Shown here: piece by piece, positions 1-64,000 of the stretch
How positions within the stretch are numbered: the stretch's first letter is position 1
Layout of the letters: every line of letters begins with the position of its first letter
Origin: an uncultured Desulfobacter sp.
GTDB taxonomy: Bacteria; Desulfobacterota; Desulfobacteria; Desulfobacterales; Desulfobacteraceae
Direction: 5' to 3'
Length of the DNA: 64,000 nt
NCBI GenBank assembly: GCA_963665095.1
Contig: OY762069.1
Location: 5,152,001-5,216,000 of the forward strand
The notes under the pieces: generated by a model
What the model saw: the letters and a program-made list of their open reading frames with translations, nothing else
The model's database searches: none
Told to the model about the DNA's origin: nothing
Program-made: the position numbers and the translations under genes

Positions 1-399
1 GGTCTTTGTGGATTGAATATTTTCAAAGGAGGCGATCCGGGTCTGGATCAGGTCTTCCAGTTCCGGGATTCCTGATGTTTTTATTTTGATCATTAATGCG
101 TCACTGCCGGCCAGGTGATGAACCTCCTGGACCTGTTCAATGGCTGTCAGCAGATTGCCGGTTTCCCGAATCAGGGCGGGGCGCATGACCTGGACGCAGA
201 CAAAGGCGGTGACGGCACAGCCGAACATATCCGGATTCAGGCGGACCTCATATCCCTGGATAATACCTTTGGCCTCCAGTTTTTTAATACGTTCAAGCAC
301 GGCTGAAGGCGCCATGCCTATGGTTCTGGAGACCTCAACATTGGGGATTCTGGCTTTTTTCTGAAGAATTTTTAATATTTCAAGATCTGTTTTATCCAT
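1..399 (-). CDS. Lrp/AsnC family transcriptional regulator, truncated by the window start
   Basis: Not in the ORF track. Manual translation from ATG at 399 gives MDKTDLEILKILQKKARIPNVEVSRTIGMAPSAVLERIKKLEAKGIIQGY, a typical Lrp/AsnC HTH. Confidence 0.9.
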   Translation of the reverse strand, partial: MDKTDLEILKILQKKARIPNVEVSRTIGMAPSAVLERIKKLEAKGIIQGYEVRLNPDMFGCAVTAFVCVQVMRPALIRETGNLLTAIEQVQEVHHLAGSDALMIKIKTSGIPELEDLIQTRIASFENIQSTKT

Positions 400-485
400 G
401 ACAATACCGGGTTTTCTGTGTTAAATATATCATATAAAATTTATTCGTGTTGACCAGAATAATATTCGCGATATTTTATTGTGTC

Positions 486-500
486 AAGAATATTATTCTA
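486..500. promoter_or_regulatory. Lrp-type palindromic operator
   Basis: AAGAATATTATTCTA matches 14 of 15 positions of the E. coli Lrp consensus YAGHAWATTWTDCTR and lies upstream of the Lrp gene. Confidence 0.5.
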
Positions 501-732
501 AAATTTGCCAAATAAATGAATAAAAATTTCTAATTGTTCCGTATGGACGATGCAAGGCCGTTTGATTGATGTTGATAAATTACCATGTTTCATATACATG
601 TAATTTTTTATATGAAAGAATCTATAACCTGCAGGGTTTCTTTCATGCTTCGTTCAGGGATGAACCTGGATACGAAGACCAGGTCAGCCCATGGCTGTTA
701 TTTGAACTCCAATTAACAACAGGTTGAGGTGG

Positions 733-2265
733 ATGGATAAGGATAACATCAAAATCCTGGTGGTGGATGATGAAGACGGCATCCTGGATGTCACCGAAGG
801 ATTTTTTGAGAGAAAAGGGTATGAGGTATTTACTGCAGAGAACGGGATGGACGCGCTGGATATTGTCAACCGTGAAAAAATAGACTGCATTTTTACCGAT
901 ATCAATATGCCCGTGATGGACGGACTTGAATTTGCCGAAAGGATTCGTCAGATTGAAAGTACCCTGCCGGTGGTGGTGATGACGGGGTATCCCTCCCTTG
1001 AAAGTACCATTCAGACCCTGAAAAACGGGGTTGTGGATTACCTGATCAAGCCGGTAAACCTTGAACAGATGGAATTGACCCTGCGCAGGATTCTGCGCGA
1101 ACGGGAACTGTTTGTTGAAAATCTTATATTAAAAGAGGAGGTTGAACGCCGGGAACGTCTGCAGCAACTCAATTATGAACTGGTTAAAAAGGTGGAGAAG
1201 GTTAATACCCTGAACCGGATCATGGAAGACTTTGCCGCCATCGATTCCAGTTACGAAATATTCAATAAGGTTGTCAGCCTTGGTGTGGAGGAATTAAAGG
1301 CAGATATGGTTTTTTTCCATGTCTGTTCAGAACATGATAATTCTCTGGTTCTGGTGGACAAAGCGGATGCTTCTCAGGGAAAACACGAGAAATTAGAGGC
1401 GTATTCACGGGATATTCCAGATATTGAAAAAAGATATATCCTTGATGCACTGGGCAGCGACCACAATCCCTGTCTTATTTCAGATGCATCCCGGATCCCG
1501 TCACTGGGAGAGGCTGTCCGCTCTTTTATGGTGGTCCCGGTAAAGATCAGGGATAAAATTTTCGGTGTTGTCTGCGCGTATATTTTTCACAATGAAATAC
1601 TATTTGGAGAACAGGATATTTACTATCTGAATTTTATTACCCAGAAAGCAGCGGCCGCCATTGAAAATATTGCCCTGTATGAAAATATCTACGAAAATCT
1701 GTTTTCCACCCTGTTTGCTTTTGTTACCGCCCTTGAAGTGCGAGATCTTTATACGCGCAAACATTCCACACGGGTGGCCAGATACGCCCATATGATTGCC
1801 GAAGAGATGGGGTGTACGGAAGAGGAGTTGGATATAATCAATGTGGCAGGCAGCCTTCATGATATCGGAAAGATCGGAATTCCTGACGATATCTTGTTAA
1901 AACCGGGTCGCCTGACGGAACAGGAATACGAAAAAATTAAAGAGCACCCGGTTATTGGTGCGGATATTATCAGCAAACTGGGCCTGTGGGGCCGGGAGGC
2001 CGAGATTATCCGGCACCATCATGAGCGGTATGACGGGCAGGGCTATCCTGACCGCCTTAAAGGAGATAGTATTCCCCGGCTGGCAAGAATCCTGTCTGTT
2101 GCAGACTGCTATGATGCCATGGCATCAGACAGGTCATACCGGAAAAAGATGGACAAAAAAGATGTTCTTGACATTATTGTACAGAATTCCGGCACGCAGT
2201 TTGACCCTGAAGCAGTGGCGGTTTTTTTGCGGGTGGCGGAACAGGACCTTCCCGATGATTTTTAA
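733..2265 (+). CDS. Response regulator with REC, GAF and HD-GYP domains (c-di-GMP phosphodiesterase)
   Basis: REC motifs ILVVDDE, FTDINMP and KP; central GAF-like region; HDIGK and HHERYDGQGYP motifs. ATG at 733 follows GAGG (track start 724). Confidence 0.9.
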   Translation: MDKDNIKILVVDDEDGILDVTEGFFERKGYEVFTAENGMDALDIVNREKIDCIFTDINMPVMDGLEFAERIRQIESTLPVVVMTGYPSLESTIQTLKNGVVDYLIKPVNLEQMELTLRRILRERELFVENLILKEEVERRERLQQLNYELVKKVEKVNTLNRIMEDFAAIDSSYEIFNKVVSLGVEELKADMVFFHVCSEHDNSLVLVDKADASQGKHEKLEAYSRDIPDIEKRYILDALGSDHNPCLISDASRIPSLGEAVRSFMVVPVKIRDKIFGVVCAYIFHNEILFGEQDIYYLNFITQKAAAAIENIALYENIYENLFSTLFAFVTALEVRDLYTRKHSTRVARYAHMIAEEMGCTEEELDIINVAGSLHDIGKIGIPDDILLKPGRLTEQEYEKIKEHPVIGADIISKLGLWGREAEIIRHHHERYDGQGYPDRLKGDSIPRLARILSVADCYDAMASDRSYRKKMDKKDVLDIIVQNSGTQFDPEAVAVFLRVAEQDLPDDF

Positions 2266-2347
2266 TGGCTTGAGACATAAAATAAAATATGCTAACTTAA
2301 ATTTGACCATCACGGTATGACGATCTTAAAAGTGGAGTGAAACTGCA

Positions 2348-2701
2348 TTGGGCCTTTCAGACAAAGACGACAGACGAAAATATTCCAGGGTAGTTTTTAC
2401 AACGAAAATCGAAATTCGTATGCATGACGAGGCTGGGCAGGCAGTTCTGCTTGAGGCAAACTCAAAAGATTTAAGCCAGAGAGGCGTATTCGTCAAAACC
2501 GGGAAAAAATACGCCATAGGCACGGAATGTCGGGTGAATATCTATCTGTCCGGCGGCATAGAAGATGTCAAGCTGGACATACAGGGGCGTATCGTCAGGC
2601 ATACGGATATTGGATTTGGTGTGGAGTTTGACTCCATGGATGTGGACACCTATACCCATTTGAAAACGCTTATTTTATATAATAGTGAGCAAGCTGAATA
2701 G
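2348..2701 (+). CDS. Stand-alone PilZ domain protein
   Basis: RRKYSR (RxxxR) and DLSQRG (DxSxxG) c-di-GMP-binding motifs. Confidence 0.88.
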   Translation: MGLSDKDDRRKYSRVVFTTKIEIRMHDEAGQAVLLEANSKDLSQRGVFVKTGKKYAIGTECRVNIYLSGGIEDVKLDIQGRIVRHTDIGFGVEFDSMDVDTYTHLKTLILYNSEQAE

Positions 2702-2772
2702 GCGTTGTATAATGGTCTGCCCGACCTGCCCGGCAGAATCAGGACGTTGAAACCGGCCGGAGAAATTAGACT

Positions 2773-3234
2773 TTGGATGTTACATTAATAAACCCTTTTA
2801 TCAATGCGACCATTAATGTGCTGGAGACCATGGCGTTTGTAACGGTTACGGCTGGAAAACCCTATGTGAAAAAAGATAATATCGCTGTGGGGGACGTGAC
2901 CGGTGTCATGGGGCTTACAGGTGTGGCTATGGGAACCATTGCCGTGACCTTTGAGGAAAAATGCATCTTGAAGGTTGTTTCCAATATGTTTGGAGAAAAC
3001 ATAGAGGAGCTTAACGATGATATCGCTGATGCTGTAGGTGAATTAACCAATATGATTTCAGGACAGGCCCGACGGGAGCTTGATGAAGCAGGCAAAGTGT
3101 TTAAAGCAGCCATACCGACAGTGATTACGGGGAAAAGGCATTCCGTCCGGCACTATGGGGATGGCCCCAAAATCGCAATACCTTTTCAGACCGATGGCGG
3201 TGATTTTACAATTGAGGTGTGCTTTGACAGGTAA
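2773..3234 (+). CDS. cheX: Chemotaxis phosphatase CheX
   Basis: INPFINATINVLETM, GELTNMISG (ExxN) and IPTVITG. Confidence 0.92.
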   Translation: MDVTLINPFINATINVLETMAFVTVTAGKPYVKKDNIAVGDVTGVMGLTGVAMGTIAVTFEEKCILKVVSNMFGENIEELNDDIADAVGELTNMISGQARRELDEAGKVFKAAIPTVITGKRHSVRHYGDGPKIAIPFQTDGGDFTIEVCFDR

Positions 3235-3273
3235 AAGATGGGTTTCAATCCAATTAAGGAGGAAAATGTGCCA

Positions 3274-3648
3274 ATGGACACATCCATCAAGATTTTGATT
3301 GTTGACGATTTTGCGACCATGCGCCGTATTCTGAAGAATATTTTAAAACAGCTTGGTTTTAAAAATCTGGTGGAAGCCGATGATGGTACAACGGCGTGGG
3401 AGGTCCTTGAGAGCCAGGAGATTGACCTGATCATTTCCGACTGGAACATGCCCAAGATGACAGGGCTCGAGCTGTTGAAAAGAGTCAGGGCCAGTACCCA
3501 GTATAAGACGGCCCCCTTCTTAATGGTCACCGCCGAGGCTCAGAAACAGAATGTTATAGAAGCCGTCCAGGCCGGTGTTTCCAATTATGTGGTCAAGCCT
3601 TTCACTGCAGAGGCCATCTCCGACAAACTTACAAAGATTTTAAAGTGA
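3274..3648 (+). CDS. cheY: Chemotaxis response regulator CheY
   Basis: ILIVDDFATMRRI, SDWNMPKMTG, MVTAE and YVVKPFT. RBS AAGGAGG at 3256-3262; start is GTG 3268 or ATG 3274. Confidence 0.93.
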   Translation: MDTSIKILIVDDFATMRRILKNILKQLGFKNLVEADDGTTAWEVLESQEIDLIISDWNMPKMTGLELLKRVRASTQYKTAPFLMVTAEAQKQNVIEAVQAGVSNYVVKPFTAEAISDKLTKILK

Positions 3649-4715
3649 GCCCGGCGTCAATGGCCCAAGCTGCAGCCGAAGAAAAAGCAGTGCCTGCCCA
3701 GACTATGCCGGACTCGTTGCCGGCTTTTGACCGCAGCGGTATTGCCGGTGTCAGCAAGGGGATGACAGCCGTGCTTGACCGGGTCCGTAAAGTGGCCCGC
3801 TCTGATTCATCCGTACTGATTACAGGGGAGAGCGGCACCGGCAAAGAACTCATCGCACGGGCTATTCACAAAAATTCAGACAGAAAAGACGGCCCCATGG
3901 TAGTAATTAATTGCGGGGCCATACCTGGTGAACTGTTGGAAAGCGAACTGTTCGGGCATGAAAAAGGGGCTTTTACCGGTGCCCACAGATCCAGGACCGG
4001 ACGGTTTGAAATCGCTGATAAAGGCACTATTTTCCTGGATGAAATCGGGGATATGAGCCCTGAACTGCAGGTCAAGCTATTGCGCGCCCTGCAGGAAAGG
4101 CGGTTTGAGCGGGTGGGCGGTTCCCAGACCATAGAGGTGGATATCCGGGTAATTTCAGCCACCAATAAAAATCTGACAGCTGCTATTGAAAACAAGGAGT
4201 TCCGGGAAGATTTGTATTATCGTCTGAATGTGATACCCATCAAAATTCTACCCTTGAGAGACCGTCCCGAAGATATCATGCCGCTTGTTGACCATTTCCA
4301 GGCAGGACTGTCCCGGCGTAGTGCCCACTACACCCCCAAAGTATTTCCTGAAAAAGTCAGACAGGTGCTTTTAACCTATGAATGGCCGGGAAATATCAGA
4401 GAGCTTGAGAATTTGGTGGAAAGGTTGTCAGTGCTGGCCGAGGGGGATACGGTCTGCACGGAGGATCTGCCGGGTTGTATGATGGGGGCCGTATCAGACC
4501 CTGCCATGGTCAGTGTGGCCGGGGTGTTTCGTAATAATGTCGGGTTTGCAGAAGCCGTTGAATTATATCAGAAATCTTTAATTACCCATGCCCTTAACGA
4601 AACCGGCTGGGTAAAAGCCAAAGCTGCCCAGATGCTAAAAATGAACCGGACCACCCTGGTGGAAAAGATAAAAAAAATGGACCTTGAACCGGAAAGCCAG
4701 ATGCCGGTATTTTGA
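3645..4715 (+). CDS. Sigma54-dependent activator (FleQ/FlrA-like) lacking an N-terminal regulatory domain
   Basis: GESGTGKE Walker A, GAFTGA, FLDEIG, WPGNIREL and a C-terminal Fis HTH; only about 30 aa precede the AAA+ domain. Confidence 0.88.
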   Translation: MSPASMAQAAAEEKAVPAQTMPDSLPAFDRSGIAGVSKGMTAVLDRVRKVARSDSSVLITGESGTGKELIARAIHKNSDRKDGPMVVINCGAIPGELLESELFGHEKGAFTGAHRSRTGRFEIADKGTIFLDEIGDMSPELQVKLLRALQERRFERVGGSQTIEVDIRVISATNKNLTAAIENKEFREDLYYRLNVIPIKILPLRDRPEDIMPLVDHFQAGLSRRSAHYTPKVFPEKVRQVLLTYEWPGNIRELENLVERLSVLAEGDTVCTEDLPGCMMGAVSDPAMVSVAGVFRNNVGFAEAVELYQKSLITHALNETGWVKAKAAQMLKMNRTTLVEKIKKMDLEPESQMPVF

Positions 4716-4829
4716 CGCCTGCCGCCGGAATTCCCTGCACCCTTCGTTTTAGCCCTTTCTCCTGAAATCAATTGCCAGTCATGCTTTTTTTTGGTTGCCG
4801 GATTTGATATGATACATCCGTTTGGGGTA

Positions 4830-4845
4830 TGGCATATTATTTGCT
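4830..4845 (+). promoter_or_regulatory. Sigma54 (-24/-12) promoter upstream of the TPR gene
   Basis: TGGCAT-ATTAT-TTGCT matches TGGCAC-N5-TTGCW. Confidence 0.8.
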
Positions 4846-4887
4846 TTTTAATTCTCCAACCATGAACCCATCGGATATGAGAATGTC

Positions 4888-7569
4888 ATGAGAGAATTAA
4901 CATCTACAGGCCTAAGGGTATTAGCGGCAGCCGCAATCCTTGTGGTCAGCTGTGTCATTTTTGCGGGCACGGCCCTGGCAGCATACCCGCTTGTGAAATC
5001 CATTCAGATCAAGAGCCGTCCGTTTTCACTGGCCGTCCAAATGACCGGCCGGGCTCCTGTCAAGGTTATACGCATCGGAGAGAGAGAGGTGCTGGTTGCA
5101 ATTAAAAATGCAACGCTGGCCAAAGGATTGACCATTGCCGGTAAAGATAATCCACAACTTGAATCTGTCCATGTGGAGACCCTTGAAGGTAATGTCATTG
5201 CTTTGATGATGACAAGCCGCAAGCCTAACCGGAAAACCATAGATTCATCATTCAACTCAGCCACAAATCAGCTGGTGGTGGTTTTTAATGAAAGCCTGCG
5301 CCCCGAAAGCCGTCTGCCGACGCCCGCAGTATCCATGCCGGCCCTTGAAGTGCCTGAAACTTCAAGGACTCCGGTTTCCGGAAATACGGTTGCGCAACAG
5401 GGGGCTGCGTCTTCATCCGACACCGATAATCAGGTAAAAGCCCCGTTAAAACCTGCCCTTGAGCCGGCTGTGTCAAAATCAGAACCAGCTCCCCCCGCTT
5501 CCATGACCAAAAAACCGGTTTCTCCGGCTCCTGAAGCTGTCGGGGAAACTGAAACGGGGAAACAGAAAGCAAAGGTCACCGGGACGCCTAAAAGAGTCAC
5601 CCGGCCACCGGTTTACATCCCTGTCCAGCGTCAGTCCGGCCCCTTCAAGGGGGATGTGTCAGATATGTTCCGGAATGAGGAGCCCTTACTGGGCTGTGAG
5701 ACAAAGGCAGTTGTAAATGCGCTTCTTCTGGTAAAAAAACAATTGTATAAGGAAGCCGGTGCCATTCTGGACCAGTATCTGTACGAAGAGAATGCCGATT
5801 GCCTGGAACAGGTGCATTATCTGAGAGCATATGTCCATTTTATGGCAGCGGAAAAAGATGACGCGGCCAAGCTGCTGACTGCCGAACGTATGTTCCAGGA
5901 TGCAGTGGTGGCTTATCCGAAATCAAGCTACCTTCCCTTTGCCTATGCGGCCATGGGGCTGATTCAGTATCGTTTGCGCAATACTGCGGCAGCTGAAGGG
6001 TATTTTGATATTATCCGGGAGGGATATCCTGAATACTCAGGCATGCCTGAAGTTGAGTATCACCTTGCTGACATCTATGATGGAAAGGGCTATACAGACA
6101 AAGCCATGCGCCTGTATAAAAAGGTGTTCGAATCCAGGATGAACAACGCTTACATTCCTGATGCGGGGCTTGGGTATGGGAAGGCTCTGTTTAAAAACCG
6201 CCGGTATTTTGACGCATTGAGTATACTTAACTTTGTCATTAAAAATGATGTCAAAAAGGTGTATGAATCAGCGGATCTTCTCAGGTACACGGCAGATGCC
6301 AGTTTTGAACTGGGCATGAACAAAGAGGCCCGGCTCAATTATATCCGGCTGCTGAATATTTTTCCGGACATCGAAGACCCGGATATGGCTTTAAGCAGGG
6401 CCGGCGATGCCTATGGCATGGATAATCAGGAAGACAAGGCCATCAGGCTGTATGAGCTGGTGCGGGAAAAATATCCTGATTCCCCGGGGTTCATCAATGC
6501 CTCCATCGGCATTGCCAGGTATCTGAAAACAGATGCTGAAAAGATTGAGATCTATGAGATGATTAAAAACCGGTTCCCGGAAAATACCTATGCCCGGATT
6601 GCTATGATGCGCCTGGCTGAAATCTACCAGAAAAATGGTGAATATAATAAGTGCATCCAGGAGATTGAAGATCTGTTGTCCACCCATCCCAGAGGGCTGC
6701 GTTACGAGGCTGTCAAGCTCATGCAGAAAGCCTATGAGGCCCTGTTCAAAGAGCAGATGAAAGCGGATGAATATACGTCCGTGCTGAAACGGTATGAGCT
6801 GGAGCGTTTGAAGATCGGTAAAATGAGCAGTCGGGAGATTCCCTATTACGTGGGCAGCGCCTATTTAAGAGCCGGTCTGTATGAGCAGGCATTTAACCAG
6901 CTGATTTCTGCCTACAAATTGTATAAACGGTCTGAAAGGCCGTCGGGCCTGTTGTTCGGGCTGGGCAGAGCCATGGATGAATCCGGCAGGGATGATGATG
7001 CCATCAAGCTTCTGGATGCATTTGCCAAAAGATATCCAAAGGATAAAAGGCGGGTGGAGGCTTTAACCCGTGTGGGGCGGATTTATCTGGAAAAGAATCG
7101 TTTTACAAAGGCTGATCAAATACTTGCCAAAGCCTATGAAGCAGGCGATAATAGTCTGGACAAAGGTCGTATCCTTTTGCTTCGTGCCGATGTTTTTCAG
7201 GAAAAAACCGATCTTAAGACGGCTGCCGGGCTCAGAGAACAGGCTGTAAAGGCATTTTCCGCATCCCCGGGGGGAAATTACGACATACTGTCACAGGCTT
7301 ATAAAATTTTAGGCACCACCTATCTGGAGATGAAATCCTATGTGTCTGCCGCAGACGCCTTTGCCAAAGCCCTTGATTTTTCTGAAGGGGACCGTGCCAG
7401 GGCCAATCTCGGGTTTTTGCTCGGGGATGCATACCAGAAGGGGAATGTGCTGGATAAGGCAAAAAAAACCTTTGAACATGTGGCGCACTCCTATGACTCT
7501 GTGTGGGCGCGTCTGGCCCAACAGCGGCTGACAACCATAAACCTGGCTGAAAAAATGATAAATTCATAA
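4888..7569 (+). CDS. Exported tetratricopeptide-repeat protein in the flagellar cluster
   Basis: Signal peptide ending ALA-A, a beta-rich N-terminal domain, a Pro/Ser/Thr-rich linker and a long TPR array. Confidence 0.8.
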   Translation: MRELTSTGLRVLAAAAILVVSCVIFAGTALAAYPLVKSIQIKSRPFSLAVQMTGRAPVKVIRIGEREVLVAIKNATLAKGLTIAGKDNPQLESVHVETLEGNVIALMMTSRKPNRKTIDSSFNSATNQLVVVFNESLRPESRLPTPAVSMPALEVPETSRTPVSGNTVAQQGAASSSDTDNQVKAPLKPALEPAVSKSEPAPPASMTKKPVSPAPEAVGETETGKQKAKVTGTPKRVTRPPVYIPVQRQSGPFKGDVSDMFRNEEPLLGCETKAVVNALLLVKKQLYKEAGAILDQYLYEENADCLEQVHYLRAYVHFMAAEKDDAAKLLTAERMFQDAVVAYPKSSYLPFAYAAMGLIQYRLRNTAAAEGYFDIIREGYPEYSGMPEVEYHLADIYDGKGYTDKAMRLYKKVFESRMNNAYIPDAGLGYGKALFKNRRYFDALSILNFVIKNDVKKVYESADLLRYTADASFELGMNKEARLNYIRLLNIFPDIEDPDMALSRAGDAYGMDNQEDKAIRLYELVREKYPDSPGFINASIGIARYLKTDAEKIEIYEMIKNRFPENTYARIAMMRLAEIYQKNGEYNKCIQEIEDLLSTHPRGLRYEAVKLMQKAYEALFKEQMKADEYTSVLKRYELERLKIGKMSSREIPYYVGSAYLRAGLYEQAFNQLISAYKLYKRSERPSGLLFGLGRAMDESGRDDDAIKLLDAFAKRYPKDKRRVEALTRVGRIYLEKNRFTKADQILAKAYEAGDNSLDKGRILLLRADVFQEKTDLKTAAGLREQAVKAFSASPGGNYDILSQAYKILGTTYLEMKSYVSAADAFAKALDFSEGDRARANLGFLLGDAYQKGNVLDKAKKTFEHVAHSYDSVWARLAQQRLTTINLAEKMINS

Positions 7570-7586
7570 AGGATCCTTTTGGCAAA

Positions 7587-8969
7587 GTGCCCGGACAACG
7601 ACTATTCCTCATAATTGAAAATCCCAAAGAGCGTATGACCTATACAGACCTGTTTGAAGGAATGGGTTTTCTGGTTGATGCCGTGCCCGAAGGCTCAAGT
7701 ACCCTCAATTACCTGGAAGAGCAAAAACCTGCCGTGGTTGTTGCAGACGAGGCTACCCCGGGATTCAATGCCGTTGACTTCCTTAAACAGGCGTCAGAAA
7801 AACCCGGGGGGTTGCCAAAAACCATTATCATTACGGCTGATCCGGTGGTGGAATATGCTGTCAGCCTTATCCAGCATGGCGCCATGGATTATCTGATCAA
7901 GCCGGTTGATTTAAGACAGCTGGAACTTAGTGTAAAAAAATCCCTGGCTGCCGCTGTGGCTCAGGTTCCGGCTGCTTCCGGTCTGGAAAAGGATTCCCGT
8001 GTCAGGCATAAATCCGTTCAGATCATTACCAAAGATCCCAAGATGGAAAATCTGCTTGCCCTGGCTGCAAAGGTGGCAGACTCTTCAGCCTCTGTGCTCA
8101 TCCAGGGGGAAAGCGGTACCGGCAAGGAGCTTTTGGCCAGATTCCTCCATGAAAAAAGTTCCCGCAGCCATCAGCCTTTTATAGCGGTTAACTGCGCAGC
8201 ATTGCCGGAAAACCTGCTGGAAAGCGAGTTGTTCGGCCATGAAAAAGGTGCCTTTACCGGCGCTCTGGCCAGAAAAGCCGGAAAGTTTGAACTGGCGGAC
8301 AAAGGCACCCTGTTCCTGGATGAAATCACAGAGATGCAGTTTCATCTCCAATCCAAACTGCTCCGGGTGCTTCAGGAAAAAGTGGTGGACCGGGTGGGTG
8401 GTATCCAGTCTGTGGACGTGGATGTCCGGGTGATTGCCACCACCAACCGGGATGCCAGAGCGGCTGTGGAAAATCAGACGTTCCGGGAAGATCTGTTTTA
8501 CCGTCTGAACACCATTCCCCTGATCATTCCGCCGTTAAGAAAGCGCCTTCGGGATATCCGTCCCCTGTGTGATTTTTTTATTAAAAAATACTGCAGGATT
8601 GACGGCCGGTCTGTCAAAGGATTGACAGAAGAGGTTTCCGCCATTCTGTACAGCCACCCGTTTCCCGGGAATGTCCGGGAGCTTGAAAATATTATACACC
8701 GGGCAGTCCTTCTTGCTGACGCCGAGTTGATCACCCCGGCCGACCTTCTCATGGAAGGCTATGACATCCCCGCGGATACCGATGATCCAAATGCTGAAAT
8801 CCCGCCGGCAGCCGACCTCTCCGCTGGTTCCCTGAAAGAGATGGAGCAGAAAATGATTTTCAGGACCCTGGACCAGACCGAGGGCAACCGGACCCACGCC
8901 GCCAAAATTCTGGGCATCAGTGTCCGAACCCTTCGAAATAAATTGAACGAATATAAAGACGCCCTCTGA
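7587..8969 (+). CDS. Sigma54-dependent response regulator (FleR/FlrC-like)
   Basis: REC-like N-terminus, [22 protein letters not shown] and [24 protein letters not shown]; directly precedes flgB. Confidence 0.88.
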
Positions 8970-8993
8970 TAATTCCTTCGCGCCTGTCAACCC

Positions 8994-9009
8994 CGGCATG
9001 TAATTTGCT
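8994..9009 (+). promoter_or_regulatory. Sigma54 (-24/-12) promoter of the flgB operon
   Basis: CGGCAT-GTAAT-TTGCT, about 115 nt upstream of flgB. Confidence 0.75.
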
Positions 9010-9125
9010 TTTTCCGTTACCAGTGGTGTTATCCCGGCACTGAATGCATGCAGGGATATCCGGGAAAAGGTCAACAGGAAAAAGCCTTTTTCAGCAGCAG
9101 TTCATCATAATAAGGAAGCGATATC

Positions 9126-9539
9126 ATGGCCGATTCAAGAATTTTCGGACATACCTATGACATGATCGGAAAGAGCCTGGATATATCCACCCGGCGGCAC
9201 AACCTGATCTCCGGTAATATTGCCAATATGGATACCATTGGATATACGCCCACCGACATTGATTTTCAAAGCGCCCTTAAAAGAGCCATGGCAGATCCCG
9301 AGCCTGATTACCTGGATAAGACCAATGCAAAGCATCTGGCCGGAAATCTTGACCGTCCCGGCAGTGGTCTCAACGGTATGGACAGCGAGGATGTGGATAT
9401 CTATCACCTGGACTCGGTAAATATTGATACGGAGATGATGAGCCTGATGGAGAACAATGTGAAATTCCGTTCCACCGCCGAGATGCTGCTGCGCAAAATG
9501 AGCATTCTCAACTATGCCATTGATGAGGGAGGACAATAA
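9126..9539 (+). CDS. flgB: Flagellar basal body rod protein FlgB
   Basis: NIANMDTIGY and SVNIDTEM motifs; gene order. Confidence 0.92.
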   Translation: MADSRIFGHTYDMIGKSLDISTRRHNLISGNIANMDTIGYTPTDIDFQSALKRAMADPEPDYLDKTNAKHLAGNLDRPGSGLNGMDSEDVDIYHLDSVNIDTEMMSLMENNVKFRSTAEMLLRKMSILNYAIDEGGQ

Positions 9540-9542
9540 ACC

Positions 9543-10043
9543 ATGGATTTAATGAATGCGGCAAAAATCAGCGGCACTGCTCTGGCAGCACACCGTATGA
9601 AGCTCAATGTCATTGCTGAGAACCTTGCCAACGTGGACACCACCCGCAGTAAAGAAGACGGCGGACCTTACCGCAGGAAAATGGTGGTATTCAAAGGGGA
9701 TAATATTGACTCTTTTGAAAGTGTGGTGCAGCAGAAGATAAGAAAGGACCAGTCCGGCCAGATTGAGTTCTCCCCCATTGAATTTGAAAATGAAAAAAAA
9801 CCGGATAACGGTACCGGCGTTAGGGTAGATCAGATTGTCAGATCCCAGGAAGATTTTCATCTGGTATACAACCCTGCCCATCCCGATGCGGACCCGGATA
9901 CCGGGTATGTCAAAATGCCCAATGTGGATCATCTAACGGAAATCGCAGACATGATGGTGGCCAGAAGAAGCTATGAAGCCAGTGTTACAGCGCTTTCCAG
10001 CACAAAGGATATGGTTTCCAAGGCACTTGAGATCGGTAAGTAA
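9543..10043 (+). CDS. flgC: Flagellar basal body rod protein FlgC
   Basis: NLANVDTT, GPYRRK, YNPAHPDAD, GYVKMPNVD and RSYEAS. Confidence 0.95.
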   Translation: MDLMNAAKISGTALAAHRMKLNVIAENLANVDTTRSKEDGGPYRRKMVVFKGDNIDSFESVVQQKIRKDQSGQIEFSPIEFENEKKPDNGTGVRVDQIVRSQEDFHLVYNPAHPDADPDTGYVKMPNVDHLTEIADMMVARRSYEASVTALSSTKDMVSKALEIGK

Positions 10044-10058
10044 GAAAGGGGTGAATAA

Positions 10059-10355
10059 ATGGATAAAATAAATGCGGCAGATTCCGGTAAACTCTCCCTT
10101 TACAGAGAGCCTGTGGCAGACCGGGTGGCAAAAAGAAGTCCGGAGTTTATGGAGCGTCTTGAATCGGCCATGCTGGATGTAAACAATGATCAGCATGTGG
10201 CGGATGACTCGGTTGAGGCTGTGATTGAAGGACGGCTGGGCATCCATGAGGGCATGATGGCCCTAAGCCGTGCCTCCACCTCCCTTAAAATGCTGGCCCA
10301 GGTAAGAAACAAGGCCATGAGTGCCTATAAAGAAGTGATGAATATGCAGGTGTAA
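10059..10355 (+). CDS. fliE: Flagellar hook-basal body protein FliE
   Basis: VRNKAMSAYKEVMNMQV C-terminus. Confidence 0.93.
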   Translation: MDKINAADSGKLSLYREPVADRVAKRSPEFMERLESAMLDVNNDQHVADDSVEAVIEGRLGIHEGMMALSRASTSLKMLAQVRNKAMSAYKEVMNMQV

Positions 10356-10436
10356 CAGCCATGGGGCTGCCTGGGGTATGCCCGGGTTCCTCCCACGAAA
10401 GAAAGTAAAATAAGAAAGCATGCAGGAGCTGCGTAA

Positions 10437-12152
10437 ATGAATCCCGTTATTGAAAGAATCATTTCAATATTCAAAGAGATGAGTGTGGTCCGTAAAGCCC
10501 TTCTGGGCGGACTTGTTCTGGTGGTGATCGCGGGTTTTATCACCATGTTTTTCTGGGCCAACAAAACGCCGTACAAGACCGCATATTCAGGTCTTAACCA
10601 GGACGATGCCGCAGCGGTTGTGGAATCCCTTAAGGCCTCCAATACCCCCTATACCCTTGCCGGTGACGGCACCACCATTCTTGTTCCGGAATCCATTGTC
10701 TACGATGTCAGGCTGACCATGGCCAAACAAGGTATCCCCAAAGGGGGCGGTGTGGGATACGAAATTTTTGATAAAAGTGAATTCGGCACCACTGAGTTTG
10801 TCCAGAAGATCAATAAGAAGCGGGCGCTCCAGGGAGAACTGGCCCGCACCATTGCCGCATTTGATGCAGTCAAAGATGCCAAGGTCATGATTGTGCTGCC
10901 CAAAGAGTCGGTTTTTGTTGAAGAGACCAAACAGCCGTCTGCCTCTATCCTTCTGGAGCTGGTGTCGGATCTTGAAAAAGAGGAAGTGGCAGCCATTGCC
11001 CATCTGGTGGCCTCATCTGTTCAGGATCTGACCCCGAAACTTGTGACCATCGTGGATACGGCGGGCCGGATACTGTTTGAGGGCAAGTCAGAAGAGGAGC
11101 AGGCCCGCATTGATGCGGAAAATCTTGCCGATGCCCAGTATCAGTATAAGATCCGGTTTGAGGAGAACCTGACCCGCAGAATCCAGACCATGCTGGAGCG
11201 CATCGTGGGCAAAGACAAGGCCATTGTCCGGGTCACATCGGAGATGGATTTTTCTAAAAACAGCATGAATGAAGAGATCTACGACCCCTTTGAACGGGGC
11301 GGGGAGTTCATCCGCAGCCGGAAAAACAGGGCTGAAAAGATCGTTCAGCTCAATGAGGAGATTGGCATTCCCTCATCGGTGAATCCCATAACCGATGAGG
11401 ACCAGACCGGGGACAAGAACCAGGAGCGGGTAAATAAAAGTGATGATACCGTTAATTACGAGATCAGCCGCCGGATCCGGGAAACTGCCAAGCCCATGGC
11501 CACTTTGGCCCGGCTTTCCGTGGCGGCTGTGATTGACGGCAAATATGAATTTCAGACCGATGACCAGGGCAATACCAAGCGGGTTTATACACCCAGATCC
11601 GCAGAGGAGATGCAGCAGTTTCAAAGCATTGTGGTCAAGGCCATGGGGTTTAATGAAGAGCGCAGTGATCAGGTCTCCATGGAGTGTTTCCCCTTTGTAT
11701 CCATTGGCGATATGGCAGGTGCCCAGGAACAGATCACCGGATGGCGCATGGTCCAGAAAGAGTACGGCCGGCTGATTGCCAATCTGCTGCTGGTGTTTGT
11801 ACTCTTTTTATTTGTTATCCGGCCCATTATAAAAACGGTCCGGGATATCAAGGTGACTGTGGAACAGGAAGCCCTGCCGTCTCCCGAAGAACTTGCCCTG
11901 CTTGAGGAAGGGGAAAAGGAACCCACCTTTGTTGAGATGAATGCCGAGCAGCAGCGTGAATTTTTTGATACAATGACAGACGCCCAGAAAGAGGAGTTCA
12001 TCCAGAAGATGACAGCCGCGGAAAGGGCTGCCTACCTTGCCAATATGACGCCCCAGGAAAAAGCCCGGTATTACGCGGACAAGGATCTGGTAAGAACAGT
12101 GAACATCATCAAGGGCTGGATCAGTGAAGTAGAAGAAGAGGAAGAGGAGTAA
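10437..12152 (+). CDS. fliF: Flagellar M-ring protein FliF
   Basis: Two TM segments, GVGYEIFDK, RALQGELARTI and NYEISR. Confidence 0.95.
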   Translation: MNPVIERIISIFKEMSVVRKALLGGLVLVVIAGFITMFFWANKTPYKTAYSGLNQDDAAAVVESLKASNTPYTLAGDGTTILVPESIVYDVRLTMAKQGIPKGGGVGYEIFDKSEFGTTEFVQKINKKRALQGELARTIAAFDAVKDAKVMIVLPKESVFVEETKQPSASILLELVSDLEKEEVAAIAHLVASSVQDLTPKLVTIVDTAGRILFEGKSEEEQARIDAENLADAQYQYKIRFEENLTRRIQTMLERIVGKDKAIVRVTSEMDFSKNSMNEEIYDPFERGGEFIRSRKNRAEKIVQLNEEIGIPSSVNPITDEDQTGDKNQERVNKSDDTVNYEISRRIRETAKPMATLARLSVAAVIDGKYEFQTDDQGNTKRVYTPRSAEEMQQFQSIVVKAMGFNEERSDQVSMECFPFVSIGDMAGAQEQITGWRMVQKEYGRLIANLLLVFVLFLFVIRPIIKTVRDIKVTVEQEALPSPEELALLEEGEKEPTFVEMNAEQQREFFDTMTDAQKEEFIQKMTAAERAAYLANMTPQEKARYYADKDLVRTVNIIKGWISEVEEEEEE

Positions 12153-12156
12153 TCCC

Positions 12157-13170
12157 ATGGTAAAAAAGATTGATCCGGAAAATTTAACAGGCTGCCAGAA
12201 AGCCGCTATATTCCTCATGTATATGGGTGAAGAATACACAACATCCGTATTTTCAAAAATGAAGGAGCAGGAGATTGCCGAGATTGCCTTTGAAATGTCC
12301 AAAGTCGATCAGATTACCCCGGAGATGCTCAAAATCGTGTGCGGTGATTTTGTGGATAAATTTGAAGGCGAATCCAAGATGATCGTTGAAGGTGATTCCT
12401 TTATCAAAAATGTGGTGTCCAAGACGCTGCAGGATAAGCAGGCTAAGGCGATTCTGGATGATCTTGAAAAGAAAAAACAGGCCAAACCGTTTATATGGAG
12501 CCGTAATGTCAATGTGGGCACCCTGTCCGCGTATATTGAGGGTGAACATCCCCAGACCATTGCCATGATTCTGGCCCATATGCCGGCGGAGATCTCTTCA
12601 GAGATCATGATGAACCTCTCGGATGAACAGAAAGGGGATATTGCCATGAGGATTGCACGGCTTGGCCAGATCTCCGAAGATGTGGTCCGGGATGTGGACA
12701 AGGCATTAAAATACGAACTCTCCGGCGCTGTGGGCCCTGGTGGCAAAGCCGGAGGTCTCGAAGTGCTGGTGGATATTATCAATGGTGTGGACAAATCCAC
12801 CGAAGATGCTGTTATGGAATATGTTGAAGAAGATGATGCTGAAATGGCCAATGAGATCAGAAAGCTCATGTTTGTATTTGAGGATCTGACTGCCGTTGAT
12901 GACAATGCCATGAGAGAAATTCTCAAGAAGGTTGAGGGCCAGCAGCTCACCTACGCACTGAAGACTGCCACGGAAGAGATGAAGAACAAAATCTTCTCCA
13001 ACCTGTCCCAGCGGGCCGGTGAAATGCTTAAAGACGACCTGGAAGCCATGGGTCCTGTCCGTCTGGCTGAAGTTGAAGAGGCTCAGCAGGCAGTGGTCCG
13101 GGCAGCCAAGGAGCTTGAGGCTGACGGTACCATAACCCTGGGCAAAGGAAAGGATGATGTCCTTGTCTGA
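12157..13170 (+). CDS. fliG: Flagellar motor switch protein FliG
   Basis: EHPQTIAMIL, MFVFEDL and MGPVRLAEVEEAQ. Confidence 0.96.
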   Translation: MVKKIDPENLTGCQKAAIFLMYMGEEYTTSVFSKMKEQEIAEIAFEMSKVDQITPEMLKIVCGDFVDKFEGESKMIVEGDSFIKNVVSKTLQDKQAKAILDDLEKKKQAKPFIWSRNVNVGTLSAYIEGEHPQTIAMILAHMPAEISSEIMMNLSDEQKGDIAMRIARLGQISEDVVRDVDKALKYELSGAVGPGGKAGGLEVLVDIINGVDKSTEDAVMEYVEEDDAEMANEIRKLMFVFEDLTAVDDNAMREILKKVEGQQLTYALKTATEEMKNKIFSNLSQRAGEMLKDDLEAMGPVRLAEVEEAQQAVVRAAKELEADGTITLGKGKDDVLV

Positions 13171-14194
13171 TAATCAGGAAAATATGGATCTGCAGAATCC
13201 TGTGTCATCGGCCTCTGTCGGAGCAGCACCTGCTGATGATGACGGGTTTAGGGCCATTGATGTAAATACTCTGGACAGTTTTAAGGAAGAGGTGTCCCTG
13301 AAGGGGCCGGATACCCAGCCTGATTTTGACCGGTTCAAGCTGTTATTTGATCCCGAGGAAATTAAAAAGGAAGAGGGCGGTTTTGACGCCCTTTATAAGA
13401 TTACCAAAAAGGTAAAAGAAGAGTTGTTTGAGCCCCTGATCCCTGGCGCTGATGTGGAGACTGAACCACTGAAAGGCTCAGGCGCTGGGCCAAATGATGA
13501 TTTGGCAGATGAAGAAGCTGAGGCTGAAGAAGGGCCCACTGCCGAAGAACTGGGGTTTGCCAGGGGATATGAAGAGGGCCTGGCCAAAGGGCTTGAGGAG
13601 GGTAAGGCACAGGGGCACGCCAAAGGGTATGAACAGGGCCTGGAAGAGGGCCGGGAAGAGGGATTTAAACAGGGAGAGGCGGACGGGTTTGCCAAAGGGG
13701 AGGCGGACGGCCTTGAAAAAGGGATGGCAGAGGGGCTTGAGGCCGGTAGGAATGAAGTTGTTAAGGAGATGGAAAGTATCCTGACCCCTTTTAGAGAGGC
13801 CCTGGGAACCGTTGACCAGTTGATGGAGAATCTGCTGACGCGCTATGAAGATCAGCTGGTGGGACTGGTGTTCAAGATTGCTGAAAAAGCAGTCATGGCC
13901 AGGCTGGATACGGATGATTCCGTGATCAAGAATACCATTATAGATGCCCTGTCCTATCTTGCCTCCCCTGAAGAGATTACCCTGAGCGTGTCTGATGAAG
14001 ATTATGAATATGTGGAGATGGTCAAGGAGACTTTTTTTGAGTCGTTAAGTTCTCTTACCCGTGTCACGGTAAACACCGATTCCATGATTCCTAAAGGGGG
14101 GTGCCGGATTGAAAGTGCCGGTGCCACCATTGCCACAGACCCTGAATCCAAACTTCAGGCGGTTTATGAGGCGATTACCCAGGTTGGAAAGTAA
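13154..14194 (+). CDS. fliH: Flagellar assembly protein FliH
   Basis: GxxxG repeat tract, C-terminal GGCRIES, position between fliG and fliI. Confidence 0.9.
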   Translation: MMSLSDNQENMDLQNPVSSASVGAAPADDDGFRAIDVNTLDSFKEEVSLKGPDTQPDFDRFKLLFDPEEIKKEEGGFDALYKITKKVKEELFEPLIPGADVETEPLKGSGAGPNDDLADEEAEAEEGPTAEELGFARGYEEGLAKGLEEGKAQGHAKGYEQGLEEGREEGFKQGEADGFAKGEADGLEKGMAEGLEAGRNEVVKEMESILTPFREALGTVDQLMENLLTRYEDQLVGLVFKIAEKAVMARLDTDDSVIKNTIIDALSYLASPEEITLSVSDEDYEYVEMVKETFFESLSSLTRVTVNTDSMIPKGGCRIESAGATIATDPESKLQAVYEAITQVGK

Positions 14195-14242
14195 GATGCA
14201 GTGTTATGTAATTTCTTTTGATAATGAGGCTTTTTATTCAGC

Positions 14243-15601
14243 ATGAATGATCTTCTGGACATGGTTGATTTCAGCATCTATGAAAGGGCCGTGGACAATG
14301 CCCGCACCTTGACCCCTGTGGGCCGGGTTTCCCAAGTGATCGGACTGATCGCCGAAGGGGACAGCTTAGGCCTTGGTGTAGGCGGGGTCTGCCGCATTAT
14401 CAATGATCATGGGCAGACTGTAATGGCTGAAGTGGTGGGCTTTAAAAAGGAAAAAGCCCTGCTCATGCCCTATGGGGATATCCGGGGGATCAGCATGGGC
14501 AGCCGGATTATCCCGGTGGCATCTTCACCCATGGTCCCGGTGGGTGACGGGATGCTTGGCCGGGTGGTGGACGGCATGGGAAATCCCATAGACGGTAAAG
14601 GCGCCATCAACGCCACCAGTTCCTATTATCTGTACGGCAAACCCTTAGGCCCCCTGGAAAGAAGAATGATTAAAGAGCCCCTGGATGTGGGGATCGGTGC
14701 CGTCAACAGCATGATAACTTTGGGCCGTGGACAGCGGGTGGCCATTATGGCCGGTTCCGGTGTGGGGAAAAGCGTGCTCATGGGTATGATGACCAAACAC
14801 ACGGCTGCGGATGTGGTGGTGATCGGGCTCATTGGCGAACGTGGCCGCGAAGTAAAGGATTTTGTGGAGGAGACCCTGGGCCCGGAAGGAATTAAACGGG
14901 CCGTGGTGGTGGCGGCCACATCAGACTCCCCGCCGCTGACCCGTATCCGCGGTGCCTACCTTGCTACCACCATTGCCGAGTATTTCCGGGACCAGGGAAA
15001 GGATGTCCTGCTCATGCTGGACTCCATTACCCGGTTTGCCATGTCATCGCGGGATGTGGGCCTTGCTGCGGGGGAGCCCCCCACCACAAGAGGGTATACC
15101 CCTTCGTTTTTTGTCCAGATTCCCATCCTGCTGGAGCGGGCCGGGGCCCTTGAAAGCGGCGGTTCCATCACTGGTATCTACACGGTGCTGGTGGAGGGCG
15201 ATGACCTGAATGATCCGGTGGGGGACACGGTACGTTCCATTGTGGACGGGCATATTGTACTTTCCAGGGATCTGGCCAACCGTGGGCATTACCCGGCCAT
15301 TGATGTGATGGCCAGTGTCTCCAGGGTGATGCGGGATGTGTCCAAACCCGATCACATGGCCATGCGGGACAAGGCCGTCAATGTCATGGCTGCTTACAGA
15401 AGTGCCGAAGATATGATTACCATCGGGGCCTATGTGGACGGGTCAGATCCCAATGTGGATCAGGCCAAGAGGCTGATGCCGGGCATCAACCGGTTTCTGC
15501 GCCAGAGGATCGAGACAAAAATGGATATGCCGGCCAGCATGGCCGGGCTCAAAAAAGCCCTGGACATCAAAGGGGAAAAAGCCGCCCCCAAAAAGGGATA
15601 G
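14243..15601 (+). CDS. fliI: Flagellar export ATPase FliI
   Basis: AGSGVGKS, IGERGREV, DSITRFA, GEPP and DGHIVLSR. Confidence 0.96.
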   Translation: MNDLLDMVDFSIYERAVDNARTLTPVGRVSQVIGLIAEGDSLGLGVGGVCRIINDHGQTVMAEVVGFKKEKALLMPYGDIRGISMGSRIIPVASSPMVPVGDGMLGRVVDGMGNPIDGKGAINATSSYYLYGKPLGPLERRMIKEPLDVGIGAVNSMITLGRGQRVAIMAGSGVGKSVLMGMMTKHTAADVVVIGLIGERGREVKDFVEETLGPEGIKRAVVVAATSDSPPLTRIRGAYLATTIAEYFRDQGKDVLLMLDSITRFAMSSRDVGLAAGEPPTTRGYTPSFFVQIPILLERAGALESGGSITGIYTVLVEGDDLNDPVGDTVRSIVDGHIVLSRDLANRGHYPAIDVMASVSRVMRDVSKPDHMAMRDKAVNVMAAYRSAEDMITIGAYVDGSDPNVDQAKRLMPGINRFLRQRIETKMDMPASMAGLKKALDIKGEKAAPKKG

Positions 15602-15621
15602 CATAGACACAGGTTTTTTCT

Positions 15622-16080
15622 ATGAAAAAATTTCAGTTCAGACTGCAGCCCCTGCTCAACTACAGACGCCACCTTGAGCAGCTTGCCAAACAGGAGATGG
15701 CAAAGGTTGTGGCTGATATTGCTGCCTGCGAGCAGCGGATACAAGGGCTTTTGGATGACGGCCGAGAAGCTGCACAAAAGCTGGACCGCCTGGTGGAGAA
15801 AGGAATGGAGGCCGGCAGTTTCAACAGCTACCGTAATTTTATTACCTCTGTGGAGTATACAGTCTCCCAGGAAAGAGCCCTTAAGGCGGGGTTGGAAAAG
15901 ACGCTGGAAGAGAAGCGGGAGGCCCTTAAAAAAAGAACCATTGAAAAAAAAGCACTGGAGCGGTTGCGGGAAAAGCAGGCTGACGCATACACACAGGAGA
16001 TGATCCGGGAGGAACAAAAAGGCCTGGATGAGATGGCATCCGTAAGAAAGGCCAGGGAGGTGAATAATGAACATGTTTAA
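15622..16080 (+). CDS. fliJ: Flagellar export protein FliJ
   Basis: MKKFQFRLQPLL start, coiled coil, EQKGLDE near the C-terminus. Confidence 0.9.
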   Translation: MKKFQFRLQPLLNYRRHLEQLAKQEMAKVVADIAACEQRIQGLLDDGREAAQKLDRLVEKGMEAGSFNSYRNFITSVEYTVSQERALKAGLEKTLEEKREALKKRTIEKKALERLREKQADAYTQEMIREEQKGLDEMASVRKAREVNNEHV

Positions 16081-16729
16081 GCGCTGGATCACGGGGCTGA
16101 CTGTGATACTGTTTTTGATAACAGGTGCCTGGGTCGTTGTGTCACATATCAGCCCGGGCCAGCCGCCTGTAACTCTGGCTGCAGATGAAAAAAAAGAAGA
16201 AAAGCCGGCAGCCCAGGAAAAAAAAGAGGCCAAAGAGGGGGAAGAGGGAGAGACGGAAGAGGGAGAAGCTCCTCCCTGTCCGGAATGCCCGGAATGCCCC
16301 GACCCTGCCAAAGTAGTCCTCCAGGGGCTTGAAGAAAAGAAAAAGGCAGTGGCTGACGCCAGTGAAAAACTGGCCGTGGAAAAAAAGGAACTGGAAACCT
16401 ATGAAGCGCAGATTGACGAAAAGCTGGCGTCCCTGACTGCTCTAAAAAAACAGATTGAAGTGGATATGGCCCGGCTGGAAAATAAAAAGAGCGCCAAAGA
16501 GCAGGAGGAAACTGCTGCCTTTGAAGCAAAGATGAACCGGTTGGTGAAAATGTATGCCGGCATGAAACCCAAGGCTGCTGCAGAAATCGTGAACAAGATG
16601 GAGCTTTCCGTTGCCTATGAAATATTTTTAAGAATGCGGGAGGCCTCTGCGTCCCAGATCCTGGCATTTGTGGATTCGGAAAAAGCCGCAAAGATCAGTG
16701 AACGCATGGCATTTAAACGCAAAAATTGA
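16067..16729 (+). CDS. MotE/FlbB-like flagellar protein (TM anchor, coiled coil, MgtE-N-like C-terminus)
   Basis: LVKMYAGMKPKAAAEIV and ASQILAFVD motifs; follows fliJ. Confidence 0.75.
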   Translation: MNMFKRWITGLTVILFLITGAWVVVSHISPGQPPVTLAADEKKEEKPAAQEKKEAKEGEEGETEEGEAPPCPECPECPDPAKVVLQGLEEKKKAVADASEKLAVEKKELETYEAQIDEKLASLTALKKQIEVDMARLENKKSAKEQEETAAFEAKMNRLVKMYAGMKPKAAAEIVNKMELSVAYEIFLRMREASASQILAFVDSEKAAKISERMAFKRKN

Positions 16730-16735
16730 TAGGGG

Positions 16736-19483
16736 TTAAATCAGTTCCAGCAGCTCTTTTTCCGAAAACGGGGCACCTGTGGATTCCGTGTGCCCCAGAA
16801 TTGTTTCCCCCATGTCCCGCTTTCTGGCCTGAAGGCGGCTGACATTTTCTTCCACGGAATTCCGGGTGATAAACCTGTAAACCGTTACAGGATTTTCCTG
16901 GCCGATCCGGTGGCTTCTGTCCACGGCCTGATTTTCCACGGCCGGGTTCCACCAGGGATCCAGCAGGAAAACATATCCCGCCTCTGTCAGGTTCAGCCCC
17001 ACACCCCCAGTCTTTAATGAGATCAGAAAAATGCAGGGGTCAGGACTTTTCTTGAACCCCAGAATCTGTTCCTGTCGCTTCTGTGTGGTGCCGTACAGGG
17101 CGTACTGCTTAATCCCGTATGCATTGAACATCTGCCCTGCCAGTTCAAGAAGGGCCACAAACTGGGAGAAGATCAGGATTTTATATCCGCTGCTCAGGAT
17201 CTCCAGGGCTGTTTCCAGAACAAGCTCAAACTTGTTGCTTGATTCCTCCGGCCGGATATTTTCCCCCGGCTCCGCGCCGGGCAACAGGGCCGGGTGGCAG
17301 GCGGCCTGCCGCAGCCTGAGAAGCAGGGTCAGGATCTGCATGGTCCTGTGTTCCCGGGGCTGGTTGTCCGCATGGGCAAAAAGCTGATGTCTCCCGGTAT
17401 TAAGCATTTCATCATAGCAGGCTTTCTGCTCTCTGCTGAAATCACATAGCAGGGTGATTTCCGTTTTTGCCGGCAGCTCCCTGCAGACCTGTTTTTTCAT
17501 CCGTCTCAGGATAAAAGGGGCGGTCAGGATGTTAAGCCGGTTCAGTGCGTCCCGGTTCTGATCGCCATAGGTATTTTGAAACGAGGTCCGGTCTCCTAAA
17601 AAACCGGGCATGAGAAAATCAAACTGGCTCCACAGGTCCAGGGGGCGGTTTTCAATGGGGGTGCCTGTCAGGCAGATCCGGCTTGCCGCCCTGAGTGTTT
17701 TTACAGACCCGGCAATCTGGGAATCCGGATTTTTAATGGCCTGGGCCTCGTCCAGGACCACGAGATCCCAGGAGACCCGGTTCAGGATCTGTGCATCCTG
17801 CCGGACCAGTCCATAGGATGTGATCATAAGATCGGTGTCCGAAAGACCGGGTAAGGATTTATCCCTGGAAGCACCTGTGTAACACTGCAGGTTCAGGTCC
17901 GGGGCAAACCGGTTCACTTCCGATTCCCAGTTCCAGATCAGGGTTGTGGGAACAATCACCAGAGTGAGGTGGGCACCTTTGGTCCTCTTTTTTAAATCAA
18001 GAAGAAACGCAAGCACCTGCAGGGTTTTCCCCAGTCCCATGTCATCGGCAAGGATGCCGCAGAATCCAAACCTGTAAAGCCCGTGGAGCCAGGAAAATCC
18101 GGTTTTCTGGTAAGGCCGCAGGGTTGCCTTCAGGGTGTCCGGTACCCTGACAGGGCTGTCCGGGGTGCATCTGTCGTTCAGAAAAGCCAGGTAACAGCTG
18201 AATGCCGGGTCATGGACAACATTTTTTTTATGGCTGAAGAACCGGGCCACAAAGGAGAGATCATGGCCTTCAAACCGGATGTCATCATCCCTGACGTCCC
18301 CGCGAAGTTCAAGATATTCAAAATCCCGTGCCAGGCGACCCGGGATAAACCCTTTAAATCCCCCCGGAAGATCAAACCAACACTGCCCGCAAAGGCAGGC
18401 ATCCAGAATATTTTCCAGGCTGGCCTGCCCTTCCTGGTACTGAACGGTTCCTCCCACAAAAATTTCCTGGTTCTCTGTTTTGATATCCCAGGAAATTTGG
18501 ATGTCCGGTATCAGGCAGTTGCCGGAAAGGGTCAGAGCAAATCCGTGTTTCCGGGCATTATTGATGATATGTTCCCTTTTCCCTTCCGGGATAAACCAGT
18601 CTCCGCGATTGGTGCCCCTGAGTTCAGCACCAAAGCTTTCAAGCTGTTTGCGGTACTTCTGCTCTTCCGTGACATTTCGGTGTACTTCAAGGTTTTTTGG
18701 GGGATCAAACAGGATCTGCCGCTGGTCTTTCATGGGCACCACGCCTATGTCTTTATATTCAAACCCCAGATCGGCAAATTTAAAGGAGGGATGAAAATCA
18801 ATTACGGGGACGACCGGTGCATGGTGTCTCTCTTTCAAAGGTTTTCCAGGGATTGACAGGGACAGTTTTCCTGCGTACTGACTCAGTTTTTCCACCATCC
18901 CTTCAACGTCATTGACAGGGAGGGTGATTCCCTGGATCAGATCCCCGACCATGGCTGCCGGCAATCCTTTGGGCAGTTCATAAACATGGGTACCGGATAT
19001 AATTCTGACCGGATCGGATGCAGTGGCATAGTCGAATGCTGCTTTTTTTTGTCCGTCCAGGGAAAGAAAGACGTTAACATCTTTCCTGACGTCTTTGAAC
19101 CTGATGTCAGGGATACTATTTTTTGTATATTGAAACCTGAGCACCCGGCCGTCTTTTCCGCACAAAATCCCCCTGGCATTGCATCGTTCCAGAAACACCT
19201 TGAGATCACATGGGGAGATCCTGAACCGAGTATACTCTTCATCCAGGGAGAAAAAGTGGGCCTCCATTTTTCTGAGATCTGTTTCAGATTTGAATGCCAG
19301 GGAAAAAATCGCTTTATCCAGGATGTTCAGCCCGGGCATTTGAAGGTCCCTGGCTGTATAGACTTGTTTCCCGCCTGCAGGTATCCAGACGCCCGCTTTT
19401 TTCCGCCGCTCTTCAATGCGAACAGTCAGCAATCTGTTCTGAATCGACGGCTTTTTTTCATATACAAATACAATTCCCTGCAT
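16736..19483 (-). CDS. SNF2-family DEAD/DEAH helicase-like ATPase
   Basis: LRPYQ, LADDMGLGKT, LDEAQ, LTGTPIEN, FSQF, GLNLT and QAVDRSHRIGQ. Confidence 0.93.
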   Translation of the reverse strand: MQGIVFVYEKKPSIQNRLLTVRIEERRKKAGVWIPAGGKQVYTARDLQMPGLNILDKAIFSLAFKSETDLRKMEAHFFSLDEEYTRFRISPCDLKVFLERCNARGILCGKDGRVLRFQYTKNSIPDIRFKDVRKDVNVFLSLDGQKKAAFDYATASDPVRIISGTHVYELPKGLPAAMVGDLIQGITLPVNDVEGMVEKLSQYAGKLSLSIPGKPLKERHHAPVVPVIDFHPSFKFADLGFEYKDIGVVPMKDQRQILFDPPKNLEVHRNVTEEQKYRKQLESFGAELRGTNRGDWFIPEGKREHIINNARKHGFALTLSGNCLIPDIQISWDIKTENQEIFVGGTVQYQEGQASLENILDACLCGQCWFDLPGGFKGFIPGRLARDFEYLELRGDVRDDDIRFEGHDLSFVARFFSHKKNVVHDPAFSCYLAFLNDRCTPDSPVRVPDTLKATLRPYQKTGFSWLHGLYRFGFCGILADDMGLGKTLQVLAFLLDLKKRTKGAHLTLVIVPTTLIWNWESEVNRFAPDLNLQCYTGASRDKSLPGLSDTDLMITSYGLVRQDAQILNRVSWDLVVLDEAQAIKNPDSQIAGSVKTLRAASRICLTGTPIENRPLDLWSQFDFLMPGFLGDRTSFQNTYGDQNRDALNRLNILTAPFILRRMKKQVCRELPAKTEITLLCDFSREQKACYDEMLNTGRHQLFAHADNQPREHRTMQILTLLLRLRQAACHPALLPGAEPGENIRPEESSNKFELVLETALEILSSGYKILIFSQFVALLELAGQMFNAYGIKQYALYGTTQKRQEQILGFKKSPDPCIFLISLKTGGVGLNLTEAGYVFLLDPWWNPAVENQAVDRSHRIGQENPVTVYRFITRNSVEENVSRLQARKRDMGETILGHTESTGAPFSEKELLELI

Positions 19484-19730
19484 TGGCGCGTCCTGTGGGT
19501 AATTAAAAAACGGTTTAATGGGGCTTGTTTCTTATTTCTGCGCAAGGCTGAAAAAGTACCATGGCCACATGAAAAGGGAAAGGATTTGAACGGTGACAAC
19601 ATCAGAACAAAGAATCAATAAATGGCCTTTTCCGGTTGAACCCCCGGGTAGAGTTTGATAGTAAGATGAAAATCAGGTTCAAACAGCAGTTCATTCTTTT
19701 GTCTACGGGTTTCAAAAATTGGAGGAATTG

Positions 19731-20732
19731 ATGCGGTTGAGCAGAAAAAATTCAATATCGGTCTTTATCTTTTTTATTTTATCAACATTACTGTTCTTTT
19801 CATGTGGCACTAAAGCCGTGCAAATACAAGTGCATCGTCCCGCTGAAATTAACTTAAAGAAATATGCCAAAGTGGCCATGGGAGATATCACCAATGCGAA
19901 AGGCCGCAAAGATGCACATGCCAAAGATGTCAGTGATTCTATTACATCTGCCTTTTTTGAAACAGGATATTTTGAAGTGCTGGACAGACAGCACCTGCAA
20001 AATATTATTGAGGAGCATAATCTAAAACTTTCCGGTTTGTTGGACGCAGACAGCGCCCCTGAACTTGGGCGTATCATTGGCACCTCTGCACTGGTTTACG
20101 GCAGAATTCAGACAGATAAATACGATGAGGAAAGATCTTCAAGCGATACCTGGAAAGACAGTAAGGGAAAAAGCCATAAGACGCACTACCGCAAAGGCGT
20201 GTATACGTTAGCAGTCAGCATTAAGATTCTGGATATAGAAACATCACAAATCGTTGCCTCAAAAAATCTGCAGGCCAGTTATAAAAACAAGACCCGCAAA
20301 ACAGATGGAACCGCGCCAAAAATAGATGATAATGCATTGTATACCAGCTGCTTAAACCGTATAAAAACAGATCTGGAAAAGTTGATTGCACCCTATAAAA
20401 AAATGGTGGAGGCAAATTTTCAGACAGATTCAAAACTGCCGGAAACAGAGAGTGCATTAAATCAGTTCAAAATAGATGAGTGGGATACCGGGGTAAGCCT
20501 GCTGGAAGATGCCGCTTCCAAGCCGGGACTGGAACCTAAAGTCCAGGCAAAAGCCTATTATAACCTGGGCCTGGCACAGATGTATTCCGGACAGTTTGAC
20601 GAGGCCATAGAAAATTTTAAAAAGGCCATGATCCTGAATCCAAAAGAAGACAGGTATGTTGACGCAGTCAAGACTGCTAAAAAAGAGCAGGCCATGGCAG
20701 ATAAACTGGAAATGCAGCAGCGGGATAACTGA
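19731..20732 (+). CDS. CsgG/HfaB-like lipoprotein with C-terminal TPR
   Basis: Lipobox LFFSC; VLDRQHLQNIIEE and ELGRIIG CsgG-like segment; TPR AYYNLGLA. ATG at 19731 follows GGAGG. Confidence 0.75.
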   Translation: MRLSRKNSISVFIFFILSTLLFFSCGTKAVQIQVHRPAEINLKKYAKVAMGDITNAKGRKDAHAKDVSDSITSAFFETGYFEVLDRQHLQNIIEEHNLKLSGLLDADSAPELGRIIGTSALVYGRIQTDKYDEERSSSDTWKDSKGKSHKTHYRKGVYTLAVSIKILDIETSQIVASKNLQASYKNKTRKTDGTAPKIDDNALYTSCLNRIKTDLEKLIAPYKKMVEANFQTDSKLPETESALNQFKIDEWDTGVSLLEDAASKPGLEPKVQAKAYYNLGLAQMYSGQFDEAIENFKKAMILNPKEDRYVDAVKTAKKEQAMADKLEMQQRDN

Positions 20733-20973
20733 TGTTTGTGCGTTTCCTTGTTTATACTTTTGATATGATGTTGGGGAGGAAATTTAATATTCAAAATCAA
20801 AAAATGGAAAGTTTTCCCAGTTTTTCCATGAATAATATGATGATAGCTGGAAAATTAAGCCGTATATATGGGCTGATATCATGACAATTTTCCACTTATT
20901 ACAACTGTTGTGCTTTAAAATGAAACGAGGTCGGTTAATTCTCAATAATTTTACCGTTGCTGGTAGCATAAAA

Positions 20974-21519
20974 ATGCGAAAAACATTAATTTACATTCTG
21001 ATAGTATTCTGTGCTGGAAATGCTTTTACCAGTCTTTGTTTTTCATCGGACCTCACCAGTCTTATTATTCGTGTCAAAAAGGTTCTTCCGGAAAAATGGG
21101 AGCTTATAGAAGCGCAGGCTGGTATCGTCCCCAAATGGGCTTTATCTCAACAGACTTGCATTCGACTAACCGTAGTCGGGCCTGTGAAATCTGGGTATCG
21201 TTTTTTTGATAGAGACCACCAGTTGATTCTCTATCAGGATACCCACCAAGAAGCTGTATACTTATGGGTCGCCGAATCTGACTATAACTCGGGATGGACC
21301 CTTTTAAAAAAAATTAAAAATCAATTCAGTATTTGTCCGTCCTGGCGACCGAAAGAACTGGCCGACAAATATTTCAAAGTCTTCGGGCGTAATGGTTGGT
21401 ATACATTTGACCACAATTATACCAAAGAATCTCCCAAAGGAACCCTTGAGGCTCGATTCAAGAAGGCAGAAACTAGTTGGCCCACTTGGGAAAATGACGT
21501 GACGACGGCGTTCCAATAA
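20974..21519 (+). CDS. Hypothetical exported protein
   Basis: AT-rich ORF with a signal-like start MRKTLIYILIVFCAGNA at 20974 (track start 20881). Confidence 0.55.
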   Translation: MRKTLIYILIVFCAGNAFTSLCFSSDLTSLIIRVKKVLPEKWELIEAQAGIVPKWALSQQTCIRLTVVGPVKSGYRFFDRDHQLILYQDTHQEAVYLWVAESDYNSGWTLLKKIKNQFSICPSWRPKELADKYFKVFGRNGWYTFDHNYTKESPKGTLEARFKKAETSWPTWENDVTTAFQ

Positions 21520-21625
21520 AGGGATTCAACAAAGCAACAATACACGTGTTTTTTTATAGCGCAATCAATAAATTTTTAACTTTGAGAGATAGCTTGCTTG
21601 AAAAATATTGCACAACAAAACGCTG

Positions 21626-21865
21626 GTCGTTCCCAGATAAATCCGAATCGTTGGGACTCCACGGAATAGGAGGATGAAACTCGATATTGTTACCCAGTGG
21701 GTGAAAGTCCCACATGAACAAAGCGTAGCCGGTAGTTCATTAGTGAAATCCACAGGCAACACCGTCAGACGGCGGTCTGAAGCTGGATGGAACAAGATTG
21801 CAGGCTCCTGCATTCGGCAAATTAAGTTGTGCCTGCCAGGCAGGGCTTTCGCCAGACTACGGCCT
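21626..21865 (+). mobile_element. Group II intron 5' end / domain I relic with no RT ORF
   Basis: GTCGTTCCCAGATAAATCCGAA, TTGTTACCCAGTGGGTGAAAGTCCCAC and AAAGCGTAGCC resemble 5' segments of bacterial group II introns (recalled, not aligned). Confidence 0.6.
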
Positions 21866-21900
21866 CCTATCCACGAAATTCCTGTTAAAAATGGAAAACT

Positions 21901-22488
21901 ATGAAACAGATTCATGAGATTGCGGAATCAATGCAAAAGAGTGCCTGGGAGATCATTAAAGATACAAACATTATTGAAATATGGTCTTCAATGGGGGCAA
22001 CGATTAATTTAGTTGGGTCGCTGAAAATGGGGTTGTTGATAAATAATCGGGATATTGATTTTCATATCTATACTACACCATTCAAGCTTGCAGACAGCTT
22101 TTCCGCTATATCTACACTTGCGGAGAACAACCATATTAAAACAATAAGTTACGGCAATTTACTTGAAGCAGAAGATAGATGCATTGAGTGGCATGCTTTC
22201 TACGAGGGCAGAGATGGTTATTCCTGGCAAATTGATATGATTCACATCTTGACTGACTCTCCTTATGCCGGCCATTTTGAAAAGGTTGCCGAACGTATTT
22301 CTGCTGTTCTGACACCTGAGATCCGGGCCAATATTCTCAGGATCAAACATAGTATTCCCATTGAAAAAAAGGTAATGGGAATTCAAGTATATAGAGCCGT
22401 TATTGAGGGTGGCGTTCAGGATACTGATTCGTTCTGGCAATGGAAAGAGGCGCATCCGGATGAAGGGATCATCACATGGATGCCTTAA
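21901..22488 (+). CDS. Pol-beta superfamily nucleotidyltransferase-like protein
   Basis: VGSLKMGLLINNRDIDF fits hGS-x10-DhD; a third Asp may lie in WQIDMI. Confidence 0.65.
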   Translation: MKQIHEIAESMQKSAWEIIKDTNIIEIWSSMGATINLVGSLKMGLLINNRDIDFHIYTTPFKLADSFSAISTLAENNHIKTISYGNLLEAEDRCIEWHAFYEGRDGYSWQIDMIHILTDSPYAGHFEKVAERISAVLTPEIRANILRIKHSIPIEKKVMGIQVYRAVIEGGVQDTDSFWQWKEAHPDEGIITWMP

Positions 22489-22672
22489 ATATATAACTGT
22501 ATAATACGCTGGGCCGGACTTACTGTGCGGTGTAACGATTTTCTGAGCGTTTGGGTTAAAAGCCTGCCCCAGAGCTCCCGGTTCTTTTTCAAGTTGATGG
22601 AACTTGCGGGATGATAGTTTATACAGTCAGAAATGCAGCCTGTCTGCGGGTTGATTTTAATTGATTGAGAGG

Positions 22673-22809
22673 CCTGAAAGTCATAAATATTTTCTTCACA
22701 GTCAGTGTCAGACACTGAAGTTAAAAATTTTGAAAAAACGTATGACATTTTGCTTCCCGAGGATTATAAGAATTTTATAATTCGTATTGGAGACGACGGA
22801 ATTTCTTAA
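22673..22809 (+). pseudogene. SMI1/KNR4 (SUKH) immunity protein fragment
   Basis: PESHKYFLH, then a frameshift into VSDTEVKNFEKTYDILLPEDYKNFIIRIGDDG and a stop. Confidence 0.6.
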
Positions 22810-23121
22810 TGAAAATTCTGGAAAGGGACCTTACCACTGAATTTGCCGGTTTGGTGAGTCGCTTGAAACAGCATTGTACAATAGGTCAGCATATTCTATC
22901 AAAACGACTCCCACCTATCCGGGAATGTCTGACGAATATTAGGAAGGACAGTAAATAGATCAAGGGGGGATAAACTAAAACATTAATCGACGATTACCGC
23001 ACCAGGTTCCATCTGAGGCTCATAGTTCTTTCCGCTGATCTAAATGTTCGGTTATCCATTCGATTTAACAGGCTACAATGATGTAGTATTCATAAATTTT
23101 CAAAGGAAAAGGAGTTCTTTT

Positions 23122-23478
23122 ATGTTGCGATTCGCTATGTTTCTGAAGGTTGCGGTTGTTTTGGCAGCCCTGTTGCTGATAACAGGCTGTGCTTCCAAAT
23201 TTGAACTTGTCGCCCCGGAGCCACCGGAAAAATACGAAAAGTTAGGCAAAGTTTCAGGTTCTGCAACAGGGTCGCTCGGTCTTGCCGGCACTGCGTACTA
23301 TGTTGTGCCAATGGCGCTCAATTCCCGTGTTAAACGGGCCTATGATAATGCATTATCCAAAGCGCCCGGTGCCACTGGACTCATTGATGTGACTTACAAA
23401 GAGTCGTGGTTCTGGTGGGTCCTGGGAACTGCAAGAGTGGTTACTATTTCAGGTGAAGCCATCAAGGAGGTAGAGTAA
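23122..23478 (+). CDS. Small lipoprotein (TRL-like)
   Basis: RBS AAGGAG, ATG at 23122, lipobox LITGC; KRAYDNAL and LIDVTYKESW. Confidence 0.7.
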   Translation: MLRFAMFLKVAVVLAALLLITGCASKFELVAPEPPEKYEKLGKVSGSATGSLGLAGTAYYVVPMALNSRVKRAYDNALSKAPGATGLIDVTYKESWFWWVLGTARVVTISGEAIKEVE

Positions 23479-23849
23479 TGAAAATTAAACTCAATGCGCT
23501 TTTAATTGTTTTTGTCTGCTTTATCCTTTTTTCTGGTTGTGCAGGACGGCCCGTAAAATTAAGTTCCACCAACGCTCAGGCCGACAGTTCAACTGTTGAT
23601 TTCAGCAAAGGAAGAGAGATTACAGGAACGGCAAGCGGGTTTCAGCTGTTACTTTTAATACCCATTCAGATTCATAACCGGCATGCAAGAGCCTATAACC
23701 AGTTGATTGCCCAGGCAAAGGGTGACTATATAACCGACATTAAGGTTCAGGAGTCATGGGCCTATGGCTTTGTGGGGACGGCATACATCACCACGCTGAA
23801 AGCCACAGCCTACCCATACAAAGAGTGTTCAACTGCCAATAGTCAATAG
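23478..23849 (+). CDS. Small lipoprotein, apparent paralogue of the preceding gene
   Basis: Lipobox LFSGC; ARAYNQL and ITDIKVQESW; TAATG coupling to the previous gene. Confidence 0.7.
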   Translation: MKIKLNALLIVFVCFILFSGCAGRPVKLSSTNAQADSSTVDFSKGREITGTASGFQLLLLIPIQIHNRHARAYNQLIAQAKGDYITDIKVQESWAYGFVGTAYITTLKATAYPYKECSTANSQ

Positions 23850-23925
23850 GCTTGTCGGCAGTTTTGGCCCTTCCGGTGACGCGGACTGTCATAGAATTAA
23901 TTTAAATCTATTAAGGAAAAGAAAA

Positions 23926-24459
23926 ATGAGAATGAGAGGGACCTATGCTCCAGTTATTTTAGTTTTATTTATATTCCTGAGTGGTTGCGCAATAAAGCAT
24001 AATTATGCATGGACCGAGTATCCAATTGCATCAAAACGAATAACGCAAAATAGTTATGTCAAAGGGCAGAAAATAAAAATTATTAAGGGAGACGCGGACG
24101 ATGCAAAGCGATTTCTTGGCAACGTTGGCGCACATCAATATTACGGCAGTGAAAAATCACTTACGGACGGCATAGCAGATCAACTTGCCAAGGAGCTGAA
24201 GAAAAAAGGAATCGAAATCATCAATGATGCTGAAAAGTCACTTGAAATTAAGGTGGACAATTATAATTTTGAACAAGGTATGTGGAAAATTGCTGCAACA
24301 ATAAACTTTTCAGTGGCATTTGGAAATGAAAAGACCAAATCATATACCGTAAGAAACAGCAGCCCGGGTACTGTTGACATGACATACAACGGCGCGGTTG
24401 CCCTGGCAGTTCTTGAGATCATGAATGATCCAGAGGTGCTGTCGTATATCAACAAATAA
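23926..24459 (+). CDS. Hypothetical lipoprotein
   Basis: Lipobox FLSGC and an AAGGA RBS. Confidence 0.7.
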   Translation: MRMRGTYAPVILVLFIFLSGCAIKHNYAWTEYPIASKRITQNSYVKGQKIKIIKGDADDAKRFLGNVGAHQYYGSEKSLTDGIADQLAKELKKKGIEIINDAEKSLEIKVDNYNFEQGMWKIAATINFSVAFGNEKTKSYTVRNSSPGTVDMTYNGAVALAVLEIMNDPEVLSYINK

Positions 24460-24462
24460 TAA

Positions 24463-24488
24463 AAGAAAGCCGGCCCCGGTCTTTTTTT
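24463..24488. terminator. Probable bidirectional intrinsic terminator
   Basis: GC-rich stem flanked by A and T runs between convergent genes. Confidence 0.5.
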
Positions 24489-24510
24489 AAATTTTATATG
24501 AAACGGGCAT

Positions 24511-25224
24511 TCAGGCCATGAACTGCCTGACCCATTCATTGGCCGGACGGCTGACAAGGTCGTCCGGACTGCCCTGCTGGACAATATGGCCTTTATCCAT
24601 CAGTATGATGCGTGAACCGGCAGCAAAGGCCTCTTCGTGGTCATGGGTGACAAAGATAGTGGTGATGTGAAGCCGGGAAAAGATCTGTGTCAGCTGGGCC
24701 AGCAGACTTTTCCTTAACACCCGGTCCAGTGCGCTTAAGGGTTCGTCAAGCATGAGCAGTTCCGGGCCGGGGGCAAGCGTCCGTGCCAGCGCTACCCGCT
24801 GGCGTTCGCCGCCGGACAGTTCATCCATCTTCCTTTTTTCAAACCCCTCAAGATTGGTCAACGCCAGCATCCGGGCCACAATTTCTGCCAGTTTCTTTTT
24901 CGGCGTTTTTTTCATTTTCAGGCCAAATGCGATGTTGTGAAATACATCCAGGTGGGGGAACAGGGCATAGTCCTGAAACATCATGCCGAAGCGCCGTTTA
25001 TGCGGCGGCAGATCAAGTATGGAGGTTTCGTTAAATCGGATATCCCCGCTGTCCGGTGTATCCAGTCCTGCAATTATTCGCAGAAGCGTGGTTTTCCCGC
25101 TGCCGGAAGGCCCAAGCACTGACAGGCGGCTCCCCCTGGGAAGGGCCAGATTAATATTGGCAAGGAAGCAGATGCCTGTCTCTCCGGTTTTGCTTAAATT
25201 GTCTATAACAAGTTCATTTTCCAT
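24511..25224 (-). CDS. thiQ: Thiamine ABC transporter ATP-binding protein
   Basis: GPSGSGKT, LSGGERQRVALAR and LDEP; same operon as thiB and thiP. Confidence 0.75.
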   Translation of the reverse strand: MENELVIDNLSKTGETGICFLANINLALPRGSRLSVLGPSGSGKTTLLRIIAGLDTPDSGDIRFNETSILDLPPHKRRFGMMFQDYALFPHLDVFHNIAFGLKMKKTPKKKLAEIVARMLALTNLEGFEKRKMDELSGGERQRVALARTLAPGPELLMLDEPLSALDRVLRKSLLAQLTQIFSRLHITTIFVTHDHEEAFAAGSRIILMDKGHIVQQGSPDDLVSRPANEWVRQFMA

Positions 25225-25226
25225 TT

Positions 25227-26915
25227 TTAAAACAGCTGAGTCCCTTTTGTACTGATTTTTTCAATAAGGATAAATCCGGCGGCTGTGACCACCATGAGAA
25301 TGGTGGAAATGGCCATGGCCTGGCCGTAGTTCATGGCGCCCGGCTGACCGAGAAACCGGTAGATGGCCAAAGGAATGGTGGGGGTGCGCGGACCTGCCGT
25401 GAAAATGGTGGCCCCGAATTCTCCCAGGCTGATGGTAAAGGCAAATACTGCCCCTGCTGTGAGTGCCCTGGATATCAGGGGCAGGTCCAGACATTTGAAG
25501 ATGGTGGCAGGAGAAGCCCCCAGAGTGGCGGCGGCCTCCCGGATATCGTCGGGAATGCTTTTCAAGGCAGGCAGCACCGCTCTTAGCACAAAGGGAAATC
25601 CCACCAGGGCATGGACCAGGGGCACCAGCAGGATGGAGGCCCGTAAATTCAAAGGTGGTTTGTCCAGGGTGATGATGATGCCAAACCCCAGAGTTACGGC
25701 TGACGTGGACAGGGGCAGCATGAATAACGGATCAAAAAATCGCGTAATGCCATGGGCTTTAATCCGGTCAAAGTGGGAGAGGCAAAGGGCCGCACAAAGA
25801 CCTGTAATGAGCGCAATGACCAGGGCGGTGCCGGCAAATAGGAATGAAAATTTTACAGCGGTAAACGGTGGTACATGGAAAATAGAGTTGGCCGGATTGG
25901 TGAAAATGGCCTGGTAATACACCATGGAGAGCCGGCCGTCATGGACCAGGGATTTGGCTGTGAGCGCTGCCATGGGTAAGGCGCATAACAGGATGATAAA
26001 ACCGGCAGTTCCTGTTATGGCCACTTTTTCCCATGCCTTTGCCGGCCGTTTAAAATGCGGGGCCGCGCCCTGGGGTGCCAGGCGCACAGCACGCCTGGAA
26101 AAGCCAGTGTAAAGGCCCATAAGCACCAGGGTGAACACAATCTGGAGCAGGGAGAGAAATGCGGCCAGGGGCAGGTTGAACAGATAGGCCGCCTGCCGGT
26201 AAATTTCTGCTTCAATGGTGGAATAGGAGGGTCCCCCAAGGATCAGGATAATACCGAAACTTGAAAAGCAGAACATGAACACCAGCAAAGAGGCCGCCCA
26301 TACAGCCGGTTTCAGGAGGGGCAGGGTAATGTGTATAAAGGTTTGAAAGGGCGTTGCTCCAAGCATGGCGGCTGCCTCCTGAATATTTCCCCGCAGGCCG
26401 GACCAGTAACTGGTCAAAATTCTGAGCATCACTGAAAAATTGTAAAACACATGGGCCATGAAAATAAGAACCAGGGGATGATGGATATGCAGAAACGAAA
26501 GCCACCCGTTTTTGCCAAACCCCGCATCAAAGGCGGCTGCCACAACCACGGCCGGAAGCACAAAAGGGATGGAGGCAAGCATGGTAAAAAGCTTTTTTCC
26601 GGCAAATTCATAGTGGGACATGACAAAGGCGCAGGGCATGGCACAAACCAGGGTAAGTCCCGTGGACACTGCCGCCTGCCAGAAGGTAAACCAGATAATA
26701 TGGTGCAGCCGACCGGAGCCGGTGACCTGGGCCATGAATGAGAGGTCCGGGTGAAACGTTGGAGGAAACCCGGGGAAAAAGCTCCGGGTGAAAATACCGG
26801 AAAGCGGATAAAAATAGAAAACAATGAAAAATACAAGGGGCACCAGACCGGCCAAGGCATAGGGGTGTGGAAATCGGCCGCGGGTAGTGCCCGGTTTTTT
26901 ATTTTTCAGATCCAT
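25227..26915 (-). CDS. thiP: Thiamine ABC transporter permease
   Basis: Two EAAA-x-LGA loops, FTFWQA and LAHVFYN-like motifs. Confidence 0.8.
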   Translation of the reverse strand: MDLKNKKPGTTRGRFPHPYALAGLVPLVFFIVFYFYPLSGIFTRSFFPGFPPTFHPDLSFMAQVTGSGRLHHIIWFTFWQAAVSTGLTLVCAMPCAFVMSHYEFAGKKLFTMLASIPFVLPAVVVAAAFDAGFGKNGWLSFLHIHHPLVLIFMAHVFYNFSVMLRILTSYWSGLRGNIQEAAAMLGATPFQTFIHITLPLLKPAVWAASLLVFMFCFSSFGIILILGGPSYSTIEAEIYRQAAYLFNLPLAAFLSLLQIVFTLVLMGLYTGFSRRAVRLAPQGAAPHFKRPAKAWEKVAITGTAGFIILLCALPMAALTAKSLVHDGRLSMVYYQAIFTNPANSIFHVPPFTAVKFSFLFAGTALVIALITGLCAALCLSHFDRIKAHGITRFFDPLFMLPLSTSAVTLGFGIIITLDKPPLNLRASILLVPLVHALVGFPFVLRAVLPALKSIPDDIREAAATLGASPATIFKCLDLPLISRALTAGAVFAFTISLGEFGATIFTAGPRTPTIPLAIYRFLGQPGAMNYGQAMAISTILMVVTAAGFILIEKISTKGTQLF

Positions 26916-26949
26916 TTACATGAAGGTGTCAATTGGTGGTGAACTTTTT

Positions 26950-27996
26950 TTACCTTAAAAGTTTTTCTGTCCACTCCCGGATCCATTTGTCCCGGTTCTC
27001 GTTGATATCGTCAGCCGGCAGGGATGCCGGTGAGGCGGAAATCCTGGCATATTTTTCAAATACTTCCGGCAGTTTTGCCTCTGTGCTGGCCGGAAAGACG
27101 AACATCTGCAAAGGGATATCTTCCTGGAATCGCCTGCTTAAAAGAAAGTCCATGGCCTTGCGGGCCAGGTCTGTATTGGGACAGTTTTTCAGTATCCCGG
27201 CAAATTCGATCTGGCGAAAGGCGGCTCCGTTCTCGTTAATAAGGTCAGTGGGGGCGCTTTCCATCTTTTTTTCAGCATAAAATACTTCGGCTGCCGGACT
27301 GGAGGCATAGGAGACCACAAGGGGCCGGTCTCCTTTGGAGGCCGCGGTGAACTGTCCCCAATAGGCATCCTGCCAGCCGTTGACCACCATCACCCCGTTA
27401 TCCTTGAGGTGCTGCCAGAAGGCCAGATATCCGGTTTCTCCGAACCGGCTGATGGTAGCCAGAAGAAAGGCCAGGCCCGGGGAGGAGGTGGCTGGATTCT
27501 GAACCACCAGAAGGTTTTTATATTCAGGGCGCATCAGATCTTCAAGATCTGCCGGGGGGGCAAGGTTTTTATCTTTAAACCACCTGATGTCGTAGTTCAG
27601 GCAGACATCCCCGTAATCAACCGGCACCAGCCGGTTTTTGTCATCCAGCATGAGCGTCTCATTAATATCTTCAATGCCTTTGGGCGGGTATGAAATAAAC
27701 AGATCATTCTCCAGGGCCCGGCCAAGAAAGGTATTGTCCACCCCGAAAAACAGGTCAGCCATGGGATTGTTTTTTGACAGGATGGCCTTATTCAGGGCCT
27801 GGCCAGCATCTCCGCTGCGCAGAATAACGATATCCGCCCCCACTGCTTTTTTAAAATCTTCGAGCACCGGTTTTGACATGCTGAAACTGTCATGGGTCAT
27901 GATGGTCAGCTCCCTGGCAAAGACCAGAGAACACAGAAAGGAAAGACTTAAAAATGCAGAAAGAATAGTAGTAATAACAGCCGTAAATATCTTCAT
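26950..27996 (-). CDS. thiB: Thiamine ABC transporter substrate-binding protein
   Basis: THDSF, GVDNTFL, PATSSPGLAFL, SYASSPAAE and FRQIEFAG are TbpA signatures. Confidence 0.88.
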   Translation of the reverse strand: MKIFTAVITTILSAFLSLSFLCSLVFARELTIMTHDSFSMSKPVLEDFKKAVGADIVILRSGDAGQALNKAILSKNNPMADLFFGVDNTFLGRALENDLFISYPPKGIEDINETLMLDDKNRLVPVDYGDVCLNYDIRWFKDKNLAPPADLEDLMRPEYKNLLVVQNPATSSPGLAFLLATISRFGETGYLAFWQHLKDNGVMVVNGWQDAYWGQFTAASKGDRPLVVSYASSPAAEVFYAEKKMESAPTDLINENGAAFRQIEFAGILKNCPNTDLARKAMDFLLSRRFQEDIPLQMFVFPASTEAKLPEVFEKYARISASPASLPADDINENRDKWIREWTEKLLR

Positions 27997-28069
27997 TTTT
28001 CTTCTTTGTTTTACAGATTCCTATTATAAAAAACGCTGTCATGGGAGGGCAGGCAAGTTATAGTTGAAC

Positions 28070-29722
28070 TTAGCGCCTTTCCGGCCAAATCTTCTCCGAC
28101 ATCTCGCTCAGTTTATACTTCTGGATCTTGCCCGATGCCGTCATGGGATATTGATCAATAAAATGGACATACCTGGGGATTTTGTAGCGGCTGATTTTTC
28201 CCCGGCAAAAGTCCTGGACATCGCTGGGCTCAAGGTTTGCCCCCTCTTTTAAAATTACAAAGGCACCCACCTCTTCACCGTATTTCGGACTGGGAACCGC
28301 CGCTACCTGGATGTCGCGTATCCCATCCATATGATATAGAAACTCTTCGATCTCCCTGGGGTAGATGTTTTCACCGCCCCGGATGATCATGTCCTTATGC
28401 CGGCCAGTGATGGACAGGTTGCCTGCTTCGTCCATGATTCCTAAGTCGCCTGAATGCAGCCAGCCGTCCTTGTCAATGGCCTGGGCTGTGGCTTCGGGAT
28501 TATTGTAGTATCCTTTCATGACGCTGTAGCCCCTGACACATACTTCACCCTGTTTGCCCGGGGGCAGATCTTCCCCGGTTTCAATGTCAATGACCTTTAC
28601 TTCAAGGTGGGGAAGCGCCCGGCCCACGGTCTCTGTCCGAACCCGGATGTCGTCGTGGGGCCGGGTCTGGGTCATGACTGGAGATGCCTCGGTCAGACCG
28701 TAGCAGATGGTGACTTCGCTCATGTTCATTTTATCGATAACGCTTTCCATGGTGTGGATGGGGCAGTTGGACCCTGCCATGATGCCGGTGCGCAAAGATG
28801 AAAAATCAAACTTATTGAAAAGGGGGTGGTCCAGCACGGCAATGAACATGGTGGGCACGCCGTAAAGCGCTGTACACTTTTCCTGTTCCACCGAGGCCAT
28901 GATCAGCATGGGGTCAAAGCTTTCAAGAATTACCATGCAGGTGCCGTGGTTGATGGCCGCCATTACCCCTAATACACAGCCGAAACAGTGGAACAGCGGC
29001 ACCGGCAGACAGACCCGGTCATCAGGGCCGAAATTCTGGTTGGCCCCGATCCAGAAACCATTGTTGCCGATATTGTAATGGGTAAGCATCACGCCCTTGG
29101 GAAAACCGGTGGTGCCTGAGGTATACTGCATATTCACCACATCATGGGGATCCAGGCTCTCCTGGCGGGCCTGGTACTCCTCTTCGGTTACCATTACGGA
29201 CAGGGCCCGGATTTCCGGGATGGTATACATGCCCCTGTGTTTTTCAGGACCAAGGAAGGCCACCCGTTTAAGATGGGGGAATTTTTCAGATTTCAGGTGT
29301 CCGCGCTGACAGGTTTTAAGCTCCGGGACCAGTTCGTATATGGTGGAGATATAATCCGTGTCCTGGTATCCATCAATGAGAAAGAGGTTTTCACAGTCAG
29401 ACTGTTGAAGCAAATATTCAAGCTCAGCGGTTTTATAATTGGTATTCACCGTGAGAAGCACAGCCCCGATTTTGGCCGTGGCAAACTGTAAAGTAACCCA
29501 GAAAGGAATATTGGTGGCCCATACCCCGACCTTTTCCCCTTTTTTAACCCCTAAAGCCATGAGCCCCTTGGCGGTTTCATCCACATAGGTTGCAAACTGG
29601 CTGTAGGTCAGGCGAAAATCTCTGTCTACATAAACAATGGCCGGGTTGTCCGGGTATTTTTCAACAGTACGGTCCAGGATCTGGCCCAGGGTAAGCGATT
29701 GTAATGCCAAAGTTTCATCCAT
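28070..29722 (-). CDS. AMP-dependent acyl-CoA synthetase
   Basis: [23 protein letters not shown] and GKIQK. Confidence 0.92.
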
Positions 29723-29748
29723 TTTAGTATTATTCCTCTTTTATAAGG

Positions 29749-29780
29749 AAAGAACCGGTTTTGAAAAAAACTGGTTCTTT
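29749..29780. other. Intergenic hairpin between the XRE regulator and the acyl-CoA ligase
   Basis: Inverted repeat AAAGAACCGGTTTT / AAAACTGGTTCTTT. Confidence 0.4.
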
Positions 29781-29839
29781 GATTCAATGTTTCAGGCGCT
29801 TTTGAGAGGATACCCGCTCAGGCCGCAAAAATTAGTGTT

Positions 29840-30409
29840 CTATTCGGGGATATAAATTACCGCATGGATTTCAGCTTTTTCTTCACCGGCACAGGAGACA
29901 TAATGAGGGACCACGGAGTTGTAATATATAGAGTCGCCGGCGTTAAGTTCATAAATTTTGTTGCCGTAAATCACTTCCACCTTGCCTGATACAACAATGA
30001 TGAACTCTTCGCCTTCATGGGAAGACAGGGTTTTGTCCCTGGCAGATTCCGGCATGATCTCAACGAAAAAGGGCTCCATGTGCCGGTCTGATTTGCCTTT
30101 GCCCAGGGCATAAAAATTTAAGGCCGGGGTTTTGTTTGTCCCGTCCAGTACTGAAAAACCGTCTGCCCGCTCCGCTTTGCGGACAATAAAGGGATCGCCG
30201 CTGTCCTGGTCATCCAGAAAAGTGCCCAGCCGTACGCCAAGAGCCCGTGCAATTTTCATTAAAGGTCCCAGAGGCGGATACACATCCTCGTCAAGCATGG
30301 TGGTGATAAATTTGGGATCAAGGCCTGCTGCCTCTGACAGGGCTGTGATGTCCATCTCCCTTTTTTCCATGTATGCTCTAATCCGCTGGTTTACTTTTCC
30401 TGTTTGCAT
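29840..30409 (-). CDS. XRE-family HTH regulator with a cupin domain
   Basis: HTH with PPLGPLMKIARALGV; cupin motifs HEGEEF and GDSIYYNSVVPH. Confidence 0.9.
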   Translation of the reverse strand: MQTGKVNQRIRAYMEKREMDITALSEAAGLDPKFITTMLDEDVYPPLGPLMKIARALGVRLGTFLDDQDSGDPFIVRKAERADGFSVLDGTNKTPALNFYALGKGKSDRHMEPFFVEIMPESARDKTLSSHEGEEFIIVVSGKVEVIYGNKIYELNAGDSIYYNSVVPHYVSCAGEEKAEIHAVIYIPE

Positions 30410-30525
30410 TTATCCTCCCTGTTTTTATAAAAGGTACCGGGGATTCCCACTTTTCATGTCCGCCCCATGCCCGGAACCAGGCCGTGATTCGCACCGGCTC
30501 CTATCCTCATTTTAGAAGAGATAAT

Positions 30526-30554
30526 GCTATAATATATCATGACATTTTTGTCAA
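30526..30554 (-). promoter_or_regulatory. Sigma70 promoter of the XRE operon with an overlapping palindromic operator
   Basis: TTGACA-17nt-TATAGC on the minus strand; TGACA-TTTT-TGTCA palindrome at 30540-30553. Confidence 0.55.
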
Positions 30555-30734
30555 AAAATTCATAAAAATATGATCGCTGTTAACATCGCACGGGCGTAAC
30601 CGTTCGATTTGCCGGGTCCGGGAGTGAAAGCATGGCTGCTGGAAGTTGCTCAAAGGAGGAACGGCACCGGGCTGTTCATACCTCATGCCCCGGCACCCGG
30701 TGCTTCAGGGGTGAAGCACCGCCGAAAAGAATCC

Positions 30735-30859
30735 GTGTTTGAGCGAAAAGTCACATATATGCAAGGCGTAGAAAAAGTTGAGACCGGAGCAACATTTTCG
30801 GTAGTGAGGATTTTAAATTTTCTGTAACACAGCAGGTGGGTGGCTTTTCGCTCAAACAC
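30735..30859. repeat. MITE/REP-like element of 125 bp with 20-bp terminal inverted repeats
   Basis: GTGTTTGAGCGAAAAGTCAC (30735-30754) versus GTGGCTTTTCGCTCAAACAC (30840-30859), one mismatch. Confidence 0.75.
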
Positions 30860-30873
30860 TAAGAACGTAAGTC

Positions 30874-31080
30874 TCAGGCATCTATCATGACACTGGTTGC
30901 TTTGATAACGACGGTAACCTCTTTGCCTGCCGCAAGGCCAAGCTTTTCTGCTGAACTGGTTGTGATGGTGGACACGACATCAACGCCCGGTGCTACCTCT
31001 ACAACGATTTCAGCCATAACCATGCCTTTTTTGACATCTTTAACCTTTCCTTTAATAAGGTTTCTTGCGCTTAACGACAT
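30874..31080 (-). CDS. mop: Molybdate-binding Mop/TOBE (molbindin) protein
   Basis: SARNLIKG, STIT and IKATSVMI in a 68-aa protein. Confidence 0.92.
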   Translation of the reverse strand: MSLSARNLIKGKVKDVKKGMVMAEIVVEVAPGVDVVSTITTSSAEKLGLAAGKEVTVVIKATSVMIDA

Positions 31081-31410
31081 AATAATTTTCTTCTTTTTTT
31101 TGATTGAAATAATGTTTTTTTGACAGGAATGCGTCAGGAAGACGACGGATGAAAATATGGTATGCTTATATCAGCACCTTGTCAAACGGTTCCGCAAAAA
31201 AAATGCATGGTACAAATTTTTTTGCTGAAGCATATAAATTTGTTTTAATAACAGGATGTTAACGATGTATTCGCCGGGTGTGGAATTTTTACTTGTTTCT
31301 TTGGCCGATTTAATAGTATCAAGACCCCGAAAAGACTGAGTGATTAGTGAAAAAAGGGGCTACCCCGTTTCGATCAAACGGCGAAAAGAAAAAGATAAAA
31401 GGAGTCTGCA

Positions 31411-32244
31411 ATGTCCGATACAGTTTCTTTCTCTATATGGCAGGGAATCCATCACCGGATACTTGAATCATTTCAGGGAAAAAATATAGTGGTGTCATAT
31501 TCAGGTGGAAAGGACTCATCCCTGCTCTTAAATTTCCTTCAACAGGCCGTACCGGTTTACGGATTTCATCTCCATGTGCATGGTGTGGCATATCCCTGCC
31601 ATGTATTTCCCAAAGACGAGCAGGCCCGGTTGTCAAAATACTGGCAGGACCATGGCCTTGACATTATCTGGCACACCGGTCAGGACTCGGATGCCCCTTT
31701 GGATAAGGTGTTTAAAAACAAGAAAAGCCCCTGTGTGGCCTGCAGTAAAGAAAAAAAACAGGCCCTTTATTCTTATTTTGATTCCCGGAATACAGACTGG
31801 AAAAATATGGTAATCGTTATTGGATATACCCTGTGGGATCTTGCCAGTGCCGTGGTGGAGCACACCCTGCGGGAAAGCTTTGGCGGGGGAGATCAGGGAG
31901 ATTTTCAGGGGCGGCCGGCCAAAGACCGTTTTCTTGAGATTGCCCAGCGCTTTTATCCGGTGCTTGACATGGGAAACGGGCTTAAGGTTTTCAAACCGCT
32001 GATCCGCTACAATGACACGGATATTGCCCGGGCGGTTTCCGCCCTTGATATCCCGCTGACCCGTGAGGAGTGCCAGTTCAAAATGTACCGGCCCAAACGG
32101 CTGTTAGCGGAATATTATACCCTGTTCGGCCTGAATTTTTCCTATGAGGATGTATTTTCTTTTGCCAAAAAGGCCTTTGAGTTCCCTGACCAGGATTTTT
32201 TTCAGGCCCGGGAAATGGTCTCTTATGTGTCCGACATGATCTAA
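31411..32244 (+). CDS. Divergent TtcA-like PP-loop ATP pyrophosphatase
   Basis: SYSGGKDS PP-loop, SPCVAC and FKPL; the canonical GHHxDD is replaced by GYTLWD. Confidence 0.75.
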   Translation: MSDTVSFSIWQGIHHRILESFQGKNIVVSYSGGKDSSLLLNFLQQAVPVYGFHLHVHGVAYPCHVFPKDEQARLSKYWQDHGLDIIWHTGQDSDAPLDKVFKNKKSPCVACSKEKKQALYSYFDSRNTDWKNMVIVIGYTLWDLASAVVEHTLRESFGGGDQGDFQGRPAKDRFLEIAQRFYPVLDMGNGLKVFKPLIRYNDTDIARAVSALDIPLTREECQFKMYRPKRLLAEYYTLFGLNFSYEDVFSFAKKAFEFPDQDFFQAREMVSYVSDMI

Positions 32245-32510
32245 ATATAATCTGGCGGCATCAATGCTGCATATCCTTCCTATCGTTTAACAATTTTTTT
32301 CAAAACAACGATCCCGTTGATTGATTGTTGAACTGCCCTTCTGCCGGCAGCGGTTCAGAGCTTTTTTTCTGAAGCTGTCCGGCATGTCCGGTGTTTTTGC
32401 AATAAAACAAGGTTGTTTCTGAATTTGATTTTCAGGAATTGCTATGAGTAAATTGCATAACATATCAATATGTTATCTTTTTTTTAGCGGTAAAAAAGGA
32501 GAAGCAGTGG

Positions 32511-33317
32511 ATGCAAAATGACAATTACATTATGGACAGTGAGGACGAGATCCAGCGTCTGGACATGAAAACGGATCTGGATATTCTTGAAAAACAGGTG
32601 ACCTGGGCCGGGCTTCTCCCCGGTATGAGCGTGGGAGATATGGGATGCGGTCCGGGAAAAACCACCATGCACCTTGCCCGCCTGACAGGTCCAAACGGTA
32701 AGGTCACCGGGGTGGACATGGCCCCGGACAGGCTTGCCTATGCCGAACGGCACTATTCAGGCCCTGGCATATCCTATGTCCGGGCCGACGTAAGACAGCC
32801 CCCTGAGGATCTTGGTCCGTTTGATTTTATTTTTCTGCGCTTTGTTCTGGAGTTTTACAAAAATGAAGCGGCTGACATGGTTAAGGCGCTTTCTTCCCTG
32901 CTTCGCCCGGGGGGAATTTTTTTCCTATCAGATTTGGACCACAATTGCCTGAATCACTACGGTATCCCGGAAAAATTGGATGTCGCCATTCACGGTGTAA
33001 TGGAGAGTCTTGGTCGAAAAACCGGATTTGATCCATGGGCAGGCCGGAAGCTCTATGCTCACCTATTTGACTTAGGCTTTCAGGATATTTGTGTGGAGGT
33101 GTCAGGCCACCACATGATTTACGGCGATATCTCCGATAGCGAAGCATTTAACTGGACCAAAAAAATTGAAGCGGCGGCAAAACATTCCGGATATGCGTTT
33201 GAAGAGTTCGAGGATGGCTTTGCCGGCTTTAAAAAAGCAAGCCTTTCGTTTTTCACCAATCCACGGCGTTTCACCTACACCCCAATCATCTGCTGCAAAG
33301 GGAGGAAACCTGCATGA
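32511..33317 (+). CDS. Class I SAM-dependent methyltransferase
   Basis: DMGCGPG motif I, GVD, FDFIF and LRPGG. Confidence 0.9.
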   Translation: MQNDNYIMDSEDEIQRLDMKTDLDILEKQVTWAGLLPGMSVGDMGCGPGKTTMHLARLTGPNGKVTGVDMAPDRLAYAERHYSGPGISYVRADVRQPPEDLGPFDFIFLRFVLEFYKNEAADMVKALSSLLRPGGIFFLSDLDHNCLNHYGIPEKLDVAIHGVMESLGRKTGFDPWAGRKLYAHLFDLGFQDICVEVSGHHMIYGDISDSEAFNWTKKIEAAAKHSGYAFEEFEDGFAGFKKASLSFFTNPRRFTYTPIICCKGRKPA

Positions 33318-34441
33318 TCGTTATGCCCAGTCCCGAGCTCTTTTTTGATACACGGTACGTCACCCCTCACCTGAAACTGCTGCCAGCCAACAGCCTTTCT
33401 TTTGATCAACTTTATACCCACTACCTTGAAGCCGGCTTCATCTACCCGGCCAAACTGGAAAAACTGCTGCCCCATTTTGACCTGATCCGGGAAAACTGGA
33501 CCCGGGCATACGCAGCCGGCAGAGGCCTTCTATGGACCATTGCATATGAAGATGAGCGGTACAATAAAATGGGAACCGTCACAGCATGGCGGGCAACCAT
33601 CAACGGCTGGCAGTCCCAGCACCTCACATCCCGGAACCATGCCGCCGGCCTGCTATATCTGCTGCTTGCAGCCCAGGATGAAGGCATCTTAACCGGTTGC
33701 GCGTCCGGCCAGAACTGGTACTCCCCCACCAATGCCTTTGCCATGAAAATCTATGGGCGTATGACCCGGGTTCTGGGAGAAGATTGTGCGGATGCACAGC
33801 TGCTTAATTATTTTCTGGTTGACCCGTCCGGACTTCGGTCAGAATCCCGGGAATTCAAAGTGGTAAGGTGCCGGCAGGAGGATCAGGATATGGTCCGGCA
33901 GACATGTGAACGGTTAAGGGGCCGGGTCTATTGCGAGGCTGAGGAAATTGATGGAAGTGATATTGAACTGGATGCCCTGGACAGGGCGTTCAGGCGTTAT
34001 GGTCTGCGGCGGCGACGGTTTATCTGGATGGCTCTGGATAAGGGATCGGACCTGCCTGTCGGGATGGTTATGGCCTACAGGGGGCCGTTTGGCTTAAATT
34101 TCAGTTTTCTGGAAAACAGGTGTGATCTGATGGTGGTGCCGGATCTTGATCCCGGCCGCAACGAAGCCGTGTGCCGGATTCTGATGGCAAAGGCGGCCCA
34201 GGCCTATTTTGATTCAAGTTCTCTGCCTGAATATCCTCTGTCCAAACTGGTGGTGATGGCGCCTGAAAATTGTGAGCAGGCCGTGGCAGATCTGGGCGGT
34301 ATTAAAGCCCGTCAGTACAACCAGGGCATCTGGCTCAACAGGGGTTTTGAGAAATGGAAAAAATATATGATGCGCGTCTTCTCTCCGGTGATTCAAAGGT
34401 TTGAAAAGCAGAATCGAATGAGTGAAACAACCCATGCCTGA
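33314..34441 (+). CDS. Hypothetical protein, possibly a tandem GNAT-like fold
   Basis: 375-aa ORF overlapping the methyltransferase stop (ATGA); contains EAGFIYPAK and GLNFSFLEN. Confidence 0.7.
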   Translation: MIVMPSPELFFDTRYVTPHLKLLPANSLSFDQLYTHYLEAGFIYPAKLEKLLPHFDLIRENWTRAYAAGRGLLWTIAYEDERYNKMGTVTAWRATINGWQSQHLTSRNHAAGLLYLLLAAQDEGILTGCASGQNWYSPTNAFAMKIYGRMTRVLGEDCADAQLLNYFLVDPSGLRSESREFKVVRCRQEDQDMVRQTCERLRGRVYCEAEEIDGSDIELDALDRAFRRYGLRRRRFIWMALDKGSDLPVGMVMAYRGPFGLNFSFLENRCDLMVVPDLDPGRNEAVCRILMAKAAQAYFDSSSLPEYPLSKLVVMAPENCEQAVADLGGIKARQYNQGIWLNRGFEKWKKYMMRVFSPVIQRFEKQNRMSETTHA

Positions 34442-34632
34442 ATTCAGGTAAAGACTTTCGATTTTTACTGTTTCAGAATGAAATATCCAGGCGGATGGTT
34501 TTTTTAGAAGACAAATATTGTTTTCGGTTATAAAACGTGGTCTATTCAGCTAATGATTTGTCAACAGGCCTGACAATCATTTTCAGCCGATGCCGGTGGG
34601 CTGTGATTTTTCGGCCATGAAAGAAAAAGATA

Positions 34633-37158
34633 ATGGATACCGACCTCAATAGCGCCGACCCCAAAAAGTTCGACCCGGACAAAGAGCTGTATAACAGTCT
34701 GGTGCTGGATACCTACATCACCCTGATAAAAGACAGGTACCCCAACATAGAGATTGAAGACCTCATGGCCTATGCCGGGATTGAGAATTATGAGCTCGGG
34801 GATTATTCCGTTTGGTTTACCCAGAGGCAGGTCAACCGGTTTCATGAACGGTTAAGCATGCTCACCGATAACATGAGGATTGCCTGGGAGGCCGGGCGGT
34901 ATGCAGCCACCCCCAAATGTTTCGGGGAGGTGCGCGGACTTGTGCTCTCATTGGGCGGTATCAGACGGGCCTATGAACTGATTGGAAAATATGCCAGACG
35001 CCTGAACCGTTCCTCCCACTATACCACCCAGACCCTTGGGAAAAATAAAATTGAAATTGTGGTCTCCCCCAATGAGGGGGTAAAGGAAGAGCCTTTTCAA
35101 TGCGAAAACCGGCTGGGTAATCTGCGGGGCATTGCAGATATGTTTTCCCATAAGGATGTGACCATTACCCACCCGGAATGCATGTTCAAAAACGGGGAAG
35201 TATGCCGGTATGAGGTGGCCTGGCGGGATACTGCGTCATCGGTCCTTGCGCCCCTGGCCGGGTTTTCCATGTTTGTTACCCTGCTGATGTTTATTGCACC
35301 GTGGACGTCGGCAGGCGCAGCTGTTCCCCACGGCGCCTGGTTGATCTCCCTGGTGGTCTCCCTGGGGATGGGGTGGGCCGATCAAAAGGCAAAAACCAAT
35401 GCACTGGGGCGGTCTTTAAATGGCATTTACACCACCAAAGAGGAACTGCTCTCTCAGATTGAAATCAATGCGGAAAATTTCAGGGTCATCATTGATATCG
35501 GTCAGGCTTTGGGTCTTGAAGATTCTGAAGGACATATATTTGAGCGGGCCGCCAGAATTGCCGGACGTCAAATGAAATACGACCGGACCATGATCATGAT
35601 TGCCAACGACGAAAAAACCGTCCTTTCCTATTGCGGGGGGTATGGATTTACGGATCTGGAAAAAAAGTATGTGTCAAAATACAGTATCTCCCTGGATGAC
35701 CCTTCCGAAGGGGTGTTTTACGAAGCTTTCAGGAATGATACGCCCATACTGGTGAACGATATGGAGATGCTGAAAAACAGGTCTTCATCAAGAAGTTTCA
35801 AGCTGGCAGAGCAGATGAGACCCTTTTCCTTTATCGTCAGTCCCATTGATGTGGATGGCGTCCCCATTGGGATTTTTATTGCAGGTAATAACAGGACACC
35901 AAGGCTTCTCGACCGTAATGACAAGCATCTGGTCATGGGGGTTGCCCAGCAGATTGGCACTGTCTACAGGCGCCAGAAATATGAAGAGCAGCAGGCGGAA
36001 TTCAACCGGCAGATCGTGCAACTCCAGAAGATGGAGGCGCTTGGTGTGCTGGCCGGGGGCATTGCCCATGATTTCAATAATATTTTATCGCCCATCCTCG
36101 GTTATACAGATCTGTGTCTGTCCGTATGCCCGGAAGATGAACAGATCCAGGAATATCTGAACCGGGTGAAAAAAGCTGGGGTCCGGGCACAGGAACTGGT
36201 GGGACAGATTCTGGCCTTCAGCCGCCAGGGGGAAAAGGAGCATATCCGCTGTCATCCCGGCCCTATTGTCAAGGAGACCTTGAAACTATTGAGGGCCTCT
36301 GTTCCCCGGGCCATCAAGATAGAGACCCTGGTCCGCCAGGATCTTAAGCCCATCATGGCAGACCCTACACAGATTCACCAGCTTGTCATGAATCTTTGCA
36401 CCAATGCCTACCATGCCATGGCGGAAAGCGGCGGCGTGCTTAAAGTCAGCCTGGAGGAGATTCAGGTCAGGGAACGGCCCCTTGAAGATGCCCGACGTAT
36501 GCTGCCCGGTAACTATATTCACATGCAGGTGGCAGATACCGGCCACGGCATGAGTAAACAGGTGATGGCAAATATTTTTGAGCCCTACTTTACTACCAAG
36601 CAAAAGGGTAAGGGTACAGGGCTCGGGCTTTCCATTGTCCAGAATATTGTGGCCCGTCTTAAAGGGTATGCTTTTGTGGACAGCATGGAAGGACAGGGAA
36701 GCTGTTTTGATATTTATCTGCCCCAGGCAGGTGAAAAATCGTCGAAAAAACAGGAAAATTTTGAACCTGCAGCACCCAGAGGAAAAGAATCCATCCTTCT
36801 GGTGGATGATGAGTCCCAGATTCTGCTTCTGCATAAGGAGATGCTGGAAGGGTTTGGCTACAAGGTGTCAGCCTGTGCTGACAGCCAGGTGGCCTTGGAT
36901 ATTTTCAGCCGGCATGCCAGCCAGTGGGATCTGGTGGTAACGGACCAGGTTATGCCGGGCCTGACAGGCATGGAACTGGCAGAACAGATTTTCAAAATTT
37001 CCACTGATACACCGGTTATTTTGTGTACCGGATATTCTGATGCCGTAACCGAAGATCAGGTAAAGGAAAAAGGAATTTCCGCCTTTGTCATGAAACCTGT
37101 GGTGAGTGCCCAACTGGCCCGGTGTATCCGCACGGCACTGGGGGCCACTGATACGTAA
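34633..37158 (+). CDS. Hybrid sensor histidine kinase (V4R-like N-terminal domain, 2 TM, GAF, HisKA, HATPase, REC)
   Basis: LAGGIAHDFNN, NLCTNA, DTGHG, FEPYFTTK, GTGLGL and a C-terminal REC; the N-terminal domain has CENRLG and HPECMFKNGEVCRY. Confidence 0.9.
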   Translation: MDTDLNSADPKKFDPDKELYNSLVLDTYITLIKDRYPNIEIEDLMAYAGIENYELGDYSVWFTQRQVNRFHERLSMLTDNMRIAWEAGRYAATPKCFGEVRGLVLSLGGIRRAYELIGKYARRLNRSSHYTTQTLGKNKIEIVVSPNEGVKEEPFQCENRLGNLRGIADMFSHKDVTITHPECMFKNGEVCRYEVAWRDTASSVLAPLAGFSMFVTLLMFIAPWTSAGAAVPHGAWLISLVVSLGMGWADQKAKTNALGRSLNGIYTTKEELLSQIEINAENFRVIIDIGQALGLEDSEGHIFERAARIAGRQMKYDRTMIMIANDEKTVLSYCGGYGFTDLEKKYVSKYSISLDDPSEGVFYEAFRNDTPILVNDMEMLKNRSSSRSFKLAEQMRPFSFIVSPIDVDGVPIGIFIAGNNRTPRLLDRNDKHLVMGVAQQIGTVYRRQKYEEQQAEFNRQIVQLQKMEALGVLAGGIAHDFNNILSPILGYTDLCLSVCPEDEQIQEYLNRVKKAGVRAQELVGQILAFSRQGEKEHIRCHPGPIVKETLKLLRASVPRAIKIETLVRQDLKPIMADPTQIHQLVMNLCTNAYHAMAESGGVLKVSLEEIQVRERPLEDARRMLPGNYIHMQVADTGHGMSKQVMANIFEPYFTTKQKGKGTGLGLSIVQNIVARLKGYAFVDSMEGQGSCFDIYLPQAGEKSSKKQENFEPAAPRGKESILLVDDESQILLLHKEMLEGFGYKVSACADSQVALDIFSRHASQWDLVVTDQVMPGLTGMELAEQIFKISTDTPVILCTGYSDAVTEDQVKEKGISAFVMKPVVSAQLARCIRTALGATDT

Positions 37159-37168
37159 CCCCCCCCTG

Positions 37169-38047
37169 TCATCTGTTCTCTTCAATTTTTCCCATGGATA
37201 TTTTACCAAGAATTGCCGCAGCAATGATCACGGCCATACCGGCCAGCACCTGGGCTGTGACCTGTTCTTTGTGGATCATGGCCACCAGGAGAACGGCCAA
37301 GGGCGGTGTCAGATAGCTTAAGTATCCGATAATGGTGATATTGCCTGAGGTTAATGCCTTGCCCCAGAAAAAGAAGGAAAGACCTAAAGGTACACATCCG
37401 AGATATACTGCGGAAAGGAATGCCCGCATTCCGGGAAAAGCAAAACCGCCGGAAGCAAGACACAGTACAACGGAAATTGCAGCTGCATACATGGAAAAGG
37501 CAGTCATAGGGTCTTTTTTAAGCTTCAGTATTGGCAGGCCGACACTGAAACTGCTCCAGATAAGTCCACAGGTCAGGGCTATGCCGTATCCGTGGAGATG
37601 ATCGGTTGAAAAGGAGATCGTGTGGCCGGCAGATATCACCAGGCCTGCCCCGAAAAGTCCTGCCAGTGCCGTCAGGCATATGGGTATGGAAACCCTGCCC
37701 AGGGCGACAATGGACGACATGACTACGATCCAGAAGGACCATGTGGTGGCCAGAATGGTGCCTTCGGCCATGGGGGCAAGTGCCATGGCTTTGTAGTAAA
37801 GAAAATGGTAGAGAAAAATACCCCAGATGCCTAGTAGACTGGCTTTAGTTCCCGGAAAATAAATATCAAAGGAGCGGGTGGCGATCACATCCCGGGCATA
37901 GAGAAACAGGGCGGCACAGGTAAAGCTTATGGCCATGAGCTGGGCAACCGTTAACCCCTCAAGGCCCGAGCCAATGGCTGCGGGAAGACTGGCCCAGCAC
38001 AGTACCGCTCCCATGGCGTATATGTACGGTATGGTTTTCATAGCCAC
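37169..38047 (-). CDS. DMT/EamA family transporter
   Basis: About 10 TM helices in two repeats; GYLSYLTP. Confidence 0.85.
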   Translation of the reverse strand: MAMKTIPYIYAMGAVLCWASLPAAIGSGLEGLTVAQLMAISFTCAALFLYARDVIATRSFDIYFPGTKASLLGIWGIFLYHFLYYKAMALAPMAEGTILATTWSFWIVVMSSIVALGRVSIPICLTALAGLFGAGLVISAGHTISFSTDHLHGYGIALTCGLIWSSFSVGLPILKLKKDPMTAFSMYAAAISVVLCLASGGFAFPGMRAFLSAVYLGCVPLGLSFFFWGKALTSGNITIIGYLSYLTPPLAVLLVAMIHKEQVTAQVLAGMAVIIAAAILGKISMGKIEENR

Positions 38048-38294
38048 CCTGAATAAAGCCGATACAAAAAAAATGCAACAGGTCTTTTACAGGCAAGGGG
38101 ATTTATTAAGTTTGTTAAACTCAAGGATTTCCTGGGAAAAGGGGTTTAAAATCCAGGCCCGATGGTATATTAACTAAAATTGAAAATTAGGTTTTTTAAG
38201 TAAGAAAGGGATATTAGCCATTGGAAAGTAAGTAAAGTTCGAAGCGTTCGGCTTTGCTTGTCAGAATAAATTCGCCAATCATGTGAGAAAATAG

Positions 38295-39464
38295 ATGAAA
38301 TTAAGATTTAGCGTCGCGTTGCTGGGGCTTATTTCGTTGTTATTGTGCCCGGCCTGTAAGGAGGCGGAACAACAGACCGCCAAAGCCATTCCTCCGGTGG
38401 AGGTTGCCGTTTTCAAAACCCAGGCCCAGGATGTGCCCATTTACCAGGAGTTTGTGGGCCAGATTTACGGTGCCAAGGACATTGCCATCCGGGCCCGGGT
38501 GGAAGGGTTTCTGAAAGGGATTCATTTCAAAGAGGGATCCGCAGTTAAATCCGGGGATCTGTTGTACACCATTGAAAGCCAGCCCTTTGAGTCTGAGGTG
38601 GCTTCCAGGAAAGGTCTTCTGGCCGAAGCCGAAACCAAAATGGTCAAGGCCAAACGGGACCTGGACCGGTATAAACCCCTGGCTGCCATGAATGCGGTGT
38701 CCCAGAGTGATTTAGACGGCGCCCAGGCCGCCTATGATGCGGCAAAGGCAGGGGTGGATGCGGCAACGGCCAATGTCAGATCCGCCCAGATCCAGATGGG
38801 GTACACCAAAATTTACTCCCCCATTGACGGCATCATCGGCAAAACAAAGGCCAAGGTCGGAGATTTTGTGGGCCGGGATCCCAATCCGGTGATCCTGAAC
38901 GAGGTCTCCAATACCAGCTCCGTACTGGTGGAGTTTTTTCTTACGGAGAATCAGTACCTGGACCTTTACCGCCACGTGATTGCCGCCGATGAGAGCCAGG
39001 TCGCCCAAAAGAAAAAAGAGGGCGCGGACATCCAGCTGATTCTGGCCGACGGCTCCCTGTATCCCCACAAGGGGACGCCCAATTTCCTGGACCGGCAGAT
39101 TGACCCCACCACGGGGGCCATCCTTGTTCAGGTCTCTTTCCCCAACCCGGACAATCTTCTTCGGTCCGGCCAGTTTGCAAAGATCAAGGCCATGGTGAAC
39201 AAGATAAAAGAGGGCATTCTCGTTCCCCAGCGCTGTGTCACCGATCTGCAGGGCCGCAAAAAGCTCTTTGTGGTGGTTGACGACGGCAAGGTGGAGGAGC
39301 GGGATGTCACCCTGGGCCCGGATGTGGATAACTTTGTGCTGATCAAAAAAGGAATTACCGCCGGGGAATCGGTGGTGTATGAAGGATTGCAGAAAGTGGC
39401 GGACGGCACCACGGTCAAGACAAAAGAAGCCAGGGTGGAACGTATAACACAGGAACAGGAATAA
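38295..39464 (+). CDS. RND efflux periplasmic adaptor (MFP)
   Basis: IRARVEGFL, KIYSPIDG, IDPTTG and LVPQ. Confidence 0.92.
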   Translation: MKLRFSVALLGLISLLLCPACKEAEQQTAKAIPPVEVAVFKTQAQDVPIYQEFVGQIYGAKDIAIRARVEGFLKGIHFKEGSAVKSGDLLYTIESQPFESEVASRKGLLAEAETKMVKAKRDLDRYKPLAAMNAVSQSDLDGAQAAYDAAKAGVDAATANVRSAQIQMGYTKIYSPIDGIIGKTKAKVGDFVGRDPNPVILNEVSNTSSVLVEFFLTENQYLDLYRHVIAADESQVAQKKKEGADIQLILADGSLYPHKGTPNFLDRQIDPTTGAILVQVSFPNPDNLLRSGQFAKIKAMVNKIKEGILVPQRCVTDLQGRKKLFVVVDDGKVEERDVTLGPDVDNFVLIKKGITAGESVVYEGLQKVADGTTVKTKEARVERITQEQE

Positions 39465-42400
39465 TGGGTGCATTTTTTGTCCGGCGGCCCATTGTCGCCA
39501 TGGTTATTGCCATTGTCACGGTGATTTTAGGTGTGCTGTCCGTGTTTAAGCTGCCCATGGAGCAGTATCCCAATATCACGCCGCCCATTGTCCAGGTACG
39601 GGCCAGTTACACCGGTGCCAACGCCACCAATGTGGAGGCGTCCGTTGCCACGCCTTTGGAACAGCAGATCAACGGCGTGGACAACATGATCTATATGAAG
39701 TCGGTGAATGCCAATGACGGCACCATGACCATCAACGTCTCCTTTGAGATCGGCACGGATCCGGACATGAATACCGTATTTGTCCAGAACCGCGTGTCTG
39801 CGGCCACGGCCAAACTGCCGGAAGAGGTCAAGCGTCTTGGGGTCACCACGGAAAAATCCCTGCCCAACATCCTGATGCTTGTGGCGCTCACCGATCCCTC
39901 CGACAAGTATGACCAGAATTTTCTGAACAACTATGCCCTGATCAATATCAAGGACTCACTGGCCCGGTTGAAAGGGGTCGGACGGGTGGATGTTCTGGGC
40001 GGCTCCGACTACTCCATGCGCATCTGGATCAAACCCGACCGCCTGGCCCAGCTGGATATGACCGTGTCCGAGATCACGGCGGCCATCAAGGCCCAGAACG
40101 TGATTGTGGCCGGTGGAAAGTTCGGCGCGGAACCGGCGCCAGACGGCACGGAATTTACCTATACCGTGCGTCTGCCGGACCGGCTCGCTTCCGAGGAGGC
40201 CTTTGGCGACATTGTGGTTCGTACCACCCCCAGTGGCGCCCAGGTGAAAATCAAGGATGTGGCCAAGGTGGAGCTGGGTGTGGAATCCTACAATGTTTTC
40301 TCCCGCATGGACGGCAAACCCTGTTCCATCATTGCGCTGTACCAGGCGCCGGGTTCCAATGCCGTGAACCTGGCCGAGGAGATCCGGTCGGTGATGGCCC
40401 GGCTCTCCAGCTCTTTTCCCAAAGGCATGCGCTATGATGTCTCTCTGGACGCCACACTGCCCATTACCAAAGGTATTGACGAGATCGTCGAGACCCTGTT
40501 GATAGCCCTGGCCCTGGTTATTTTTGTTGTTTTTATCTTTATCCAGGACTGGCGGGCGACCCTCATTCCCACCATTGCCATTCCTGTCTCCCTGCTTGGT
40601 GCCTTTGTGGCATTCCCGCTTCTGGGATTTACGGTGAATACGCTTTCGCTGCTAGGACTGGTACTGGCCATTGGTATTGTTGTGGATGATGCTATCGTAG
40701 TGGTGGAGGCGGTCCAGGTCAATATTGCCAAGGGCATGGATGCCAAGGCCGCCACCGTCGAAGCCATGCGCGAGGTAACCGCCCCTATCGTGGCCACCAC
40801 CCTGGTCCTTGTGGCGGTGTTCCTGCCGGTGTCTGCCATGGGCGGCATCACAGGACGCCTCTATCAGCAGTTTGCCCTGACCATTGTGGTTTCGGTCCTT
40901 TTTTCCTCCATAAATGCCTTGTCTTTAAGTCCGGCCCTTTGCGGGCTTCTGCTCAAAGAGCCCAAACCCTACCGGGGACCCTTGGGGTGGTTTTTCTCGG
41001 TCTTCAACAAGGGGTTTGACGCCTCAACAAATGTTTACATCAAGATTGCCCGGATGGTGGCCCGCAAGGCGGTTATCGGGGTGCTTTTCATTGTGGCCGT
41101 GTGCTGCGGCACAGGGGTTGTGGGCAAGTTGCTGCCCGGCGGCTTTATTCCCACCGAGGACATGGGATACTTCATGGTCAATGTCCAGCTGCCGGACGCC
41201 GCCTCCCTCCAGCGGTCAGATGCCGTCACCAAGCAGGTGGAGAAGATGATTGCCAAACACCCGGAAGTGGAGCATGTCACCAATGCCACGGGCTTTTCCA
41301 TGCTCTCCTCCTCCATGGGGCCCAATTACGGCTTCCTGTTTGTCTCGCTCAAGGATTGGGACGAGCGGGAGAGAACGGCTGATGAACTGGTCTCCCAGTT
41401 AAATAAAGAGTTCTATTTCGGGATCAACCAGGCCCAGGTATTTGCCTTTTCGCCGCCGGCCATCCCGGGGCTTGGCACTGGTTCCGGCTTTACCTTCATG
41501 CTCCAGGACCGCGTGGGTAATACGCCGGCCTATCTTGGCCATCAGGCCGTCCAGTTCATAGCCGCCGCTAAAAAACGCAAAGAGATCGGGTCGGTGCGCA
41601 CCACCTTCAGTCCCAATGTCCCCCAGAAACTCATTGAAGTGGACCGGGACAAGGCGCTCAAGGCCGGCATCAGCCTCAACGACATCTACACCACCATCGG
41701 CGCGTTCCTGGGCGGCTCCTATGTCAACGACTTTAATAAGTTCGGCCGGCTTTACAGGGCCTATATCCAGGCAGAACCCGAATATCGGCTCAACGCCAAG
41801 AAGCTCGGACAGTTTTTTATAAGGAACAAACAGGGAAAAAGCGTGCCGCTGTCCGCCTTTATCAAGGTTCAGGAGGTGTATGGTCCGGATTATACCAACC
41901 GGTTCAACCTCATGCGGGCCGCAGAGATCTCCGGGACCCCTGCCCAGGGGTATACCTCGGCCCAGGCCATGGCGGCCCTGGAAGAGGTGGCCGCCGAAGT
42001 GCTGCCCGATGACATGACCTACTCCTGGAGCGACATGTCCTACCAGGAGCATGCGGCTGCCGGTACCGGCGCCGTGGTCTTTGTCTTCTCCCTGGTCTTT
42101 GTTTTCCTGATTCTGGCAGCCCAGTATGAAAGCTGGTCCCTTCCCTTCAGCATCCTTTTAGGCACGCCCTTTGCCCTGTTCGGTGCCATGGGGCTTGTCT
42201 TCCTGGCCCGGTATTTTGACCTGACATACGAGAACAACGTGTTTGCCCAGATCTCGCTTGTACTGCTCATCGGCATGGCAGCCAAAAACGCCATTTTGAT
42301 TGTGGAGTTTGCCAATATTAAATTCCATGAGGGCTTAAGCCTGTTCGATGCGGCCATTGAGTCGGCTAAAATAAGATTCCGTCCGATTCTGATGACGGCA

Positions 42401-42604
42401 TTTGCCTTTATCCTGGGTATTTTTCCCCTGGTGGTGGCCACCGGTGCCGGAGCCATGGCCCGTAAGGTCATGGGTGTGGCGCTTTTGGGCGGCATGACCC
42501 TTGCCACCTTTCTTGGTGTATTTTTCTATCCCATGCTCTTTGTCTTTATCGGCAAGCTGTGCCGGTATGAGAAAAAGCGGGATATGGCCCCAAAAAATGA
42601 GTAA
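39464..42604 (+). CDS. RND efflux permease (HAE1, AcrB-like)
   Basis: FFVRRPIVA, GIVVDDAIVVVE, AKNAILIVEFA and RFRPILMT. Confidence 0.95.
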   Translation: MGAFFVRRPIVAMVIAIVTVILGVLSVFKLPMEQYPNITPPIVQVRASYTGANATNVEASVATPLEQQINGVDNMIYMKSVNANDGTMTINVSFEIGTDPDMNTVFVQNRVSAATAKLPEEVKRLGVTTEKSLPNILMLVALTDPSDKYDQNFLNNYALINIKDSLARLKGVGRVDVLGGSDYSMRIWIKPDRLAQLDMTVSEITAAIKAQNVIVAGGKFGAEPAPDGTEFTYTVRLPDRLASEEAFGDIVVRTTPSGAQVKIKDVAKVELGVESYNVFSRMDGKPCSIIALYQAPGSNAVNLAEEIRSVMARLSSSFPKGMRYDVSLDATLPITKGIDEIVETLLIALALVIFVVFIFIQDWRATLIPTIAIPVSLLGAFVAFPLLGFTVNTLSLLGLVLAIGIVVDDAIVVVEAVQVNIAKGMDAKAATVEAMREVTAPIVATTLVLVAVFLPVSAMGGITGRLYQQFALTIVVSVLFSSINALSLSPALCGLLLKEPKPYRGPLGWFFSVFNKGFDASTNVYIKIARMVARKAVIGVLFIVAVCCGTGVVGKLLPGGFIPTEDMGYFMVNVQLPDAASLQRSDAVTKQVEKMIAKHPEVEHVTNATGFSMLSSSMGPNYGFLFVSLKDWDERERTADELVSQLNKEFYFGINQAQVFAFSPPAIPGLGTGSGFTFMLQDRVGNTPAYLGHQAVQFIAAAKKRKEIGSVRTTFSPNVPQKLIEVDRDKALKAGISLNDIYTTIGAFLGGSYVNDFNKFGRLYRAYIQAEPEYRLNAKKLGQFFIRNKQGKSVPLSAFIKVQEVYGPDYTNRFNLMRAAEISGTPAQGYTSAQAMAALEEVAAEVLPDDMTYSWSDMSYQEHAAAGTGAVVFVFSLVFVFLILAAQYESWSLPFSILLGTPFALFGAMGLVFLARYFDLTYENNVFAQISLVLLIGMAAKNAILIVEFANIKFHEGLSLFDAAIESAKIRFRPILMTAFAFILGIFPLVVATGAGAMARKVMGVALLGGMTLATFLGVFFYPMLFVFIGKLCRYEKKRDMAPKNE

Positions 42605-42615
42605 AGATTAAAATT

Positions 42616-44061
42616 ATGAACAGATTTTCATCCGTTACAGCATTTGTTGTTTTATCCCTGGCCCTGGCATCAGGCATGTTTTTTTCAGGCTGTATCAGTG
42701 TGGGGCCTGATTTTGAAAAACCCGTTGTAGAGACGCCGTCTGAGTATCGGTTTGCCCCGTCACAGACCACCGATCAGGAGCTGAAGTGGTGGGAACTGTT
42801 CCGGGATCCCGCCCTTTACGATCTGGTCAACACCGCCCTGGAAAACAACAAGAACCTGCAGCAGGCCATGAGCCGGATTGAGGAAGCACGGTTTTCCTAC
42901 GGCATGAGCCGGGCAGACAGAGGACCCGCCGTCAATGTGGGGGCCGGGGGTTTTGCCGGCAATTATTCCGGCACCAGATACGGCACCACCAACAATAATT
43001 TTTATGCCTCTTTGAATCTTGCCTGGGAAGTGGATTTCTGGGGAAAATACAAACGGGCCTCCGAGGCAGCCAAGGCCAATATCCTGGCCTCAACCTACGG
43101 GGCCTGGGCCATCCGGACCACCCTGGTCAGTGATGTGGTCACCGCCTATTACCAGCTGCTGGATTACCGCTCACGCCTTGACATGTCCAAAGAGACCCTT
43201 GCCACAAGACAGGACGGTTTGGATATCATCACCAAACGGTTTGAAAAAGGCATAATTCCTGAGATCGACGTCAACCAGGCCCAGATCCAGCTGGAAGTGG
43301 CAGCCGGGGCCATCCCCACCTACGAGCGGCTCATTACCAGAACCGAACACCGGATCAAACTGCTCATGGGTGCGCTGCCCGGAGAGGTTTATACCGATAC
43401 CACCCTGGAGGAGCAGTCCGCACCCCCAGCGATTCCGGTGGGTGTGCCTGCCTCTTTGCTGGAACGGCGCCCGGAAATTCAACAGGCCTTAGCCCAGCTT
43501 CATGCCAGCAACGAGCAGATCGGGGTGGCCGTGGCCCAGCGGCTTCCTGCCATCAGCCTGACCGGCATGCTGGGTCTGGCTTCTTCGGAAGTTTCCAATG
43601 TCACCAACCAGGGCGGCATCTGGAATCTGGGTGGCGGTGTTTTAGGGCCGCTGTTTGACTTCCGAAAATCCAAGTTCCGGGTGGATGTGGCCAAAGAGCA
43701 GACCCGCCAGGCATTGTTCAACTACGAGAAGGTGGTTCTTACGGCATTTAAAGAGGTGGCGGATGCCCTGGTGGATGTGGACACTTATAAACGTGCAGGC
43801 GAGGCAGCTGAAAGAAAAGTTGCGGCAGCTCAGAATGCGGCCAGGCTCTCCTTTGAGCGGTACGACAAGGGCGTCAGCTCTTATCTTGAGGTATTGGATT
43901 CCGAACGTACCCTGTTTTCAGCCCAGCTTGAATTTTCAGAAACCCGACAGCTTTACTTTAATGCCTATGTCAGCCTGTATAAAGCCCTTGGTGGGGGGTG
44001 GCTTATTTCAGATGATACCAGTGAAGACGGCACAGACGGGGTGAGTACTGCAACCCCCTGA
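42616..44061 (+). CDS. RND outer membrane factor lipoprotein (OprM/NodT family)
   Basis: Lipobox FFSGC, WEVDFWG, LLERRP and LYKALGGGW. Confidence 0.93.
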   Translation: MNRFSSVTAFVVLSLALASGMFFSGCISVGPDFEKPVVETPSEYRFAPSQTTDQELKWWELFRDPALYDLVNTALENNKNLQQAMSRIEEARFSYGMSRADRGPAVNVGAGGFAGNYSGTRYGTTNNNFYASLNLAWEVDFWGKYKRASEAAKANILASTYGAWAIRTTLVSDVVTAYYQLLDYRSRLDMSKETLATRQDGLDIITKRFEKGIIPEIDVNQAQIQLEVAAGAIPTYERLITRTEHRIKLLMGALPGEVYTDTTLEEQSAPPAIPVGVPASLLERRPEIQQALAQLHASNEQIGVAVAQRLPAISLTGMLGLASSEVSNVTNQGGIWNLGGGVLGPLFDFRKSKFRVDVAKEQTRQALFNYEKVVLTAFKEVADALVDVDTYKRAGEAAERKVAAAQNAARLSFERYDKGVSSYLEVLDSERTLFSAQLEFSETRQLYFNAYVSLYKALGGGWLISDDTSEDGTDGVSTATP

Positions 44062-44103
44062 TGTCTTTGGGGCGGATATTTTTTCAAGGATTGGGGGCAG
44101 GTT

Positions 44104-46728
44104 ATGCAAGCGTTCTCTTCATTCTCCTTTGAAGACAATTCCCGGATCCGGGCGGCCCGGGATTTTATCAACGAAACCCGGTCCCATCTTTATCTTACGG
44201 GCCGGGCCGGTACCGGTAAAACCACCTTTTTAAAATCCTTAAGCAGTTTCTGTCCCAAACAGTTTATTGTCACAGCGCCCACCGGCGTTGCTGCCGTGAA
44301 TGCCGGCGGCGTGACCCTGCACTCCTTTTTTCAGATTCCTTTAGGGCCGTTTTTGCCCGGCCAGAGCGATCAGGCCCGGGACCGGCAGCGGTTTTTCAGA
44401 TTTTCCAAGGAGAAAAAGCGGATCATCAGCGGGCTGGATCTTCTGGTAATCGATGAGATCTCCATGGTGAGAGCCGATCTCATGGATGCCCTGGATTCCG
44501 TTCTGCGACGGCTGCGTCGGGATGAACGCCCCTTTGGCGGGGTCCAGCTGCTGCTCATAGGGGATCTGTTCCAGTTGCCGCCGGTGACAAAGCAAGGTGA
44601 GTGGGAACTCTTATCCCACCATTATGCCTCCCCCTATTTTTTTGCAAGCCAGGCCTTGGCCCAATCCCATCTGGTCACCATTGAACTTGAGACCGTTTAC
44701 CGTCAGAGTGACCCTGATTTTATACGGCTGCTCAATGCTGTGCGTGAAAACCGCATGGACAGCCATTGTATGGACATCCTGAATGAACGGGTCCGGCCCG
44801 ATCCCCCAAATCAAGGGTCTATTATCCTGACCACCCACAACCGTAAGGCTGAGTCCATTAACGCACGAAAGCTTGCAAAACTTCAGGAACCGGAACATAG
44901 GCTGGCAGCCGAGGTAACAGGAGATTTTCCGGCCCATGCCTTTCCCACCGGAGAGCAGCTGACCCTGAAATCCGGGGCCCAGGTAATGTTTCTGCGCAAT
45001 GACGCTTCGCCTGAAAAAAACTATTTTAACGGCAGTATCGGCCGGGTGACCCATGTGGGACGTCAGACCGTTACCGTGGCCTGCCAGGGAAGTGCCGGCC
45101 GGGCAGCCGGAGAAAGTGCCGGTGCCGGGGACGGGGCTGTGGTGGAACTCAATCCCGTGGACTGGGAAAATGTCACCTATAAAATCAACGAGAAAGATAA
45201 AACCATCGAACCCGAGGTGGTGGGCACCTTCCGGCAGTTTCCCTTAAAGCTTGCCTGGGCCGTTACCATCCATAAAAGCCAGGGCCTGACCTTTGACCAC
45301 GCCATTGTGGATGCCAAGGATGCCTTTGCCCACGGTCAGGTCTATGTGGCGTTGAGCCGCTGCACCGGCCTTGACGGTCTGGTTCTCACCGCCCCGGTTC
45401 CTGCCAGGGCTTTGGGGACCGATCCTGTGGTGGCGGACTTCATGACACATACGGCACTGTCGGACCAGGATCTTGCCGATGTCTTTCAATCTGCCCGAAT
45501 GGCCTGCCAGCAGGAACTGGTACTGGCATGCTTTGACTGTTCAAGCTTTTTGCGGCTTTTTTTCTATTTTCTGCGCCTGGCCAGGGACAACCGTAATGTG
45601 CTGCGGATCCCGGGTTTAGGTGACCCCCATGATATGGAAGCCCGGGTACGTGAGCAGGTGTTCCAGGTGAGCGATAAGTTCCAGATCCAGCTTAAAGGGC
45701 TCATGGCAAAGGAGCCCCTGCCTGAAGAGAGTGACATTATTCAGGAGCGGATTCGCAAGGCCAGCGCCTGGTTTGGGAACACCCTTTCCGAGGTGTTCGG
45801 GGCGCTTCTTGAAAGAGGCGCTGTGGAGACGGATAATGCCGCCCTTGCCAAGCAGGTCAATAATGCCCTGGACTCACTGAAACAGGAGATCAAAAGAAAG
45901 CAGGCAGGGATTCTCTCCTGTGCCGAGGGGTTTTCCACAGCAAAATATCTTCGCGCCCTGTCCGCTGCGGCCATGGAGGATTCGCCTAAAAAGTCGTCAA
46001 AAAAAGGTGCTTCCTCTTCTTCTGCACCGGATTATACCGAACTGGATATTGCCCATCCTGAACTGTTCAAGGCCATCAAAGAGTGGCGGACCCGGAAGGC
46101 TGCCGAGAAAAACGTCAAAGCCTTTCAGATTCTTCACCAGAAGGTGCTTGTCCAGATTGCTGTCTGCCTTCCCGGAAGTGCCAAAAGCCTTAAGGCCCTG
46201 AAAGGCGTCGGCCCTGCCACCCTGGAGAGCTACGGGGATGAACTGCTGGCCATGGTGGAGGCGTATTGCAGTGAGAAGGGGCTTTCAACCGACCATACCC
46301 CTGATCCCCTTCCCGCAACCCCTGTGCCGGATAAAATGCCGGAACAAAAAGGGGACAGTGACACTGTCCGGAACCAGGACCGGGAAAAGGGCCCGGATGA
46401 GCAGGTGCAGGACCCGGCGCCCCCAAAGCCAAATTCCCGCCAGATCAGTCTGATCATGTTTGAAGACGGCATGACGCCTGAGCAGATCGCAGAAGAGCGG
46501 GGGCTTGTGCCAAGTACCATCTTTGGCCATCTGTGTTCCTTTGTCGCCAAGGGCGAGTTGGCCGTGGAAAGACTTGTGGAAAAAGAGACCCTTGAAAGAA
46601 TCGTTGAAAAGGCGTCGCCTGATAAAGGCTGGACCCAGTTGAAAAGGGAGCTGGGGGATGATGTCTCCTACGAGCAGATCCGTGCGGTCATGTCCCACCT
46701 GAAATACATTGAAGCAGGGAGTCAATAG
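44104..46728 (+). CDS. Pif1/RecD-like SF1B helicase with HRDC and C-terminal HTH
   Basis: TGRAGTGKTT, IDEISM, GDLFQLPP, AWAVTIHKSQG and YVALSR; HRDC region LKGVGPATLESYG; HTH IAEERGLVPSTIFGHL. Confidence 0.9.
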   Translation: MQAFSSFSFEDNSRIRAARDFINETRSHLYLTGRAGTGKTTFLKSLSSFCPKQFIVTAPTGVAAVNAGGVTLHSFFQIPLGPFLPGQSDQARDRQRFFRFSKEKKRIISGLDLLVIDEISMVRADLMDALDSVLRRLRRDERPFGGVQLLLIGDLFQLPPVTKQGEWELLSHHYASPYFFASQALAQSHLVTIELETVYRQSDPDFIRLLNAVRENRMDSHCMDILNERVRPDPPNQGSIILTTHNRKAESINARKLAKLQEPEHRLAAEVTGDFPAHAFPTGEQLTLKSGAQVMFLRNDASPEKNYFNGSIGRVTHVGRQTVTVACQGSAGRAAGESAGAGDGAVVELNPVDWENVTYKINEKDKTIEPEVVGTFRQFPLKLAWAVTIHKSQGLTFDHAIVDAKDAFAHGQVYVALSRCTGLDGLVLTAPVPARALGTDPVVADFMTHTALSDQDLADVFQSARMACQQELVLACFDCSSFLRLFFYFLRLARDNRNVLRIPGLGDPHDMEARVREQVFQVSDKFQIQLKGLMAKEPLPEESDIIQERIRKASAWFGNTLSEVFGALLERGAVETDNAALAKQVNNALDSLKQEIKRKQAGILSCAEGFSTAKYLRALSAAAMEDSPKKSSKKGASSSSAPDYTELDIAHPELFKAIKEWRTRKAAEKNVKAFQILHQKVLVQIAVCLPGSAKSLKALKGVGPATLESYGDELLAMVEAYCSEKGLSTDHTPDPLPATPVPDKMPEQKGDSDTVRNQDREKGPDEQVQDPAPPKPNSRQISLIMFEDGMTPEQIAEERGLVPSTIFGHLCSFVAKGELAVERLVEKETLERIVEKASPDKGWTQLKRELGDDVSYEQIRAVMSHLKYIEAGSQ

Positions 46729-46778
46729 CGTTGTTCACAATGGCGTTCTGAATTTTGAAAAAATAAGGAGATCCACAG

Positions 46779-48386
46779 ATGGCGCAAGGCAGGTTATTGC
46801 TGAAAAACGGAACCATTATCGACGGCACCGGAACCAAGGGATACAAAGGCGATCTGCTCATTGCAGGGTCTCTGATTGAGGCGGTTTCAGACCATGATAT
46901 TGCAGCGGACGCACCGGTTCTTGACTGCACGGACAAGGTGGTGGCGCCTGGATTTATCGACATGCACTCCCACAATGACTGGTTCCTCTCCAATGCCGAC
47001 CAGCCGGAATTCACCATGCCGTTCACCGAACAGGGGATCACCACCTTTGTGGGTGGAAACTGCGGATTCAGCGCCGCCGGGATTCTCAAAGATTCCCCCC
47101 ACAAAGCATTCATGGCGGCCAACAATCTGTTCAAGGCTGGTACCCCGGAATTGAAATGGGACACCATGTCAGAGTTCTCCAAACTTCTCACCCGCCAGGG
47201 CCTGACCCATAATCTTGCCATGCTTGCCGGGCACGGTACGGCCAGAACTTCTGTGTGTGCATGGGATCCGGCCCCACTTTCAAAAAGCGACATGTCGACG
47301 CTGTTAACCCTTCTGGAACAGGCCATGGATGAGGGGGCAAAAGGCGTCTCCTTAGGGTTGCAATATGCGCCCGGGATTTTTGCCGGATCAGAAGAGCTTA
47401 AAAAGGTTGCAGAGCTGGTGAAGAAAAAGGATAGGCTTTTAACCGTGCACATGAAGGCCTACTCCTCAGTGTCCGGCACCTATCCGGTAAAACCGTTGGG
47501 CATGCCCCACAACCTTATGGCCCTGGCTGAAATCCTTGAACTGGCTAAGTCCACCGGTGTCAGGCTCCAGCTCTCCCATCTTATTTTTGTGGGGGAAAAG
47601 AGCTGGAAAACCTTTCACAAAGCCATGGAGATGATTGACGCGGCCAGGAAGAGCGGCCTGGATGTGATGCTGGATACCTATGCCTACCACTGCGGGGCTT
47701 CGGTGATTACCGTGCTGTTGCCCGAGTGGTTCATGGCAGGGGCACCGGACAGCTTTAATGCCCGGTTTCCGGTGTTCAAGGTGCGGTTGCTGGCAGCGCT
47801 CTCGTTTCGCCTTCTCGGATTCGGGTTTGAGGATATCCAGATCGCCTGTGCAAATTACCCCGACCTGGACCGCTACAATGGCATGTTCCTGTCTGATATT
47901 GCCAGGGATAGAGGGATGCAGCCCTTTGACAACTACATGGATTTTGTCCGGAAAAGCAAGGGAACGGCCCGGGTGCTTATGTACCGGTATTCCAGTCCGG
48001 ATATTGTGGACCGGCTCATGGATCACCCCCTGAGCATGTATATGACCGATGCCTGGTCGGAACCCACCGGCGTTCAGAATCCGGCGGCCTACGGGTGTTT
48101 CCCAAAATTTCTGCAACAGGCACGGGATAAGGGTACCATGGAGGCGGCTGTTCACAAAATGACCGGTGCCAGCGCCTCCCGGTTCAGCATCCATGACCGG
48201 GGCGTGCTGGAAAAAGGGAAAGCCGCAGATATCACCATTTTTGATCCCAATACAGTAAAAGACAATACCTGTCCTGAAACAACAGATGCCCGACCCACGG
48301 GTATAGATTACGTATTTATCAACGGCATTCAGGTGGTGACCAGCGGCAAGACGGAGGCCTCCCTGAGACCGGGGCAGATGCTATAG
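46779..48386 (+). CDS. N-acyl-D-amino-acid deacylase (amidohydrolase)
   Basis: APGFIDMHSH, GNCGFS and RGVLEKGKAADITIFDP. Confidence 0.88.
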   Translation: MAQGRLLLKNGTIIDGTGTKGYKGDLLIAGSLIEAVSDHDIAADAPVLDCTDKVVAPGFIDMHSHNDWFLSNADQPEFTMPFTEQGITTFVGGNCGFSAAGILKDSPHKAFMAANNLFKAGTPELKWDTMSEFSKLLTRQGLTHNLAMLAGHGTARTSVCAWDPAPLSKSDMSTLLTLLEQAMDEGAKGVSLGLQYAPGIFAGSEELKKVAELVKKKDRLLTVHMKAYSSVSGTYPVKPLGMPHNLMALAEILELAKSTGVRLQLSHLIFVGEKSWKTFHKAMEMIDAARKSGLDVMLDTYAYHCGASVITVLLPEWFMAGAPDSFNARFPVFKVRLLAALSFRLLGFGFEDIQIACANYPDLDRYNGMFLSDIARDRGMQPFDNYMDFVRKSKGTARVLMYRYSSPDIVDRLMDHPLSMYMTDAWSEPTGVQNPAAYGCFPKFLQQARDKGTMEAAVHKMTGASASRFSIHDRGVLEKGKAADITIFDPNTVKDNTCPETTDARPTGIDYVFINGIQVVTSGKTEASLRPGQML

Positions 48387-48411
48387 GTGTTACACCACTT
48401 ATTAAAGCTTT

Positions 48412-48956
48412 TTGTTTTCAAAAGAGGCGTTTGATGCGGCCGAGCCGGAACGCCGGATGTCCTATTGCCGGATGGTTGCCGGTGCCAGCAGAGGTAAAGA
48501 GATGAAGGTGGATGTGACCAACTTTGACTGCTTTGCTTCAGCAAGGGTTCTGCCATTGTCATTTCCATTCCCTTCAACATCATGCACCTGGTCCAGGGGT
48601 ATTCATATAAATTCGGGACATATGCCGGGTATAAATTTATCGGCAACCAGGCCATGTGCTCTGAATGTACGGCACAGCCCTATAAGGCAAATGCCATTAA
48701 TCTGTCACTCATGTGCGCCGGTGCCAGACAGAACGGCATGAAAAAGGATGAACTGGCCATTGGCGTCACGGCCAATAAGTTTGTGGCAATGATCGACGGC
48801 TTGTGCAAAACCATTACCTCGGTGGAGCTTGATACCAGGAAGAAACAGATACAGGAGAACTTCTCCGGGGCCGGAATATCAGATGTAGAGATTGTGCCGG
48901 ACACCAACTACTGGGTTGCCGTGTCGGATTATGATTCAGAAAAGTTTATTCCCTGA
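48412..48956 (+). pseudogene. DUF169-like gene relic (5'-truncated, frameshifted)
   Basis: One frame gives MSYCRMV and DCFASARVL; another gives GNQAMCSEC, SLMCAGAR and DELAIG. Confidence 0.6.
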
Positions 48957-49059
48957 AAAAGGAATGTTACCCTCGGGGCGGTTCTGTCAAAGGCACTGGT
49001 TGACAGGAAGGCGGATTTCATCCTAAGCCTTTGAAAAAAACAATACGGGAGCAACGCTC

Positions 49060-49386
49060 ATGCGAATGTTTCGAACCACCATTGTTATATTTCTGGCATT
49101 TTTTTTACTGGTCGTTTCCGGGTGTGCCTATGTGGATACCAAAACGCCTTTGGACGAGAATCTTGATCAGACCACCTTGGGTACAAAGACCGGCGTGGCC
49201 GAAGCCTACAGTGTTTTATGGATGGTTGCCTGGGGGGATGCAAGCTATGCTGCGGCTGCCAAACAGCAGGGGATTAAGACCCTTTATTTTACAGACCAGG
49301 AGGTGATCAGTGTTATGGGGGTCTATTCATCCCACAGGGTTCTGCTTTATGGTGAGCCGGCAACAGGCAAGGATTCCCAACCTTAG
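49060..49386 (+). CDS. TRL-like small lipoprotein
   Basis: Lipobox VVSGC; SVLWMVAWGDASYAAAAKQQGI. Confidence 0.8.
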   Translation: MRMFRTTIVIFLAFFLLVVSGCAYVDTKTPLDENLDQTTLGTKTGVAEAYSVLWMVAWGDASYAAAAKQQGIKTLYFTDQEVISVMGVYSSHRVLLYGEPATGKDSQP

Positions 49387-49441
49387 AATTATACCCTTCT
49401 TCCCGCCCAACTCCTGGCGCAAAACTAAGGTGTTACCGGAT

Positions 49442-49481
49442 CATGGTTAAGCATTGACAAACCATGCAACATATCTATAGT
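49442..49481 (+). promoter_or_regulatory. Sigma70 promoter of glcDF with a palindrome around the -35 element
   Basis: TTGACA-16nt-TATAGT; CATGGTT-N11-AACCATG inverted repeat at 49442-49466. Confidence 0.5.
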
Positions 49482-49514
49482 TGAGAACTGTTTTAAATAT
49501 TATTTAGAAGAGAT

Positions 49515-50894
49515 TTGGATATGATCAATCCGGAACAGATTACCGCCCTGAAAAATATTGTGGGTAAAGACAGGTGCTTTGATACACCTGAACAACTGGC
49601 CTGTTATTCTTATGACGCCTATTTTGAGGAAGCCCTGCCTGATCTGGTGCTTTTTCCTGTAACCAGGGAAGAGGTGTCGGATATTTTAAAAATCTGCTCG
49701 GCACAGAAAATCCCTGTGACCGCCAGAGGGGCCGGCACCTCAATCTGCGGTGCCAGCATTCCGGCCAGGGGCGGAGTTGTTTTATGTTTTTCAAAGATGA
49801 ACCGGATCATTGAAATCAATACCAAAGACCGGTACGTCATTGTGGAACCGGGGGTGGTTAATTCGGACCTTCAAAAGGCCCTGGCACCCTTTGGTTTCTT
49901 TTATCCGCCGGATCCGGGTTCCATGGTGGTTTCCACCATCGGCGGAAATGTGGCCCAGAATGCGGGCGGTCCCCGCTGTCTGAAATACGGGGTGACCGTT
50001 GACTATATCCTTGGTATGGAGGTGGTGCTGGCCTCCGGCAAGGTGGTGCGGTTTGGTTCCCGCAATGTCAAGGATGTTACCGGCTACCGCCTTTCCGCCC
50101 TTTTCTGCGGGTCCGAGGGCACTTTAGGCATGGTGACGTCTGTGATCCTCAAGGTTCTGCCCCAGCCGGAAAGCGTCCAAACCCTTCTTGTCACCTTTGA
50201 CGATCTGGACAATACCGCCAAGGCTGTGGCCGATATTATCGGTGCCGGCATCCTGCCTGCCGCCATGGAACTGATGGACAGAACCACCATCCAAACCATT
50301 GAGGCCAAAGCCCATATCGGGCTGCCTGTGGATGCCGAAGGCACCCTGCTTTTAGAAGTGGACGGGGTGAAAGAGGCGTGTGAAAAAGAGATTGAGAAAA
50401 TTACGGAAAAGCTCAAAGCCAACGGGGCTGTCAATATCGATATTGCCAGGACCGAAGAGGATCGTGAAAAACTCTGGCAGGCAAGGCGGTCGGCATACGG
50501 GGTCTTTGCCAAGCTTTCGCCGAGCCTCTACACCGAAGATATTGTGGTGCCCACCAGCAAGATTCCGGAGATGACCCGTATCATTGTGGATATTGCAGAT
50601 AAATACAATCTCACTGTGGGGGTGATGGCCCATGCCGGTGACGGCAACATGCATCCCATGATTCCGGCGGACAAGGCCAACCCGGAAGAGTGGAAGCGGG
50701 TGGAAAAGGCCTTTGACGAAATTATGGCGGCAGCCGCCGACCTAAAGGGCTCTTTGTCAGGAGAGCACGGCATCGGCCTTGCCAAGGCGGAATACCTGCC
50801 CCTGGTCATGAATGAAGATGCGGTTGAGTTCATGGGGGTGATTAAAAAGGCCGTGGATCCGGACGGCATCCTGAATCCGGGAAAGTTTGTGTAA
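49515..50894 (+). CDS. glcD: FAD-linked glycolate/D-lactate oxidase subunit
   Basis: RGAGT, YPPDPGS, GSEGTLG, HAGDGNMH, GEHGIG and ILNPGK. Confidence 0.85.
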   Translation: MDMINPEQITALKNIVGKDRCFDTPEQLACYSYDAYFEEALPDLVLFPVTREEVSDILKICSAQKIPVTARGAGTSICGASIPARGGVVLCFSKMNRIIEINTKDRYVIVEPGVVNSDLQKALAPFGFFYPPDPGSMVVSTIGGNVAQNAGGPRCLKYGVTVDYILGMEVVLASGKVVRFGSRNVKDVTGYRLSALFCGSEGTLGMVTSVILKVLPQPESVQTLLVTFDDLDNTAKAVADIIGAGILPAAMELMDRTTIQTIEAKAHIGLPVDAEGTLLLEVDGVKEACEKEIEKITEKLKANGAVNIDIARTEEDREKLWQARRSAYGVFAKLSPSLYTEDIVVPTSKIPEMTRIIVDIADKYNLTVGVMAHAGDGNMHPMIPADKANPEEWKRVEKAFDEIMAAAADLKGSLSGEHGIGLAKAEYLPLVMNEDAVEFMGVIKKAVDPDGILNPGKFV

Positions 50895-50895
50895 C

Positions 50896-52155
50896 ATGAC
50901 GGAATTATACGGACAAAATTGCAACAAGTGCGGGTTTTGCCTTTCAGTGTGCCCGACCTATAAGGCCCAGGGGACCGAAGATGCCTCCCCGAGAGCCAGG
51001 ATCCAGCTCATTGATGCGCTAAAGGAGAACAGAGTCGGGTCATCTGAGAAACTCAAAGAGATTATCTCCAAATGCCTGATGTGCGGCAGTTGTGCCAATA
51101 TCTGCCCTTCAGGCATCAACCATTATGACCGGTTCATGCGCATGCGCGAGCAGATGATCGCGGACCACGGGGATTCGGTTGAAATCAAGAGTCTGGTTTA
51201 TCTTCTGGCCCGGGAATCCCGGATCAGCATGGCGGCAGGGGCTGCCCGGGTGGCCCAGAAACTGGTGCCAGATGCATTTGCCAGAAAATATCGTCTGGGA
51301 AATATTCCGTTAAAACGGTTCCCCTCTTTTAATAAAGTGCCGTTCAGGCAGGCGGCCCGGAAGCGGTTAACAGATGCTTCCCCCAAGGGGCAAACAGCGC
51401 CCGATACCCTGAAATACGGCAGGGTCCTTTATTTCACCGGCTGCGCCACCAATTATTTGTTTGATGATACCGGTTTTGCTACACTTGAAATTCTTAGGAA
51501 TTTAGGCGTGGATGTAGTGATTCCTGAAAAGCAGACCTGCTGCGGAATTCCCATGATTTTTCACGGCGGTCGGATCAAGGCCCAATCCAACATAAAAACC
51601 AACCTGGCCTGCCTGGATGTCAGCGGGTTTGACGCTGTGATTGTGGACTGTCCCACCTGCGGGGCGGCCCTGAAAAATGAATACCCGGCCCTGGTGAAAG
51701 AGTTCGGGCTGGACCAGGCCCGGGCGGACCAGATCGCCGAAAAGGTAATGGATATCAGTACCTTCCTGATGACTCACGGTCACCCGGAAACGTTCCCTGC
51801 CCAGACAGAATCTGTATCCGTTACCTATCATCAGCCCTGTCATCTGAAAAACAACATGCCCCATCCATCCAGCAGTCAGGCGCTTTTAAAGGCCCTGCCT
51901 GGTGTAGAGTATATACCTGCATCCGATTTCAATGTCTGCTGCGGCGGGGGCGGCACCTTTTTTTATGAATATCCGGATTTGTCCAGGGGCATGGTGGACA
52001 AAAAAGTAGCCAATGCAAACGCCACAGGCGCCCGGTTCTGGGTAACAGACTGCCCGGTGTGCAGGATCAACCTTGGCGGCAACCTTGAAGAATCCGACAC
52101 CCTGAGCGTGGTACACCCCGCGTTTTTGGCAGCAGGCAGGATGTTCAGCCAGTAA
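50896..52155 (+). CDS. glcF: Fe-S subunit with two 4Fe-4S motifs and CCG domains
   Basis: Two CxxCxxCxxxCP motifs and two CCG motifs; ATG at 50896 (track start 50887). Confidence 0.8.
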   Translation: MTELYGQNCNKCGFCLSVCPTYKAQGTEDASPRARIQLIDALKENRVGSSEKLKEIISKCLMCGSCANICPSGINHYDRFMRMREQMIADHGDSVEIKSLVYLLARESRISMAAGAARVAQKLVPDAFARKYRLGNIPLKRFPSFNKVPFRQAARKRLTDASPKGQTAPDTLKYGRVLYFTGCATNYLFDDTGFATLEILRNLGVDVVIPEKQTCCGIPMIFHGGRIKAQSNIKTNLACLDVSGFDAVIVDCPTCGAALKNEYPALVKEFGLDQARADQIAEKVMDISTFLMTHGHPETFPAQTESVSVTYHQPCHLKNNMPHPSSSQALLKALPGVEYIPASDFNVCCGGGGTFFYEYPDLSRGMVDKKVANANATGARFWVTDCPVCRINLGGNLEESDTLSVVHPAFLAAGRMFSQ

Positions 52156-52283
52156 AGGCCCAGTCAATTATATCCGGTACTAAATGTATTTTAACGGTTT
52201 TTTGCAGAATCCGGATAATGTATTAAACGGAAGACAAAACCTCAGAAATCAACATTTAAAGTTATTATGAACAATCCATGTTT

Positions 52284-52868
52284 CTAATCATTACGACCGT
52301 CATCACGGGCGATATATCTAACAAGGCAGGAGTGAAGCAGAAGCCACGTTTTGAAATTTAGTCTTGCCAATACTTCAGAATGGTTAATTAAACATTGTCT
52401 CTCGATGGAGTTAATGATTGTCAAATCAATATAAAAATCTTTTTCTTCGTTATCCCATCTTGGAATGAATACCCTCTTAAAAAACTTATACTTTTTAAAA
52501 TTATAGAGAACATTTCCGGGAGTGTCATGTGGAACTGGAATAAGGGGAGATACTTGAGTGAGTTGTGGTATCGAAGAGGCTTCATTAATAGGGATACTTC
52601 TTGATAGATCACAAGTATTTCCCAATATTACCCAATAGTTATATTCATCATCAATAATTGATACATCTCCATCTCCATCAATATACACAGGATTATTTTT
52701 TAATGAAATGATATCTCCTTGAAAAAAAGCTTTTTCATTTTTATTGATGTACGGAGCAAAAAATTGATAAAAAATAGATCCATCATCAATTAGAGATTTA
52801 ATTTGGCGCCCTAACTCTTCAAAATCATAAATTGGCGGCCAGCGACCTACATTCTCAGAAACATTCAT
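52284..52868 (-). CDS. Hypothetical protein with a PemK/MazF-like motif order
   Basis: QGDII, VILGNTCD, VSPL, IDLTIINSIER and LARL; AT-rich. Confidence 0.6.
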   Translation of the reverse strand: MNVSENVGRWPPIYDFEELGRQIKSLIDDGSIFYQFFAPYINKNEKAFFQGDIISLKNNPVYIDGDGDVSIIDDEYNYWVILGNTCDLSRSIPINEASSIPQLTQVSPLIPVPHDTPGNVLYNFKKYKFFKRVFIPRWDNEEKDFYIDLTIINSIERQCLINHSEVLARLNFKTWLLLHSCLVRYIARDDGRND

Positions 52869-53269
52869 GCCTTTTTGTTAACCAATATTTTTTTTGTTTT
52901 TATTGTAACCTTGCTAAAAAAAACATCTGCTTCTTTTTCTGCGATCTCATCACTTTCTAAAAATGATAGCTTTTTTAAGATACTAAATGTATCTGCTATT
53001 GAACTATGATCATCTTCTAAGGCAATATACTCTACCTTAATATCTGACCACGTATTTGTATCAGAATAGTAAAGACTATTAACCGCATACCCACCGCTCC
53101 CTTCCTTATTCACAGCGAAATTACCTAACGGCGGAGAAGAAAAAATAGGCATGCTGGCATTTAACAAAAAAGCGCCGCAAATCACCATAGTCTTTGTTTT
53201 GTCTTTAAGGGAGTATTGATATTGAGTCTGACTCTGCAACAAATTGTCGTACAAGTCTGTATTATACAT
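52865..53269 (-). CDS. Hypothetical small protein, middle gene of a coupled triplet
   Basis: 134 aa; starts 2 nt after the upstream stop and overlaps the downstream start (ATGA). Confidence 0.65.
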   Translation of the reverse strand: MYNTDLYDNLLQSQTQYQYSLKDKTKTMVICGAFLLNASMPIFSSPPLGNFAVNKEGSGGYAVNSLYYSDTNTWSDIKVEYIALEDDHSSIADTFSILKKLSFLESDEIAEKEADVFFSKVTIKTKKILVNKKA

Positions 53270-53271
53270 GT

Positions 53272-53991
53272 TTAATACTCCGGATTAAGTGTTTTTAAAA
53301 AATCAGGCTGAAGCAAATCAAAAAAAACTGATAATGACACTTCATGCTGTTTATCCAGTAAAAAAAGGAGGTCCTTAAAAGAAATATCTTGTTTGGGTTC
53401 AAAGAAAGTATCTGTATCTATAATAGATCCGGTACGGTTATTGTTATCATAAATAACAGTCGAGTTATTTTGAATATTTACTCTAGTAATCAATTGATCA
53501 TGTTCAAAAATAGTACTAACAGTAATTTGCTTTGCCTCAAGAGGGGCATCATTAAAGCTAATTGAAAGTGTTATCTTTTCAAAGATATCTATTTCAAAAA
53601 AATCTATATATCGGATTCCAATTCGAGTGAATCTTTTTACAATTCCAGATTTCTCTAATTGCTTAATAATATTTTCCAAAAATGGATAAAAATTTTCTTT
53701 CCATCCAACATAATCACCTGGATTTCCTAAAGATATTACATTTGGACCGACGTTCAATCGATATCCATTTGAAATAGATTGATAACATGGCGCAAATTTT
53801 AACTGAGGATCTTTCTGCCTTAGCTCCCCCGGAATATCCGCTATGGGCAATTTGTTAAAATTGGGGAAATCGTTTCGAACAACGTTGAACAGCATACCTA
53901 AAATGGCATCAGGTGGAATTTCACTTTCAAAACGAAACTCTACAACAGCATCAATTATTGGATCTGGAGTTATTTTTGTCGGCCTTGGCAT
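53272..53991 (-). CDS. TIGR04255-like (sporadically distributed) protein
   Basis: PIIDAVVEFRF, YVGW, RIGIRYIDFF, IIDTD and FFDLL. Confidence 0.8.
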   Translation of the reverse strand: MPRPTKITPDPIIDAVVEFRFESEIPPDAILGMLFNVVRNDFPNFNKLPIADIPGELRQKDPQLKFAPCYQSISNGYRLNVGPNVISLGNPGDYVGWKENFYPFLENIIKQLEKSGIVKRFTRIGIRYIDFFEIDIFEKITLSISFNDAPLEAKQITVSTIFEHDQLITRVNIQNNSTVIYDNNNRTGSIIDTDTFFEPKQDISFKDLLFLLDKQHEVSLSVFFDLLQPDFLKTLNPEY

Positions 53992-54498
53992 CGGTATTGA
54001 CCTTATCTTAATCTATAATTATTTCTTAACATTAAAAAGTCTTCAAAATTTAGATAGATGACTTTACAATATTCGTTGTTATTTGGTTGACTATAGTTAA
54101 GACCAGTAACCGGATCACCCATAACTATAAAATATTAATCATTCTCTTTTAGAATGTAAACCTAAAAGAGGGACATAAACCAATCAACTTAATTGGAGAT
54201 AAACATCCCCTGTTAAAAATTGCAACAGTCAATTTAATGCCCTGTTAAATTTCATTTCCAGGAACGCCTTGATTACATTTAATATATTAAAATCCGTTTT
54301 AATCCCGGTATGGTCCTGTAAAGGATTATTCGGTATTAAATGGATTTTTGAAGACTCATGGGGTTAATGTATCAAATTCAATTTTCGACTAAAATAGTCC
54401 CCTCCCATACATTGTGGGGTTGTGATTAAGATAAATATTTCATTCCGGCGTTTTTAACTCATAAGAGGTTGAAAAGATTCCTGGCTTTAAAATTCCAT

Positions 54499-55004
54499 CT
54501 ACTCTTCCAGGAAATAAAACATCTGTTTCCCACTGGTGGTGATGAATTCGATATTGTTTCCGGCAGACCGGAATGCCGCACCAGATGACTGGTGTTCATT
54601 AAAATAGGCAAGATCATCTTCGGTGAGGGCTGTGATCCAGAATCCGAGCCGGTAGGTGCTGCCGTCCTCAAGGCTGAAAATGCCGCTGTTTCTGTCAATG
54701 GAAAACGACGAATTTTGGCTGTTGAGACAGCTTGTTAAAATATCCAGGTCCAAAACGGCCGGAACCATATCCTGGGTGGTGCCGTCGGCGTAACTGATGG
54801 TGATTTTGTAAGTTTCAGATGCCGGGTCATCCACCTGGGCCGTAAATGAAATGCCATTGCGGCTTTCATCGGCCCCCTGGTTAAAGCCGTATCCGGTCAT
54901 GGCGCAAAGGGTTGTTGTCTCATCAAAGGCAATGGTGAAGCGGCCGTCGGTTGCCAGGGCAACGGGATAATCATAGTCCAGAAGGGCCAGCATGGTATCA
55001 CAGG
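54499..55004 (-). pseudogene. C-terminal fragment of an unknown gene whose 5' end is replaced by an intron relic
   Basis: The first ~27 codons of track ORF 54499..55086 are mostly the antisense of intron domains V/VI; no native start or RBS is visible. Confidence 0.55.
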
Positions 55005-55006
55005 TA

Positions 55007-55069
55007 TGGGAAAACCGCACATCCGTGACTGTGCGGGGGGGCGTCGGGTGACCGACGTTCCTACCGTGA
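55007..55069 (+). mobile_element. Group II intron 3' end relic (partial domain V plus domain VI)
   Basis: GGGAAAACCGCACATCCGTGACTGTGCGGGGGGGCGTCGGGTGACCGACGTTCCTACCGTGA has the DV 3' part and the DVI hairpin ending CCTAC; the AGC triad arm is missing. Confidence 0.75.
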
Positions 55070-55087
55070 GATGCCCTAAAAAACACA

Positions 55088-55121
55088 TTGCGTATCCCAA
55101 TTTAGTACGTTAAAATGTACA
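55088..55121 (+). promoter_or_regulatory. Toxin-antitoxin promoter with a YefM-type operator
   Basis: TTGCGT-17nt-TAAAAT; AGTACG (55104) and TGTACA (55116) cores 12 bp apart. Confidence 0.65.
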
Positions 55122-55143
55122 AAAAACAACAAGGGGATATGCA

Positions 55144-55425
55144 ATGCAAAGATTAAGGATAGACCAAGACATTAAACCTCTCTCGGAAGTACGAACGGGG
55201 ATTGCATCAGTTATTAAACAAGTTCACGAGACCAAAAGGCCGGTTGTCATTACCCAGCATGGAAAAGGGGTTGCAGTTCTTTTAGGTGTCAATGAATATG
55301 AATCCATGCAAGAAAAGATGGAGCTTCTGACTGATATACAAACTTCAATCAACCAGATAGAAAATGGCGACGGGGTCGAACACGATGAAGCAAAAAAAAT
55401 GATTATGCAACGGATTCTTAAGTGA
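55144..55425 (+). CDS. Phd/YefM family antitoxin
   Basis: IKPLSEVR and RPVVITQHGKGVAVLL. Confidence 0.92.
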   Translation: MQRLRIDQDIKPLSEVRTGIASVIKQVHETKRPVVITQHGKGVAVLLGVNEYESMQEKMELLTDIQTSINQIENGDGVEHDEAKKMIMQRILK

Positions 55426-55718
55426 AAATAATCTGGTCTCCATTGGCTATCGATAGAGTGGCCGAAATTGCAAACTACATAGCAAAAGACAAACCAACTG
55501 CTGCCGAAAATTGGGTGGACAAAATATTTTCAAAAGTTGAGACCCTAACATCGTCTCCTAATTCTGGAAGAATTGTTCCTGAAATCAACAAGGATCAATA
55601 TCGAGAAATCATCTATGGAAATTACAGAATAGTGTATCGTCTTGAAGAAAAGCGAATATCTGTTCTGACCGTTCGTCATGGTAAGCAATTATTACCAGTT
55701 GAAGAAATATTGGCATAA
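55422..55718 (+). CDS. RelE/ParE family toxin
   Basis: IIWSPLA, GRIVPE, YRIVYR and VLTVRHG; overlaps the antitoxin gene end. Confidence 0.92.
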   Translation: MKIIWSPLAIDRVAEIANYIAKDKPTAAENWVDKIFSKVETLTSSPNSGRIVPEINKDQYREIIYGNYRIVYRLEEKRISVLTVRHGKQLLPVEEILA

Positions 55719-55764
55719 CGAATAAGGATAAGGAACGAACTAGGATCTTATCCGATTGTTGGGC
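55713..55764 (+). mobile_element. attC-like site
   Basis: GCATAAC overlapping the toxin stop, inner GGATAAG/CTTATCC arms and a GTTGGGC (GTTRRRY) end; 52 nt long. Confidence 0.5.
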
Positions 55765-56247
55765 AAGCCGGCCATGAACGACGTTTTTTTGCAAATTTTT
55801 CAAAAAATTTCCATTATAATTTGCTGGATATTGGCAATGAACTGCAGTCAGATACCATGCGAATGATCTGTGAAGGTTAATCCCGGATATACGAGTTCCG
55901 GTCAGCTTTAAAAAATCAATTGATTTTCCATATGTTGATGATAGTATCAGGCATTTGATACACAAAGGTGTTTGGCGTTTTCCCATTGCAGTTCCAAAAA
56001 GTTTTTTGCATTTTCTGATAACGGACACGGGTCACACCTGTTAATCGGCCCGGTATAAAATAGATGTTCCATCGGAGCTTTGTCCATGATTGAGCTTGTT
56101 GTTCATGGACGAAAGAGCCGTTAAGGTTATGACGCTTCTGCATAAAAGATAATCCGTGCGTTTACACTGTTGCCGGGACGCAAAAGTGCCCTGCTTTTTT
56201 GTCCATGGTGCCAGCAACCCATAACCCGTAGCATTGGAGGAGTTCCC

Positions 56248-57903
56248 ATGTCAGATTTTAGTGCCCTGTCATCCGAGGAAGAAGGCAAGTTTTCCGCTCT
56301 GAATCGTGAAAATCTTGATTTCCTGATGAATCGTTACAACCGGGTTAACCGATGGGTCATTGCCGATATGATCCGGCGAAGCGCCTATCATTATCCTGAT
56401 AAGGCTGCACTGGTATTCAAGGATCGCACCCTGACCTATGCCGAGCTTGAAAAGGCAAGTAACCAGGTGGCCAATGCCCTTGCCGGCATTGGCGTGAAAA
56501 AGTACGATCGAGTGGCGATCCTGGCGCACAACACCATTGACCATGTGCTGACCTGGCTGGGCTGCTGCAAGATCGGGGCCGTGTATCTGGCGGTGAATTA
56601 CCTGCTCAAGGGCAAGGATATCACCTATTGCGTGGATCATTCCGAAAGCTGTGTGTTTATTGTTGAAGATGCCCTGTATCCCCTGGTTGCCGAAGTTATG
56701 GACGATATGGATACGGTGAAAACCTTTATCTGGTCCGACGATATGGCAGGCCAGCCGCCCGCCTCGGACCGGTTTCTTGATTTTAAAGCCTGGTACGGCG
56801 CAAGCCCGGCCACAGAACCCAATGCAGTGCTGCGCATTGAAGATCCCTGCCAGATGACCTATACCAGCGGCACCGAATCTTTGCCCAAAGGGGTGATCAT
56901 CTCCAACCAGGCCTTGATTGCCCAGTACATGGGTGCCATTATTGACGGCAATTACGCTGCAGACGACATCAATGTGAATGCGCTTCCCATTTATCACTGT
57001 GCCCAGCGCGATGTGTTCATGAATCCCATGTTCTGGCTGGGGGCCACCAATATCCTGATCCCGCCGGAAATTGACCTGATCCTGAAAACCATCAACCAGT
57101 TTCGGGCCACCATGTTTTTTGCCCCGCCCACGGTGTGGATCGGGATGATGCGTCACCCGGATTTTGACAAGTATGATCTCTCCTGCCTGAAAAAGTGCTA
57201 TTACGGGGCCTCCATCATGCCCGTGGAAGTGCTCAAGGAGATCATGGAGCGGCTTCCCGGAGCAGGGGTCTACAACTATTACGGCCAGACCGAGCTTGCA
57301 CCTTACCACACCATTCTAAAAGCGGAAGATGCCATGGATAAATTAGGCGCTGCCGGCATGGCAGGACTCAACATGGAGAGCCGCCTTGAAAACAGCCAGG
57401 GTGAGAAAGTGGAAAATCCCGGAGAGCCCGGGGAGATCTGCGGCCGGGGGCCCCATGCCATGATCATGTACTTCAAGGAGCCGGATAAAACCGAAAATGC
57501 CATGGCCGGCGGCTGGTTCCACTCCGGTGATATCGGTGTTGAAGATGAGGACCGGTACATCACGGTGGTGGACCGTAAAAAAGATATGATCAAAACCGGC
57601 GGAGAAAATGTCTCCACCCGGGAGGTGGAAGAGGCCATCTATCTGGATAAACGGGTGGAGGAGACCGCCGTCATCGGGCTGCCCCATGAAAAATGGGTGG
57701 AAGCTGTGGCTGCCGTTGTGGTTCCCCGGAAGGGACAGGCCATTGAGGAGCAGGAGATCATCGACCTGTGCCGGGAGCATTTAGCCCCGTTCAAGGTGCC
57801 CAAGAAGGTTGTGATCGTAAGTGCCTTGCCTAAAACCCCCACCGGTAAAATACTGAAACGCGATATGAGAGAAGCGTATAAAAATTTGTTTTTGTCATTA
57901 TAG
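56248..57903 (+). CDS. Acyl-CoA synthetase
   Basis: YTSGTESLPKG, YGQTE, GWFHSGD and TGKILK; RBS GGAGG precedes ATG 56248. Confidence 0.92.
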   Translation: MSDFSALSSEEEGKFSALNRENLDFLMNRYNRVNRWVIADMIRRSAYHYPDKAALVFKDRTLTYAELEKASNQVANALAGIGVKKYDRVAILAHNTIDHVLTWLGCCKIGAVYLAVNYLLKGKDITYCVDHSESCVFIVEDALYPLVAEVMDDMDTVKTFIWSDDMAGQPPASDRFLDFKAWYGASPATEPNAVLRIEDPCQMTYTSGTESLPKGVIISNQALIAQYMGAIIDGNYAADDINVNALPIYHCAQRDVFMNPMFWLGATNILIPPEIDLILKTINQFRATMFFAPPTVWIGMMRHPDFDKYDLSCLKKCYYGASIMPVEVLKEIMERLPGAGVYNYYGQTELAPYHTILKAEDAMDKLGAAGMAGLNMESRLENSQGEKVENPGEPGEICGRGPHAMIMYFKEPDKTENAMAGGWFHSGDIGVEDEDRYITVVDRKKDMIKTGGENVSTREVEEAIYLDKRVEETAVIGLPHEKWVEAVAAVVVPRKGQAIEEQEIIDLCREHLAPFKVPKKVVIVSALPKTPTGKILKRDMREAYKNLFLSL

Positions 57904-57923
57904 GTCCTTTTGTGTGGGTAATT

Positions 57924-57963
57924 TTCTGCAGCCATGGCGTTGGGCCACGGCTGCAGAATTTTT
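57924..57963 (+). terminator. Intrinsic terminator
   Basis: TTCTGCAGCCATGGC / GCCACGGCTGCAGAA stem followed by a T run. Confidence 0.75.
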
Positions 57964-58214
57964 GTGTATACTCCCTGTTTAATCTTTCCAATTATCTCCA
58001 GTTCTAAAAAATTTTTCGGATCAACGAAAACTCTTCTTTTGCAGGCATTAAAAATCTCATTAACGGTTTGTAAAAAGAGACAAATTTGAAAAACCCAGGC
58101 TTTTGAATTAGTTGAATTTATAATATAGTATACAGTTATTATGGCCCGGGTCTGCCCTATGCAGGCCCTTTTAGGGCGTTATGTTTACGCCTTTTATGTT
58201 TGGAGAAATGAATA

Positions 58215-59042
58215 ATGAGAGAACTATTTACAGGCAATTTGAAGTTAACATTGTGTGTGCTGATTTTTGCCTTGTGCTGCTGTGCCGCGCCTGTGGCATC
58301 CATGGCGTCCTCCTCGGCTGACCAGGCATCCCAGACCACCGCAGATCAGGATGATAATATCATTGAGGACGAGGCGGTTCAGGCTCTTTATACCATGAGT
58401 GCGTATCTTCGTACCCTGAAAGTATTTGAAATGACCTCCAGTTTTTACCGGGATGAGGTGCTGACCACCGGTCAGAAAGTGCTGATCAATGGTGAAAGCA
58501 CAACCTTAATCCGGCTGCCGGACAAATATCTTGCAAAGGTCAAGGTGGCGGAAAAAGACAAAGATTTCGAAGTCTATTTTGACGGGCAGAATTTTACGCT
58601 GTCCGGGAAAAATCATCAATTCTATGTTACAACCTCAGCACCCGGTACAGTGGCGGACCTGGTATTTAAGACCTTTGCTGAAAAAGGCATTGAACTGCCG
58701 CTGCAGGATATTTTTTTGTGGGGCACCAGCGCATCAGACAAAGAGGAGCTGATTTCCGCCTTTAAGGTGGGCACCACTGTCATGGACGGTAAGGCCTGCA
58801 CGCACTACGCCTATCGCCAGGAGGGAGTGGACTGGCAGGTGTGGATTCAGGATGGGGAGCAGTCTTTACCCCTGCAGGTTGCCATTATCACCACCAGCGA
58901 TACCTCCCAGCCCCAGTATGCAGCCAATATTAAATGGGATCTGGATCCGTTGGTTCCGGATGAGGCCTTTACATTCATCCCGCCTGAAGGTGCCCGGGCC
59001 ATCTCATTTATGTCTGATCGGGAAACCAAAACTGAAAAATAA
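58215..59042 (+). CDS. DUF2092-like periplasmic protein
   Basis: Signal peptide; YFDG, HYAYRQEGVDWQVWI, PQY and FTFIPP. Confidence 0.8.
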   Translation: MRELFTGNLKLTLCVLIFALCCCAAPVASMASSSADQASQTTADQDDNIIEDEAVQALYTMSAYLRTLKVFEMTSSFYRDEVLTTGQKVLINGESTTLIRLPDKYLAKVKVAEKDKDFEVYFDGQNFTLSGKNHQFYVTTSAPGTVADLVFKTFAEKGIELPLQDIFLWGTSASDKEELISAFKVGTTVMDGKACTHYAYRQEGVDWQVWIQDGEQSLPLQVAIITTSDTSQPQYAANIKWDLDPLVPDEAFTFIPPEGARAISFMSDRETKTEK

Positions 59043-59108
59043 AAAGGTGCCTTCGATGGCTGTCTGACAAGGCGCCAGGGGCACCCCTGAAATTATAAGG
59101 AGCAGAAT

Positions 59109-59588
59109 ATGAAACACGGATCCGTTTTTTTTAATGCGGTTGCATTGATATTAGTGGCGGCACTGACCCTTGGTTCCGGATTGATTCTTCCGGGGTCGGC
59201 CATGGCCGGTCCTCTTGTTCGCAGTCAGGCCAATATGTCCATCCACGGTCACGGTGGTGGCGGGCATGGCGGAGGCCATGGCCATGGCGGCGGGCATAAC
59301 ACCAATGTGAATGTGAACATAAATAACAATGTGCATATCAATGACCATCACGACAATCATTACCATGAGGGCCATTACCACCACGATTCAGTGGGGGATG
59401 TTGTGGCAGGTGTTGTAACGGGTCTTGCCATTGGCGCCATTGTAACGGCTGCATCCATGCCGCCGGCCAACACCTGTTCGGATGTGGTTGTGAACGGGAT
59501 TGCCTATCGCCAGTGCGGCAGCACTTGGTATCAGCCCTGTTATCAGGGGACTGTGGTGCAATATGTCGTGGTGAATCCTCCCAGATAG
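59109..59588 (+). CDS. Exported His/Gly/Asn-rich protein with a DUF6515-like C-terminus
   Basis: Signal peptide ending AMA, a His-rich tract, and VVVNGIAYRQCGSTWY to YVVVNPP. Confidence 0.7.
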   Translation: MKHGSVFFNAVALILVAALTLGSGLILPGSAMAGPLVRSQANMSIHGHGGGGHGGGHGHGGGHNTNVNVNINNNVHINDHHDNHYHEGHYHHDSVGDVVAGVVTGLAIGAIVTAASMPPANTCSDVVVNGIAYRQCGSTWYQPCYQGTVVQYVVVNPPR

Positions 59589-59621
59589 AATGGTTTCCCG
59601 ACGCTGGGAAAGGAAAACGAC

Positions 59622-59666
59622 AAAGCGGGGAAAATGTCGGGCTTAAGGCATTTTCCCCGCTTTTTT
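59622..59666. terminator. Bidirectional intrinsic terminator
   Basis: AAAGCGGGGAAAATG / CATTTTCCCCGCTTT stem between convergent genes. Confidence 0.8.
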
Positions 59667-59701
59667 ATGTTCAACGCCAAATCTTCCGGGTTCGGGCCGA
59701 T

Positions 59702-60190
59702 TTACAAACGGATGATTTCCGGCGTCTGGCCCACATGCTCCAGAAATTTGATCAGGTCCTTTGACGCAATGGTGGTGGTGGCGGTATTGGTCAGGGGATG
59801 AAAATTGAGCAGATCGTTTTTCATGAGCTCTTCGTCCAGCACAATTTTAACCTCTCTGTCCCCGATGTTGACCGCTGCAAAGGGTGTGACCGATCCCGGT
59901 ATCATGCCAAGCACCTCCATGAGCAGGTCTGGTTTGGCAAAGGACATGTTGTTGCCGCCGATCAGTTTACCAACGTCTTTTATTTTAATGGGCTTGTCCG
60001 CAAGCGTCACCACAAGAAACATCTTCTTTTTTTTATCCTTGAAAAACAGATTTTTGGAGTGGGCACCCTCAATGCCTTCGGAGTGCAGGGCCGCCTCTTC
60101 CACCGTGAATACAGCCGGGTGTTCGTGGTTGGTGTAAGTGATGTCAATTTCGTCCAGAATGTTGAGCAGTTCTTCCTGGGTTTGCAGCAT
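59702..60190 (-). CDS. YbaK/ProX-family aminoacyl-tRNA editing protein
   Basis: HPAVFTVEE, KNLFFKDKK, PGSVTPF and NFHPLTN. Confidence 0.9.
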   Translation of the reverse strand: MLQTQEELLNILDEIDITYTNHEHPAVFTVEEAALHSEGIEGAHSKNLFFKDKKKKMFLVVTLADKPIKIKDVGKLIGGNNMSFAKPDLLMEVLGMIPGSVTPFAAVNIGDREVKIVLDEELMKNDLLNFHPLTNTATTTIASKDLIKFLEHVGQTPEIIRL

Positions 60191-60215
60191 GGGTCTTCCT
60201 TTCCCCAGACAATTG

Positions 60216-60980
60216 TTATGTCTGGATGTAGTTTACAAATATCAGTCTGACAATGGTTAAAAACACCATGGTCAGAAAAATGGGTCTAATAAATGGGGTG
60301 CCGCGCTTTATCGCCATGCCGGAGCCGATATTGGCCCCGATGATCTGGCCTGCGGCCATGATCAGGCCTGCCGAATACAGCACATTGCCGCCTATGATAA
60401 ACAGGGACAGCGCTGTAATGTTGGAAACAAAATTCATGATCCGGGTGGTGCCGGTGGCTTTTGTCATGTCCATGCCCATGAAAATGAGCAGAGCCCCTGT
60501 CCAGAAGGCGCCGGTGCCGGGTCCGAAAAATCCGTCATAAAATCCCAGTCCAAATCCGAAAATCAGGAAAAAAAGATGCTTTTTCATCCTGGCCTTTGCC
60601 TGGACCGTGCCCAGATCTTTTGCCAGCAGGGTGTAAACAAAGACAAACAGCAGCATAAAGGGCACCAGGTGTTTGATAAAGTCTGCATGGATCTGCTGAA
60701 TGGTCCAGGCGCCTGTTATGGCTCCGATAAGAGTGAAAGCCATGCCGGCCATGTTCTCAGACAGGGTGACCTTGCCCTTGCGGATAAAATTGACCGTGGC
60801 TGAAAGCGTGCCGAAACTGCCCTGGAATTTATTGGTTCCCAGGGCCAGTTGGGGCGGCAGGCCCACAGATAACAGGGCTGGCAGGGCAATCAGCCCGCCG
60901 CCGCCGGCAATGGAGTCCACAAAACCGGCTAAAAGTCCTGAAAAAAACAGGATCAGATAAGATATGAAAGACAGTTCCAC
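60216..60980 (-). CDS. TSUP (TauE/SafE) family transporter
   Basis: DSIAGGGGLI, ALGTNK and GFYDGFFGPGTG. Confidence 0.9.
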   Translation of the reverse strand: MELSFISYLILFFSGLLAGFVDSIAGGGGLIALPALLSVGLPPQLALGTNKFQGSFGTLSATVNFIRKGKVTLSENMAGMAFTLIGAITGAWTIQQIHADFIKHLVPFMLLFVFVYTLLAKDLGTVQAKARMKKHLFFLIFGFGLGFYDGFFGPGTGAFWTGALLIFMGMDMTKATGTTRIMNFVSNITALSLFIIGGNVLYSAGLIMAAGQIIGANIGSGMAIKRGTPFIRPIFLTMVFLTIVRLIFVNYIQT

Positions 60981-61269
60981 GACACTATAGCCCCTTTATA
61001 GTTCATATTTGCCCCTGGCAGTGTTTTTGGTTGCCATGCCTTATCATGCATCCTTTTCCATGGCCACTGTTTTGTTTGTGCCTGTAACCCATTTTACCCC
61101 GCCTGTTTCCAAGCCGGGTAAAAAAGGATAAAATCCCTGTACTGAATTAATGCCTGAACGAAAAAATGCCTGAACAAAAAAATGTTTGAACGCCGGGTCT
61201 GCCATGGGCAAATTCCCCTGCAGCGCAGCAGGTGGTGACGTTGCATTCAAACACGAATTGGGACATGTT

Positions 61270-62187
61270 ATGGAAATTATCTCAACTATCATACCTATCT
61301 TTATTATTATCTTTCTGGGCATTTTTGCCCGGCACAAGGGATTTATATCTGAAAGCTTTGTGCATCAGGCCAATCGCCTGGTCTATCACATTGCAATCCC
61401 GGCCATGATTTTCAGTGCCATTGCCAAGGCGTCCTTGAGAACCGAAATCCATCCGGGGGTCATTTTAATCACCCTTGCATCGGTATGCCTCATTGTGCTT
61501 GGTGCATGGCTGACCGCCAATGTACTGCGGATTCCCCACGCGTCCAGGGGGTCATTTATCCACTGCTCCTTTCACGGGAACCTGGGGTATATCGGCCTTG
61601 CCGTGGCCTATTATTATCTGGGGCACTCCGGATTTGTCCGGGCCGCCATTCTTGCCGGCTTTGTCATGATCCTGCAAAACGTCCTGGCGGTGACAGTGCT
61701 TCAGTTTTACAGCATACATTCCCAGGGACGGCTGAACCTGACTGCCACCCTGGCAGCCAGCATGACCAATCCGGTTATCCTGTCAGCCCTGGCCGGCATT
61801 ATTTTTTCTCTTTCCGGGCTCACCCTGCCGCTTATTCTGGATCGCTCTTTAACCATTCTCAAGGGCATGGCACTTCCCATGGCCCTGCTGGTTATCGGTG
61901 CCACACTCTCCTTTGAAAAAATCAGGCACGCCTTTTCCATGGTCTTTATGACCTCTATGCTGAAGCTTGTGGCCATGCCGGCTGTGGGATTTTTACTGTT
62001 CAAAATATTCGGTGTCTCTTCCTCCGACTTTATTCCCGGCCTGATTATCCTGGCCTCTCCCACGGCTACCCTGGTTTATATCATGGCTGAGCAGATCGGC
62101 GGTGACCCGGATCTTGCCGTGACCGCCATTTCTCTTTCCACCCTGATCTCCGGTGTGACCTATGGCCTGTGGTTAACCCTTGGATAG
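61270..62187 (+). CDS. AEC family transporter
   Basis: IIPIF, GNLGYIGLA, NPVI and PTAT; ATG at 61270. Confidence 0.85.
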   Translation: MEIISTIIPIFIIIFLGIFARHKGFISESFVHQANRLVYHIAIPAMIFSAIAKASLRTEIHPGVILITLASVCLIVLGAWLTANVLRIPHASRGSFIHCSFHGNLGYIGLAVAYYYLGHSGFVRAAILAGFVMILQNVLAVTVLQFYSIHSQGRLNLTATLAASMTNPVILSALAGIIFSLSGLTLPLILDRSLTILKGMALPMALLVIGATLSFEKIRHAFSMVFMTSMLKLVAMPAVGFLLFKIFGVSSSDFIPGLIILASPTATLVYIMAEQIGGDPDLAVTAISLSTLISGVTYGLWLTLG

Positions 62188-63051
62188 AGGGTTAAAGAGA
62201 ATATCATTCTCCAGATACACCTGTTCCAGCAACTGCTGGTAGTTCCTGGTCTGTTTGCCCTGCCGGGCAGCCAGTTCCTGAATCATGAACTGTATTACGG
62301 TGAGCATGCCCGAGATATTGCCGATAAACGGGATGGACTCGGACGGGACCACAAGGCCCAGGTCTGCAAAGGGGATGACGGGGCTGATGTCTGAATCGGT
62401 CAGCACTAAAAGGGTGTGGCCGGCTCTTCGTACCATTTTGGCAAGTTTGATCAGTTCATTGGGATAGCGGGTGGTGGCACACAGCACCACGGTGCTTTTT
62501 TCCGGTGCATTGGCAATGCGGTCGATGGAGGTGGAGTCGCTGCCTTTCAGGATATGGACGCCGGGTCTGACCTTGGTCATGGACCAGCCAAAATAGTAGG
62601 CAAAGGTATATGAAAGCCGTGAGCCTGTGAAGTAAACATCACAGCTTTGCTCCAGATAATCCACGAACTGGTTTGTAGTCGTAAGGTCAATGTTTTCGTA
62701 CAGATACTTCAGATTGTTCAGCTCTTCTAAAATTCCTCTGTGAAGACGGCTTAAACCCGGCGCTTCCAGGTCCTTGATATCCAGACGGTCAGACAGGGAA
62801 AGACCTGTGTTCAGGTAATCCTTAAGGGCCTGCTGGAACCCGGCGTATCCGTTAAACCCTATGGCGGCAACGAACCGGACTACAGTGGCCTCGCTGGTAC
62901 CGCAGGCTTCGGCTAATTCCCTGGTGGTCATAAAAACTGCTCTGGTGGGGTTGTTGATAATATAAATGCCAAGGGTTCTGGCCTTAGGTGTCAGCGTTCC
63001 AAGAAGGGCGGATATCCTGGAAATGATATCATGTGATGGGTTGTCGTTCAT
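62173..63051 (-). CDS. MurR/RpiR family regulator (HTH plus SIS)
   Basis: TRELAEACGTSEATVVRF and GYAGFQ; SIS domain with LTDS and SP. Confidence 0.92.
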   Translation of the reverse strand: MNDNPSHDIISRISALLGTLTPKARTLGIYIINNPTRAVFMTTRELAEACGTSEATVVRFVAAIGFNGYAGFQQALKDYLNTGLSLSDRLDIKDLEAPGLSRLHRGILEELNNLKYLYENIDLTTTNQFVDYLEQSCDVYFTGSRLSYTFAYYFGWSMTKVRPGVHILKGSDSTSIDRIANAPEKSTVVLCATTRYPNELIKLAKMVRRAGHTLLVLTDSDISPVIPFADLGLVVPSESIPFIGNISGMLTVIQFMIQELAARQGKQTRNYQQLLEQVYLENDILFNPLSKG

Positions 63052-63074
63052 AAAATTGCCTGTTATTCGAAAAA

Positions 63075-63090
63075 TGAAAGAGATCTTTCA
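63075..63090. promoter_or_regulatory. Palindromic putative RpiR operator
   Basis: TGAAAG-AGAT-CTTTCA in the divergent rpiR/soxB intergenic region; a TTGACA-17nt-TATTCA promoter lies at 63197-63225. Confidence 0.55.
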
Positions 63091-63273
63091 AGCTCTTTAT
63101 GTTTAATTTAACTATTTAATTTCAGGTTAATTTATTCAATTATGTATTTTCTGTCAAGGCGACTATGAAAGAAAAACAATCATATTAAAAAACATCTTGA
63201 CAGGATTTCTTTCAAATCGTATTCACAAAATCATGAGGGCATAACCACGAACTAATTAATGAGATAATCGCTG

Positions 63274-64000
63274 ATGCTTTTAAAAACAAAAAAGCCCATG
63301 TGGGGCGAAAAAAAGAAGCTGAAGTCCAGCTACGATGTGGTGATCATCGGCGGCGGGCTTCACAGTCTGGCCACGGCATATTTTCTTGCCAGCAGGCATG
63401 GAATCACGGATGTGGCCATTATTGAAAAGAACTATATCGGGTATGGCGGGGCCGGCAGAAACACGGCCATTGTCCGTGCCAACCAGCGGACCCAGTACAA
63501 TGTTCCGCTGTACAAGGAGGCGCTTGATCTGTGGCCGGTCCTGACAAAGGAGCTGGACTACAACCTGATGTTCAATAACTGCGGCAATCTCAATCTCATG
63601 CATTCGGAAGCGGCCATGAAAGCGGCCCGGATGACCATTGCCACGGCCCAGTTTCATGGTGTGGAGTCCCATCTCATCGATGCCAAGGAGGCCAAGGAAC
63701 TGATACCGGCCCTGAACATCAGCGAGGACATCACCTTTCCCATTCACGGGGCCATGTTTCATCCGCCGGGCGGTGTTGTCCGCCACGACGCTGTGGTGTG
63801 GGGGCTTGCCAAGGGCGCTGCCAAACACGGGGTGGAGATTCACCAGCAGACTGAAGCCACAGGCATCAATACCTACCAGGGCAAGGTCGCATCTGTGGTT
63901 ACGAACCGGGGTACCATCAACTGCAAACAGGTGCTCATTTCCGCCGGCGGCTACTCCGCTTCCCTGATCCACGGATTTTTAGGCATCAAACTGCCCATCT
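63274..64000 (+). CDS. soxB: Sarcosine oxidase beta-subunit-like FAD oxidoreductase, truncated by the window end
   Basis: Not in the ORF track. Manual translation gives MLLKTKKPMW, YDVVIIGGGLHSLATAYFLASRHGITDVAIIEK and GRNTAIVRAN. Confidence 0.85.
   Translation, partial: MLLKTKKPMWGEKKKLKSSYDVVIIGGGLHSLATAYFLASRHGITDVAIIEKNYIGYGGAGRNTAIVRANQRTQYNVPLYKEALDLWPVLTKELDYNLMFNNCGNLNLMHSEAAMKAARMTIATAQFHGVESHLIDAKEAKELIPALNISEDITFPIHGAMFHPPGGVVRHDAVVWGLAKGAAKHGVEIHQQTEATGINTYQGKVASVVTNRGTINCKQVLISAGGYSASLIHGFLGIKLPI

Follow-up and report, generated by a model that had tools for sequence, protein, structure and literature searches.

Genes at the locus

The window analysed here is a 64,000-nucleotide stretch of the genome of an uncultured Desulfobacter sp. 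It contains four genes in one orientation that encode a TtcA/LarE-like PP-loop enzyme, a SAM methyltransferase, a 375-residue protein and a hybrid histidine kinase (Table 1). The open reading frames bear out the arrangement given in a preliminary description of this DNA, in which the methyltransferase gene is coupled by ATGA to its downstream neighbor, an EamA gene converges on the kinase, and a tripartite RND pump follows. Gaps of 266 bp and 191 bp separate the first pair of genes and the last pair, respectively; at another locus (L011), the same four genes nearly abut. A contig from another public sequencing run (X10) covers positions 29800 to 38134 in identical gene order, differing by 41 other letters and four one-base indels that all fall outside the ORFs or at the very end of an ORF. 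Thus, the locus is not an assembly artefact. Promoter and terminator scans of the locus gave results at chance level, Rfam and a first metagenome scan gave no match, PADLOC matched generic domains only, and none of the listed sequencing runs is an RNA run holding the locus.

Table 1. Features of the cassette and its downstream neighbors (window coordinates).
Feature	Position	Strand	Length (aa)	Remarks
TtcA/LarE-like PP-loop enzyme	31411..32244	+	277	SGGKDS; invariant C108, C111, C221
Class I SAM methyltransferase	32511..33317	+	268	distinct subfamily; core GNAT partner
ATGA overlap, methyltransferase/GNAT	33314-33317	+		
Stand-alone tandem-GNAT acyltransferase fold	33314..34441	+	375	invariant F42, Y44, K47, H103, Y335
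Hybrid histidine kinase	34633..37158	+	841	H-NOX-like sensor, membrane hairpin, GAF, HisKA (H479), HATPase, REC (D771)
Heme-free H-NOX-like sensor	34675..35223	+		residues about 15-197; H-NOX fold
EamA	37169-38047	-		converges on kinase, 10 bp beyond kinase end
MFP/AcrB/OMF pump (RND)	38295-44061			after EamA

The three enzymes

The 375-residue protein was initially described as an orphan, and it indeed matches no Pfam family at E ≤ 1, but it has a recognizable fold. The predicted structure (pLDDT 94) is closest to the histidine acetyltransferase 9emd (Z 14.7, rmsd 4.5, 271 residues aligned), with other tandem GNATs and NMT just behind at 7-14% identity, and the motif-B Asn of the GNAT superfamily is present as N140 in 60 of 64 family members. 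The protein has a tandem-GNAT acyltransferase fold, and acyl transfer itself is predicted. The canonical acetyl-CoA pyrophosphate loop of GNATs, (R/Q)xxGx(G/A), is lacking in the window protein and found in only one of the 64 rows. Basic residues occupy seven positions in more than 70% of the rows. The enzyme is predicted to use acyl-ACP. None of the 64 members matches a Pfam acetyltransferase family, FeeM, Acetyltransf_5 or the single-GNAT LuxI family (Autoind_synth), and the fold here is tandem. The FeeM and Acetyltransf_5 profiles do match neighboring genes in two of the related loci (L014, L016). Searched by sequence, the GNAT profile finds no relative in the PDB.

The same profile matches 1062 clusters at 50% identity, and the 150 representatives listed include two ACP-GNAT and six GNAT-methyltransferase fusions. 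The GNAT is also fused to REC and cNMP domains and, in a lone sequence known from a single contig (P0079), to the sensor and GAF. In Desulfobacterota, additional N-terminal domains precede most of the GNATs, and those that Pfam identifies are PilZ. No PilZ is present in the window protein, whose 375 residues are all GNAT and which groups in the tree with stand-alone GNATs of other phyla, a placement that carries a long-branch warning. The window methyltransferase nests among PilZ-linked methyltransferases. Its subfamily has invariant residues Y6, M8, E13, R16, K20, R110, D141 and D143 and adjoins the GNAT at 45 of the 60 loci, drawn from seven phyla, in some of them as a fusion. Because the methyltransferase profile matches N-, O- and C-methyltransferases equally, with phosphoethanolamine N-methyltransferases among its top matches, methyl ester formation is a guess.

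The PP-loop enzyme has in common with the [4Fe-4S] sulfur insertases TtcA, NcsA and LarE the PP-loop (SGGKDS at position 31) and the three invariant cysteines. It falls far under the TtcA, TilS and LarE cut-offs (24 bits against 272 for the TtcA equivalog), and GYTLWD stands in place of the GHxxDD motif of TtcA. Genome G000 has its housekeeping-type TtcA-like and TilS-like PP-loop genes elsewhere, and that TtcA-like gene carries GHNKDD. The best PDB profile matches are the U34 thiolase 6scy and 8cnz, whose database label is NAD_synthase domain-containing protein and which we take to be LarE. In contrast to TtcA, NcsA and LarE, the window enzyme is rare and tied to the present module, of which it is an accessory, optional partner: the gene is found in 3 of 301 genomes, versus 33 of 301 for the GNAT. 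We predict that it is an optional tailoring enzyme, an ATP-dependent sulfur insertase.

A heme-free H-NOX-type sensor

The kinase was said to have an unusual Cys-containing sensor domain. The cysteines are there, but they form a known site: C157, H180, C183 and C191 align with the Cys3-His/Gln zinc ligands C139, H161, C164 and C172 of the Shewanella oneidensis H-NOX, in a weak alignment (E 0.03). The fold is that of H-NOX (4u99: Z 17.6, rmsd 2.5, 173 aligned; Foldseek E about 1e-7), and D57-x3-W61, E152 and R160 are also conserved. YxSxR, the propionate motif of H-NOX proteins, occurs in 0 of 48 sensor rows. Judged from sequence, there is no conserved proximal heme His, a residue that an excerpt of the published work (PMC7108781) describes as absolutely conserved in H-NOX; the only columns of the sensor profile (A3) with His above 20% are 60, 71, 180 and 185, none of them in the expected helix.

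An N-terminal hydrophobic segment is absent from 74 of 75 sensor rows, and two hydrophobic segments follow the sensor in 57 of 75. The domain is predicted to be cytoplasmic, and therefore an intracellular or membrane-lipid cue is possible. The bacterial H-NOX proteins of S. oneidensis and Vibrio cholerae share its fold, zinc ligands and linkage to kinases and c-di-GMP enzymes, whereas the window sensor lacks the conserved proximal His and YxSxR, is fused in cis before a membrane hairpin, and lies beside biosynthetic-type enzymes. Small-molecule pockets also occur in other members of the fold that lack heme, such as the VirS/CdpR-type AraC N-terminal domain and the V4R sensors of PoxR and DmpR, which, unlike the window kinase, are transcription factors. 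VirS, solved with drug-like ligands, aligns to the window sensor with Z 15.1 (rmsd 3.7, 178 aligned), and PoxR with Z 8.7. The AraC N-terminal and V4R families of Pfam weakly match 31 and 25 of the 48 sensor members, respectively (E ≤ 0.1), and the window sensor's own match to VirS/V4R-type families is under the cut-off. Palmitoylated TRAPP Bet3 has this fold as well. A complex prediction with sensor, GNAT and methyltransferase scored 0.00 and gave no answer.

Co-occurrence of enzymes and sensor

The enzymes co-occur with the sensor far above chance. Of 301 genomes, 40 carry the sensor, so that about 4.4 of the 33 with the GNAT would be expected to have it; the observed count is 31. The expectation ignores kinship and so treats related genomes as independent. 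Among the 40 sensor-bearing genomes, 9 have no GNAT match. Forty loci fetched by the sensor alone contain the GNAT in 22 cases and the methyltransferase in 16. When 80 loci were fetched by the TtcA-like gene, 46 had the sensor, methyltransferase or GNAT, as did 22 of the 24 that span at least 10 kb; the profiles (A3-A5) were built partly from loci later counted. The enzymes accompany the sensor on varied outputs (hybrid kinase, kinase, HD-GYP and HD-GYP-PilZ proteins), as the check proposed in the preliminary description required, and the gene set is kept together across many sulfate-reducing-type bacteria. Its spread is patchy, with 6 of 121 genomes of the family. In other phyla, the GNAT-methyltransferase pair occurs without a window-type sensor in 55 of 55 loci (L014-L068), with varying neighbors, and this two-gene core is present in cultured strains of Streptomyces and Fulvivirga. 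A Streptomyces GNAT has no match on plasmids, and there are no roseobacters among the 60 loci.

The preliminary description was right that no LuxS is encoded here, since G000 has no match and the control matched in 5 of 14. Our LuxI search found nothing, and its control likewise gave no match. The proposal that EamA and the RND pump belong to the system did not hold up. EamA has no tblastn match in L009-L075 nor in a further 15 loci, the sole EamA beside a cassette (L010) being 24% identical over 127 residues (E 0.006). Of nine genomes with the kinase and no enzymes, seven have the RND pump next to it (partial in one), and six other cassettes all lack it there; the pump is therefore genus backbone. 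A TOBE gene is not conserved either.

Other neighbors recur. FadL adjoins the methyltransferase in four loci from four families (L076, L077, L078, L085), TonB receptors are found at loci, and a desaturase-like hydroxylase lies beside the GNAT in L021, L047, L056 and L058. A sister module has no GNAT and instead an LpxL-type acyltransferase in 14 of 20 loci, with an enolase whose nearest relatives are N-acyl-amino-acid racemases and dipeptide epimerases. We considered the methyltransferase and the enolase as alternative carboxyl-capping steps. The two never share a locus among the 80 TtcA-like loci (23 and 32, both 0), but at the genome level at least 4 of 11 enolase-bearing genomes also have the methyltransferase and 5 of 7 genomes with GNAT and no methyltransferase lack an enolase match; the alternative is thus not supported.

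Kinases that have lost their enzymes

In 12 genomes of the same genus the kinase is kept and the enzymes were not found. Among solos the sensor is 69-73% identical and the kinase core 82-90%, whereas among linked orthologues the values are 65-80% and 45-70%; in kinases without the enzymes, divergence is thus faster in the sensor than in the core. All 38 linked clade-A sensors, all 20 clade-B sensors and 25 of 26 others retain W61, but only 1 of 9 solos does so, while the zinc-site Cys are retained by 9 of 9 solos. Erosion of the sensor after enzyme loss fits a link from product to sensor. The solos form one clade and therefore represent one loss event, and W61 could be structural. The solo GAF has also diverged from that of the window, so that recombination or a general relaxation of the input half is possible.

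Interpretation of the module

We consider it somewhat probable, on the sequence evidence assembled here, that the enzymes produce a lipid of amino-acid type, acylated and methylated, and that the heme-free H-NOX-type sensor binds it, setting kinase activity. The GNAT would transfer an acyl chain from acyl-ACP to an amine, giving what is probably an N-acylated amino acid, and the methyltransferase would then cap this product, most simply as a methyl ester, letting it cross membranes. Where present, the TtcA/LarE-like enzyme may tailor the product in a step that depends on ATP and Fe-S and might be carbonyl thiolation. The cytoplasmic sensor beside the membrane hairpin would bind the product, and the signal would pass via GAF to HisKA/REC, or to HD-GYP in relatives. 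The folds, motifs, gene linkage and fusions, the FadL neighbors, the sister module and the faster divergence of solo sensors speak for this reading; against it stand the 55 GNAT-methyltransferase pairs that occur without the sensor, the 9 sensor-bearing genomes with no GNAT match and the 12 genomes that keep the kinase alone.

Each element has precedents. LuxI/LuxR systems and FeeM N-acyl amino acid synthases pair GNAT-fold acyl-ACP enzymes with receptors encoded beside them, and receptor solos are known; here there is no match to their Pfam families, the GNAT is tandem rather than single, and the receptor is a kinase or HD-GYP protein. In the phc quorum sensing system of Ralstonia, the SAM methyltransferase PhcB is reported to make a fatty methyl ester that the histidine kinase PhcS senses. 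The window resembles it, by description, in encoding a methyltransferase together with a sensor kinase. It differs in that a tandem GNAT and, optionally, a PP-loop enzyme accompany the methyltransferase, and in its cytoplasmic H-NOX-fold input. The GNAT relatives of about 700 residues resemble, again by description, PixB of Myxococcus xanthus, for which an excerpt (PMC8316039) gives two PilZ domains and a GNAT domain assigned by Pfam, and a substrate listed as unknown; the window protein has no PilZ, and none of its 64 relatives matches a Pfam acetyltransferase family.

The same enzymes could instead build or remodel a membrane amino-lipid of the ornithine-lipid type (N-acylation, O-acylation, N-methylation, head-group hydroxylation), with the membrane-anchored sensor reading the lipid or an intermediate in the same cell and no cell-to-cell signal. 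We regard this as unlikely, though the partners mirror such pathways in the LpxL-type acyltransferase, the desaturase-like hydroxylase and the phosphoethanolamine N-methyltransferases among the top methyltransferase matches (PMC12971839 describes OlsE as a di-iron hydroxylase and OlsG as a relative of phospholipid N-methyltransferases), and the hydrophobic segments that follow the sensor agree with it, as does the lack of an N-terminal one. The enzyme logic is similar to that of ornithine-lipid pathways, but no member of the GNAT profile (A5) matches an acetyltransferase, FeeM or OlsB-type family. FadL, which assists long-chain AHL uptake according to an excerpt of PMC5977203, and the TonB receptors suggest uptake from outside, and so patchy a distribution is more in keeping with a dispensable signal than with a bulk lipid.

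Information might also flow in reverse, the sensor reading an outside cue such as zinc-thiolate oxidation, as in the heme-free V. cholerae H-NOX, and controlling the enzymes as outputs through c-di-GMP (HD-GYP to PilZ-GNAT) or a phosphorelay. The aligned zinc ligands, the published precedent for heme-free redox activation through these cysteines (PMC7108781, in part), the PilZ-type extensions and the REC and cNMP fusions of other GNATs, and the cysteines retained by all nine solos speak for it. It is nevertheless quite unlikely, given that the window GNAT has no PilZ and groups with stand-alone enzymes (with the long-branch warning), while its methyltransferase nests among PilZ-linked ones, and that a conserved core with a drifting sensor in the solos fits loss of input better than loss of output. 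Feedback control of the enzymes by the sensor is compatible with the acyl-lipid ligand model that we prefer. We find it improbable that the enzymes form an adaptation-like system with no free small molecule, in which the receptor itself or a different signalling protein is covalently acylated, methylated or thiolated. In favor, the fold matches include tandem GNATs that acylate proteins (NMT, VipF), Bet3 is palmitoylated, and the P0079 fusion joins GNAT and sensor. Against it, the GNAT-methyltransferase pair is kept without the sensor in all 55 loci from other phyla, and ACP, FadL and the racemase-like and desaturase-like partners argue for small molecules.

Neither the synthase family nor the receptor domain has its own Pfam or NCBIfam family, and we found no description of the module in the literature searched, which covered few subscription papers. 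The GNAT family is a testable synthase family and the sensor a testable receptor domain. More tentatively, and with the balance somewhat against it, this could be an undescribed cell-to-cell signalling family in Desulfobacterota, in which an N-acyl amino acid methyl ester produced by the tandem GNAT and methyltransferase is detected by heme-free H-NOX receptors on kinases and c-di-GMP phosphodiesterases, with sulfur, racemase and radical-SAM variants as dialects. The product is predicted to belong to the NAMEs, whose synthase PMC11580390 reports as unknown; the same synthase pair would operate in six or more further phyla and provide the genes lacking for this class. Should the product prove to be a signal, there would be a communication system invisible to annotation among sulfate reducers and syntrophs (in biocorrosion, anaerobic digestion and sediments), and the H-NOX fold would acquire a branch that lacks heme and senses lipids; under the amino-lipid reading too, there would be a new acyltransferase family and a lipid-sensing kinase. 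Because the two-gene core is present in cultured, tractable Streptomyces and Fulvivirga, its product should be findable by heterologous expression.

Architecture of the cassette

The window holds one representative of a real, conserved and uncharacterised enzyme-receptor module, whose core is a GNAT protein plus a class I SAM methyltransferase (MT). The layout given in the preliminary description is all seen in the sequence: four co-oriented ORFs, an ATGA overlap, an EamA gene converging on the kinase and an RND pump after it. Gene order from 29800 to 38134 is reproduced in one contig of a different public run, and each cassette gene is single-copy in the source genome, except for weak MT paralogues. 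The EamA exporter and the RND pump had been counted with the system; locus comparison shows that neither is conserved with the cassette. A 68-aa TOBE protein (stand-alone, molbindin-like) is encoded divergently from the cassette; its gene was rejected as a module part on the same ground, and none was found beside other cassettes. An intergenic repeat, dispersed and about 130 bp long, has 28 blastn matches in the source genome including itself, the next best at about 80% identity. In public runs X6 and X9, low-depth contigs join window positions 32838 and 34577 with 15 letters between, which probably reflects short chance matches, with another organism as the source.

Coordinates of the features discussed
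Feature	Locus	Position	Strand	Remarks
Intergenic repeat	window	30726-30862
TOBE gene	window	30874-31080	-
TtcA-like gene	window	31411-32244	+
MT gene	window	32511-33317	+
GNAT gene	window	33314-34441	+
Sensor kinase gene	window	34633-37158	+
Sister module	L074	452-7206		locus comparison; also L168, L169, L185, L193, L198, L204, L209
Radical SAM gene	L074	13362-14954	-	family also in L096, L109, L110, L115
Duplicated module	L190	9123-20831		one contig
FeeM-family match	L238	C1:4554635-4555126		source genome
FeeM-family match	L239	C1:4119824-4120111		source genome

The GNAT and methyltransferase core

The 375-aa protein had been called an orphan, which holds insofar as a Pfam search gave zero matches, an NCBIfam search nothing better than E 0.096, and the top Atlas rows listed only hypothetical clusters. 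Its structure model (pLDDT 94) is a predicted tandem GNAT, matching the tandem GNAT 9emd (Z 14.7, rmsd 4.5, 271 aligned), then 4zm6, 3ddd and 3tt2 (Z 13.3-13.5) and NMT (11.9), all at 7-14% identity, with Fem-like enzymes ranked lower. The profile matches 1062 clusters at 50% identity. In an alignment of 64 rows F42, Y44, K47, H103 and Y335 are invariant and N140 is kept in 60; the canonical acetyl-CoA loop survives in one row and seven positions are basic in >70% of rows, from which we infer an acidic carrier such as ACP as the acyl donor. Aminoacyl-tRNA may be an alternative carrier, because of the Fem-like matches. A domain scan of 19 of the longer homologues found six GNAT-MT fusions, two ACP-GNAT fusions, and one each of enolase-GNAT, REC-GNAT, GNAT-cNMP and GNAT-sensor-GAF, the last a single sequence on one contig. 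P0050, a 717-aa homologue, holds two copies of the tandem GNAT. Elsewhere the source genome has two FeeM-family matches, one of them strong (126 bits).

The MT occurs in 45 of 60 genome loci retrieved by GNAT, which come from seven phyla by record title. Across 55 loci outside the Desulfobacterota (L014-L068) it is present in 41, an enolase-family gene in 8 and the sensor in none; it lies at most 1.5 kb downstream of the GNAT in 35 of the 51 with room, and neighbours otherwise vary (ECF sigma with Ser/Thr kinase, desaturase-like, FeeM, E1/FabH fusions). The MT subfamily has invariant residues of its own; none of its members has a strong NCBIfam match, and PDB matches of its profile mix N-, O- and C-methyltransferases.

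In Acidobacteriota (L018-L020, L023-L026, L028) the GNAT is followed by a TonB receptor, a YfiR/HmsC-like gene and a CHASE8-HAMP kinase, possibly a different receptor for a similar product, and a stand-alone PilZ gene is often upstream. In Saprospiraceae/Cyclobacteriaceae records (L043, L044, L046, L050, L051, L053, L056, L058; L047, L021) the GNAT lies 3' of an enolase gene with no MT nearby; in some a desaturase-like gene is next (best NCBIfam match arginine hydroxylase, 184 bits against a cut-off of 380).

Linkage to the sensor

Neighbourhood comparison bore out the expectation that the enzymes accompany the sensor domain. Of 301 genomes of the phylum, which include kin and hence are not independent, 40 carry the sensor, 33 the GNAT (31 of these also the sensor), 28 the MT (26 with both; 8 candidates scored per genome) and 3 the TtcA-like gene; the profiles for GNAT and MT were partly built from loci of these genomes. 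Within about 10 kb of the sensor at 40 loci (of 46 non-self matches; six that were weak or on short contigs were set aside) there is a GNAT in 22, MT in 16, a B12-type radical SAM gene in 14 and FadL in 6. The module-linked radical SAM family has a PhpK-type P-methyltransferase as its best NCBIfam match (258 bits against a cut-off of 600). L190 carries an MT/PilZ-GNAT/sensor module in tandem duplicate. No description of the module was found in the literature searched, which takes in few subscription journals.

An enolase-type sister module

The divergent TtcA-like enzyme retains the PP-loop and three invariant Cys and lacks GHxxDD, which places it outside TtcA; its best matches are 8cnz and the thiolase 6scy. 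Elsewhere the source genome encodes two stronger members of the PP-loop family, one with TtcA-type motifs. Found in 5 of 6 cassettes of the family sample, the TtcA-like gene is accessory. Of its metagenome loci the best 80 of 156 were compared without dereplication: 46 contain the sensor, the MT or the GNAT, as do 22 of the 24 of at least 10 kb; 23 have MT, 32 enolase and 0 both, and no GNAT or MT is found among the 32.

This enolase-type sister module comprises a divergent sigma-54 response regulator, an LpxL-type acyltransferase, an optional B12 radical SAM gene, a second-clade H-NOX-like kinase, an enolase-family racemase-like gene and the TtcA-like gene. Twenty enolase loci with the second-clade sensor include the acyltransferase in 14 and GNAT in 0; at L074 the two modules stand side by side. 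The enolase profile is closest to dipeptide epimerases and to 2p88, which we take to be N-succinyl amino acid racemase, with weak matches to the N-acetyl-D-Glu racemase DgcA. The recurring plan of acyltransferase, tailoring enzymes and sensor points to an acylated amino acid as the probable product.

A heme-free H-NOX fold

The sensor model (pLDDT 91) matches H-NOX of S. oneidensis (Z 17.6, rmsd 2.5, 173 aligned) and Nostoc (Z 16.9) and the VirS ligand-binding domain (Z 15.1). The Cys residues noted earlier are confirmed: C157, H180, C183 and C191 align to C139, H161, C164 and C172, the published H-NOX zinc ligands (PMC7108781). The sensor alignment has no conserved His at the proximal heme position, and YxSxR appears in 0 of 48 rows, which sets the domain apart from heme H-NOX; the modelled fold is that of a heme-free H-NOX. 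As anticipated, the domain heads varied outputs: hybrid kinases, plain kinases, HD-GYP and HD-GYP-PilZ proteins. More divergent H-NOX-like sensors of the family (L228-L234) either head kinases or have a LuxR-type response regulator as neighbour; some lack the C-terminal Cys part, and none of the module's enzymes is nearby.

Kinases without the enzymes

Among 121 genomes of the family, GNAT and MT matches are confined to one and the same set of 6; this set and 12 more same-genus genomes without an enzyme match have full-length close sensors. The 9 best-assembled of the 12 (solos) form one clade; all 9 occupy the window's locus, with the acyl-CoA synthetase gene and the cupin gene as neighbours (in 7 RND genes too), and lack window DNA from about 30570 to 34670. 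W61 is kept in 38/38 enzyme-linked clade-A sensors, 20/20 clade-B sensors and 25/26 others, against 1/9 solos, where G, V or S replaces it and the zinc ligands are retained. Against the window, solos are 46-61% identical in the sensor, 74-79% in the kinase core and 90-92% in the neighbouring acyl-CoA synthetase, and five more distant linked orthologues 62-70% in the sensor and 52-61% in the core. When solos are compared with one another the sensor is less conserved than the core, and when linked orthologues are, it is more conserved. This pattern, which is one event and in which the solo GAF diverged as well, agrees with the enzymes having supplied the sensor's ligand, although recombination may have caused the divergence. 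The solos seem likelier to be relics than eavesdroppers.

Proposed mechanism and alternatives

We lean slightly towards a pathway in which the GNAT would transfer an acyl group to an amino-acid-type amine, the MT would methylate the acylated product, an optional thiolation may follow, and the product would bind in the sensor's heme-free pocket. No hydrophobic segment precedes the domain end in 74 of 75 sensor rows and two follow it in 57 of 75 (the window's second is weaker), so sensor and kinase are both predicted to be cytoplasmic, and the ligand would have to be intracellular or membrane-permeant. That the enzymes make a membrane amino-lipid, sensed inside the same cell, seems to us rather improbable. 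Still smaller is the chance that a redox sensor controls the enzymes, and direct modification of a protein by the enzymes is the reading we credit least.

In its proposed logic the module resembles PhcB/PhcS and LuxI/LuxR, but it falls outside LuxI and its GNAT outside FeeM/OlsB. If this reading is right, synthase-plus-receptor signalling would gain a variant whose synthase family and receptor branch are both new.

In quick trees, read with a long-branch warning, the window GNAT groups with stand-alone GNATs from other phyla and its MT nests among MTs of PilZ-linked Desulfobacterota modules; these differing placements suggest that another GNAT replaced the original at the same site and that PilZ control is an extra layer.
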